From: Lepidodermella squamata
Lineage: Eukaryota > Animalia > Gastrotricha
DNA: 64,000 bases
Reading direction: 5' to 3'
NCBI GenBank assembly: GCA_047495785.1
Contig: JBLDXI010000015.1
Span: 1 to 64,000 of the forward strand
In this document: positions 1 through 64,000 of the stretch, piece by piece
Layout: each line of letters begins with the position of its first letter
Position numbering within the stretch: the first letter of the stretch is position 1
Program-made: the position numbers and the translations under genes
Notes under the pieces: generated by a model
Databases searched by the model: none
Told to the model about the DNA's origin: nothing
What the model saw: only the letters and a program-made list of their open reading frames with translations

Positions 1-623
1 CGAGAGTCCGCTTTCGACGACAGCAGGGCTTACGCGACGCGACCCAACATTTGCCGTGAATTACGTTGCCCGCTACCGCTACGGGGAGGCCGTTGTCGCT
101 TGAACAGCAGTCAGCTCCAAGATCTAACAACTCATTTGGGTAATTTTGCCAATATTAGCAGTGTGGAAGTTGAGCTCAGGGGATGGAAGGTTTTAGCGAA
201 CTGAATCGTTCAACCAAACAATGGCTGCAACTCGAAGGCGAGAGAATTGGCCGGTGGTTAGTAGTACGGCCGCGCATGTAGACACTCATGCCGCTGCAAG
301 ATCCAGCCCAAGGGCCAACCGAGGCCGCTACAATGAATCGCTACAATGAACGAGGGCCATTGTGGGCCATTACGGTGATACCTTTCCGCGTTCACGGAAC
401 AGTGTGATGAAATCAACAACATTATAGGTATGATACCATTCTATCAGAATCCTTCCAGATCAAAGAAAAACGAAAATATAAAGGATGGAAGGGATGAAAA
501 AAAAGGCGCGGGCACAAGACGACAAGGCGCTTGTCCGGGACAGTGCGCCACTCAGAACATCGGACGGGCACACACTGAAGTTATCACCAGGAGCGGATTA
601 TCAGACACAGTGAAATACAGTAT

Positions 624-624
624 A

Positions 625-672
<48 letters not shown>
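624..672 (+). repeat. (AAGACAG)7 heptamer microsatellite
   Basis: Seven perfect AAGACAG copies read directly. They explain the spurious RQKTEDR / VFCLLSS ORFs. Confidence 0.95.
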
Positions 673-676
<4 letters not shown>

Positions 677-1223
677 AACATCGTTTCTTTCTATAACAAC
701 CACTAATCCGACTTGAATACGTTTCGATCGATCGTTGCAAAAGTATTCACTCCAGCTGATTCTCTTGAATACAAAACACAATACACCGTCATGATGAAGC
801 AGATGGCGCTGTCGGCGATTTTTCTTTTCCTCTATCACTCAGACTATGTAAGCCAAGTTTTGTCTCATTTCCTTACATTAGGGGAACAAGGGAATCTTTC
901 TTTGGAGGTGAAATGCTGATTCAAATCGTTATTATCCACGGCTTCCTGCACTTCCGAACCACACTCCACCCTACACCCTACAAATGAAAGGATAACAAAA
1001 GCCAAGTTGAGCCCAGCAATCAGCGCTCCATAAGGAGCATTCGCAAAAGGAATGAGCAAAATCAAGTTGTTAACTTGCATGGAAGTTTTTGTGAATACGA
1101 AAAGAAACAACATACCAGATATAAGGAAGTAATTACCGTTGATGAAAATGATCGAAACTGCATCTTTCATTCGTCATTCCATAGATACCATGACTTATCG
1201 AGAGATAAAAATCGTATGACTCC

Positions 1224-3350
1224 ATGACAAGCGATGTGTTCGATGGTACCGTTCAAATTATTCCGATTGGAAACGCGGCTGATTCACCGGCGGCTCACGA
1301 AATCGGCGGATTTCTACTGGGTTTTAGTTTGGGCCGAGTGCCATGCAGGAAGTGTCTAGTTACCCGTCCGGAGCTTTCATCGACTACAGCTGAGCCAGAG
1401 AATCGTACACCTCAGTCGTGTGAAATTGCGATCGACTACATCAACAGCAGTAGAAATTGCACGCAGCGTCGCGAACGGTGAGGCCTTCTTGTTCTAAAAA
1501 TTGTGTTTTTATAATTTAGAAAAAATTTGCTGGATTTTTTTGATAAAATTTCAGTCAAATCCAGATAATTAAAAAATTTAAAGATAATTAAAAAAATTAC
1601 ATCAATTTTTTTCAATTTTTTCAATTTTTTCCAATTTTTTTAAATTTTAAATTTTTTTCAATCGTTATTGTATTTTTTGTATTTTTTAAATAATTAATTT
1701 TCAAAATAAATTTGTAAATAATAAAATCCTTATAAATTTTGAGATTTTTTCATTTGTTGCATTTATAGGCAAACCGAGACGGGGATGAATGGCGGCCATT
1801 GTGCATTTCTTGACGATTCGTTACGAGAGTTATTTCCGAGCTGCCTCCTGTCCGACCTTCTGCACGACCTTTGCGAAGGAGTTTTTCATTATAATTTGTT
1901 GATGCTGCTGGAAATATTAAAGCAAAGTTATGGACTAAATCTAGCTGATTTTAATACTCGAATTAAAAATTTCTGTTGGGACCGTCTGGCGAAGCATGAA
2001 GGCAAGCCTTTAGGAACCGTCAAAGTCGAACCGAAGCATGGTGCAATCACTGTAAACCTCAGCGGCGCCCAGCTTCGTACCATTTGTTATCGCTTGCCGT
2101 TTTTGTTGTGCAATTTTCCGCTGAAAAACTCGGATAAATTTTTCAAATCGAAGCATTGGTCCGTCTTTTTATCTGCCTTGCGATTGGGTGGCTATCTGTT
2201 CTCGCCGTTGTTTTTTGAAAATGATTTAGTCCAATTATCTGTTTTTGTTGATGGTTATATCGACAATCTCGTTTCTTTGTACGGTCCAAATTTTATTCGA
2301 ACCAAGCACCATTTTTCACGCCATTATCGAAGCCAAATCGACGATTACGGCCCGGCTATGTAAGCTACATATTTTGCAAATTTTTTTCATTTTAATATGT
2401 CTAAAAAAATTGAATTTTTCCAAATTAATTATTTTTTTGTTAAAACTGTGGCATCACCATACTCATCTATTACCTAGAAAAGATAACGCAGAAAAGCTCT
2501 TATTTCGTATCAATCTTTCTTTCACTCGTCGGCTATTCAAAATTCTTGATAAAACTTGAAAAAGCTACAAAATTTAGTTAAAATTTTCTATTCCACCAGT
2601 GGGTCTTTGAATAAATTATTCGGAAAAATCATAGAGGCTACTGAGAAAAATATTTTTCGAGTTTAAAGTTTTCGGAAAAAATAATAGCCATGGCCATTAT
2701 TTGATGAAATTACGGTATCCACTTTTATTTTTTCATCGCTTACGGAAATCATTTTTTAATTTTGATAATTTTTTGTTTTCAGATTACATGCGACCTTCAA
2801 ATTCGAGCGCAAGTTCCAAGAGCTGAAAAGGTGCATCACGTCGTTCAAAAATTTGAAGTTGACTATCGCCAATCATGCATCTCATCAAGCTACAGTTTTC
2901 ATCGAAAAGCTAACTGCCGAGCCTCGAATAACCGGCGGCCACTCAATTCCGATCAATAAAGTGAAGATTCCAGCCGGCTTCAAACGGCAATTGAACCTGC
3001 CGCGCCGTATGCATATCTTTCACGAAATTCGTCATATCGGTGCGTTTTTCGCGGCCGGAATGGCAATTTTGCTAAATCCGACTGAAGACTGGTTCGTGGG
3101 CAGTTATCAGCCGAAATTCGCCTCCATTCTCTATATCAGAAAAATCGGTGACAATGACATTGAATTAATTCTGAGGCCATATGCCGATTTCCCTACTTAT
3201 TCCTATAAAATAGGCCAATACGAGTTGAAAAAATCAACCAACCCCACATATTTTGTCAGAAATCCTCGGGACTTGGAATTAAAAAAAGCCTTTGCTGTGA
3301 GTAGATGCAACGAAAAATACTATGTGATATGTGATTCAATCCCAACTTGA
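1224..3350 (+). mobile_element. CACTA/EnSpm (CMC superfamily)-like DDE transposase, spliced, N-terminal part missing or interrupted; exons ~1224-1477, 1769-2359, 2783-3350
   Basis: GT-AG introns 1478-1768 and 2360-2782 join three ORFs in frame. The spliced product has ADSPAAHEIGGF..F...CRKC, DLLHDLCEG and KHHFSRHY..I..YGPAILHATFKFERK, i.e. the D / C(2)C / LH / H(3-4)H / E signature of CMC transposases. There is an in-frame stop just upstream of 1224, and no TIR was identified. Confidence 0.75.
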
Positions 3351-3821
3351 TATTTCTTGTAATAATTTTCTGCTTATTGTGTACTATTAGTCGGTCTTGT
3401 AAATATGTTGTGGTTGATGAAATTTCTAATATTTGTAAAATATCTCAATTGTTTCAATAAAAAGAAAAAATGAGACATTTTGTTTTAAATGGTAAATTTT
3501 AATTATGTTCCTAGTGAAGCAAGAGGAAGGGCGGGTAGGAACGGCAGTAGCTTTTTAGCAGCTATTTAGCTATTGGATTTTTATCTTTTTTCGTCTTTGA
3601 ACCACTGATTGTTACGCAACGAGTGACAGCTGCGGTAAATCAGCTTTCTAGCGACGCCCCACCACTCGATACACAAGCATTTATTTATCCATTCAATATA
3701 AAAAGCCGATGGTTAAATAGCTGAAAAAGCTAAATAAGGGTACGTAGGAAGCATTATTAGCACTCTTGAAGCGATGGCTTTTTATTTGGCTAAAAAGCTA
3801 GATTTTTTTTCTAAAAACGTG

Positions 3822-6800
3822 AAAACGGCTGAAATCGCCGTTGTAGACCCTCGTGCGTATCACCACGATGCAGAATCGTGTCCACCGCGGTAAATCAGCC
3901 ATAGTCATGCATCATTCGATAGTGGCAGCGTTGCCAAACACGTTTGCAGCCGATTGGCGCACATTTCGGATGACCGATATTTCGCTGGCTCGCCGTTTTG
4001 AACCCTTGTGCGTATCACCACGATGCAGAATCGTGCTCCACCGCGGTAAATCAGCCATATTCAGGCATCATTCGATAGTGGCAGCGTTGCCAAACACGTT
4101 TGCAGCCGATTGGCGCACGTTTCGGATGACCGATATTTCGCTGGCAGCCAAAACGGCTGAATTCGCCGTTTTGGACCCTCGTGCGTATCACCACGATGCA
4201 GAATCGTGCTCCACCGCGGTAAATCAGCCATAGTCAGGCATCATTCGATAGTGGCAGCGTTGCCAAACACGTTTGCAGCCGATTGGCGCACATTTCGGAT
4301 GACCGATATTTCGCTGGCAGCCAAAACGGCTGAAATCGCCGTTTTGGACCCTTGTGCGTATCACCACGATGCAGAATCGTGTCCACCGCGGTAAATCAGC
4401 CATAGTCAGGCATCATTCGATAGTGGCAGCGTTGCCAAACACGTTTGCACCCGATTGGCGCACGTTTCGGATGAACGATATTTCGCTAGCAGCCAAAACG
4501 GCTGAAATCGCCGTTGTAGATCCTCGTGCGTATCACCACGATGCAGAATCGTGCTCCACCGCGGTAAATCAGCCATATTCAGGCATCATTCGATAGTGGC
4601 AGCGTTGCCAAACACGTTTGCAGCCGATTGGCGCACATTTCGGATGACCGATATTTCGCTGGCTCGCCGTTTTGAACCCTTGTGCGTATCACCACGATGC
4701 AGAATCGTGTCCACCGCGGTAACTCAGCCATAGTCAGGCATCATTCGATAGTGGCAGCGTTGCCAAACACGTTTGCACCCGATTGGCGCACGTTTCGGAT
4801 GAACGATATTTCGCTGGCAGCCAAAACGGCTGAATTCGCCGTTTTGGACCCTTGTGCGTATCACCACGATGCAGAATCGTGTCCACCGCGGTAAATCAGC
4901 CATATTCAGGCATCATTCGATAGTGGCAGCGTTGCCAAACACGTTTGCAGCCGATTGGCGCACATTTCGGATGACCGATATTTCGCTGGCAGCCAAAACG
5001 GCTGAAATCGCCGTTGTAGACCCTTGTGCGTATCACCACGATGCAGAATCGTGCTCCACCGCGGTAAATCAGCCATATTCAGGCATCATTCGATAGTGGC
5101 AGCGTTGCCAAACACGTTTGCAGCCGATTGGCGCACATTTCGGATGACCGATATTTCGCTGGCAGCCAAAACGGCTGAAATCGCCGTTTTGGACCCTTGT
5201 GCGTATCACCACGATGCAGAATCGTGTCCACCGCGGTAAATCAGCCATAGTCAGGCATCATTCGATAGTGGCAGCGTTGCCAAACACGTTTGCACCCGAT
5301 TGGCGCACGTTTCGGATGAACGATATTTCGCTAGCAGCCAAAACGGCTGAAATCGCCGTTGTAGATCCTCGTGCGTATCACCACGATGCAGAATCGTGCT
5401 CCACCGCGGTAAATCAGCCATATTCAGGCATCATTCGATAGTGGCAGCGTTGCCAAACACGTTTGCAGCCGATTGGCGCACATTTCGGATGACCGATATT
5501 TCGCTGGCTCGCCGTTTTGAACCCTTGTGCGTATCACCACGATGCAGAATCGTGTCCACCGCGGTAACTCAGCCATAGTCAGGCATCATTCGATAGTGGC
5601 AGCGTTGCCAAACACGTTTGCACCCGATTGGCGCACGTTTCGGATGAACGATATTTCGCTGGCAGCCAAAACGGCTGAATTCGCCGTTTTGGACCCTTGT
5701 GCGTATCACCACGATGCAGAATCGTGTCCACCGCGGTAAATCAGCCATATTCAGGCATCATTCGATAGTGGCAGCGTTGCCAAACACGTTTGCAGCCGAT
5801 TGGCGCACATTTCGGATGACCGATATTTCGCTGGCAGCCAAAACGGCTGAAATCGCCGTTGTAGACCCTTGTGCGTATCACCACGATGCAGAATCGTGCT
5901 CCACCGCGGTAAATCAGCCATATTCAGGCATCATTCGATAGTGGCAGCGTTGCCAAACACGTTTGCAGCCGATTGGCGCACATTTCGGATGACCGATATT
6001 TCGCTGGCAGCCAAAACGGCTGAAATCGCCGTTTTGGACCCTCGTGCGTATCACCACGATGCAGAATCGTGCTCCACCGCGGTAAATCAGCCATATTCAG
6101 GCATCATTCGATAATGGCAGCGTTGCCAAACACGTTTGCACCCGATTGGCTCACGTTTCGGATGAACGATATTTCGCTGGCAGCCAAAACGGCTGAATTC
6201 GCCGTTTTGGACCCTAATAGTATCACCACGATGCAGAATCGTGTCCACCGCGGTAAATCAGCCATATTCACGCATCATTCGATAGTGGCAGCGTTGCCAA
6301 ACACGTTTGCAGCCGATTGGCGCACATTTCGGATGACCGATATTTCGCTGGCAGCCAAAACGGCTGAAATCGCCGTTGTAGACCCTTGTGCGTATCACCA
6401 CGATGCAGAATCGTGCTCCACCGCGGTAAATCAGCCATATTCAGGCATCATTCGATAATGGCAGCGTTGCCAAACACGTTTGCAGCCGATTGGCGCACAT
6501 TTCGGATGACCGATATTTCGCTGGCAGCCAAAACGGCTGAAATCGCCGTTTTGGACCCTCGTGCGTATCACCACGATGCAGAATCGTGCTCCACCGCGGT
6601 AAATCAGCCATATTCAGGCATCATTCGATAATGGCAGCGTTGCCAAACACGTTTGCACCCGATTGGCTCACGTTTCGGATGAACGATATTTCGCTGGCAG
6701 CCAAAACGGCTGAATTCGCCGTTTTGGACCCTAATAGTATCACCACGATGCAGAATCGTGTCCACCGCGGTAAATCAGCCATATTCACGCATCATTCGAT

Positions 6801-9800
6801 AGTGGCAGCGTTGCCAAACACGTTTGCAGCCGATTGGCGCACATTTCGGATGACCGATATTTCGCTGCCAGCCAAAACGGCTGAAATCGCCGTTGTAGAC
6901 CCTCGTGCGTATCACCACGATGCAGAATCGTGCTCCACCGCGGTAAATCAGCCATATTCAGGCATCATTCGATAGTGGCAGCGTTGCCAAACACGTTTGC
7001 AGCCGATTGGCGCACATTTCGGATGACCGATATTTCGCTGGCTCGCCGTTTTGAACCCTTGTGCGTATCACCACGATGCAGAATCGTGTCCACCGCGGTA
7101 AATCAGCCATATTCAGGCATCATTCGATAGTGGCAGCGTTGCCAAACACGTTTGCAGCCGATTGGCGCACATTTCGGATGACCGATATTTCGCTGCCAGC
7201 CAAAACGGCTGAAATCGCCGTTGTAGACCCTCGTGCGTATCACCACGATGCAGAATCGTGTCCACCGCGGTAAATCAGCCATAGTCAGGCATCATTCGAT
7301 AGTGGCAGCGTTGCCAAACACGTTTGCAGCCGATTGGCGCACATTTCGGATGACCGATATTTCGCTGCCAGCCAAAACGGCTGAAATCGCCGTTGTAGAC
7401 CCTCGTGCGTATCACCACGATGCAGAATCGTGCTCCACCGCGGTAAATCAGCCATATTCAGGCATCATTCGATAGTGGCAGCGTTGCCAAACACGTTTGC
7501 ACCCGATTGGCGCACGTTTCGGATGAACGATATTTCGCTGCCAGCCAAAACGGCTGAAATCGCCGTTGTAGACCCTCGTGCGTATCACCACGATGCAGAA
7601 TCGTGCTCCACCGCGGTAAATCAGCCATATTCAGGCATCATTCGATAGTGGCAGCGTTGCCAAACACGTTTGCAGCCGATTGGCGCACATTTCGGATGAC
7701 CGATATTTCGCTGGCTCGCCGTTTTGAACCCTTGTGCGTATCACCACGATGCAGAATCGTGTCCACCGCGGTAAATCAGCCATATTCAGGCATCATTCGA
7801 TAGTGGCAGCGTTGCCAAACACGTTTGCAGCCGATTGGCGCACATTTCGGATGACCGATATTTCGCTGGCTCGCCGTTTTGAACCCTTGTGCGTATCACC
7901 ACGATGCAGAATCGTGTCCACCGCGGTAAATCAGCCATAGTCAGGCATCATTCGTTAGTGGCAGCGTTGCCAAACACGTTTGCAGCCGATTGGCGCACAT
8001 TTCGGATGACCGATATTTCGCTGCCAGCCAAAACGGCTGAAATCGCCGTTGTAGACCCTCGTGCGTATCACCACGATGCAGAATCGTGTCCACCGCGGTA
8101 AATCAGCCATAGTCAGGCATCATTCGATAGTGGCAGCGTTGCCAAACACGTTTGCACCCGATTGGCGCACGTTTCGGATGAACGATATTTCGCTGCCAGC
8201 CAAAACGGCTGAAATCGCCGTTGTAGACCCTCGTGCGTATCACCACGATGCAGAATCGTGTCCACCGCGGTAAATCAGCCATAGTCAGGCATCATTCGAT
8301 AGTGGCAGCGTTGCCAAACACGTTTGCAGCCGATTGGCGCACATTTCGGATGACCGATATTTCGCTGCCAGCCAAAACGGCTGAAATCGCCGTTGTAGAC
8401 CCTCGTGCGTATCACCACGATGCAGAATCGTGCTCCACCGCGGTAAATCAGCCATATTCAGGCATCATTCGATAGTGGCAGCGTTGCCAAACACGTTTGC
8501 ACCCGATTGGCGCACGTTTCGGATGAACGATATTTCGCTGGCAGCCAAAACGGCTGAAATCGCCGTTGTAGACCCTTGTGCGTATCACCACGATGCAGAA
8601 TCGTGCTCCACCGCGGTAAATCAGCCATATTCAGGCATCATTCGATAGTGGCAGCGTTGCCAAACACGTTTGCAGCCGATTGGCGCACATTTCGGATGAC
8701 CGATATTTCGCTGGCTCGCCGTTTTGAACCCTTGTGCGTATCACCACGATGCAGAATCGTGTCCACCGCGGTAAATCAGCCATATTCAGGCATCATTCGA
8801 TAGTGGCAGCGTTGCCAAACACGTTTGCAGCCGATTGGCGCACATTTCGGATGACTGATATTTCGCTGGCTCGCCGTTTTGAACCCTTGTGCGTATCACC
8901 ACGATGCAGAATCGTGTCCACCGCGGTAAATCAGCCATAGTCAGGCATCATTCGATAGTGGCAGCGTTGCCAAACACGTTTGCACCCGATTGGCGCACGT
9001 TTCGGATGAACGATATTTCGCTGCCAGCCAAAACGGCTGAAATCGCCGTTGTAGACCCTCGTGCGTATCACCACGATGCAGAATCGTGTCCACCGCGGTA
9101 AATCAGCCATAGTCAGGCATCATTCGATAGTGGCAGCGTTGCCAAACACGTTTGCAGCCGATTGGCGCACATTTCGGATGACCGATATTTCGCTGCCAGC
9201 CAAAACGGCTGAAATCGCCGTTGTAGACCCTCGTGCGTATCACCACGATGCAGAATCGTGCTCCACCGCGGTAAATCAGCCATATTCAGGCATCATTCGA
9301 TAGTGGCAGCGTTGCCAAACACGTTTGCACCCGATTGGCGCACGTTTCGGATGAACGATATTTCGCTGGCAGCCAAAACGGCTGAAATCGCCGTTGTAGA
9401 CCCTTGTGCGTATCACCACGATGCAGAATCGTGCTCCACCGCGGTAAATCAGCCATATTCAGGCATCATTCGATAGTGGCAGCGTTGCCAAACACGTTTG
9501 CAGCCGATTGGCGCACATTTCGGATGACCGATATTTCGCTGCCAGCCAAAACGGCTGAAATCGCCGTTGTAGACCCTCGTGCGTATCACCACGAAGCAGA
9601 ATCGTGTCCACCGCGGTAAATCAGCCATAGTCAGGCATCATTCGATAGTGGCAGCGTTGCCAAACACGTTTGCACCCGATTGGCGCACGTTTCGGATGAA
9701 CGATATTTCGCTGGCAGCCAAAACGGCTGAATTCGCCGTTTTGGACCCTTGTGCGTATCACCACGATGCAGAATCGTGTCCACCGCGGTAAATCAGCCAT

Positions 9801-12800
9801 ATTCAGGCATCATTCGATAGTGGCAGCGTTGCCAAACACGTTTGCAGCCGATTGGCGCACATTTCGGATGACCGATATTTCGCTGGCAGCCAAAACGGCT
9901 GAAATCGCCGTTGTAGACCCTTGTGCGTATCACCACGATGCAGAATCGTGCTCCACCGCGGTAAATCAGCCATATTCAGGCATCATTCGATAGTGGCAGC
10001 GTTGCCAAACACGTTTGCAGCCGATTGGCGCACGTTTCGGATGAACGATATTTCGCTGGCAGCCAAAACGGCTGAAATCGCCGTTGTAGACCCTTGTGCG
10101 TATCACCACGATGCAGAATCGTGTCCACCGCGGTAAATCAGCCATAGTCAGGCATCATTCGATAGTGGCAGCGTTGCCAAACACGTTTGCAGCCGATTGG
10201 CGCACGTTTCGGATGAACGATATTTCGCTGCCAGCCAAAACGGCTGAAATGGCCGTTGTAGACCCTCGTGCGTATCACCACGATGCAGAATCGTGCTCCA
10301 CCGCGGTAAATCAGCCATATTCAGGCATCATTCGATAGTGGCAGCGTTGCCAAACACGTTTGCAGCCGATTGGCGCACATTTCGGATGACCGATATTTCG
10401 CTGCCAGCCAAAACGGCTGAAATCGCCGTTGTAGACCCTCGTGCGTATCACCACGATGCAGAATCGTGCTCCACCGCGGTAAATCAGCCATAGTCAGGCA
10501 TCATTCGATAGTGGCAGCGTTGCCAAACACGTTTGCAGCCGATTGGCGCACATTTCGGATGACCGATATTTCGCTGCCAGCCAAAACGGCTGAAATCGCC
10601 GTTGTAGACCCTCGTGCGTATCACCACGATGCAGAATCGTGTCCACCGCGGTAAATCAGCCATAGTCAGGCATCATTCGATAGTGGCAGCGTTGCCAAAC
10701 ACGTTTGCAGCCGATTGGCGCACGTTTCGGATGAACGATATTTCGCTGCCAGCCAAAACGGCTGAAATGGCCGTTGTAGACCCTCGTGCGTATCACCACG
10801 ATGCAGAATCGTGCTCCACCGCGGTAAATCAGCCATATTCAGGCATCATTCGATAGTGGCAGCGTTGCCAAACACGTTTGCAGCCGATTGGCGCACATTT
10901 CGGATGACCGATATTTCGCTGCCAGCCAAAACGGCTGAAATCGCCGTTGTAGACCCTCGTGCGTATCACCACGATGCAGAATCGTGTCCACCGCGGTAAA
11001 TCAGCCATAGTCAGGCATCATTCGATAGTGGCAGCGTTGCCAAACACGTTTGCAGCCGATTGGCGCACATTTCGGATGACCGATATTTCGCTGCCAGCCA
11101 AAACGGCTGAAATCGCCGTTGTAGACCCTCGTGCGTATCACCACGATGCAGAATCGTGTCCACCGCGGTAAATCAGCCATAGTCAGGCATCATTCGATAG
11201 TGGCAGCGTTGCCAAACACGTTTGCAGCCGATTGGCGCACGTTTCGGATGAACGATATTTCGCTGCCAGCCAAAACGGCTGAAATGGCCGTTGTAGACCC
11301 TCGTGCGTATCACCACGATGCAGAATCGTGCTCCACCGCGGTAAATCAGCCATATTCAGGCATCATTCGATAGTGGCAGCGTTGCCAAACACGTTTGCAG
11401 CCGATTGGCGCACATTTCGGATGACCGATATTTCGCTGCCAGCCAAAACGGCTGAAATCGCCGTTGTAGACCCTCGTGCGTATCACCACGATGCAGAATC
11501 GTGCTCCACCGCGGTAAATCAGCCATAGTCAGGCATCATTCGATAGTGGCAGCGTTGCCAAACACGTTTGCAGCCGATTGGCGCACATTTCGGATGACCG
11601 ATATTTCGCTGCCAGCCAAAACGGCTGAAATCGCCGTTGTAGACCCTCGTGCGTATCACCACGATGCAGAATCGTGTCCACCGCGGTAAATCAGCCATAT
11701 TCAGGCATCATTCGATAGTGGCAGCGTTGCCAAACACGTTTGCAGCCGATTGGCGCACATTTCGGATGACCGATATTTCGCTGGCAGCCAAAACGGCTGA
11801 AATCGCCGTTGTAGACCCTCGTGCGTATCACCACGATGCAGAATCGTGTCCACCGCGGTAAATCAGCCATAGTCAGGCATCATTCGATAGTGGCAGCGTT
11901 GCCAAACACGTTTGCAGCCGATTGGCGCACGTTTCGGATGAACGATATTTCGCTGCCAGCCAAAACGGCTGAAATGGCCGTTGTAGACCCTCGTGCGTAT
12001 CACCACGATGCAGAATCGTGTCCACCGCGGTAAATCAGCCATAGTCAGGCATCATTCGATAGTGGCAGCGTTGCCAAACACGTTTGCAGCCGATTGGCGC
12101 ACATTTCGGATGACCGATATTTCGCTGCCAGCCAAAACGGCTGAAATCGCCGTTGTAGACCCTCGTGCGTATCACCACGATGCAGAATCGTGCTCCACCG
12201 CGGTAAATCAGCCATATTCAGGCATCATTCGATAGTGGCAGCGTTGCCAAACACGTTTGCACCCGATTGGCGCACGTTTCGGATGAACGATATTTCGCTG
12301 CCAGCCAAAACGGCTGAAATCGCCGTTGTAGACCCTTGTGCGTATCACCACGATGCAGAATCGTGTCCACCGCGGTAAATCAGCCATAGTCAGGCATCAT
12401 TCGATAGTGGCAGCGTTGCCAAACACGTTTGCAGCCGATTGGCGCACGTTTCGGATGAACGATATTTCGCTGGCAGCCAAAACGGCTGAAATCGCCGTTG
12501 TAGACCCTCGTGCGTATCACCACGATGCAGAATCGTGTCCACCGCGGTAAATCAGCCATAGTCAGGCATCATTCGATAGTGGCAGCGTTGCCAAACACGT
12601 TTGCAGCCGATTGGCGCACATTTCGGATGACCGATATTTCGCTGCCAGCCAAAACGGCTGAAATCGCCGTTGTAGACCCTCGTGCGTATCACCACGATGC
12701 AGAATCGTGCTCCACCGCGGTAAATCAGCCATATTCATGCATCATTCGATAGTGGCAGCGTTGCCAAACACGTTTGCAGCCGATTGGCGCACATTTCGGA

Positions 12801-13649
12801 TGACCGATATTTCGCTGCCAGCCAAAACGGCTGAAATCGCCGTTGTAGACCCTCGTGCGTATCACCACGATGCAGAATCGTGCTCCACCGCGGTAAATCA
12901 GCCATATTCAGGCATCATTCCGTTGTAGACCCTTGTGCGTATCACCACGATGCAGAATCGTGCTCCACCGCGGTAAATCAGCCATATTCAGGCATCATTC
13001 GATAGTGGCAGCGTTGCCAAACACGTTTGCAGCCGATTGGCGCACATTTCGGATGACCGATATTTCGCTGGCAGCCAAAACGGCTGAAATCGCCGTTGTA
13101 GACCCTCGTGCGTATCACCACGATGCAGAATCGTGTCCACCGCGGTAAATCAGCCATAGTCAGGCATCATTCGATAGTGGCAGCGTTGCCAAACACGTTT
13201 GCAGCCGATTGGCGCACGTTTCGGATGAACGATATTTCGCTGCCAGCCAAAACGGCTGAAATCGCCGTGGTAGACCCTCGTGCGTATCACCACGATGCAG
13301 AATCGTGTCCACCGCGGTAAATCAGCCATAGTCAGGCATCATTCGATAGTGGCAGCGTTGCCAAACACGTTTGCAGCCGATTGGCGCACATTTCGGATGA
13401 CCGATATTTCGCTGCCAGCCAAAACGGCTGAAATCGCCGTTGTAGACCCTTGTGCGTATCACCACGATGCAGAATCGTGCTCCACCGCGGTAAATCAGCC
13501 ATATTCAGGCATCATTCGATAGTGGCAGCGTTGCCAAACACGTTTGCAGCCGATTGGCGCACATTCCGGATGACCGATATTTCGCTGGCAGCCAAAACGG
13601 CTGAAATCGCCGTTTTGGACCCTCGTGCGTATCACCACGATGCAGAATC
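3822..13649. repeat. Tandem satellite array, ~57-58 units of 172/173 bp with 155-bp deletion variants and local higher-order repeats
   Basis: The unit AAAACGGCTGAAATCGCCGTTGTAGACCCTCGTGCGTATCACCACGATGCAGAATCGTG...TTTCGCTGGCAGCC repeats head-to-tail. ORF-track starts recur at 172/173/155 spacing. One unit has a large internal deletion at ~12920. Confidence 0.98.
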
Positions 13650-13800
13650 AATTCAATTCATATTGAGCATTTTCCTGATCTAATAACACGTTATACTCTC
13701 TGTCGCACCATCTTAAAATAATTATATTATTGTATTAATTGGTTCACAGTTAGCGACCTGCGTGCCTTCTTGAGAATTTTATTTTCAATTTGAATATCAC

Positions 13801-15459
13801 GGGCAATTTGTTTTCTCCGATCATTGGCTAAGCAACGTTTTCAAGCGAGCGAACTTCTCACTCAGGCGGGTAACAACTTCCGGCCAAAAATTACCGGCGG
13901 ATTGCTTGGATAAACTGGTAAACTGCGTTATTTTTTGTCGCAAACTTCGAACTGAATAGGACTACCCTGATTCGTTGATTCTTGACGCCGACGAAACAGC
14001 GATCTGGATTGTCATGTGAAGGATTTTATTTGTACCACCATCCGTCATAGACGCTCTCGGCGCGTTGAGGGTAGAAGTGGTATCATGCCATTCGGATTAT
14101 ACCAGTCTCGGACACGTGCGTTGAGGAAATCGGTGCGAAGACTGTCGAAGTGAAGTTGGGAAAAATAATAATAATAATAATAATAATGTTTTTATTTATC
14201 CTCTTCGGGACTGAGCGTCGTGTACCGTTTCCGGTTTTGAAGAGGGCGAAGGCAGGCGAAGAATGATCCTCACCCACCCCCACAGTCGAGGATTCTGCTT
14301 TTTGTATAGAATTCGTAATTTTCAATCGAGTTAACAACCATGCGCCATTCATCTTTTTCAAAAGAAACCGATTCCGCTAGTTGGACATCGGGAATAATTT
14401 TGATCTCAAAATCCTTTTCGCCGGGATTTTTTCTATTTTCTCGTTTCTTAGTGGCTTTATTTTTCTTATCCTTGACCTTATTGTTCTTATTGGTTTTCTT
14501 TTTCCGGCGAATTTCCTTAGTAAGACCTACTTTAATTAGGCTTCTATGCACTCCGTTGATCCATCTGGTTCGAGGTCTACCTCTGGGTGCAAACCACCCA
14601 AGCGGAGGCGTCCAAATATATATTTTGTGTATTAGTCCTTCTACGTCATAGTCACGTGACCTAATTATGTGCCCTAGATACCTTAGCCTTTGTTTTTCAA
14701 CAATGCGGCTCACTTCAATGAGACCTCCGCATAACGCAAGTCGAATGTCTATATTTGGAATATAGTCCATTAGGTGGACACCTACTATAGATCGAAGCCA
14801 TCGATATTCTATAGTGTTTAGTCTATTTTCTTGGGCTATCGATATGTTCCACGATTCGCAGGCGTAAATGATGGTAGGTATTATAACACATGTCAGTACC
14901 TTAAGTTTTGTAGCTATGGAAACCTGACTTTTGTTGCACATGAATTTATTCATGGCGCCGAAAACACTGCCTGCCTTAGAAATTCTGTAGTTTAGTTCCT
15001 CATCGATTTTGCCGTCACTGGTAATAATGCTCCCTAAATATTTAAATTTGGTCACTTTTTCGAGTTTTTTCCCGTTCAATTCCAATTCGTAATTTTGAGT
15101 GGCTGACTCGTCTCTAGAAATAATCATATATTGAGTTTTTGCCGCGTTAATTTTCAGACCCAATTCGGTGCAAGCCAAATCGAAAATGTGAAGTAGTCGT
15201 GAAATTTCGTCGTGGTTCATGCCTAAAAGTGTTCCGTCGTCAGCAAACGCTAGTAAATTTAGGAAATCAGTCTCGCTCATAGCGGTCTCGCTGTTTGCGG
15301 TCTCGCTAATAGGAAAGCCTAATTTTTCAGCAGATAAACAGAAGTTGGGAAAAAAATAGAGGAAAATAAAGGCCGCATCCGAATAATCACCGCGGTTTTT
15401 TGCCTTTTTCCAAAAAATTAATAATTTAATCGCCGCGGCCCTTATTCGAAAAAATACGG
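13801..15459 (+). mobile_element. Degenerate pogo/Tc2-like (POGK/POGZ-type) DNA transposon remnant with right TIR, interrupted by a LINE
   Basis: 13801-14019 translates as GQFVFSDHWLSNVFKRANFSLRRVTTSGQKLPAD...*DYPDSLILDADETAIW (end of the CENP-B-type HTH plus the first D motif). ~14108-14155 gives DTCVEEIGAKTVEVK. The right end ...CTTATTCGAAAAAATACGG|TA at 15459 is a TA-CCGTA-type TIR. The left TIR was not found. Confidence 0.7.
14166..15340 (-). mobile_element. 5'-truncated RTE-clade non-LTR retrotransposon (RT C-terminal half) with 14-bp TSD
   Basis: ORF 14270-15487 contains LAFADD, GLKINAAKT, FKYLGS and YACESW. There is a (TTA)n 3' tail at ~14166-14187, and the direct repeat GAAGTTGGGAAAAA occurs at 14152-14165 and 15341-15354. 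Confidence 0.88.
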
Positions 15460-15474
15460 TAAATTGCTCCGAGC

Positions 15475-15760
15475 CACACGATCTCATTGCGAATCCTGTC
15501 CCTAAGTGCTACGCCTCAAAAATTCCGCAAATATTGCATATAACCAACATCAAGTCGCCTTGCCTCCTCAGAAGTTACAGTCCAACTTTCGCGGCCATGC
15601 CTAATAGGAGTATCCACAACAATCAAATCCACATTCAAACATCTCATTTTTTCCTTGATTGGGACAGATCGATTGCCAAAAATATATACTTACGCATAGC
15701 GCCAAAGGCTTTGTTTCCATTTTCTAAACGAGTCCTTATATCAGCCTAACAATCAATACT
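15475..15760 (-). mobile_element. Older, degenerate RTE-like LINE fragment
   Basis: The minus strand reads ADIRTRLENGNKAFGAMRKYIF...GRESWTVTSEEARRLDVGYMQYLRNF*...DRIRNE with stops and frameshifts. This parallels the post-RT region of the neighbouring LINE (ELNYRISKAGSVFGAM...ACESW). Confidence 0.65.
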
Positions 15761-16854
15761 TTCGTTATTAAGTAGCTTTTTGTTGTCTGCTATGATGAAG
15801 CCACCACCTTAATTCTTCATGTTATCTTGGCACGCGCGCTGCGACCCTGCAAAACCGAAATAGAATCTTTGTGGTGTTGCCTGCGGCGGAGAAATTTTTC
15901 AATTTCAATGTTATCAATTTTCTTAGTTTCACCGCGTAATAATACAGTGAATGATGGCTATAATCAGTCTTTTATAATCGGAAGCATCTGAATATTAGAG
16001 ACCAATAATTACAAAATGATCGAATTTGTTAATTGCAAATCATTGCCGCTATGACGATGCGCCGATAGATCTAAAGATGTGCGGCCGACTAATTGATAGG
16101 TTTTGCACATGAGATTCTGCTACGCCATAAATGTCATCATCAGACATGAGTATACTTCCGTGTCAAATAATATGTAAACTCTGTTTCAACATCGCTTGTT
16201 ACATCCGCAATTCTGTCGATTCAGTCGATTTTGGTGTGTCATCTTCAAAATCAGTATTAGCATCGCCGTAAGTTCCTCGTCATTGTCATTCATTTCGTTG
16301 CTATGAGGAATAGTCGCTTCCTTATAAGACAAGAGTTGTGATGCAAGTTGGGCGTAATCGCCGCAACATTACAGTTTACTTCCATATACAATCAGCTCTG
16401 TTTCTACATTGATATTAGAAGCGAGTAGCTGTCTATGTCGCAGTGGTTTAGTTATAAGGTGGACGGCGACGACTGACGTGATGCGCTGCGTTGCGATGAG
16501 TTGCGCTGCGGGCAAACACGGCTATTTCGTTGGCCTAATGGGCGCGTTCTACTATATTGGCTAAATGGGCGGACGCAAACAATATCACCTATGAGCTGAT
16601 GGCCCAGTAGAAATACGTATATCTCCCTTGTTGTGGTGCATTTGTTGTTGCCGGTGGTGTAGTGGTCGGGGCGGTGCAGTGGTGGACTTGCGTGTTGTCA
16701 ATATAGCCGACAGCTAAAGGCATAGGTAGTACCTATATACATATATAGACGCGCATGCACAGCGAATGAGGAGGAGGATGAGGTAAATGCTGTTGTGAGT
16801 GAGCCTACTTGCAACCAAGTCTACGTACTAATATTCGCCATTTATGCATTTTAC

Positions 16855-17283
16855 ATATATGTTGTACGCCTATAGAGGATCTAAGCTTATACGGTATAGG
16901 CTTAAGCCTATACGGGATAAGCAATATTTTAAACTGTCATAACGGCCAAACCGTGAGGGTCACCATCGATCATCATATATCAATCGATTGCTGTAATTAA
17001 GGGCTATCGATTGGTGCCAAATCGAATTCCACGCGGCACACTCAGGGTCAAGTTTTGGCCAAAAAACGCAAATTTTCCGCATTTTTTTAACTTTAAAGGC
17101 AAAAATCATATTTCCAAAAGTTCCGCGCGGAATTCGATTTGGCACCAATCGATAGCCCTTAATTACAGCAATCGATTGATATATGATGATCGATGGTGAC
17201 CCTCACGGTTTGGCCATTGTTTCGGTTGAATACAATGCTCATACCCTAAAGGCTTAAATACCGTATAGGCGTACAACATATAT
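16855..17283. mobile_element. Foldback/MITE-like element with nested inverted repeats
   Basis: Outer IR ATATATGTTGTACGCCTATA / TATAGGCGTACAACATATAT. Inner ~93-bp near-perfect IR arms at 16944-17036 and 17123-17215. Confidence 0.8.
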
Positions 17284-19505
17284 ACATCCAGCAGTCTCGT
17301 TCAATGTAGATATATATTGCGCATATTTCGCATATAACAAAATGCTCGGGAGTAAAATTTCACCTCTCCTGTTCAACTCCAACGATACTATTCATCTGCG
17401 TAACGAGCAGCTCAAAATATTCTCTTATTCTCTTGTCTTGATCGTTCGAATGACAACATTCCATATTCCCGATTTGTCATCAAATCAATTATTACATTTA
17501 AGATGATGTGTTATGACTTTCATTATCTATCCAACTATATTATATTATGTGGTCATTTACCTTATTGATTTGCTATTTGCTATAAAACGCATAGTTATGT
17601 AGAAAAATGTTCAACAAACATTTCTCAATCGAATACTAGGGGGATTGTAGTCCGGTGTTGCAGGGTCAAAGTCCGTTTTTACTGCTATCGTTAAGTGTAT
17701 GTCGTGTGGTAGTGCGGTCATGTGGTCGCGAAACTGTCAAACAATATTTATAAAAAATGGCTGTACTTAAATCACTGAAGACCCTCCTTTATTACTTTAT
17801 AGCGCGACACGAACGAAGATATTTGCAAGTGAAGATGGGCAATTGAAAAATGCAAGCAACCACGTGCAATGTGCCAATATTTCTTGATTGTTGTATTTCG
17901 ACAGCTACTGCGATAATTGCAAAGAAAAATACGCGCGACCTCACCACCGCACCACCAGCCCCACCACCCAAACAGGAAAGTACTGCTCACATAAAACTTA
18001 GCAATAATAACCAGATGATGATTCATCTGGGTCACTCTGCAAAACCCGGACTACAATCTACTCTCAATATTCTAATTCTACAATTCCAGGACTAAGTTAG
18101 GTAAAAGATAGGTTTGGTCGGTTTGGTCGGTCGGTGAGATCAGCAACAGACTATAACAAGACTATATTCCTACGAAATATAATTTTTCTAGCCCACCGAA
18201 TCGCTCGAAAACGGCTCGAACGGCCTCTTTGATAATGCTTTATACAAAACAAAACAGTGCAAAACAATATGCTTTTTCGGCTGCATATATTATGTAGGAG
18301 CATCAAAAACAGAGCTTCCTTGAGCCTCGGTTGTACTTCTTCTTCATTTCTAATTGCCCATAAGTTTAGGAACATCTATCTCGAACATTCAAACGGCCGA
18401 ATTGATAATTATTCAATATTAAACAATTGGCTTTATTTTTTGCAACTCATTGCATTCGTCTGAAAAAAAACACGCAAGACGAAAGAATAAAGAAATTAAA
18501 TAAGGTAAAGATGGACGGGAGAATCTCTGGAAATTGTGTACCTACCCATTGTGCATATGGAGGTTGGCAGCTTGTGATTAATGAAATGATATTTTATTAT
18601 AAATCATCATCTTGTCATCATAATTTATTATCTCATTTCTTAGTCATATATGAATGGGCGTTTAACTTTTACATATATCCAGCAGCTTTGCACCCAAAGT
18701 TTTAAGCTTCAAACAAGTAGTAATAACAGCTGCGTATTTCCCACCTCCTGCTCTCATCATCTCACCATTATCTTCATCAGTAGTATTATATAGGAGACGA
18801 TTATTGCCGCCATATTACTCATCTTCTGAGGGCAGGCGTGTTTTTTGTTGATATTACATTGTCAATGATCAAGGAATGATCAAGGAATGACGCAACACCC
18901 ATTTTTCGCCATTTTTCGTTATAACATTACTTGCAAATACTTGCTTATATTATAATGTCGAGCTTCTTCCGAGCCTAGAACAGCGACGCCTTTTTCGGTT
19001 CTTTCTCAATTCGCAGATAGTGTACTGAGTCTCGCGTGCAGAGTACCGGGATATAGAATTGTGCAACACGTATCTGTCTATTGAGGCTTTGGGTTACTTC
19101 ATTATTTTAAACCTAAGTAACTACGGTGGCGCTTCTGCGACACGTGAACAACTAATTCCGTGGCATGGTTAGCTATCATGGTAATAGGTAATAGCTAAAC
19201 ATGTGCAGTCTTCGTTTCTATATGCTAACTAATATGAACTGGTTTGCAATTCGCAATGTCCTGTTAATAATATAAGTATATACTTACCTGAAAACGTTCA
19301 AAATGGTATGGCTACTACTACGTACTGTTACTACACTCTGCTTGCTATGCCTATAGAGAGACACCGCGAAAGCAAGCCGCCGCTGTTGCCGCAGTTGTTA
19401 ATGTAACTGTTTAATTTGATAACACATAGAACAACAACAACAACAGCAACAGCACATGCAAACGTTCGTTCGTTCGTTCCTACAAAATATTAAGTAAAAG
19501 TATAA

Positions 19506-20353
19506 TGGTGCGTCCACAAACTAACTTCGGAGAGGGTGTCTTCGGAGGCCGAACTTGAAACTTCGGAACACTCAAGCGAAACTTCGGTGACGTTATCAGT
19601 AGCAATTTCCGCGCGCGCGCGGCATGAGTCGTCCGAAGTTTCTATTGTTTGCGGGCCGAAGATTTCGAGTGCGCGCACATGAGTGCGAGCGCGCTCAAAC
19701 TAGAGAAGGGGCCGCAGGGTAGACACACATTTTTTTCAATTTCACTTGAATTCTCAAAATTCCTAAATAATAAGATGCGAAATGCGACGACGATAACAAA
19801 AAGCTAAATTTCGACGCGAAATTCACCATTTTTCAGAATAAATAAAAAATTAAATTGATTTTTTTCAACGCGCACTATAAGCTATTTTTAAGGGCACCCG
19901 ATAATTTCTATATTGACATTTTTTTTTGAAAACAAGGATTTTACTGCGCGCGTTCCGTATAATTGAAATTTTCGTCATTTTCGTCAATTATAGTCAATAA
20001 TATGAATTAAAGATGCCACAGGAACAGTTAATTTATGTCGTCGCCCTACCTCGCGCGGTCAAGTGGCCGCGCGCGCGTGCGTACGTAGTAACTTCGGACA
20101 CGCACAAACTTCGGTTCGGAGGCGCTTCGGAGAGCAGTTGTGGGCCTCTCCGAACCGAAGTTTGTGCGCGTCCTTTGTTCAGTGCGTGCGCGCCGCCTAT
20201 TGTTCTCACTTCGGGCGCGCAGTCCGAAGTGCGCGCGTTTGTGAACGAAAATCTCAAACTTCGGTCAGCGATTACGCAACTTCGGAGAGCGATTACGAAA
20301 CTTCGGAGGCTAAAACTTCGGACGCGTCTCCGAAGCAGTTTGTGAACGTAACA
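19506..20353. mobile_element. PIF/Harbinger-like MITE with AACTTCGG subterminal motifs
   Basis: Imperfect TIRs TGGTGCGTCCACAAACT..CTTCGGAGA / TCTCCGAAGCAGTTTGTGAACGTAACA, flanked by TAA on both sides. Many AACTTCGG/CCGAAGT motifs cluster near both ends. Confidence 0.7.
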
Positions 20354-23300
20354 TAACAGTCGCGGCGACCTGTTGTATATAGACGTATGTATACCTATGT
20401 ATGCGTATACTGCTTCTGCTGTCTGTTGTGCAAGTAAGTGTCGAACTGTGTGTGTGTATGTGTGTTAGTTAGGTGTGAAGTGCACCTGCCTCGCGCAGTT
20501 GTTGTAGCCGTTCTTCCGCATGTTCCGCGCGCGGTTATTCTGCTCGTGTTTTAGGCCCCGCTCGTGCCTGTCACAGTGCCTGGCATACAGTACAGAGTGG
20601 CTCTACTGCTTCCTTCTACTCCTTCTAATTTGCTTTCAGTATCATAGAGAGTACTTGTATTTTGTGGTTTGTAAAAGTAACTCTACTTAAAAGTTGGTTT
20701 TTTGTCTCTCGTTTTTTCGAGCAAAATTATTCACAATTCTCGAATCAATTGATGTGTCATTCACATCATCAACGCAGCTTATTTTGGTAGCAATAGGTAT
20801 ATTAAGGCATCGCATTCTGCTCATTCTATTATTTGTTTGTCTTTGATATTTCTTGCAAGTGCTATTGTTTCAACTTTTTCAATAAATAATCATTATTTCA
20901 GGAATGTCGTAAAAGCGCAATACAATTGATGCGATTGAGGCACCTCCTACGTTTAAAGTACCTACTTATAAGTATCTATCATTTATTTATTGTGAGCTGC
21001 ACAATGCTGCCTCGCAATGCTGATATAACCGCCAAACCAAAGCGGTTTTGTCGCCGGTTTTGTCGAGCCGTTATTGCGACTGATGCGCCGCGCCTATCTC
21101 TCGAGCACGTTTTTCGCATTCAGCTGACACTTGCAAGAGGAGACGAGGCCACGTGCCAGCCAGCCATAGACGAGCCATATATAGAAGGCGTTATTGCGCA
21201 TGTTGCAATGTCTTACCGAGAAGCTGCTTTTTTCATACCTATCTGTTTAGCGTTGCGTTAAACTAAATGCGGTTAGCCGAGTGAATGAGTGACCTGATTG
21301 AGTGTGATCCGAATGACTTGATCGACTCGATTATTTGCCGGCTCAAAATAATGAGAAATTATTTCGTCACGGCTCGTCTCGGTGCACCTATACGTAGTAG
21401 TAGGTATATGGTGTGCCGGGTGCATTCTCGTATTCGCATTCGCGTATTCCCTAGCTAATACTACTGCCGCAGTTTTACTTGACTGCCGCCTTGGTCACCT
21501 ACCTACGTCTCCTGTGGCCGGCTCAAATTTTATTATTATTATTATTAGTAGTAGTAAGGGCGAGTGAAGCCGTCGTCATTATAATGCTTATTGCTTATTA
21601 TTATTACTGCTGCTGTTGTTTTTTATCGGCTGCTGCACCTGTGAGAGAGAGAGAGAGGCGTAAACAACGCGCATATATGTATACTACACGTACAAATATA
21701 GCTCATAGGTGCCTCTTTGCTAATACCAAGTGTTATTATTATTATTATTATTATTTATAGTAAACACAGGCGAGGCGAGGCGAGAGATGACGACGACGCG
21801 GGCCATCTACAGGTTGGCTATATCATTTGCCATCCATACCTATAGTATAGTAGTAGATCGATCATATCATCTTGTGTATATCGGACAACTGAGATTTTTT
21901 TACGCTCATCGTAATTCATCATCACGTGCTCTCGTTACAACAAGGTACACGGCCGATATTACTCGTGCTCTTGTTATTAGCAGCAGCAGCAGCACAAAGG
22001 CTATACGTTAATGAGCTTAGCCGTAATATGCATGCATGCGCCAAACAGCCGGCAAAACATGACTGCGACGACTACTGCGCTGATGCATAGTAGGTATACT
22101 TTTACGTGGCTCGCAATGCCGCGCGCTCGCAACAACGACGACGACGTGAATTGCTGTTGTTTTGCGCCGCCGCCGCCTGCTGCCGCCGCTGTAGCCGTTT
22201 TCGTTTCGTCGGCCGGTCGCCGTGTTGACGCTAATTATTTGCCCGCTCTCTCTCTCTCTCTCGCTCAACTCTTTACCTGTATGTATGCGATGTATGTATG
22301 TGTGTGTGTGAAGTATTTCTGCAATATTGTGCGAAGCAGCAAAGTCGAAAAAGCAAGCCGTTCATCGCCATTCATCATCATCGTCATTGTCGCAGCAACC
22401 GCAACGTTATTACAATACTTTTACGTCAGTTTTGTTATATTATTATTATTCAAATTTTACGACACACACTCGCTGGCTGTGCAAAACATCGAGCGAGCGC
22501 GGTGAAAGTGAAAACGGCGCAAACTATCAACTAACAACACACAATAACCAAGTGAAAGTATTACTTATTAGTGTTATTATTGCGGTGACTCATGCGCCAA
22601 AAACGCACAGTCGGTAAAAAGGGCGCGCCAACCGCTCTCTATACCGCTCTTGTGTGTATGTCTGCTGTGAGATGTACTAGAATGTGCAGTGATGCGTCAT
22701 GCCCCAGCAATGCCGATGCCGCCGCTGTTGCTGTCGCTGTTGTCAATAAAAGCGCCGCTGCGGCTGTCATCGGCGGGCCGTCGTCGTCGCCGTCGTCTTA
22801 CGTCGGCGCCGCCTTGAAGAAGAAGGAGCAAACACGGATTCGCAGGCATCAGCTCGGCAAACAGCTCGGCGCGCAGTGTCGGCGGCGTTGTCGCGGGCGC
22901 GTTCACACGCAACTGCGACCCAACATCAGGCAAGAGACAAGACACGGCAAGGCTGCGCTTTCTCTCAGCTGCAACGCGCCCTAATTATCGGCAGCTTTTT
23001 TGCGCGCTCGCTCAACCCCAAAAAAGCCGACTTGTTATAATGGGCGATAAGCTTATCTATCCCTTGGTGGTATAGTTTTATCATCAAATACCGCCCTCAA
23101 CATCCATAGCAGCATCTGATTAGCTGCATTTTTACACACATTTACTAATATCATTGCTACATTCATGTACATATTTATCCCTATTATATGTAGGTACTTT
23201 TGAACGAGATTATCCGACTGCGGAGAATCATTGTCATTTTTTATTATTATTACTACCTGCTGGCTGCTGGCGGCTTGATGATGGTGCTTCAATCGCATCA

Positions 23301-24256
23301 TTGGCGGCAATAAAACTCGGCTTACATTAAAGAGAGCGAGCCGTTACGACTGACTGACTTTACGCTCTCGGTACTTTTAAGTATTCGACAACAACAACAT
23401 ATGTATCGTCACTGCTCTGCTGTACCTGCCTTTCGACCTCGTTTTTTGCGCAGAGTGCGGCTTCAGTTTGTTGTTTACGACGAGCTCGTGCGGCATTAAC
23501 AGTTGCGCATGTATTTTTTTCAATAAACAACCTCGGCAGCAGCGACACCGAATGGCCGTTCCGTTCCGAGACGAGACCGACCACGGCGGACGCAGAACAA
23601 GAACACGATGATGAAGACGAAGACGTAGAAGAAGAGTAGCACATTACATTAATACAGCATGCAGAATGCAGGTATTTGCTCGCACTTTTTGCTGCGCACC
23701 TGAGTTGTTATTTTGCTGCGGCGGCGACGGCGGCTCGAGACGCCAAGTGACACTTGCCATCGAGAGCGACGCGATATATCTAGTTAAGAACTAGAAGGCA
23801 TCTTGCTGCTTATTCACATTATTAAGGCCGTATTTTATTATAGGCGGCTGTTGGTACCTGCCTGCTGCTGGGGTACGTATATTTATGGCTACGGCACGTC
23901 GACGTCATGCAGTCGCATGCTGCTGCTGCTGCTCTTTCTTTCTTTCGGCTTCATGGCATTATCGTATTTTTATTTGTTTGTGCCTCGCACATGCACTTAT
24001 ACCTCCCACCACCTGTGTTCTCAGCAGTTAATCGTCTCTCGTCTCGCCTTTTTGCATCAAGCCGAAAGGCGGGTTTTTTCTATAGGAAAATTATCAAACT
24101 TTCCCTTGTTTTATCTATAGATTTTGTTTATTGTTAACAAAGGCGAGGAGTGTGTTGGGAGAGAGCTGCTGCTAAAAGAAGTTAGCCCTGATATCACTGC
24201 GACAGGGCCTGCTTTTTAATTATTACTTATTATTAACAAATTCGAACGAAATCAAC

Positions 24257-27200
24257 ATGTTATTACTATCGATATCGACGTCGTCGAGGAGGAGTAGGAC
24301 GACAAGGAGCAGCAGTCGATCCTCATCATCATCATTATCATCAGCCGATTTTTTAACTTCAAGCCGGTTATCATCGCCATCGCCATCTTCTTCTTACGTG
24401 ATTGCGATATTGATCGCATTCTACTGCTGCTGTTGTAGTCAACTCGTTGGAGCACAGCAGACCGTGTGGGACACGATTAATCGGAGCCCGGAACTGGCGC
24501 GCTTCAAGGCGCAGATCAACGCGATTCCGAGCCTGCGCGACCGCCTCGCCAACCCCATGTTCAAGTTCACGGTGTTCGCGTACACGGACGACGCGTACCA
24601 GGCGTCGCAGCGCGAACAGGCCGCAGAGCTGAGCCTGCCCGACACCATCAAGTACCACATCTTCGACTCGACCCTGTCGAACCTGGTGCAGCTTAGCGAG
24701 TTCGGCTCGCGCGACGTCCTCCGCACCATGCTCGACACGCCCGTCTTCACGAGCGCCGTCCGCGTCACCGACGACCTCGGCCGCCAGTCCCTGCGCTACT
24801 ACGTCAACCACGCTCAGGTGCGTTCACTTTCTTCTAGGTAGCAGTAATAGTCGATTTTTGTATTAAAAAAATCACCGAGCCTCAGCTAAATCATCTTTCA
24901 GCATTCAGCATCTTTAAGGCAGATTTCAAATCGTTGCGAGGAAACGCAACCTTTAAAATTAACCACAAATTGAGGAATTCTGAACCGGACTCTTTCTAAA
25001 ATCAACTATTTTTTAGAATTAACAAATTTCGAGCTTCCTTAAGTTGCAAATCGATGAATTTACTTGTTCCCCAGGGATAGCACAAACTTTCATTTCCTAT
25101 TAATTCCGCTAACGGTCTAAAATACCCTCATAAAATTGAGGGTCCAGTGCTAAATTTAAGCGCTCTATAGCACTATATTCTCCAATTATTCGCGAGTTTG
25201 GCGACTTGATTTTGGAATGAAATCGCTGACTGGTTCCTGGTACCCCCAGCTGTGTAGAAAATTTGTCAAAATTGGCTACCTGGAAGGTTGATATCGGAAA
25301 ATTACTGACTACAAAATCGATGCTTGTTGCAAAATCGGCTGTCTAAACCCGTAAAATCACCTATCATCAGGATATCTATCGGTTCGAAGCATAAATAAGG
25401 TTAACCTTGAAAAGTTATATTTTTGAGAAGCCTGAATTCACTCAAAAGGTGATTATTTTCCCGTTATCCCTTGAATGGACCCTGGCTTCATTTTTGAAGA
25501 CTAGAAAATATCCTCAAGCTCTGAAGTAGCTTGGAATCAGTAAAAAGTGAGCCTGGAATCTATCTAAAATTTCACCGTGACTTGGCCGATCTTCGCATTT
25601 TTGCGCTAGATAGAAAAATTCAACAATTTTGACTAGTACGCTTTTGTTGCAACGTTTGAATAAAGTTTTTAGCAGGATCTTACATATAGGTATTACTTGG
25701 ATGATTTATATTATCATAGATTTTGTGAAACCTGAATCTATTTGCAATGCTGTTTGTTATTTACCTGTGTGTAGGTGTTGGATCGCGACTACGCGCAGAC
25801 GTTTACAACGGCGTCGGGCGTCGTGTACCTGATCGACCGGGTGCTGGTACCCGTGGGCCGCGCGCAGTCCATCTACGGCTACCTGCAGCTGAGCGAGAAC
25901 CGCGTCACCAAGTTCAACGAGCTCATCGACCGCGTCGTGCAGACCGACCCGCAGTTCCAGACGACGCTGCAGACGTTCGCCAAGGGCACGGCGCTGGTGC
26001 CCAACGACCAGGCCTTCGCCAAGGTGCCGGCGCAGAACCTGGAGCGCGTGAAAACCGACGTGAACCAACTGAAGAACATCGTGCGGGCGCACTTCAACTT
26101 CAAGTCGGTCTACTTCACCGGGCCGATGCAGGTGGGCGAGGTGTACCCGATGGAGTTCAGCACGGCCGAGATCTCGAAGGACGACGACGGCAACGGCGGC
26201 GGCAGCGGCGCCGTGTTCATCACGTGCAACAACGTGCGCACGAAGCTGGCGACGAAGAACGTGCCGATGATGAACGGCGTGATCCACATCATCGAGGACG
26301 TGCTCTTCCCGTACGAGGACCTGCCGACGAAGCTGCGCGCCCAGCCCGACCTGCAGCAGTTCGCCGGCTTCGTCAACGAGGACCCGCAGCTGATGCAGGC
26401 GCTGACGTACGTCGGCACCGACGTCGCGGCGACGAAATACACGGTGCTGGCGCCGAACGACGCCGCCGTGTCCGAGTCGACGCGCATCCAGGGCCCGAAC
26501 CGCCTCAACTCGGCGGACAAGCGCGCGATGGAGCTGCTGCTGAAGGCGCACATCCTGCGCGACGAACTGCGCCTCGGCGACCTGCGCCGCGAACTCGCGC
26601 AGTACACCACGTCGACGAACCCCAACGACGTGCCGCGCTTCGCCCGCCGCATCACCCTCGCCGGCACCGAGCTCCGCTTCTACCGCATCGGAAATGGTAA
26701 TATAACATTATTTGATTGGCTTAACCCATAGGGCGCGGGTCCAGTAAATAAGTTCACAACGTGTCCCATAAAAATAATGTTTTTTACCAGGTAAATTTCA
26801 AATTCATTTGAGAAATAGATGAATTTATCAGCGCTATATTTATGGGAAACGCTGTACCTATATTAATGAATGATATTATGACCGACCAACTTGAGGGGGC
26901 CCATCTAAACAAAATGGGAGGGTTTTTTTTACCTTGGGAGGTCTCTTATGAAAAGCTCTTTTATGTTTGGCGATGGTTTCTTTTTGGCTGGCAATGGCTC
27001 ACCTACCTGATGATGGTTGATGTTGGCATTCATGTGCATTTGTGCAATAAAACAGAGACTTTCGTGAGTGGCGGCTTCACGATGGCGCGCATCACGCCGC
27101 AGCTGAGCAACATCGGCGCGACGAACGGCATCATCCAGCACATCGAGGCGTTCATCGGCAAGCCCGGCCGCTCCATCATCGACACGTTCTTCATGTTCAA

Positions 27201-28879
27201 CGGCCTGCTCAAGTACGCTTTCTGCTGTTTGGCTTGTTTTGTTTTTCGTTGTTGTTAACCTTCTTCTTCTCTTTTACATACCTATAACTACTAATCACTC
27301 GGTGGTGCACTTTTAATTAAAATACGGGGTCCCTGTAATATTAGGCATAACTTTGCGTACCTATAAAAATATCGATATGCCTACATGCGATTATCGATTA
27401 ATGTGTATTAGCGACGCTTTACGCGCAGTCACCCGCGATTGGCGGCTGCATTCCGAACTTGGCGCGCATCATCACGAATGACTGGCGAGTCGGCTCGGTG
27501 GGCGCGTCCAACGGCCTCATCCACTACATCGATGAGTTCCTGTGCCGGCCTGGCCGCACCCTCTATGACAAGTTGCAAATGCTGCCCTTGCTCAAGTATT
27601 ATAAGTCAACAATAATGAATAGCCAGCGCAAAAGATAGCTCGCGATACCGCTTGCCCACATTCCATTCATAAGAAAACCCGCTGCTAGCCGTAATTTTAT
27701 TGTTGATTTTATAGGTAATTATCGACAGCAATCAAGACAGCTTGCATGCGCTTGCACTATTTCAAACTAATTTCCAGCTTTGCATCACATCAGGTTCAAG
27801 ATCCGAACTCAAAAATAATCGAAAAATGTATAGGTTTTTAAAGGATGAAGAACTGATGTGATGCAATGCTTGTCATCTGTTTTCGCTTTCATTCTGATGA
27901 AAACAGTGTCTTATCGAAAGTGTTTAATTTTGCTTTTCATTTGTATAGCACGACGTTTTACTGGATGCGGCAGTACGGCTTCGACAGCCTGATCCGGGGC
28001 CAGCAGCCAGGCGGTGGCTACGTCACCGGTTCTGGCGGGCAGAACATGGCGCCGGGCCAGCCGGGCCAGTTCAACTACACGATATTCGCGCCGAACGAGT
28101 CGGCGTGGACGGCGCTGCTGCTGAAGAACCGCGCGCACGAGTTCCTGAACAGCGGCGACGCCATGTCGCGCATGTGGCGCCGCCACATCGCCCGCACCCA
28201 GGGCTCCATGTACTTCCTGCCCGACCCCTCCGCCATGTTCATCGTGTCCGGCGCTGGCTCGTCGGCGAGCGGCGCCGCGTACCAACAACCGTCAGGTACC
28301 AGCTACACGTCGCAGCAACAGTACGCCTACGGTTCCAACACCAACAACAACCAGCAACAGCAGAATAACTACCAACAGGGTGGCTACAACAATAACAACA
28401 ACAACAACAATAACTATGGAGGCAGTTCTTATGGTAACAACAATAGCGGTTCGTCGTACAACAGTGGCTACAACAACCAGAACAACCAGAACAATAACTA
28501 CAACCAGCAGCAAGGTGGGGTTGTTTCAGACCGGAACAACCAGCAGCAGCCATCGGGCAGCCCGTACGCGTCGCAGCCGTCGACGTCGGGCGCCGCCGCC
28601 ATGAACGTGCAGTCCGAGTTCACGGTGTACACGCTGAATTATCGGGAGACGCTGCGGGTGCGGCGCGTCGGCGACAACTTCGAGGTGCTGTACGGCGACC
28701 AGGTGTACAAGGTGCTGTACCCGAACATCGGCTGCGCCGACGGCATCGTGCACATCATCGACCGGCCCATCCTCATCCGCGACGACCCGATGAGCGAGGT
28801 GGTGCTCGGCGCCTCCAGCTCGCTCGCCTCCCTCGCCCTCGTCACGCTCGCCTCCATCCTAGCCGTTCTAGTTCGTTGA
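24257..28879 (+). CDS. Fasciclin-I-like cell adhesion protein: signal peptide, 4 FAS1 domains, GPI signal; exons 24257-24817, 25775-26696, [27056-27212 OR 27412-27595], 27949-28879
   Basis: FAS1 H1 motifs (FTVFAYTD, TALVPND, YTVLAPND, YTIFAPNE) and H2 motifs (ASGVVYLIDRVL, MNGVIHIIEDVL, ATNGIIQHIEAFI, ADGIVHIIDRPI) are present. GT-AG junctions are phase-consistent. The N-terminal segment is hydrophobic and the C-terminal tail is GASSSLASLALVTLASILAVLVR. Confidence 0.92.
27412..27595 (+). CDS. Alternative (mutually exclusive) exon 3b of the fasciclin gene
   Basis: TATTAG|CG...CTCAA|GTATT bounds an open frame ATLYAQSPAIGGCIPNLARIITNDWRVGSVGASNGLIHYIDEFLCRPGRTLYDKLQMLPLL. It is homologous to exon 3a and has the same phases (1 to 2). 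Confidence 0.85.
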
Positions 28880-30582
28880 AGAACCATTCAGAAGTACCTA
28901 TAGTTAGTTTTTAGGATGAGCCTAGCAGAGGCTCGCCGGACCGGAAAGACCATCAGCAATTGCAGCAGGTGTTCTCTTTGCCGCCTATTACTGGTCATCA
29001 GAATCTCATCGTGTCTCATATTATCTGCATGCGTGTTCTTTCCGGCCCGGTTCATCATTCGCCCGTTAAAAAACGAGATTACGTCCCACACTAATAGATA
29101 TTTGATAATTTTATAGATGATGACTATAATATTATATGAGGCGATGTTGTTGTTGTGTTTTTTCGCATTGCCATACCTGATCGATGATGATTGTGAGCGC
29201 GTTCGCGCCATCTGCAAACAAACCGTGGTTGTGAATTTTTATACAGACAAAAAACAAACTTACCGCATTAATACTACTTGTTACACTACGATGATGGACT
29301 TGCGCGCATACTTATGCTCTTATGCTTTTTCATTTGCAAAATGACGACGACTGTTCTGAAAAAATCCAATTATGATACCATTGCCTATTATACTGCGATT
29401 GTTGACGCAGATAACCGTATTTACAAGAAGTTGACAAACTTGATTAAAAAAACAATAATTATGCCATTTGAAACTTTTCATTCCTTTCATCTTGTTTCTG
29501 TCGTTGTTGATCACCTGATGATTGCAACGTTCAATATTGTTACAAGGTTCGAACTTTTCGTTCGATAAAACGTAAGGTAATACCTTTACTAATGTCGTCC
29601 AAATTAATTGAAACGCGTCTTCGCAGCTCAAAAAATGATGCGCTCCTTTTTTCACCTTTATCATATAAGCTACCGCGAACAACATTTTTGTGTGTGGAAG
29701 CAAAACCGATTGCTGCGCTTCTTGGTTCAAGCCGATGCCGAATCTGATTGTTTGTTTTGTCCACTGAAAATGAATGAATTTGTAAATAGCAGTAGGCCCT
29801 GCGCCCTGCCAACGTTCCAACCTAGTGAATGTGAAGCGCAGGCGCGGCCATGCAAGCAAGATCATGCGAATAACAATAAGTAGTTGATGAATATTTCTAT
29901 AGGTACCACCTAGCTGTGTTGATGCGCTGAGTTGCTGTACAATTTGTATACCAAGTATGTTGTATACTTACTTATACGTGTATGATACCTTCAACAACGT
30001 ACGTCATTGGTTGTTACTGTTGTGTACTACTGTTATCATGATATAGTATACGCTACAACATGATATACTTATATATTTGAATACTTATTTGATGAATATA
30101 TATTACGAAAAATATGAATACTATTTCGAACTTTGTGTACAACTGCGATTACAAACGGAAATAAAGAAAACACCGTTGAGGATGAACAATAAGATGCGTT
30201 TGTTTGTATTTTCACTTTCACCCATCATTGTGCAGCGAATCTGCAATGAATCGGCTAGTGGACAGACTGCCAAGCGGCAACTGACATTTTACAGCTTCGA
30301 AATTGAGGCATACCGATGGGAACCAGAGAACAGAATACAACTTTTGTTTTGTTTTATTCACTCATTCTGTTGCAGGTACCACCCAAAGTGGACTTGGAAG
30401 CGCGGTAACTGAAGAATAGTTTGCATGTTGGCGTAATAAAATAGAGAGAGAGAAAGAGACGGATAGATATCGAGAGCGAGCAAGAAGCGGCGATACTCGC
30501 ACTCTTTGAGCACATACACTTCATTCACTGTGGGCTAATTTGTTGAACAATTTGGCAAGGTACAAAGTAAGTCTGTATCTGA

Positions 30583-32635
30583 CTAGAACCACGCATTGTA
30601 GCCACCGTTTTCATACTGCGCCTGCTGCTGCTGCTGTTGCTGTTGCTGATGATAAGGATGAGGATTGTAGTAAGACGGCTGTTGTGGCTGCTGGTGATGG
30701 TAGTCATAATGATGATGGTGTTGCTGTTGCTGCTCTGATGGGTACTGAGGGTAGTGGGCGTAGGGCTGCGGCTGGTGGTGGTAGTGGTGGTAGTGGTGGT
30801 GCGACGGCCGTTGAGCCGGGTGCACGTGGTGGTAGTACTGCAAGTGCGCAGCAGCAACAGCAGGTGCATGGGCGGCCGGCGACGGCCGAGGTCGAGGCTG
30901 AACAGCAGCAGAAGCAGAAGCAGGCAGCAGAGGCTGAGCAAACGGCTCAAACAACGGCGCCGGTTCCGCCTGTTCGTAGACCGGTTGCTGTTGCTGGGCA
31001 GGATGGGGGTAGGCCTGGTGGTGGAGGTGAGGGTGGGTGTGCAGCGCCGCCGCCTGCCCGCGATAATAATCGATCAGCTGCGACTCGCTCAGCCGTTGCC
31101 GCTGCTGCGCTGCTGCGGATGGCTTCACTATGGGCCTGCCTTTCGCTCGCTTCGCCACCGGCTTGCCGTCGTCGTCGCACTGGTAAAGCTCCGACGGGAT
31201 GAAGCAGGCTGGGTTCGGCGTCGGCGCCTCCGCCCACGCGCCGCCCGTCTCGCCCACCGCGTTCCACTCCGCCCGTTCCGCCGCCGTCCATTCGTGCTCG
31301 CGCCTGTAGTCATCCAGCCCATCTCCTCCACCCCCGGTCCCACCAGCCGCCGATTTCTTCTTGTTCTTCTGCTGGTCCTTCTGCAGCAGAAATGACGGCG
31401 TCAGAGACACGACGCGCGGCAACAACTTCTTCTTCGTCGTCTTCTTCTTAACCGCTTTCACCTTCTTCGCAGACTCTAGCTCGACTTTCCCTGCTTCATC
31501 TTTACCACTACTCTCACCGACTACGATCACGTCCTCGTCATCATCTTCATCCGGCGGGTTCCACAGTGCTTCGACGCAGCCCGGCACGAGTTCCGGTGGC
31601 GCTTCCATTTTCACTGACGCTGCACACACATTCAAATGAGCAGTCAATCCCTCTGATTCACAAAATGTGCGACAACTAACCGTCGAAACGAGGCAGTTCA
31701 GTCGCTACTATTTGAAAGCCCTGGTCGCGGTCTGGACACGGCGGTAAATGCTCACCTGTTGAAATAACGCCAACTATCACTTTAAAACCAGACAGTCACG
31801 CTCTACCACTTACGAGGCGCTGGTATCGGCCGAAACCGCGTCCGATTCTTCACCAGTTCTGAAAGAGGACTGCAAAACAGCGAATTATTTCGGCATAAAA
31901 CATGTCAACTTACAGTCGAGTAGGTTCGTACTTGGGCGGTGCAGGCCGCGCGTACGGATGAAACCGGTAGTCTTTAACGCCCGTCGTTTTGTCTAGCGCA
32001 GTTGCTAAAGACGACGAAGCTTCTTGCAGCTGTTGTTGCTGTTGCTGTTGTGAAAGCAATGATTCTTCACCACCAGACTCCATATCTGACGAGAAATATT
32101 CGCTTGAACCTGTTACGTGGTCAACCATAGCCGTCACCACGGCAACAATGTCGACAGCTATAGCTAAACTTTGATGCGTCTCCAAGCATTCTGCGTTGTA
32201 TGACGTAGGGCTGGCGCTGCACATTTCTTTATTATTTTCACTCATCGCAGATTCAGCTATTCCGCTATCGCATACTCCGCTCCTCGCTCTTTTATCAACT
32301 TGATCGCCTTCGCCGCCACTACCATCGTCATCACTTATTTCGATGACGACTGCCGACTCTTCGGAAGAAGCTGTCGACGGAAGTTTGCAGGCGTTATTGT
32401 TAACGGGCGGCGCCACGACGCCTTCATTTTTTTCATCGTCACTGCTTATGAGGCAAGATTCATCCGGATCTTCGCCGTTATTAATCACAGCATATTTCGA
32501 TGCGTCACATGGCTCTCTCAGCAAATCATCCTCTACTGCATCTTCTGCCACTTCCTTTTTCACCTCGACATTTGCTTTATCATTAGTTTTCTCATCAGTT
32601 TCGAGTATAGCAACATCAGCAGCATCCGTGGTCAT
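30583..32635 (-). CDS. Uncharacterised low-complexity protein (acidic N-terminus, Q/H/Y/P-rich C-terminus); exons 32635-31914, 31869-31814, 31755-31681, 31619-30583
   Basis: Three short GT-AG introns join the 252-aa and 354-aa ORFs in frame through two small exons (PLSELVKNRTRFRPIPAP; REHLPPCPDRDQGFQIVATELPRFD). No family recognised. Confidence 0.75.
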
Positions 32636-33756
32636 AAATAAGATTGAATTGTGGCAATCAAATAACAATTATAAAACCTAGCAACGAACAAGAAGATTTG
32701 ATTATTAAAATGGTCCGACTAGCAGTTTTCTTCGCTTAATCAACTTGTGACTGCGCGCGACTTCTATCATCATCATGGACTCATTTTCGGTGCCCATCTA
32801 CTATTAATACAGATGGCAGCGGCCCAGAAAATAAGGTTTCCTAGGTTTGCTATTTTCACCAGGCTTGCAAATTTACGATTAATACTTATGTCGCCTCAAC
32901 GAATAGTTCGCACATCGTGCAACCGTCATAATTCACTAATGATTTTTCGACGGCACACACAGTTTTTCCAGTTTGAGCGCAAGCAATGCCAGAAAGCAAA
33001 CTTTCAACTATCTAGCAAATGCCGCCTCGAGCCTTGACGTCGATATGCCAATAGCCTAAAACCCCTATAGGAAACCGCGCGCGGGCCTCCGGCCAGCTCC
33101 TGTCGACGTCGTTTCGAAGTTACCCGCCAAAACAAAATATATTTTCGTCGAAAAAATATTTTGCTGGATTGGTTTGACTTTCCTAAGACATGCCGATTAT
33201 TTTTCCATAAGTCGGTAATGTCGAATGACCTTGAACTGCCGCGATACAATGTTTGCGCGCAGAGATTTTTTTGTTGGTGCTGGCGCAGCGATGGATGCGT
33301 CGATAGAGATCCGAAATCCCTAGGTAAAAGCTCTTCGCCAGCTTCCGGGTTTGTGCTAGGAACGGAATGGAACAATTACCCGAAAACCCGAAGATCTTCA
33401 GAGACTAGCTGGTTAAAATTTTGTCAACAATCTGCGATCTGCCCTACGCCCAAGAGCTAAAGTGAGAATCTCGAATCTGAAGTGTAAATACATAGTCATA
33501 TACATGTTGACCGGGCTATTTTTTCAATTGCGATTGATTGGCTTTATTACCTCTTACCTTATTACCTAGAACTATTCTTAGTTGCTGAAGTTATCAATTT
33601 GTCAACTGTCAACTGCGTTAAACGTTTTAAGTTCTTGCACATCGGTTTTCGGTTTTCTTGATACTTACAGTAACAAATGTGGTATATTTTGAGTATTATT
33701 TCCCTAGGTTCTATTTATACTTCATATTCACAAATTATTGATATACTGGTTAAACA

Positions 33757-34537
33757 ATGCCGCGTGATGATGGTAACAAGGTGGCGACTAAGGAGACGGA
33801 TAAGCGTGGTAGGTTGGCCGGGTTCACTATAGCCCGTGCCACGCCTTTATTCGTAAATAGCAATGCTAATGCGTTCAAGTTGTTTTTATCAACATGAACT
33901 GAATGCCTGTTAGAAGATCACACTTCTTCAACGAAACAATCGGTTTCTACTGTGGTAGCTAGAGCACCGGTACCACCACCAATACCGCCGCCGCCGCCGC
34001 CGCCTGTGCCTCCTGTGCCTCGCAGCGAAGATTCATCAAAGACGAATGCAAAGAACACGTCACCGGGTCTCTCAATTTCTCTTGGACTGAAAAGAACCTC
34101 TCCGGCTCTCACGTCAACTCAGCCTTCTAAAGCGCCCAAGCTTGCGATTGTATTGCCTTCAGCAAAAGATTCCGCCGTCACAGCAAAAAAATCTGATAAG
34201 ATCACAGCCCCTCTACCGCAGACAAAAATCAGCAGCAATGTAGCTCGAGTGTTCGGCGATGACGACGACGACAGCAACGAAGAGGTTTGTTGAAAAATGC
34301 ATATTTGCGCTCGTTATGTAATAATAATTTTTATATCGCAAACTGTAGGAGATTCCGGCTGAATATCGCATTCGAATGCGCAATAAAGGTCGCGAAAACC
34401 CGACGGCCTGTGGGCCCAATTCTTTCGGCAAAATGGGCGGCATGGGTTTCTGTGATTATCGGTCGATGCAAGAGCGTGAGCTCGAAGCAATGGCTCGGCA
34501 GTTGGCGGAGGATACCGAAAAGCCGAATAGCTCGTAG
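33757..34537 (+). CDS. PCNP: PEST proteolytic signal-containing nuclear protein; exons ~33757-33808, 33914-34284, 34349-34537
   Basis: The spliced C-terminus VARVFGDDDDDSNEEEIPAEYRIRMRNKGRENPTACGPNSFGKMGGMGFCD matches the PCNP motif (E.P.E..MRMKNIGRDTPTSAGPNSF.K...GF.D). Confidence 0.88.
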
Positions 34538-35382
34538 TCTCTCGTTTCTCCTCTCAGCAAACTTGTTGTTTTTCCTTTGCCGATTGGATCACATCCGTAA
34601 ATGTTGACATTTGCAAGATATCGTTGTTATTGAGGACGGCGACATTTCTAAGCTTTCCTTTGATGAACGGTTGCCAATTTTGAAATAAATTATCTTCTTG
34701 GTACTTCTTGGTACATATTTATTTGAATATTGGTTTTTGAAATGCTTCAATGCAACGCTGAGAGAGATCGATTGCTACGCAGAAAGAGTGTACCCAATTG
34801 GAACTGCATGCGAAAAACGTGAAGCGAGAAGCCTGTCGACGAAGATGTCGTAGAAGCGATAACCGTAATCAGATCTACGTATTGGTAATCGTGATTTTGA
34901 GATAGCTTCGCACAACCGAAGGCGTTTCCCAAAACTGTCTAACATTGACTTAGTAGCAAGTCCGAAATGGCGTTTAACCAAATGGTCCAGGTGCTCCAAA
35001 TGAAAAAAACCCCATGTTGATTGAATTATTTTGATGATTTTATTTGTTTGATTGATCCGTCAAAACAAAGTAATAAATAGCAATAATAATATTTTTCTTG
35101 ATTTTCAGCATGAAAATGCGAACTATAGAACATCATATCCAAACATTATCATCATCGACAGCAGGAGCAGCAGTTTTCAGAGACAAAAAATTAAAAATCT
35201 GTATAATTGAGTTGATGTGTATACATAAAGTGTCGATTTCGCGATAATAATCACGTGAATAAGAGAAATTATCATGTACAATGTAACGAAAACAAGAAAA
35301 TCAGCAGCGCTATAAACTAATCAGAGGACAACAACAAAAACAAATCATTTTTGTTTGATTTTTTTTCGATTAGACGAGTAAT

Positions 35383-38190
35383 TCACAGACGAACACAGTC
35401 GGGCGATCGGCAGTCGCATAGCATGTTGTCGCCGTTGTGGTGCCGAGACGCTACGACCTGCAGGGTAGGCAGCAGAGGCTGCGAGATGGTGTGAGACACG
35501 CGAGGCCGGTTCAACGAAGCGGCGCCATTCGACATAACCTGAACCTGAGCAGGGTGATGTTGCTGCGGACGACCCAGCGAGCGAGCATTAGCGCCGCCGC
35601 CGCTGTTGTAGACTCGCTGCGAGGCACGAACGCGTTCGACGAGTTCCTTCTGCGGGATGCCGATGCGGCCGGCGCAGCGAAGCGCGTCGATCCGCAGGGC
35701 GTCGACTGCGGTGGCGATTGCGTCGGCGTCGCAGCGCAGCAGTTCGGCGAGGGCGATGACCCACTCGGGCGTGACGTGGCCGAAGCCGAACTTGTCCGAG
35801 TACGGCATATCGCCCAGTTCGATCTGCGCGCGTTGCAGGTAGTCACGAAGGCGAGTCGAAGCATCAACGCTGTTGTTGTTGTTCGAATTGTTCGACGGTG
35901 GCATGCAGTCGCCCGAGTCGGAGCCGTATGACACACCGGAATCAGTCGACGAGTTGGCACCGCCGTTGTTGTTGTTGCGGCGAGTCGAGTTTGAGACAGG
36001 GGTCGAGCCGCCGGCCAGCGTCACAACGTCTGCGAACACATCAGCGAGGCGAGTCTGTTCGACGGTGGTGGTGGCGATTTTGCGGGCGATGCGCCTCGCC
36101 AACGACGGCTGGTTCAACGCGACCTGCGCCAACTGTTCGACGCTGTTGATGTTCGCCAGCTGAACGAGGCGGTTCGCGATAAGCGCAGCGTTCGGCACGT
36201 CGTAAGCGCGTAATAGGCTCACCAAATCACACGGTGATGTCTATAGAATGGAAATCGATTAAAAATCAATCAATAATGAATAGCGCGAGTACGTTACCTG
36301 AGACGAGTCTGATGACGAATTGCTGCTGTTGTTGCTGTTGTTGTTCGGGCGGCGTTTGGCGGCTGCGTGGGCAGCGAGGGCGCACGACGACCAGTCGCGC
36401 ATGATGAGCGCCGGTTGCGACGGCGATGCGCCATTGCCGGCGTACAGCAGCGCGAGGGCATCGGCGGTCGTCGGTTGTTGTTGCTGCTGCTGCTGGCGGA
36501 CCATGTGGAGGTCGCGAAACGCGGCGGTGGACTTCGACTTGTAGAAGGATCGCACCTGCGAGCCGGGTTCCTGCACGCGGTACGGCGAGGCGGGGATGAC
36601 GTGCGACTCGGGCGACAGCGGCGCGGCGCCGAGGCGATGCTGTTCGTACAACTCAGGGATCGTGTCCATGCGGCAGTTGGCCACAGAAACGGCTTGTCGC
36701 TGCAGTGATGCTTTCTTCACCGGTTGTTGCTGTTCGACGACTGGCTTTGTCGCTGGTTTCGTCGTCAATAACTGTTGTTGTTTGTTGTGTTTTGGCGCGT
36801 GCAGGGCGGCGACAATGCGTTTCGACCATGAGACCAATCGCGACGATTTCGACGCCTTTGACGGCTTGCTCGCTTTCACGTCTTGGTCGCAGCCTTCGAT
36901 GTGGAGATGGCTGGTCATCGGCGGTTTCTTCAAGTCAATGCTGTACATGATGGAAAAAAGTTGTCATTAATAATGATGAGAAATAATATAATTTTTCGCG
37001 TAAAATAAAGAGCAACGCAAGCAGCCGCAACAACAAGAAAAATGATGTTGTGGATAATAATAATAATAATGATGAAGTGCGTTACATTATTGTCACTCGC
37101 CTGCATCTTCAACAGCGACAACGGCGACGCGCGGCCACAAAAAGGCCCACCACTCGCGCGGTTGCTTGTAACAAAAACATGCTGTTCGCGTCGTGTTTTT
37201 CAAACAGCGCCTCTACTACATGCGACGTGCGCGCAAGTCATGAGTGCGCGCTTTTTGCGAATGCGCTATATAGTCACATATATAGTAGCAGTAGTAGTAA
37301 TCAAGATGTTTTTATAAACAAACAAACACGTGTAATTGATGCGCGCGCGGGAAAGGTGACGCTTCTTCACAGGGTGCGAAATTGACACTTCTGCTGCTGC
37401 TATTATCAGTAATAAAAGTTGCTAACCTGGATTGGGCGAGGCGTGAACTGGCGGCGAAACGAGACGCCGACTGGCCGCGAGGCATCGTTTTCGTCGTGTT
37501 GCCGTCATCGGAGTCGTCCTCGTCACCGGCCGAGTAGTCAGAAGCGATAGCTGCTGCCGGCTGTTTCGCGGCCTTGTACGGCGACGCGTCGTAGTCGTGC
37601 ATCAGCAGCGTGTCTTCGCCCAGCGTCAACGTAGTGTCGAGGCGGTGATGCTGGTTGGCTGATCGCGATGATTGAACCGGTGTTTTGCGAGTCGAAGGCG
37701 ACGAAGCGGCGACAGGCTATTTTCATAGATATCAAATAAAACTCGTCATCGGTTTTCGATTGGTTTTTACCTTGCGGAAATTGAGGCGTTGCGAAGTGGC
37801 ACGAGCCGGCGATCGGCTCGACGAGGCGAAAGATGAGGCGAGCGAAGACGACGCGAACGAAGTCGAATTGACGTCTTCGATATCGGCAGCGCACTGTTGC
37901 TGCTGCAGTTGTTGATGGTGATGATGCGAGGTCAGCAGCAGGTGCAAGCGCACTGATGATGATGATGCTGAGGCGTGGTTGCGGATGCCACCGGTAGTAG
38001 ATGGCGTAGTAACTGATGCAGTAGTAGTAGCAGTAGTGGTAGTATATGCGGCGGCGTCATTAACCATCAGCGGCGAATCTTCAGGCGACGTCGGGGCGGC
38101 TGTGAGCATAGCAGCTCGGCTGCGGCTGCGCGACGCGGCCGCTGCCGATCCGAGACCACAGCACGACGTCAACGAAGCGCGTACAGGCAT
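35383..38190 (-). CDS. Uncharacterised ~736-aa protein with a helical C-terminal region; exons 38190-37771, 37716-37427, 36940-36298, 36240-35383
   Basis: Four ORFs are joined by phase-consistent GT-AG introns (2211 nt in total, divisible by 3), with GC-rich coding-style codons. Confidence 0.7.
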
Positions 38191-40146
38191 CGTCAGCACG
38201 TAGATTGCAGGAGGTATACTTGTAAGTAAAAGATGCGCTCTATGATAATGAAAACAGAACAAACACGCCTTAATAATATAATGTGCGCACAAGTGAGGGT
38301 TGATATTTTATAGGTAGGCATCATCACAGGCACAGGAATTGAGACCACGCTCGGGTGGGACCTGCGGCCATGATGATGACAGCCGACGACGACGACGGAC
38401 AAAGCACGTCTTGTTTACGGCGAGCAGAGCGGGCACTGCTGCCTCGCCCGCTATATACCTGCCTTCATCAGCATCGATCTTATACAGGTACATTCATGTA
38501 TACGGGCGGGCTCATGATGACTGGTAGAATAAGGTGTGATGATGATTATGTTGGTTGTGGGAAAGAACACACATCAGTGGAATAAAAGCGAGTGGTAGTG
38601 GTGGTAATCTGTAAGAATGTCTCCGTACTATGCTCGGCGAGTCGTGTCCGCGAAGGTATGCCGACACTCGACTGCGTGCTCTAATCACAGGACGCGATTA
38701 GTCGGATTAACCTCTCTAGCTAGCTGGTGGCTGCGATGGGTGCAGTGATCACTCGCTGCGAGTCTCCGCCGTGATTGACACCTCTCGCGTGCGCGCGCAC
38801 CCACTCTTGCGGGTGGTGGCGCCACGTTGGGGGCCGTCTACGAGAGGGTGTTTGCCGAGCGAATCACGCCGCAGCACGTCGATGTTGAAGCGGATGCCTC
38901 ACGTCATTACACCTGTGGAGCGAGACAAATCGCTTAATCTGCCAAGAAACTAGAGCGCGTGCCGCTGTTGGGTGCTGGTCTTCCCAACGCTGTCAAGTAC
39001 CGGAAGTTCCGATCACCGAACAAGCTACAACATGCTTGCATTTATTTTGGCGATTAAGAAAATCGCAACAGGGCTAATAAAATAGATACAGAACCTCAAC
39101 CAAGAGCACAGTTCGCTTCCAAGTTCAATGAATTTAAACTTAAATCAAAGCGGAAAGAACAACGTGGGCATGCAAAATCACGATTAATACCGAAAAAGTG
39201 AAGTCACGGTAATAAATCGTTGGAAGAATTGATAATAAAGTGGCGTTAGATGGCATGGAAAGCAATTCAGGGTGTAATAAAATTGGCACATTGGCAAATT
39301 GCATTCTGAAATTTCTACTGTTCTTCGCGTGCTTAAATGAACTGCGCATAATTTACTCGGGTCGACGCAATAATCGCCTGAATAATCGGAGGGCCAATTT
39401 TTTGTACCGTCTCTACGGAAACGTGATGATATGGATGACCGGTTCAACGGTCGTAAACTGCGCGTGTGAACGCATTAGGCGCGCTCTAGCACTCGTGGAA
39501 CGTGACCGACTGCTGGCGTTAAAAAAACTGATATGAGAAGGGTTGAAGGATGTAAACAAAACTCTCAACGATATAGCAGCAGTTTATTACGCGGCGAGTG
39601 TGTTAATCCGGCGACAAAGTACCTCGACAACACGAAATAGTGTAAACGGTGGTGTTTTTATTGTTATTTTCAGTCGGTAATATAAATTCGTAAAATAACT
39701 AATGTGTTCGCGCTCGCTAATCTTAATCTTCGCAGTGCATCTTTTCACGAATTAAAAAGCCAAACGCATGGCACGTTCCACGTTCATAAACTCTCTTGTA
39801 ATAATTTCAACCGCTTCATCTTATTTTGATACACTTTGGTGGAATATGATGTTATACCTGCCGTGGCTTATGACGCGCACTAAATTTTTTTCGACGCGCA
39901 CACTTCAGGATCGGTTTATTGCTGCTGCGACGATTTACTTGTGCACTTTGCTCGAAATGTACTCGCAACTTTTCATAATTTCACATTTGACATTTACATT
40001 AAGTATTTGTAGGTTTTATCGTATCGCACTCGTAGCTATGTTGCCAATTGTAGGTGTAGTTTGTTTGTAATACATCGTTTTTTCTTCACATTATTTGAGG
40101 AGGAGAACTCCACCAGCTGTCACTAGCGATTCACTGCCTTCAGATA

Positions 40147-41775
40147 CCGTATTTTCCGTATTAGCTTCAGGGGGTATTGTGTTTTCAAAGCTTCGAAAAA
40201 GGGGGGTTGTAAACGGGACGTGATACAATTGCGAGCATGCGACTTTATTATTTCAAAGCAAGTTTTCAAGCGTTAAAATTGAGTAAAATTAGAATAAATT
40301 GATAATTTTTAAACCAAAGTCAACAACTCTTCATCAAAATCGAGAACTTCATCGTTCGATTGCGAGTTCTCAGCCATTTTATGCAAATTTTTAAATTTTT
40401 CAAATGATGGCTGCTAGGAAATCGAACGATACTTGGGCAATTTTCGTTGCTTAAATTCTCTCACTCAGCTATGTTTCCCAATTTTCTATCAAACATGCCT
40501 ATCAAACGCTTCAGACAGAAATGGAATTTCAAAAAAGTATGCGCAATAAGGGATTATTCTATAGCTAGCCATAGAGAAATGAAATTTCCCCCCGATCTGA
40601 AACCCCGAGCGAGTTTGGCGCAGCCAAACGAGTCGAGGGGTTTCAGAGAGGGGGGAAATTTCATTTCTCTATGGCTAGCTATAGAATAATGCTATTCCTA
40701 CATGCGCACGACACCTCTAGGCTCCCCAAAAGGGTGCAATTGGTACATAGGGGTGATTTCAGGATAATAATTTCGAGAAAATAAAACATCCAACTTAAAA
40801 TTTCACGAAACCAATTCTTCGTTTGAAAGCGAAAAACACTTTTCATTCGGCGATTTTTTTCTTGTTTGCAACTTGGTTTTTGGTCAACCGTCATTCGTCG
40901 TCGAAATCTTCATGCTCTCCGGCTGGCCGAATCATCAGTGGTCAAGACTCATGGAACAGAGCGCCGATATCAAGCCCCAAGATTATCCGTCGCCTTGGTT
41001 CGATCGAGTCTGGAAACGAACAAATCTTTGCTTCGAAGAAGCCACTCAAATCGGTCACCTGCCAGCTGGGTTCGCATAGAAATCAATGCGTCAACATCGC
41101 GGCGTTTGGATGACTGACAATAACAGAAGCCATCCGCTCGCTGCAAAATGGTATCCAGGTTGCGGCGGAAACTAATCATGGATTTGGGTCAATTTTGCCG
41201 AAGATCGAAGACTCGCCGAGATACCAGTCGTCGTCGGCATTAGCGTTGCTATGGCCGGTGGCTGAATTTCCGTTGCTGTTCAAAACCGCGAATTCGGAGG
41301 GAAAACCGGATCGGCATCGCGACGGCTACCAGCAAGAGATTTCGACGACATCGTTGTTCGCCTTATTTTGTCTTTTGTTTTTGCACGTGAAATTGCTTTT
41401 AAGTAAAATTGAGGTTTTCGCTGTTTTAGTGACTTTCCTAAAATTCTCGAGAAATTGCGTTTCATGGGGGGTTTTGAGGCTAATTCTGAGCAAAATGCTG
41501 CCCAAATTTGTGACAGTTTCATGTCATAGAAAAATTTTGGTTGCCATAGAGAAATTCATTGTAACCATGGAGAAATCAAATTTCCCAATGGCAAAATTTT
41601 ACCATGCGTATGTAGGAATTATTTTTAAATGCGATTTTCAAAGTTTGATTTAACATTTAGATCGCGGGTAGCTATTGCGAGTATGAGGCTTTATTTTTTC
41701 AAAGGCCTTGAAAAGGGGGTTGTAAACGGGACGGGCGGTAATAACGGGTATATGAAGCTATTACGGAATATACGG
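40147..41775. mobile_element. Non-autonomous Tc1/mariner-superfamily (Tc2/pogo-type) element with TA TSD
   Basis: TA|CCGTATTTTCCGTATTAGCTTCA ... TGAAGCTATTACGGAATATACGG|TA (23-bp TIR, 2 mismatches). The subterminal direct repeat AAAAGGGGG(G)TTGTAAACGGGACG occurs at ~40197 and ~41711. Confidence 0.85.
40553..40690. repeat. 138-bp near-perfect palindrome, probably the terminus of a nested element extending to ~41620
   Basis: ATTATTCTATAGCTAGCCATAGAGAAATGAAATTTCCCCCC...TTTGGCGCAGCCAAA...GGGGGGAAATTTCATTTCTCTATGGCTAGCTATAGAATAAT. Confidence 0.9.
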
Positions 41776-44654
41776 TAGATAGTAATCTGTTATTGTCATA
41801 GTTCATTGTATTTCGTCTCATTTCATCCGACAGCCAGAAATGTTAGCTACTTGAAATTACCGACATGAAATTGACCTAAATTCAAAGTTTGCCGATCATC
41901 TTTGCCCATAGTCGCCAAGGCCAGGAACATGAAAACTCAGTTTGTTTTATTCGAAGGGTAGCTCCAACAATTCCAGAAACATCAGGCATTTTCTGGGGAA
42001 ACCCACGAATTGGCAGAATGGAAACTCCAAAGTGACTTTCTTTAACAGAATGGAAACCGGTCAACTTGGTGATGTGTCAAAGTCATCACACTGCGTAAAT
42101 TCTCCCCAGTTGTCAGTACTGTTCGAATGTCAGAAAGGCAGGAACGGGTTTATCGATCTCAATAATAATCACAAATAAAATGACCCTTCGTAAATTAACA
42201 TACGCATAGACTTGAGAATTACTTAAAAGCACGGTCACCGAGTCGTTCTTAAAGTTCCCTCGTTCGCTAAAATTCAGGGAAACTTCGTTTCGATGCAAAC
42301 ATTATTTGTCGGATATTTCAAGCCAAATTTGTCTGATAAAACCGTGCTAATATGCCAAAAACATGTTCGCAGAGTAGGTCAACACGCGTGAAACACTGCA
42401 TTCTGCACAGCGGCAGAGAACTCTGAAATGACTGGAAAACAACTGCAAAGGCGATTCAAAATACCTATGAATTGACGTGACACGAAGTGAATTCCGGATC
42501 ACAGAGTCTGTATTTGGAATTTAAAACCAACCCACATAAGTCTGCGCTATCCACATGCGATCATTTGAATGTTGCACCCGTAAGTGAAAAAGTCAACCAA
42601 TACAGGTATTTCAATTTTGTTTCATGTTTTATTCTTGCTTGCTTGCTTGTTTGTTTGTTTTTCACCTTTTTCATTTCTTCATTATCTGATGTGATTAGCA
42701 GCAAAACCTGTTCGTTCGACAAACAGACAGACAGACAGACGGGCATAGACATAGACATACAAATACATACATACACATACAAAGATAGATCAACACGCGG
42801 ACACTGTCGCGCATGTTCGCAATAATTTTAATAATAGTAATAAATTTGGAGCGATTCTCTTGAATAGTTACACAGTTGAGAGAGAGAGAGAAGAGTTACA
42901 GAGTGGAACCATAAATCATGACATTCTGCTGTGTGTGCGTGCGTGCGTGTTTTCACGCCTTATAACGAATAAATGTACCACAGGTGGGTAGTTGGAATTT
43001 CGACGGCTAGTTGTTGTTGTTGTTACTGCTATATTTTCTATTAAGCATTTTCTATTCATAGTAAGAGCCACATCCATCATCATTCATCGACATCATCGAC
43101 ATCATCTTCTTGTAGATCAGATGTGAGATTGATCAGAGAGAGAGAGAGAGAAAACAGAGAGATAAAGAGAGCACGAGCGAGATAACGGTAGGTTAGAATG
43201 TACCCAAGTACTTTCAGGTACTTACATATTTCAAGTATGAAGTTCTAGTACTTGGTTACTGATAGCAATCATGTTGGTTTCTCTTAATTTCAAAACGTAC
43301 AAAAACTTGGTAATTGGCGCCGTCTTCTTCATCTTCATTAGGTACAAGGAACTAGACAGGCCGCCATACCGAGACTCGGTGTGGCGGCTTCACCTGATAA
43401 TCAAGTTTCTGAGGCGGTTCAAATCACGAGTCAAATCGACACCTCACAATCGATATGGCAACTATCGGCTAATCCTTTCGGCTAAATTATAATGTAGAAG
43501 CAGCTTTTCCTTAGGCAAACTACCTATAGCAGCTATGTGAGAGAATTCAAAGACATGAACTAAAATGTGGCAACAGCAATCGACACTTTTTACTAGCAAT
43601 ATCGACATTGCTATTACGAGTTGAACCAACCAACCAACCAACCATCAAACTAATGCCATGATAACGAAGAACCGAACGAATGAATGAATGAACGAATGAT
43701 ATGCATGCAATGCAATACGACAACAAAAATAGCCAAGTGCGTACTTGAATGAAATAGAGGACAAACGGCCACGTATCGAGTCGAATGAATTCAGGGAACA
43801 AAGTAGTAATCGAGAAAACAAAGCCTAGCCACGAGTCCAGCTTCACTATTATCATTGTTTTCAAATCGGTAGCAGTAATACCGAACTATAGTAGTCGACA
43901 TAAGAAGTCGCGATCAATATGGATGTTGTTGGACTTTGGAATTATAGCCCAGAATTCGCAACAACTAGCTATAGTTTCAAATGCGCAATTGAGATAATTG
44001 AAGATGACCATGATGATGATGATGATGGCTTTTCAAGTACTTGCACATACATACATACATGCATATGCATACGACGACGAATACCTATAGGTATATAACG
44101 CAAGTACAGGTAGGTAGGTAGGTGTGTAGGAAGATGAAGATTTTGATCATGCCACCACAGCACAGCAGAGCAGAGAGCAGAGAGCAGAGAGAGCGAGAGC
44201 GAGCAACAATTGCAACAAATAGAAGCAAAATACTTGACGTGTATTACTCCTCCTACTATTTTACATCATCTGTTTGTACCATCATCATCATCATCAGACA
44301 AGTAGGTCCTGTGATAAACTATTCTTAACAATTCTTTCGGGCTATATAGTACCTATATCGACACTTGTATCATTCGTTCGCAAGAATACTTACTTGAAGA
44401 ATGACACAAGAATGTGAAGTCATTCATTTAGCAGTAGCAGTACGACGACTACTACTACTACTATAGAGTAGTAATACAAATACAAAACAATCAAGTAGAA
44501 GTAGTAGTTGAAGTACAAATGATTTTGTTTACTAATAATAATTGTTAACATAATAATAATAATAATATAAAGTTGTATAACAATTCCGCAGCCGCAGTCG
44601 CAGTGAGGAGAAGTCTCGTCGTCGTCGGCGGCGGCGGCTGCGGGTGAGTCGGTG

Positions 44655-47468
44655 CTACCGCGAACGGCGGTTCGGCGAGAACGAAGAATCGGCCTTGAAC
44701 GACACAAAACTCGCTTGTGGCTGCTGCTGCTGCTGCTGCTGGTTCAGTTCATCAACGCCAACGTCGACGACATCAACAGGCTGATGCTGAAGCTGAAGCT
44801 GAGCAGGTGCTGATGCGGCTGCGGCTAGTGACAACTCGTTGTTAGCAGCAGCAGCATTTGCAGCCTCATCCGCATCGTTATTGTTGGCGTTGTTGTTTTC
44901 GTTATCTGACGACGAAGAAGACGACGCATCGTCCTCGATGACAATCTGCCGATTCGCCGCCGTCGAAGCAGCAGCAGCGACAGAACCGAAAGCGCTATTC
45001 GAAGATGACGACAGCGTACGAGTCGTCGCATTGTTGCTGTGACCTGTTGATGCCGCCAGGTGGATGATGCGCTCCCGGTACGGCGACACGCGGCTCGCCA
45101 TTTGCTGGAAAGCCGGCAACTGCTGCTGCTGCTGAGTGCTGCTGCTCGCAAATGTCACCGACTGATGATTCGACGAGGCGTGGCGCACGTCGCCCATCGA
45201 CGAGCCAACCGACCCGACCGACGCGGCTTCACCTAGTGAGTCGATGCCCGAGTCCATGGGGCCCGAAGAACTGCCGCTGCCGCCACCGGCTGCTTCGGCG
45301 AGCAGCACGCCAGCCAGGCCACCGCCGGCCGTCGGCGAAATGCGCTCGCCCATGCTCACCATGTCGACGATCGAGTTGTAACCATCAATGCCACCGCCAT
45401 GGCCATGGCTGCTGCTGTTGATGACATTGACGAGTTGCGGGTTGATGATGTGGTTGTGCCCTCCACCACCAGTCGCTGCCCGGTTGTGGTGGTGCATGAG
45501 CCCAACACCGTCAATGATGACAACGTTGCCGCCGCCTGCTGCAGCCTGTTGGCCATTGCCATTGCCGGCTGCGACCGCCTGCTGCACAACGGCCACGTCC
45601 TGTTCCGTGTCGGCGGCGGCGACGACCAGCGGCGCCGGGTTCGTCTTCGTGCGCAGCCGCACGCACTGGAAGTCCACGTGCCGCGATTTCGCGTCTTCTT
45701 CCTCCCTGTCATCAAAGCACAACATGTTCAATGGTTCTTTCACATTGCTTTCACATTTTAACCACGGATAAGTTCCCAATTTTCAGTTTCAGTATTTTTT
45801 ACGTTCTCTAGATTCAGCATCTGTGCAAACCGTTATGGCTGTGTGCCAATGCAAATCTTTGCTAGCGAGTTTTTTAGCCGCCTGATCAAACACAGCAACA
45901 CACATTTTTTCAAAGAAATTTCTAAATAGTGCGCCGGAGCAGATCAGATTCGACTCTGCGCTCAATTTCAGCAACAAAACCTAGACAATTTAGTTATTTT
46001 CTAAGTGCCTTCTTCCGCCTATCAGTCAATCAATTTACGTTTTGACTATTCGCATTGATTTCCAAGGATTTTTTTTCCATTCAAAAAAATTAAGCAAAAA
46101 ACTGTCAAATCGATTCAATGAATTAAAACCGAGAGCTGGCTCCAATTTTTAGCCGAGAATAGCGTATGCACATTAAATCTCAATTAGATGAGAAAATGCT
46201 GATGATAATCGACTAATGCCATTTTAGTTGGAAATTAATTTTGAAAAATAAATCTTATTCAGCGAGCCAAGTATGAGGAAACGACAATAGGCATTAGAAA
46301 TTAGAAGTCTGAACAATAAAACGCACCATGACATGTGAATGAAGGCGCGCTGGATGTAGTTGTAGATGACCTCGATGCGGCCGCCCGTCTTCTTCTTCAC
46401 CTTCTCGAGCGTGGTCGGGAAGCCCTCGACGCCGAGGCGCACCTTCTTGAAGCCGCGCTCCTTCAGCAGCACCTTCGCCACGTCGCGGTTCTCGACGTAG
46501 CGGAAGAACCGGTACAGCGAGTTGTTGCGGATGATCTGGCTCGGCTCCTCGCCCAGCGGCGGCGGGTACTCGTCGTCCCACACGAACGCGTCGTCCTCCG
46601 CCAGCACCACGATGTGCCCTTCGCGCTCGCCCTGGTGCGCGATCTGCACCAGCACCGGCATCACCAGCGACTCGATGAAGTGCGCGAACTGCTCCTTCGC
46701 GCCCTGGTTCGAGATCTCCTGCAGCAGCGACCGCAGGTTGTGGCACTTGACCACGTCCGTGTTGAACGGGATCAGAAAGTAGTCGCACGCGTCCCGCAGC
46801 TCCTGCACCGAGATCGACTCCGGGCACTGGATCACGCCCTCCTTGTAGTAGTCCAGGATTGAGCGGAAACACGCCGCCGATATGTTCTCCGTTATTTCGT
46901 ACTCGCCGCGCTCGTTCGGCCGCGTTATCGCCGAGCTCAGCGAGCTGATCGAGAACATGCGCCCTAGCATCGTCTCCGGGTGCGACCGGAACAACGCCGG
47001 GTTCACGATGAACCGCGTGTTCTCCACCAGAATTGTTATTATGTCGTCGGTGTTACTGCTGCCCACGTGCACGGATGCGGCGGTTGACGCGGTCGTCGAA
47101 GCTAAATGACCAGTTGACGAGTCGGCGCCATGCCCGCTCAAACATTCAGAGCCACGCGAGCTCGAGCAGGCATCTTCAGGCGACGATGGCTCTGAATGAC
47201 GCCTGATTAGGATGGATTTTCTCGATGAAGATCCTACCGATCCGCCCGATGAATGACCCCCTCCATTTGAGTTTGATTTCCTAATAATTGACTTGGGCTT
47301 TTCTTGGTCCGAGTCCGAATATTCAGATTCGGAACTCAACGCAGAGTGATCCACTTTCTCTAGTTTGCGGAATGATTCCCGAACAGTTCCGCCATTGCTG
47401 CTGCCGCCGCCGCCACCACCACCACTTGCATTGTCGTCGGGATCCATTGATCTTCGAAAATTCCACAT
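44655..47468 (-). CDS. BTBD10: BTB/POZ domain protein of the BTBD10/KCTD20 family; exons 47468(or 47447)-46327, 45705-44655
   Basis: Motifs ITILVENTRFIVNPALFRSHPETMLGRMF, RPNERGEYEI, LRDACDYFLIPF and WDDEYPP.LGEE. The spliced sequence YIQRAFIHMSW|EEEDAKSRHVDFQCVR matches the family C-terminal motif. Confidence 0.93.
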
Positions 47469-47736
47469 TCACCAATAGAATGGCGATGAAGCTATACCAT
47501 TAATTACGATCTGTTGCTCAAATTGATCAGCAAGCAACAAATTCAATGATAATAAAAATCTAAATTCGGTAATACAAAAATTATTATTATTATTATAAAA
47601 CAATTCAAGTTCGTTACCACATATTTACGCACATAATAATTGACAATAAATAACACGTCAAATCATCGCCAAGCATTTTGTTTATTAAATATTATGGACT
47701 GGCGTCAGGAGAAACAAAAAGATCATCACGCCATGC

Positions 47737-49446
47737 TCATCGTGACATGGCCGTAGCCTGTGGGTGTTCCTCAAAGTATGACCTCTCAACGTTGGAGTGA
47801 AACGTCCAGGTCTTCTTTGTAACCTTTGAAAGTAAGTTTGCTGAAGTCATCCTTTCTCCAATAGCAACAATCTTCTCGACATCGACAGGAGTACCAGCCT
47901 TCTCCAGATGTAGTACGACATCTTCCACGGAGCACACTGATTTCGCATTTGTGCATTCAAAAATAGCTTGGACGATAGTCTTATCTTCAACAGTTTCCCA
48001 GCATTGTTCGACGTGATTCTGAACCTCTGCAAAGAGCGCCTTCTTCACGTCTATAAAACACGTTTTAATGTTTACATATATAGAAGAGCAATATGCAAGT
48101 GAGTACCTTGAAAAGATGTTCCCATTATCAGGTCATCAGAAACACTGCTCAACTGTTTCAAACGTCCACCGACAAGGGCAAAGACGCGCGCGTAGAGCGT
48201 ACCATCAGTGTTCACCACGCCACGTTTCTGAAGGTACTCGAACACTTGATCTTGATTGATATCGCCTACGCGATACAACTTCCCACGTGAAAAGGCACTT
48301 CTGCCTATTTAATAAATAAAACAGTTAGCTGAATGACTGAAATGAATTGACAGGAAATAAACGAACCCCTAATTTGCTGAGGCGCCATACCATCGGGTGA
48401 TACAAATACAGTAACGAATTGACGGCGGTCAATGGCGTCTTTTGCGCCTTCTTGAAGCGCTGCTAACATTTCTGGATTCTCTTTTGCCAGCCTATTCACG
48501 TTGTCGATGATAAGAACAGGTACTTTATGATGTTTCGCCTTGTACCACTTCGCCGTTTCTTCGAACGCATGGTAAATAGCATCCCAGTTTCCTTCATTCC
48601 CTATAGAAAAACAAATATAGCACATACAGAGCGTAAAGCACATATGAGATGTGCCTCACAGAAAAGGCCCTTGTCGTTTTCGTTGCGTCACACAATTGGG
48701 GTGACTACGCACTAATAAATTCCCCTCAGATTCTTATTAGGCTGTAATAAGGGACCTTTCTATACGGCACGTCTCATAAAAAAGAGAGTGTGAAACTCTA
48801 CTTTCACCTTACATGGCTTTATAGTAGTTTTCGGCTCGTCTCCGAAAAATTGTTTGTTCAAGAATCGAAACAATCCGCTAGCACGAGTTTTGTAGGCGAT
48901 AGCCTCGGCGAAAGCACCAGCAAATACATCACCTTTTTTCGGGACATCCACATAAATTACGCCGCTGCCAACAGTTCGACACGTTTTCATAATCGCTGTC
49001 GTCTTGCCTGTGCCATGCTCTCCAGTAATGAGGAGATACTTTTTAGCTACGCCCGGTGTTGATGGCGTTAGGAAGTATAGTAAATCCTTCTCCAACTCTG
49101 GACGATCAATCAGTGCTGGTTCTTCCATAATTAACGATGCGCCAGAGCCTTGTTCTAAACGATGTTTCAACGCTGCCGCATCCTTATATCTAAAATAGGC
49201 GTAGTTAAGTGGGATACTACCAATAACAAACACGACAGCAGTACCGACAAGCTTTCCCATTGTGGCTCGTTTAACAAATTCAAGCCAGGCATTCTTGGAT
49301 GACACGGCTGAGATGGAACGCCGAAAAAAGATGAATGAGTTGTGACTCGTATGAAGCTTTGGCGGTAGAAGAGCAAGACGACGGTCGACACAAAATGGTT
49401 TGGTCGCCAGTGATCGCGTCAGTAGGCGCAAGTTTCGTAGAATCAT
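47737..49446 (-). CDS. P-loop ATPase-domain protein (AAA+/'archaeal ATPase'-like) with predicted mitochondrial presequence and one TM helix; exons 49446-48813, 48600-48367, 48304-48107, 48050-47737
   Basis: Walker A LLITGEHGTGKT, Walker B PVLIIDNVNRL, plus GRSAFSR...VGDI and LVGGRLKQL. Three phase-1 GT-AG introns keep the frame open. Confidence 0.8.
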
Positions 49447-50664
49447 TTTCAATTAACTGTATATCTATGAATATATCTGAATATATTAACCGACCAAAGG
49501 AGATACTCAATACCCACAACATCCAGCGTAATTTTTCATGTTTTCAGGGATGCGAGCTCCTTCACTTGACAGAATTGCTATCGACGATTGAAGATGTTTC
49601 AAATGACTACTTCTTTCTTCTTTCAAAAAAATCTTTCTCTTTCTCTTTAAACAACTGCGAGTAGATCGGGGCGCGCGCAAAATTGCGGAAATATTATATG
49701 CCGATAATAAATAAAATTGTTTGATTAAAATAAATTAGGATTCGAAACCATTAATTATCAGAAATTCACCAAAGAAGTTGACAAGATTATAATGCGGGGA
49801 GTTGTTTTTGCTAGGGTAAGTTATCAGGTCAGGTTATATCGAAAGATAGCTCTGCGCAATCTACACGCAAAACGATAAGATGGGAACAGGGAGCTTGAAC
49901 TTTAAAAAAAAGACCTAACAGGTACTTCGTACTTTAACAGAGTAGATGTATATTTTGCACCCTCCATAGAAGAATATCGGATCCTGGTTTTCTCTCATAC
50001 CGTCTGCATCTGATATGAGATGAAAACGGACGGCCTTGGCAAACAAACGATTTTGACCCCTTTCACTCCCATGAATAATCACTTGAAAGTTCTTCCCACC
50101 CCCGAAAGTTCCAGTAAGTTGTTACCATTTCCAACGAACTTTTCTCTATCGATATTTAATTATCATTCAAAATGTTTCTAAAGACAATTAGTAGATTTTA
50201 CAAAATAATATAGTGCAAGATTATTTGAAAATCGACGGTGCGGTGGCGCGTTCGTTTTTTTCTGTTCTGTGATTCTTATCTCGAAGCATTGTGTTAAACG
50301 GCGCTGCGCTGCGAATACAATGCTAATCATTGTACTGAGTGAACGTGATAACTCTGTCTGCGAGTTGCTTCCTAACGAGCCGGTACAATTCCTCAATTGG
50401 TCGTCATTAGCGTTTGTTTTCGTGCTGAATTTAATTTGATGGAAGCTCGTGCCGCGTGGTTTGATGAATTCTGCCAACTCATGTATGTAGTAGCTTATAC
50501 TCATTGCGTACTTCATCCGCATGCCAACATTACAGCTTGAACTGTAGTTATTTTGTATCTAGGTCAACGGGCATTCATCATCTTCGATTATCTCTTTCCA
50601 ATTTGTCAATAATTATGCCGTTCTTTTATCTAGGACATAGTATACACCGGCATAGTAGGACAAA

Positions 50665-51597
50665 ATGGCCAAGGGTCAGAAGGATGCTTCGCAGTTCCTC
50701 ATCGATTTTATGATGGGTGGTGTTTCAGCGGCCGTCGCCAAGACCGCTGCCGCCCCCATCGAGCGTGTCAAGCTGCTCATCCAGAATCAGGATGAGATGC
50801 TGAAGACCGGTCGTCTCGACAAGCCATACACCGGTATTGCCAACTGCTTCAGCCGTGTCATCAAGGAAGAAGGTGTTGGTCCGCTATGGCGCGGTAACTT
50901 GGCCAACGTCATCCGTTATTTCCCGACGCAGGCGTTGAACTTTGCCTTCAAGGACTACTTCAAAAAGATGTTCGGTTTCAGCAAGGACAAGGACGGCTAT
51001 GGCAAGTGGTTCGTCGGCAACTTGGCGTCTGGTGGTGCCGCTGGTGCTGCCTCGCTGATCTTCGTCTACTCGCTCGACTACGCGCGTACCCGTCTGGCTA
51101 ACGACAACAAGGCGGCGAAGAAGGGTGGTCAACGCCAGTTCAACGGCCTCGTCGACGTCTACCGCAAGACGCTGGCCTCTGACGGTATCCAGGGTCTGTA
51201 CCGTGGCTTCACCATCTCGTGCGTTGGCATCGTCGTCTACCGTGGTCTGTACTTCGGTATGTACGATTCGCTGAAGCCCGTCCTGCTGACTGGCTCGCTC
51301 GGCGACAACTTCTTCGCAAGCTTCGGTCTTGGCTGGGGTGTCACCATCGGTGCCGGTCTGGCCTCGTACCCCATTGATACCATCCGTCGTCGTATGATGA
51401 TGACCTCTGGTGAGGCTGTCAAGTACCGCTCGTCCATGCACTGCGGTGTTGAAATCATGAAGAAGGAGGGTGTCAAGTCGCTGTTCAAGGGTGCCGGAGC
51501 TAACATTCTCCGTGCCATTGCCGGCGCTGGTGTCCTCGCTAGCTACGATCAGCTGCAACTCATCTTCTTGGGCAAGAAGTACGGTGGTGGCGAATAA
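50665..51597 (+). CDS. ANT: Mitochondrial ADP/ATP carrier (adenine nucleotide translocator), fungal/plant-type, uninterrupted ORF
   Basis: Three carrier repeats (PIERVK, SLDYAR, PIDTIR), the RRRMMM signature and [17 protein letters not shown]. Confidence 0.98.
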
Positions 51598-52325
51598 AAT
51601 CTATTTATGAAGAACTTGTGAAAATGCCGCGTGACGTGAGAATGATAGAACGATTGTTGTCCTCTACTAGTATCAAATCGCTTAAAAATAACTGAAAATA
51701 AAGATTGATTGATGTGGTCAAGACCTATAATTTTTATTCGAACCAGAAAGACTAATACTAGCTGTCGCTGCCTCGTTTCTCGCTCGCAGAAATTAACTGA
51801 AGTTACTCAAACTAGGCCGCTGATATCGATTGAGTTTAATGTATCACAATATTTCTATCTCACTAGCGACCCATAAAGGGTCTCATTTTCGTTAGCAATG
51901 TTACGCACCCCTACAGCTGGCTATCCACAGATGGAAAGACACTGCCAATGTCCTTGATGAATGGGTAGCAAGCTGTTTTATTGTCGTACTTGTTCTGTTT
52001 CTTCGACTGTATGAAAAATTAAAAGTATTCGCATGCAAGCTCGCACGTGATCCGATGATTTTTTCTCCTCTCGGTGATCATAAATAACTATGTGTAAATA
52101 GATCCGATGCGTTGATATCGAACCGAATGTGATTCAATGAAGCTATTATTACCTGTTCGCCTGTTAGTCATCTCGGTTGTGTTGACGTTGGTAGGAAAGC
52201 GAGCCTGTATGTTCGAATCCTATGAAACCGCATCATCTTATTTTATGCGCCATGAATAAATGCCCCGCTGCACCAGGTATTCTTACTATTTATTTTTATT
52301 ATTTTTAGGTATTTAATTTGCAATA

Positions 52326-55300
52326 ATGAAGACATTCCTGACATCTTACGATTCCGAAGAAGACGACGATGGCAATGTTAACAACAGCAACAACAATAAC
52401 AAGGAGCTAAGCAACAAGTCGTCACAAAGCAGCAATTCTAGCGATAGTGAAGCATCGCCCTCGGCTGATTCGATTCTGAATCGGCACAAACATCACCACC
52501 ACCACGGCCATCACCACAGCCATCATGGCCATAAAGACCTGAGTAATGAGGCGCAAAAAGCTGAACCTGAACCTGAACCTCTGGAACTGTTGGGTGAATC
52601 GCCTGAATTCGAAGCCCACCGCAGTCGACGTGATGATGATGACGAAGACGACAATGAAGCAGACAATCGAAAGCCGAATGAAGGCAACGACAGTCGGCGA
52701 TCAGCTGCGTCGTCTGGAGGAGCAGTTGAGAAAAGACCACCAGGCGGCGGGGGCGGGTCCACTCGGTCGTCCTCCTCTGCAACAGCCGAACCGCCGGAGA
52801 AGCGGCCGAATCTTGCCGATGGCGGTAACAGCAGCAGAAACAACAACAACGATGGCGATAGCAACGACGTGACAGTCGTTGAGGGTGAAATCGCAGCAGC
52901 TGTTGGTGCAGCCAGTGGCGGTGAGGATGCGTCTGCGTTGGCGCGAGCCGTGCAGGGCTTCACGGCCGAGGAGGTGGAGCTGCCGCCGGAGCCGGCGGGG
53001 CAGTGCGCGGCGTCGCTGCAGGAGCGCATCGTGAAGCTGCTCGACTTCACGCGCTCGTCCGGCTGCTCGTTCGTGCAACACGCCGAGCGCTCCAAGTCGT
53101 ACCGCAACCCCAGCATCTACGACAAACTCGTCGAGTACTGCCGCATCGACGGTGAGTCGCCCCTTTTTTCTGTTATTATTACTTTCTCCAACTGAGATCA
53201 TAGCCATAAAAAATAAACCGGGACATCATGGTACAAGTATCGCTCAATCGTCTCGTGTCCATGTAGACTAGCCGCATCTAGATACCAATGATAATAATTG
53301 ATACCAAATTATTAATCCAGCAAGTTCAAACTAGACATTTTTGTTTGCTCCAAATTATCAAGAGCTAGCCGCAACAAGTTGGAGTCAAAGCATTTGAAAA
53401 AGGCATTAAAAGCGGGCTTTATAGTAGATGAAATAGCAGTTGAATGACTTTGAATATCGCCAGATATTGCAGGTATAATTAAAGTAAATTATATTAACCA
53501 ATTCTAAAATGGCGGAGATTTAGGTAAAGCAAAGCTCGGTGAAAATTGAGTGAAGCCGCGAATCTCGTGAAATGTTTACCAAATATGATGTAGTAGAACC
53601 CGTTAAATTGAGTCAAGCGATCAATCCAAAATCACGACAACCGAAATCCTGACAATAGATAAATTAACAAACCCTCATCGGTAATTTCCAATGCTGCTTA
53701 TTTTGTGAAAATAACGCAGATAGAAGCGCGGAAAATAAAAGCTAGAAGCCATACCTAAGCTTGATTTGAGCCTTAACAACTTCCTTACCGTTACCTTATA
53801 CTGCCGACCTTTTCTGATGCATCTGATGAAAATACGCGGTTCATTTTAAATTTGCACACAATTTACTATCTACATAGTATCTCTCATCGGCATCTATCTC
53901 TTCGGTTTAATGGCGAGACGCCGCGGCTCGGGTAAGGAACGCCGGGCCGTCGTTAAGGACGCGTGGCTTTGGAATTCGCACCTGGATTGGCGTAGTTGGC
54001 GTTGTTGGTGTTGCCGGGAGTTGTTCACCAAGGGTGTTGTTGCCAGGCGTTGTTGGTGTCGTGAAAGGCTTGGATCACCGCCAACAAAGCGCCAACGCTA
54101 AGTCTCATTGTCTTCTCAAAAATACAAAACAAATTGAGCTATGAAGTGAGCAAACAAATGAGTGAGAAATACCAAACAGGCCTAAGAAACTATGTAGTTC
54201 ATCGGCGTCAGTTGAATGGGTCGGCGGCTGTTCGGTAGTGAGTGAGGTAGCACATGCCAGGGCCTCGTTTTTCGACTCGAAGAATAACGACACGCGGCAG
54301 TCAAACTCAGCGCGTATTTTAGTTGACATCGAGCAGGCAACACACGCCTCGGCAGCTCATCGGCTTCATAGGCGCAGCGGATGCCACCTCATAGACGTGC
54401 CGATTGTCGGCGCGTCGAATTTGCCGAGGCGCGGCGGCGATTCTTCGACGTCCTCGTGCGATGCGAAATCTGGGAATAACAGTTGAAATTATGATGATAA
54501 TACTGTCATCGACATTGTTCAATGTTGCTTACTTGCAAACCACGCCAGATCGTGATCTGTCGTGTCCGGATCCTCGACACCGGTAGCGCATTTTCCACCT
54601 CATTTTCGGCACGTTGAGCTGAAGAAAAAAGTAGGCAATTAGTTGTTGATAAGATGAAGGCATTTTTAATAAGATTATGATGTGTACCTGCGTAGAAGGC
54701 TGCCATTTCTGGCGTTGTGTCCACATCGCCCGTGTAAGCTGAAATGTTACTCATTATTTAATACAAATTTAGGCGGGCGCCAAGTTACTTATCTGCATAG
54801 AAATAATGTTGCGAATCGCTGACGTTGTCGACGTCCATTAAAATGCGTACAACAAAACAACAAAACGCCTAAAAAATTTTAATTAATTAACAAATGGAGT
54901 CGTATGGAGTAAATAGGAAATCACAGTGGACAACAGTTTGATTGGCAACGATATTAATCACAATTGTTTGAATATCAATTGCTGTTTTGAAGCATCTTGA
55001 CTGCCAGGATCGACAGGTTGGCGCGATACAAATGTAAAACCCAAGCAAATAAAAACTTAATCTAGACTGAGGACGAGAATATAAGATTAAGTGTTAAAAA
55101 GGGCGTAAATTGTCAAGTTGCTCGGCTGTCATCGCGGACAGTTGCAGGGCGAGACTTGCAGGCTTGTCAGGCTGAAGCCTTCGATGCCGTTGTGCATCGC
55201 CGGCAGTAGGCGGGCTTTACCGGCGAGCAGCAGCGCCCCCAAGAAGTTTTCGTAGCTGTAGTCACACCGCAGTGTGGTCATTAGAACCGCTGTCAGAGTG

Positions 55301-56388
55301 ATGACTCGCTTGAAGGCATGTACATGAATTATTTTCGCCATAATTGATAAGCAAATATAACTTACGCTGTTGAATAGACCTTTGGGCTTGTCTGCGAATT
55401 GCATCGATGCGATGCCAGCGTCAGAACGAAAGTAGGCTACAAACGAAGCAGCAGCGCCCCTAAGCTGTGTTCGTAGGTGTAGTCCTAAGCGGGGTCATTA
55501 AGACCGGGTGGGTCGTCGAACCACCCGCTCGGCGAAGTTGACACTCCTTAGCAAAAAAGAAAACCTAGGTACAATTAAGTGAATACTAAGGCGCTAAAAT
55601 CAATAGTTGAAAATTAGCATAGCTAGAATCTGAGCTTTCATTTCTTTAGAATCTGAGAGAAATTTGACAGTTTTATTCAGGTAATAACAAAACGAATTAC
55701 TGATCGCGTCTTGTCCGGGCGTTTTTAGGCGGAGAAGGCCGGTGCGAAATTTATATTTAAATGCACCCGTTTTCTGGCAGAAAACGTTGTGCTCGCCCTC
55801 GTCCTCGAATCCGACCACCTGCAAAGTTGACGTTAAACTTGCGCTCGCCCACTGAAATAATGGTACATCGGTGTAATTGGCAAAAACAGTGGGCGTATGC
55901 TGAATATAATATTGAAAATAAACCAAAACCAATATACTTAAGATTTAAGTGAATAATCAGGCGCTAAAACAATTACAAATTAGCTCAACTGTATGATTTA
56001 ATTTTCTATAGAAAATGGCACCAATTTTCCGCCGGAAATCTACAACCCGTCGATATGGGGCCGCGAGTCGTACTACGAAGAGCTGAACCGCGTGCAGCGC
56101 ATCGAAATGGAACGCCGCGAGAAGGAACGGGCTACTCGTGGTGGTGGCGGTGGCGGGGGCGCGGGCGGATCGGCGTCAGTAGCCACCTCGCAGTCGAGCA
56201 CGCTCGGCAATCTCGAAGCAGATCGAGTAGGCAAACGCTCGAAATGGGACGCAAGTGGAACAACAGCAGCAGCAGCAGCAGTGCCAGGTGCAAATCGGCC
56301 GGTTGTGCAAATGTTGACTGGTACAGCCAAGGTCATCCCGGCGACTGGGCCGCTCAGTTTCGGAACCAACTCGAAACATCATCATTAG
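52326..56388 (+). CDS. SAP30BP: SAP30-binding protein (HCNGP family); exons 52326-53151, 56012-56388
   Basis: LPPEPAGQC..LQERI and SYRNPSIYDKLVEYCRID|ENGTNFPPEIYNP...ESYYEEL, plus KRSKWD. The 2.86-kb intron is phase 1, GT-AG. Confidence 0.93.
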
Positions 56389-56591
56389 CACATGTTTGGT
56401 GTCGTATCAAACTACTCAAGTTCTCTTTCTTACTACTACGTTTTTTGGCTTGCCTCCTAGATCGAACTGAAAAATCGGACAAAAAATGATAATAAAAAAT
56501 GGTTTTATCATCTGTAATCACTAATTGATGTATTTTTTTTATCTAGAATTCGCCGGGATTTTAAACTGAAAATGAGGCTAAAGTAAATCAG

Positions 56592-59500
56592 ATGATCGCA
56601 TTGTTGGTGGGCGGGGCCGGCGTGGCTCTGCTGCTTCTAGCCTGGGCCATGCACTGGTTCTCGAAACCCGAAAAGCCGATGCTGTTGATGCGATCGGACG
56701 CGACCTTCTGGCGATCGGTTCTCTCGAAAGTCGACATGCTGCGAGAAGCGTATCGCCCGCCGTTGCTGTGGGGCAGATCCGGGCACGTTCAATCGTTCGT
56801 CTACGCCATCTACGGCCGGCTGAACCCGCCGACGTTCGCATCGACTGACCGCCGGTCGGTGAAACTCAGCGACGGCGCGACACTCACCTTCGAAGTTTTC
56901 GAGCCAATAGAGACGACGACGACGACGACGAAGCCACAGCGAAAGAGCAGCGACGTGACTCTGATTCTGTGCGGCGGCATCGGCAACGGCTCGCACTCGG
57001 CGTACATTCGCACTTTCACTCGGTATGCGCAATCTCGGGGATTCCGCCTGGTGGTGCTCAACCACCTGGGCGCCAACTACTCGATTCCACTGACAAGTCC
57101 GCGGTTGTTCTGCTATGGCAATACCGAGGAGCTGGCGGCCGTGGTCGACTTCACGACGGGCGCGTACCCGCAGTCGCGCCTCGTGCTCATCGGCTTCTCG
57201 ATGGGCGGCAACATCGTGCTGAAATACCTCGGTGAACAGGTCGAGCGGCAGCGCAAGTTCGTCGCCGCGATATCCGTGTGTCAAGGCTACTGCGCTATGA
57301 AGGTTCGTGTTTTTCCTCTTCACTTATTCTACGGAATTCGCTGTTTTTTTTTAATTGTTTCGGGTGCAGAAAAAATTGTGGATTATTTGTATTATCAAAA
57401 TTATCAAAAACATAGTTTAAGAGTTGTTACCCTCTTTGCTCTTTGGAGAAAGAGGAATATTTTATTGGGAGAAGAAATGTGACACATTCAAACGAGTGCG
57501 AGATCGAAAACCTGACCGACGATCCTCGCTTCGCTAAATGGGCCCTCCAGGGTGTCTTCTGCCAACTGGCTTGCATCGCCCCGAAAGGCGGTCAACTAGG
57601 CGCTGAATGGCCGCAAGAAGCCGCCGAGGCGTTCCGAGAGGCAGTTCACGAGCGGGATGTCACCCTCAGTTTGGTGCCACAGCGGGATGAAAACAGCCAA
57701 GTCGCGGTGAAATTGATCCGCAAAGACGAGATTGTCGATGTTGCGGACGAAGTAGAACAAAACTTTCGGTCAAATCGGTCGGATGTCGATTATCAAGTTG
57801 AAAATGAAGAAATCGGCCGAAAACAGCGCTGTTGGTCGAACGATTGCGAAGGTCAATGAAGGAAGAAACCGCACTGGACTTGGCTGAAAAGCTGCTCGCT
57901 CGAGAGGGTCGGTGTTGAAACGTATTCCTCACCCTTGCCCAGTAATTTTTCTGTCAAACGAACATTGGGTTCGGTTGGAATTAGAATGCCGTCGAAAGTT
58001 TGCGTCGACAACTTGTTTATCTGTCACCGTCACTCGGTCAAGCGAGAGGGTCGTTGACACTGCGAAACGCGGTGAGGTTGGTTTTGCTGTGCTTGCCGTA
58101 GCAGGCAGGAATTGACGTTCAGGTTGATGTCAAACCTCTTGATATACAAGTTGTTATCACAGCATCGCTGAATGTCAAACTATTTACACGTATCGAAGTT
58201 GAGTTATAAGCGAGTTCATGAGTTTCCAAGTATCAAAAGAAGTCGAATAATTGATGTATAGAAAATCAAATTACAGGATTTGATCATAGTTGAGTTATTT
58301 GAGTCATAGTCAATTGAAATAGTTGAGTTATTTGGTCAGATTACCACCAGTCCACCAGGTAACAATTGTAGGTATGTAAATTGGGAAATTTCATTTAAAT
58401 CTAGATCAAGCAATAGAAAAAACTAACGTGTTCGATTTCGATTTCGCTTTTGAGCGCGAATTTCTTCGAAGGAAACGGGAGTGGCTCGCCGCTGCCCACT
58501 TAGGTTAGGATATGGCGCAGTTTTTGGCCGCCGGCGGCACCATACACGGCTTGAATGGCCAGCCACATCGCCGAAAGAAAGCTTTCTAACGTAGGGGTGA
58601 ACGGCCCAATGGCTTGCAGGGCCAGGTAGATGGAAACTTGATTAAACCCAGGACGACGAGTTGGCACCAGCTACGCGAAGCGTCGCATGGGTCGCCTAGC
58701 CGGTTTCGCAGCTCGTCCAATGAACATGGAAAACCTAGAATTGTACACGATAAGCATAAATCCCCGTGGGCTGGTAACTATGTAGGCATTCCGCAAGTGC
58801 TGTCCCAGGAGCCGTACACCTTGTCTCCATTGGCCTGTTCTTGGGACAACGGAACTGCCACACGCTATTATTTCTGGCGATTAGCTCATCGCGCTGCGAA
58901 TCAGGGAAGGAAAAGACCGTACGCAAGATGCCGTCGGCTTTGTAGAGCAGCTGGTATGCATAGCACCACACTGCGCGGTGCTTGTCTACGAATTCTGCCT
59001 TAAGCGCGAGCAGCATTTCACCTTCTTTCTATACTGTGATAAAAAAACAAATAGGAATTTTATAATTAGGAGTTGAGCAGAGAGCTCGCTCGGAGGCGAA
59101 AAATCAGCTTACAGCCGGATCCTGAGCTTGATCGTAATTGTTAGCAGCCGTCTGCATTGCCACCAACTCCCGATGAGTAGGGCAGGTCTTCAAATGCTCT
59201 TCAACTGTCATCTCATATTTCCTCCATATATGCATCACATTTTGGGGCACATTGATTTTCAAAAGCCTCTGGAAATTGAAAATTGAAAAAGAAAATTAAA
59301 CCTCAATTCAAGGTGTAATTTTGATATTTGATTGGCGACGGTAAATACTAATAATTTGTTTGAAATTCATTTTTAGGGCTACGAATCGCTGTTGCGGACG
59401 TGGCGGCACTGGCGCCGGGCGTACCTGTGGTTCATGGCGCGGGGCCTGAAGCGGACGCTGAACCGCCACCGCGACGTGCTCTTCTCGGAAGAGTCGACGC

Positions 59501-60230
59501 GCCGCTACGGCAAACTCAACGTCGACGCGATATTCGCCGCCAAGTCGCTGCTCGACCTCGACCGCGAATTCTTCTCGCGCATGTGCGGCTTCTCACGCGT
59601 CGAAGACTACTACCGATGGTAAGTCACAGCAAATTGGGGAAAAGTACCAGCATATAGCGGAACCAGTTTCAAAAATGTTAACCAAGCGCAACCCAAAAAT
59701 TATCATTTTCGAATAATATTGTTGAATCACATCGTTTTTCAAGGGCTAGCCGGGCCTTGCACTAAATTGTAATTTATCGTTCATATTTTAATGGAATTTT
59801 CTAACATTGTGAAAACGCACTTTTTGGATAAATCATCAATTCAGAATTTGATTAAGCTCAGAGTGAGACTCATCTGATATTTGTTTCTACCGTTATTCAA
59901 TTTTTTGAAATTATTCATTTTTCTGGCAGGTGTTCATCTGTGAATTACTTCGACTCGATTCGCTCGATTCCGGTGTTGTGTTTGAACGCGCGTGACGACC
60001 CGATCATTCCGGACGAACTACAGCGCATCGCGCATCAGTTCGCGCAGACGGCGCCCAACGTCGGCTTTGTCGGCACGAACCACGGCGGCCACCTCGGCTA
60101 CTTCGAGTCGGGCTGGCTGTGGCCTAGCGAACTCACGTGGCTGGACAGGTTCCTGTGCGACGTGTCTGATGCAATTATCGACGAGGACGACAAGGCACGG
60201 GCGGCATCGGCTGAACGGAAATTGTTGTAG
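56592..60230 (+). CDS. ABHD2: Alpha/beta hydrolase ABHD2-like (monoacylglycerol lipase family); exons 56592-57302, 59377-59618, 59930-60230
   Basis: N-terminal TM, PLLWGRSGHVQ, VLNHLGA, GFSMGG nucleophile elbow, NARDDP and HGGHLGYFE. Splice sites are phase-consistent. Confidence 0.92.
57470..57859 (+). pseudogene. Intronic fragment resembling the C-terminal part of an extended Tudor (TDRD/Tudor-SN) module
   Basis: DPRFAKWALQGVFCQLACIAPKGG...WPQEAAEAFREAVHERDVTLSLV resembles the F..LP.QA..C.L..I.P...W..EA...F..LV pattern of extended Tudor domains. It lies inside ABHD2 intron 1. Confidence 0.5.
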
Positions 60231-63200
60231 GGAATGCGCCAAGTTTTAACAAATTGTCGTTATAATAATATTCCAATTCTCGCATCATCTTTCTTTCTAC
60301 ACTTAGCACTCGCGTTCTTGTGTTACAAACGGTGATATCACTCGAGTCGCTGTCGTCTCGTCTGTTTTGTCTATTATTATTTGTTATATTGCGATTATTG
60401 CTATTGTTGAGGATACTCTAGTTGCTGCTTCGGTGGTGTGAAAATGGCAGAGATGAGAACAACAACGTTGACTGACGAATGATTTGGTGGTATAATATCT
60501 ATATACATAATAGTCTTTGATTGATTTTGATACACTCTTTCTTTTAATAATATACGATGACATTCGTTTGAACGACGAAGACGACGATGAACACAATTGT
60601 TATAATATTCTGTGACACTTTGTTGCGATAGTCTACATTTATGATTCTGATAATATATATTATGTGAATTTATTGCAATCAGCCTTTGTTCGAATACTTA
60701 TATCATGATGTAGATTGGAGAAATCTTTTAATCTCTGTCTACTCATTTATCGGCTCGCTTTCACGTACGTATAGTATATATGAAAGGCGATGATCGTGCT
60801 GAATTCGCTAAAACACCCGTGTTGGTGAACTATCTAGAACTTTCTCGTGTGATTTTCGACGTTCCATCATCAAAATTCTACTCTAGCTTCCCAGAGCAAG
60901 GAAACACAAGGCTAAGATCGATTATACTTGAATTATCCAAACTTTAGTATTTTTATTACTGAAATACACCATGTGCTTGTTTTTCATCCGAATTGGCAAC
61001 GAAGATGAGACGTAAACGTTGCGAACCCACCCGTGTCTGTGTGTTTTCTAGTTGCAAAAGTTACTCTATTCAGAAGCTTTATAGTGAATCCCAAATTTAT
61101 TTAATCTATACTTACGTTTCCTGATACCTCTCTCACGTGTAGTACTATCGATCAGATATTTTCATACCGTGTGCCGTGTGTTTTCGTGGACAAAAAACTA
61201 TGCTATTCAAGATGGGGGAAAACTGCCTATTTTTGTGATTGTTGAATATAAGACATTGTGCCTGTTCTACTAGTAAAGATAATCGCGCAAGTCATTATCG
61301 ATGCTTTAATTTCTGCATGCACGTGTCACATACTGCTATAGAATGAATGGTATCTGCTAGCTGGTGGTATCAATCAGTATACTTATCTAGTACAATTTTT
61401 ACTTCACAAACAGAAAAAAAAGAGAAAAAGAAATCGTCCTATTTTGCTAAAACTGTGTCATATATCTAGTATCTCTCTGTTTTTGCGTTGAAGTAATATA
61501 ACTTGGATCAACGTCTGGTACAATTTTGCTAATTTTAGGCGAAATGTTTTATTGAATTTGCGAACCAACTTCGACTGAATTGACGTCTTCGAACATGACG
61601 ACTGGCAACTAGCGATAATAGCTTCGATGGCCGTTGATCTTTTCCTCAGACAGCGTTTTCTCATCGACTATCGATTTGGCAGCGATTGTTGACAAATTTC
61701 AGGTAAATTTTATTTTTCAACAATTAGTTAGCAAATGTGTTAAAAGTACGTAAGCTATCGGGCGCATTTTGATCGGTGACCTGGCCATTTAATCCCAAGT
61801 CTTGAAATCCGTGCATCAAGTCTAAACAGTGAAAACAAGAGAAAGAAAGAGATATTATACTAAAAAAAAAGAAAAAATATGGATTCGTTCGATGCCTGCG
61901 CCAATCGGTTCAGTTCTAATATCATTTTCACATCAACGTCAAACTTTATTAAGAAAAAGTCCGCCTTTAACGCCTCCCATGCCATAGATTCTGGGTGCGG
62001 GGCGTATCGAGTAGGAGGACCGATAGGCTTCGATGTGTTTGTGTAGCCAAATCCAAGCCAGACGGCCCCAACATAGCCACGCTTTTGTCAAAACAAAGTT
62101 ATCTGTCTGTTTGCTTGCAGTAGCGGTCGACTTTTACGGAAGCCGAGCCGATTTATACGTTTTGTTAGGGGTAAAGATGGCAAAAAGAGCAAGAACAACA
62201 AGAAGAAACAAGAAAAACAAGAGATGCGACTTTGGGTAAAAATAAATTCAAAATTGGCTGGTATTGGTCGCAAAAAAAAATAAATAAGAACAGGAAGGAA
62301 AAAGTGGGATATCTAGGGGGGCCAAAATGAATATGGTAAGGACAGTAACGGAGCTAGTAGTCGAGCCGAATGAAGATGATAATTATTAAAACCTAAACAA
62401 ATTTAACCAGAACGGCAGCCGTAGTAGCAGCAACAGCAAAGCAGTGAAGCAGTTGCGGCTGTAATGGCCTTGACGGCGATCGTGAAGGTAACAACACTAA
62501 CGCAAACGGAAACAAAAACGGCAACAAAAACAACAAAAGTAAAAACAGCAGTAACAACACCAGCAAATTGTCGTGTAGCGTGCGACTGCTAGTGTAGCTC
62601 CTGTTAACAACTGCCACCGGTCCAAGATGGCAACGGCAGCGGCAGATAGCGGTAGATGACTCGATTTGTTGCTCAGGATTCGAATACGATTCTGCTCAAC
62701 GAGATGTTGTTCCGATGCAGCAGGACCTGGCATGCCGAATCAACAAGCAATGGTTAACAATAAGTTGATCTATAGGAATGTGAAAATTAGAATTTAACAA
62801 TTGGATAGATTAACAGTTTTGAGTAATAAGTAAGCAGTTGGCAATTAAATAAGTAAACCAGAAACTCTTAATGCTTAATGCTACTAGGTTCTTGAGCAGT
62901 TCATAGGTGCTAGGCGCGCATGCGAGCGAAGGGGTATGTTACGAATCATTAAGCCGTTGTTAGCTGACCATGAAAGACCGGCTTCGTCAACTTTCGCATC
63001 ATTGAAATGCGAAGCAACGTCACGTGGAGGTACCCATCTGACGCGAGGTACTCTTTCACCTCGGACCTGTCGCACTCGTAGGTATAAAAAGATCAATAAT
63101 TGAATAAAAAATGCATTATTTCAAAATTGTAAGATGCAGCTCGAAAGTTCTCGGAATAAAAAGTGCCGGCTAGCGGCTCGAGGTTGAGGTGGCTGTCAAA

Positions 63201-63353
63201 TTCAGCTATAATTGTGGTGGTGGTATTACAAATGTTATAGTCCATCATGCGGCGATCTTTGGCCGGACGTTTCCACTTATCGAAACACTAGCGAGTACTT
63301 GATAATTGTGAACTCGAATGGTGTCTCCGATGTTCAATTTTGAGTGGAGCGTG

Positions 63354-63790
63354 TCACCGGCTGATGACCAGTTTCTGACTGGCTCCACCGCTTGAAATTT
63401 GCCGCATTTTCTGACTGTCGGCGGCATCGTAAACAGTTCGAATAGCAAGAAACATTGCCGAAATGAAGGTCTCTAGCGTCGGCGTGAATGGCCCGAGGCT
63501 TTGTAGGGCGAGAAACGTGTGCGTTGTGACATCCTTTCGTGAAAATGAAAATGAATGATTGTTATCATTTGGCAGGTTCAATATTTCTATGTTGTGAGAC
63601 TTACTTTGTTAAAAAACACTGAAGGCGTGTCTTTGACACGCAAGCGCATTAACTGCCGCCGCCATCTAGCGAACGGCGTTTGCCTGCTGGCTCGCCGGGT
63701 GCGCCGTTGACAGGCCGCAGAACCAAGTTGGTGCCGACTAGGCGTAGCGTCGTCGAAGTACCAGCAGAAGCAGGTGCTGCATTGCACGAA
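63354..63790 (-). pseudogene. Exons of an unidentified, probably degenerate gene extending toward the window end; paralogous fragment at ~58500-58735
   Basis: FFNK|gtaagt...aaag|DVTTHTFLALQSLGPFTPTLETFISAMFLAIRTVY. A similar peptide lies in ABHD2 intron 1. Confidence 0.4.
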
Positions 63791-64000
63791 AAATTAAAAC
63801 AAAATCAGAAACAAAAATGAGGACTGTCGAGTAGTCCAGTAGTTTCTGATCAGAATTGTAAGAGTGAGAGATAGCACCCTTAAAAAGTTCTCGCAGGGGT
63901 CGTTCCATCGAACACCGAACAGAAAAGCGATAACACTCGCGACCGGTCAAAAAACTGTGAGCGGTTGCACACAAGAAAAGCTGTCATAGCAATGAAACTG

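Follow-up and report, generated by a model that had tools for sequence, protein, structure and literature searches.

The window analysed here, a 64,000-nucleotide stretch of the Lepidodermella squamata genome, contains a gene that probably encodes a secreted, lipid-anchored protein with four FAS1 domains (Table 1). Four tandem Fasciclin domains (Pfam PF02469) are recognized across the gene, the third of which is completed by exon 3. Exon 2 matches the family at 9.5e-28 (97 bits, in two stretches) and exon 4 at 1.5e-06 (28.8 bits), while exon 1 is borderline, with a score of 21.8 bits that lies marginally below the cut-off of 22. An N/Q-rich low-complexity insert breaks up domain 4 within exon 4. 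Hydrophobic stretches, read from the sequence by eye, occur close to the N-terminus and, in a form of the GPI-signal kind, at the very C-terminal end. Loose ends in one RNA-like run, X1, link position 24820 with the start of exon 2, and contigs from the same run span 27949-29200. Homology searches were run exon by exon, with the individual exons rather than the spliced full-length protein as queries.

Table 1. Features of the FAS1 gene in the window and the matching alternative exons of relB, a FAS1 gene of a distant relative; slashes within sequences mark splice sites.
Feature	Position	Strand	Length	Description
Gene	24257-28879	+		probably encodes a secreted, lipid-anchored protein with four FAS1 domains
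Exon 1	24257..24817	+		ATG at 24257; S/R-rich start, hydrophobic signal-like stretch, FAS1 domain 1; donor CAG/GTGCGT, phase 0
Exon 2	25775..26696	+	922 nt	end of FAS1 domain 1, domain 2, most of domain 3; end ...GGAAATG/GTAATA, 1 nt left over, phase 1 exit
Exon 3a (a-type alternative)	27056..27212	+	157 nt	aaaacag/AGACTT...CTCAA/GTACGC; 51 full codons
Intron 3a-3b	27213..27411	+	199 nt	GC 0.35
Exon 3b (b-type alternative)	27412..27595	+	184 nt	tgtattag/CGACGC...CTCAA/GTATTA; 60 full codons
Exon 4	27949..28879	+		acceptor ttgtatag/CACGAC; rest of FAS1 domain 4, hydrophobic C-terminal tail, stop codon
relB a-type exon	L013 11430-11583		154 nt	AG/GT sites, phases 1 and 2
relB b-type exon	L013 11740-11923		184 nt, equal to 3b	AG/GT sites, phases 1 and 2

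The FAS1 fold was modelled on the protein of a distant relative, and not on the joined window gene. An alignment-based AF2 model of the relative's natural exon 2 plus 3a product reached a pLDDT of 90.7, and its top Foldseek matches were 1o70, TGFBIp, and periostin with a probability of 1.00; the best PDB entry was fly fasciclin I (1o70), with 22% identity in the structural alignment. A single-sequence AF2 prediction of P0062 (pLDDT 37.6) was discarded in favor of the alignment-based model. At the sequence level, the best matches with solved structures were periostin and TGFBIp, with phmmer E-values of 2.6e-06 for periostin versus 0.006 for 1o70. A preliminary description of this locus had identified the product as a fasciclin-I protein; it is indeed a four-FAS1 protein, but orthology to insect fasciclin I is not established by this match, which is weaker than that to periostin. 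Insect fasciclin I resembles the window gene product in being an extracellular protein of four FAS1 domains that ends in a hydrophobic tail, and probably also in that alternative splicing alters the protein, although the similarity in sequence is low. Periostin and TGFBIp have an N-terminal cysteine-rich domain, and the splice variants of periostin change its C-terminal tail rather than a FAS1 domain. These vertebrate proteins (PDB 5yjg, 5yjh, 5nv6) share four tandem FAS1 domains with the window gene, which differs from them in having no such N-terminal domain and in the insert within domain 4.

Two alternative versions of the third exon, 3a and 3b, lie between exons 2 and 4. The end of exon 2, both borders of each alternative exon, and the start of exon 4 can all be seen in the sequence where the preliminary description had placed them. 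Its proposal that 3a and 3b are diverged tandem duplicates is well supported by BLASTP (36% identity and 73% positives over 33 aa, E 2e-10), by reciprocal tblastn matches within the window, and by a DNA alignment with runs of identity around the NG.IH.I..F...PGR core. No third copy of the alternative exon was found in the window by tblastn. Both exons are flanked by AG/GT sites, are entered in phase 1 and left in phase 2 with the shared CTCAA/GT end, and are open in the claimed frame. Alignments, Pfam, and the relative's model agree that each covers the final four strands of FAS1 domain 3, with the H2 motif among them, then the linker and the helix that opens domain 4; the H2 motif and this helix had been described before. 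Exon 3b carries a canonical H2 (NGLIHYIDEFL) that lines up with the terminal part of every periostin FAS1 domain, and the 3a variant (NGIIQHIEAFI) occupies the same alignment columns as the canonical motif (NG.IH.ID..L). Relative to 3a, 3b is 9 codons longer, with insertions of 7 and 3 aa in the loops before H2, and it contains two cysteines; the added length and the cysteines had both been recognized before.

The lengths of both exons are 3n+1, and either one alone keeps exon 4 in frame. When 3b is read in the frame left by 3a, a stop follows after 22 codons, and when both are skipped, exon 4 read in the frame left by exon 2 reaches a stop after 13 codons; the earlier statement that inclusion of both or neither shifts the frame is thus correct. 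[quoted passage not shown] Each protein-yielding mRNA would then encode 856 aa (with 3a) or 865 aa (with 3b). The swapped part would run from the four beta-strands that close FAS1 domain 3, H2 among them, through the inter-domain linker and the opening helix of domain 4, and the b-type would present longer loops ahead of H2. Exclusivity at the protein level would arise from the reading frame itself, because double inclusion or double skipping of two 3n+1 exons would lead to an early stop, and such mRNAs would presumably be cleared by nonsense-mediated decay. Steric exclusion by a short intron is unlikely, since the intron between 3a and 3b, like the 156-nt intron at the same place in relB, is long enough to splice. 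A search for docking/selector RNA pairing returned intron inverted repeats that are short and AT-rich, and intron-intron duplex energies lay inside those of shuffled controls (the observed value or a lower one was reached by 0.82, 0.135, and 0.12 of the shuffles).

Tandem-duplicated, mutually exclusive exon pairs are a well-known kind of event. Criteria for clusters that arise by tandem exon duplication have been formulated (Pillmann et al. 2011; PMC3228551), and other cases of mutually exclusive exons include Dscam, muscle myosin heavy chain, and N-cadherin (PMC2655722). Like the clusters in PMC3228551, 3a and 3b are neighboring, internal, and homologous, have similar length and identical phase, encode the same structural element, and leave the frame intact only when exactly one exon is present. 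They differ from those clusters and from Dscam in offering only two alternatives and in a 27-nt length gap that is conserved by class, and in contrast to Dscam-type selection, no docking/selector RNA structure is detectable in the window introns. Our literature search found no description of mutually exclusive exons in fasciclin/FAS1 genes, the hits being Fas2, Fas1 micro-exons, and unrelated genes. In insect fasciclin I, whose FAS1 domain 3-4 structure is PDB 1o70, isoforms are attributed to 9-nt micro-exons (McAllister et al. 1992, as cited in PMC7392893). Whereas such micro-exons insert three residues, the window gene would exchange an entire segment of 51 or 60 residues that spans a domain junction.

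Three related FAS1 genes bear on the history of the pair: relB and relA, which belong to the distant relative and are represented by metagenome contigs only, and C26, a paralogue in the same genome as the window gene. The downstream neighbors of relB are those of the window gene. Its exon pair has the same order, a then b, and follows the same frame logic, with joint inclusion or joint skipping being non-productive. C26 carries only a b-type exon, as a single constitutive exon 3 with the same 184-nt length as 3b. In relA, only an a-type segment is present, fused to exon 2, and the Pfam Fasciclin domain of the fused product (residues 29-174) includes the exon 3 segment. relA has lost the b-type altogether, so at least one lineage can manage without it. 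Judged by exon 2, relA is closest to the window gene in sequence (76% identity, compared with 62% for relB and 55% for C26), and the identity of 3a is 80% with the a-type segment of relA and 52% with the a-type exon of relB. The peptide encoded by 3b aligns without gaps over all 60 aa, at 53% identity, both to the relB b-type exon and to C26 exon 3. Sequence and shared indels separate the a and b classes cleanly. The order of the exon duplication relative to the gene duplications is weakly resolved; the relevant node of the tree has support of 85/92 with five sequences only, and two adjacent relA exon-2 pieces were concatenated for the input.

Searches beyond these genes returned little. An exhaustive HMMER search with the 3b peptide gave 59 matches, all of them generic multi-FAS1 proteins that align over the ~25-residue H2 core only and are 23-27% identical to exon 2, and no orthologue with a b-type exon was among them. 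A word search for short spliced fragments, with 3b as the query, gave zero candidates, word searches with exon 2 and P0060 recovered one metagenomic relative only and no named protein, and the ESM Atlas contained generic fasciclin clusters only. Two scans of JGI metagenome contigs, based on the exon-2 and b-type alignments, produced pattern matches and no confirmed relative. When we call the pair conserved, we therefore mean two species plus paralogues, one outside lineage having been found.

Several observations point to constraint on exon 3b. As dS was saturated in every comparison and the dN/dS ratio is undefined, dN was compared with that of the constitutive exon instead, and 3b (0.34-0.45) lies close to exon 2 (0.32-0.38) for the same gene pairs. 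In protein identity, too, 3b (53% with both relB and C26) is comparable to exon 2 (62% and 55%, respectively). All b-type invariant residues are retained in 3b except for one Gly-to-Cys change. GC3 is 0.96 in 3a and in exon 2 and 0.83 in 3b, and the three-base GC periodicity of 3b is 0.83 in frame versus 0.56 and 0.44 out of frame, amid introns with a GC content of 0.36. Among four haplotypes of the relative that are 97-99% alike, both exon-3 copies show zero changes, in contrast to 27 substitutions and 25 indel columns in the L016 flanking introns (Fisher p = 7e-8 for the substitutions alone). With the b-type kept in a distant relative and a paralogue, and with its high GC3, 3b has the appearance of an active coding exon. 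At the DNA level, the window locus and the relative's locus no longer resemble each other, and the introns are unalignable, including those of relB. Judging from these comparisons, the exon pair is old, since relB keeps both forms while synonymous sites are saturated and introns can no longer be aligned.

The junction 27212>27949 (GT..AG) is present in X1, which shows that 3a is in use and that skipping of 3b occurs. The preliminary description had proposed two isoforms and listed the junctions expected of them; the splice from 3a to exon 4 stands, while for the 3b junctions 26696>27412 and 27595>27949 there is no read or contig in X1, whose coverage is very thin. The only X1 contigs over 3b (27318-27450) cross its acceptor unspliced and are similar in depth to the intronic background elsewhere. 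It is possible that 3b is a recently silenced relic of a pair that was formerly mutually exclusive, as the relB pair would still be, with only 3a spliced in this species and decay too slow to be visible yet, although we regard this as unlikely. Such a history would fit the single junction seen, the relA lineage that manages without a b-type exon, the somewhat lower GC3 of 3b than of 3a, and the supply of b-type protein by C26 in the same genome. The open frame, the intact splice sites, and a length exactly equal to that in relB and C26 speak against it, as do the strong periodicity of 3b and its nearly complete set of invariant residues. Moreover, the missing 3b reads cannot be counted as absence, because X1 is too thin and the end of constitutive exon 2 (26262-26696) likewise has zero depth. 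From the conservation of the b-type we infer that 3b is spliced in this species as well.

Exon 3b might instead act as a poison exon that is included together with 3a to bring in a premature stop and lower gene output, coding for no isoform. The stop 22 codons into 3b upon joint inclusion and the lack of a 3b-only junction in X1 agree with this idea, but a poison exon requires no protein conservation, whereas the b-type has kept its 53% identity, canonical H2, and exact length over a saturated synonymous distance and is the sole constitutive exon 3 of C26. We consider this explanation very improbable. Alternatively, both exons could be used in a noisy, unregulated manner to give two functionally equivalent proteins, in line with the finding that no regulatory RNA pairing exceeds chance. 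This scenario is hardly more plausible, since the a and b classes have long been distinct in sequence and indels in two genes, and each form has been fixed alone elsewhere, a in relA and b in C26, as would be expected if their functions differ. Mutually exclusive use of two coding exons remains our preferred reading, and the 3a and 3b isoforms may differ in function.

What that difference might be is a more speculative matter. The preliminary description had suggested that the two cysteines of 3b form an isoform-specific disulfide; we rejected this idea because the pair is not conserved among b-type exons, relB having one cysteine at another position and C26 none. Its further suggestion of different binding specificities, a minimal Dscam-like recognition code, is unsupported and speculative for a two-way switch, with RNA pairing no stronger than in shuffled sequences. 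It is conceivable, if rather doubtful, that the a/b swap acts as a two-state switch of ancient origin, reshaping one face of FAS1 domain 3 (the hairpin loops before H2) and the hinge to domain 4 to provide two adhesion or ligand specificities, and that its states were repeatedly hard-wired into relA and C26. If true, the locus would be a clean natural example of how alternative splicing and gene duplication can substitute for one another within a family of adhesion proteins.

FAS1 proteins such as fasciclin I, periostin, TGFBIp, and stabilins mediate adhesion, yet little is understood of how they recognize their partners. If the H2 strands and the domain 3/4 hinge are exchanged naturally and in a conserved manner, that surface would be marked as functionally tunable, and 3a and 3b offer two ready-made variants for binding and structural comparison. 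A trade-off between alternative exons and gene duplicates is a general idea in the alternative-splicing literature, and the present genes resemble it in that a gene with both forms exists beside a b-only paralogue in the same genome and an a-only gene in the relative. The single-form genes relA and C26 could serve as a small model for studying the replacement of alternative exons by gene duplicates and vice versa.

Two of the five exon positions on the forward strand of the FAS1 (fasciclin-type) gene, 3a and 3b, were proposed in the preliminary description to be used in a mutually exclusive fashion. Our analysis makes it likely that they are a real, ancient and frame-enforced mutually exclusive exon pair in a surface protein with four FAS1 domains, in which use of 3b is predicted. 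The exon boundaries proposed earlier proved to be exact when checked in the sequence.

Exons of the FAS1 gene, with positions in the window
Feature	Position	Strand	Basis or boundary features
Exon 1	24257-24817	+	sequence
Exon 2	25775-26696	+	ends one base into codon
Exon 3a	27056-27212	+	AG before, phase 1 start, CTCAA end, GT after, leaves two bases
Exon 3b	27412-27595	+	AG before, phase 1 start, CTCAA end, GT after, leaves two bases
Exon 4	27949-28879	+	AG before

The peptides of 3a and 3b (51 and 60 whole codons) are homologous (BLASTP E 2e-10, 36% identity and 73% positives across the core), and the blocks of identity in the DNA alignment surround an NG.IH.I..F...PGR core. No third copy was found in the window by tblastn. 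The length of each exon is 3n+1; joining 3a to 3b brings a stop after 22 codons of 3b, and joining exon 2 directly to exon 4, with both copies skipped, brings one after 13 codons of exon 4, so that a full-length protein requires exactly one of the two. Boundaries, phases, homology and frame logic thus all bear out the exon pair as first observed.

This frame logic is itself evident, and the resulting incompatibility enforces the presence of one exon per productive mRNA. Steric exclusion is unlikely, since the window gene has 199 nt of intron between the two copies and relB, one of two tandem FAS1 genes of a distant relative, has 156 nt, too long in either case. A docking or selector system of the Dscam type finds no support either: the introns share only short, AT-rich inverted repeats, dinucleotide-shuffled controls give intron-intron duplex energies in the same range, and no intronic element is common to the window gene and relB. 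Mutually exclusive exons have been predicted from adjacency, sequence homology, similar length, and conservation of splice phase and frame (PMC3228551), and 3a and 3b display all of these structural features; of the expression criterion one half is seen, the 3a junction only. Variation in insect fasciclin I is attributed to 9-nt micro-exons (McAllister et al. 1992, in the passage of PMC7392893 that cites it). A mutually exclusive pair inside a FAS1 domain was not found described in the part of the literature covered.

The L. squamata genome (121 Mb, 151 contigs) holds three loci of this family: the window gene, C26 and C17. Exon 2 of C26 is 55% identical to that of the window gene and that of the distant C17 about 32%. 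Both have a single exon 3. In C17 it has the a-type length; in C26 it is flanked by introns of about 60 nt and is b-type, with 184 nt, the phases of 3b, and a gapless alignment to 3b across all 60 residues. No separate relB-like gene is present in this genome. The sole outside relative found is a eukaryote represented by four closely similar (97-99%) ENA metagenome contigs, so conservation of the pair is seen in one outside lineage. Its tandem genes are relA (contig L013, 6746-9305), nearest to the window gene with 76% identity in exon 2, and relB (L013 10001-13104), with 62%. relA carries an a-type segment, 80% identical to 3a, as an in-frame continuation of exon 2, and lacks a b-type exon. 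In relB an a-type exon of 154 nt (L013 11430-11583) lies ahead of a b-type exon of 184 nt (11740-11923). Each is bounded by AG/GT sites, enters in phase 1 and leaves in phase 2, and double inclusion and double skipping follow the same stop-codon logic as in the window gene. Neither relA nor relB has an intron between exons 1 and 2, relA also lacks the one before the a-type segment, and introns across L013 6746-13104 measure about 50-190 nt versus 199-957 nt in the window gene.

The same two genes lie downstream of relB (L013 19864-21362) and of the window gene (34334-34459 and 35656-36180, both on the minus strand), an order that ties the position of the window gene to relB; one of them, on the relative's contig, has a SASH1-type homeodomain-like Pfam match. 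Just downstream of the FAS1 gene there is also a long minus-strand open frame (30583-31647) with a high content of Q, H and P that includes poly-Q and poly-H stretches. Sequence and two indels alike divide the seven exon-3 peptides cleanly into an a and a b class, which indicates that the exon duplication is older than the divergence of these genes and species. Given an exon-2 tree of moderate support, (C17,(C26,(window, relA, relB))), we would tentatively suggest that the common ancestor of the last three already had both exons and that relA later lost the b-type. C26 perhaps branched before the duplication, or lost its a-type exon.

Several independent signs suggest that 3b is alive. At the protein level it shares 53% identity, as well as its exact length, with the b-type exons in relB and C26, and its dN (0.34-0.45) compares with 0.32-0.38 for the constitutive exon 2 of the same pairs of genes. 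Synonymous sites are saturated between the two species: dS is undefined for all between-species exon pairs, third positions differ at 0.68-0.84, and no DNA similarity between the two loci is detectable, exons included. GC3 of 3b is 0.83 in frame and drops to 0.56 and 0.44 when the two other frames are read, against an intron GC of 0.36. The four haplotypes of the relative show zero changes in either exon-3 copy, whereas the three flanking introns carry 27 substitutions and 25 indel columns in contig L016 (Fisher p = 7e-8, substitutions alone). Together, the constraint on the b-type protein, its exact length, the GC3 pattern and the unchanged haplotype exons exclude a long-dead exon. Very recent silencing of 3b in the window species is a less probable alternative, and the RNA evidence bears on it. 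Of the junctions predicted in the preliminary description, 27212>27949 is present, with GT..AG ends, in X1, a small RNA-like run kept as contigs and compared over 5,201 bases of the window; 3a is thus spliced to exon 4 with 3b skipped. No joint involving 3b occurs in this thin run, and contigs over 27318-27450 run unspliced through the 3b acceptor at a depth close to the background seen in the gene's other introns. The constitutive end of exon 2 (26262-26696) likewise has zero depth in X1, and the missing 3b junctions accordingly carry little weight.

X1 contigs otherwise concentrate on exons, and loose ends connect exon 1 with exon 2. Other loose ends hint at a skip of about 98 nt within exon 4 (28037-28136), probably a template-switch or assembly artefact, with non-canonical ends, a short GCG microhomology and a shifted frame. 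Many contigs over 24397-27450 fold back, with 'opposite strands' joints about 80-180 nt apart, which looks like a library or assembly artefact and no biology. X3, the DNA run holding the window, shows a second haplotype that differs in intron 1 by a cluster of nine SNPs and a 1-nt insertion (25180-25564); no variants are reported from this run in any exon, 3b included. Base composition within the window gene is split to an extreme, with exon GC3 of 0.76-0.96 (0.96 for 3a and exon 2, 0.86 for exon 4, 0.76 for exon 1) against the AT-rich introns; GC3 is 0.43-0.51 in C26 (G000:C26:1453585-1455962) and 0.33-0.37 in the relative's genes (L013 6746-13104). Expression-linked codon bias and local, exon-limited biased gene conversion are both possibilities.

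The alternative exon completes FAS1 domain 3. Pfam searches of the window gene, run exon by exon, matched Fasciclin (PF02469) at a borderline level in exon 1, at two sites in exon 2 and again in exon 4; structural mapping rests on P0062, the naturally fused relA product of exon 2 and a-type segment. Its FAS1 domain, as placed by Pfam, spans residues 29-174 and its a-type segment residues 143-193. In an alignment-based AF2 model (pLDDT 90.7), this segment forms strands at 142-147, 150-154 and 161-163 and the H2 strand at 166-171, followed by a loop and helices 182-188 and 190-193 that open the next domain. Foldseek matches the model best, each time with probability 1.00, to PDB structures of fly fasciclin I domains 3-4 (1o70), TGFBIp and periostin. 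The H2 motif of 3b aligns with the end of each periostin FAS1 domain, and the corresponding columns of 3a hold a variant further from the canonical form. The swapped exons were correctly said to carry the H2 strand plus the first helix of domain 4. The window gene itself, a possible rather than demonstrated orthologue of insect fasciclin I, shows weak similarity to 1o70 (E 0.006), lower than to periostin.

Relative to a-type exons, b-type exons have additional 7-residue and 3-residue insertions, which the peptide alignment and the AF2 model place in inter-strand loops before H2. Different binding specificity of the two isoforms is plausible, since the classes stayed distinct and each became fixed alone in a related gene. 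The earlier interpretation is borne out in part: it probably holds for the frame-enforced pair and lacks support for an isoform-specific disulfide and for a 'recognition code', which overstates a two-way switch. A conserved isoform-specific disulfide is unlikely because other b-type exons lack the two cysteines of 3b: that of relB has one, elsewhere, and that of C26 none. Finally, a low-complexity insert rich in N, Q, G, S and Y (28330-28560 in exon 4) interrupts FAS1 domain 4. It is not conserved, as alignments to relA, relB and C26 split into two blocks around it. A repeat at 28379-28421 in exon 4 was skipped in read mapping.
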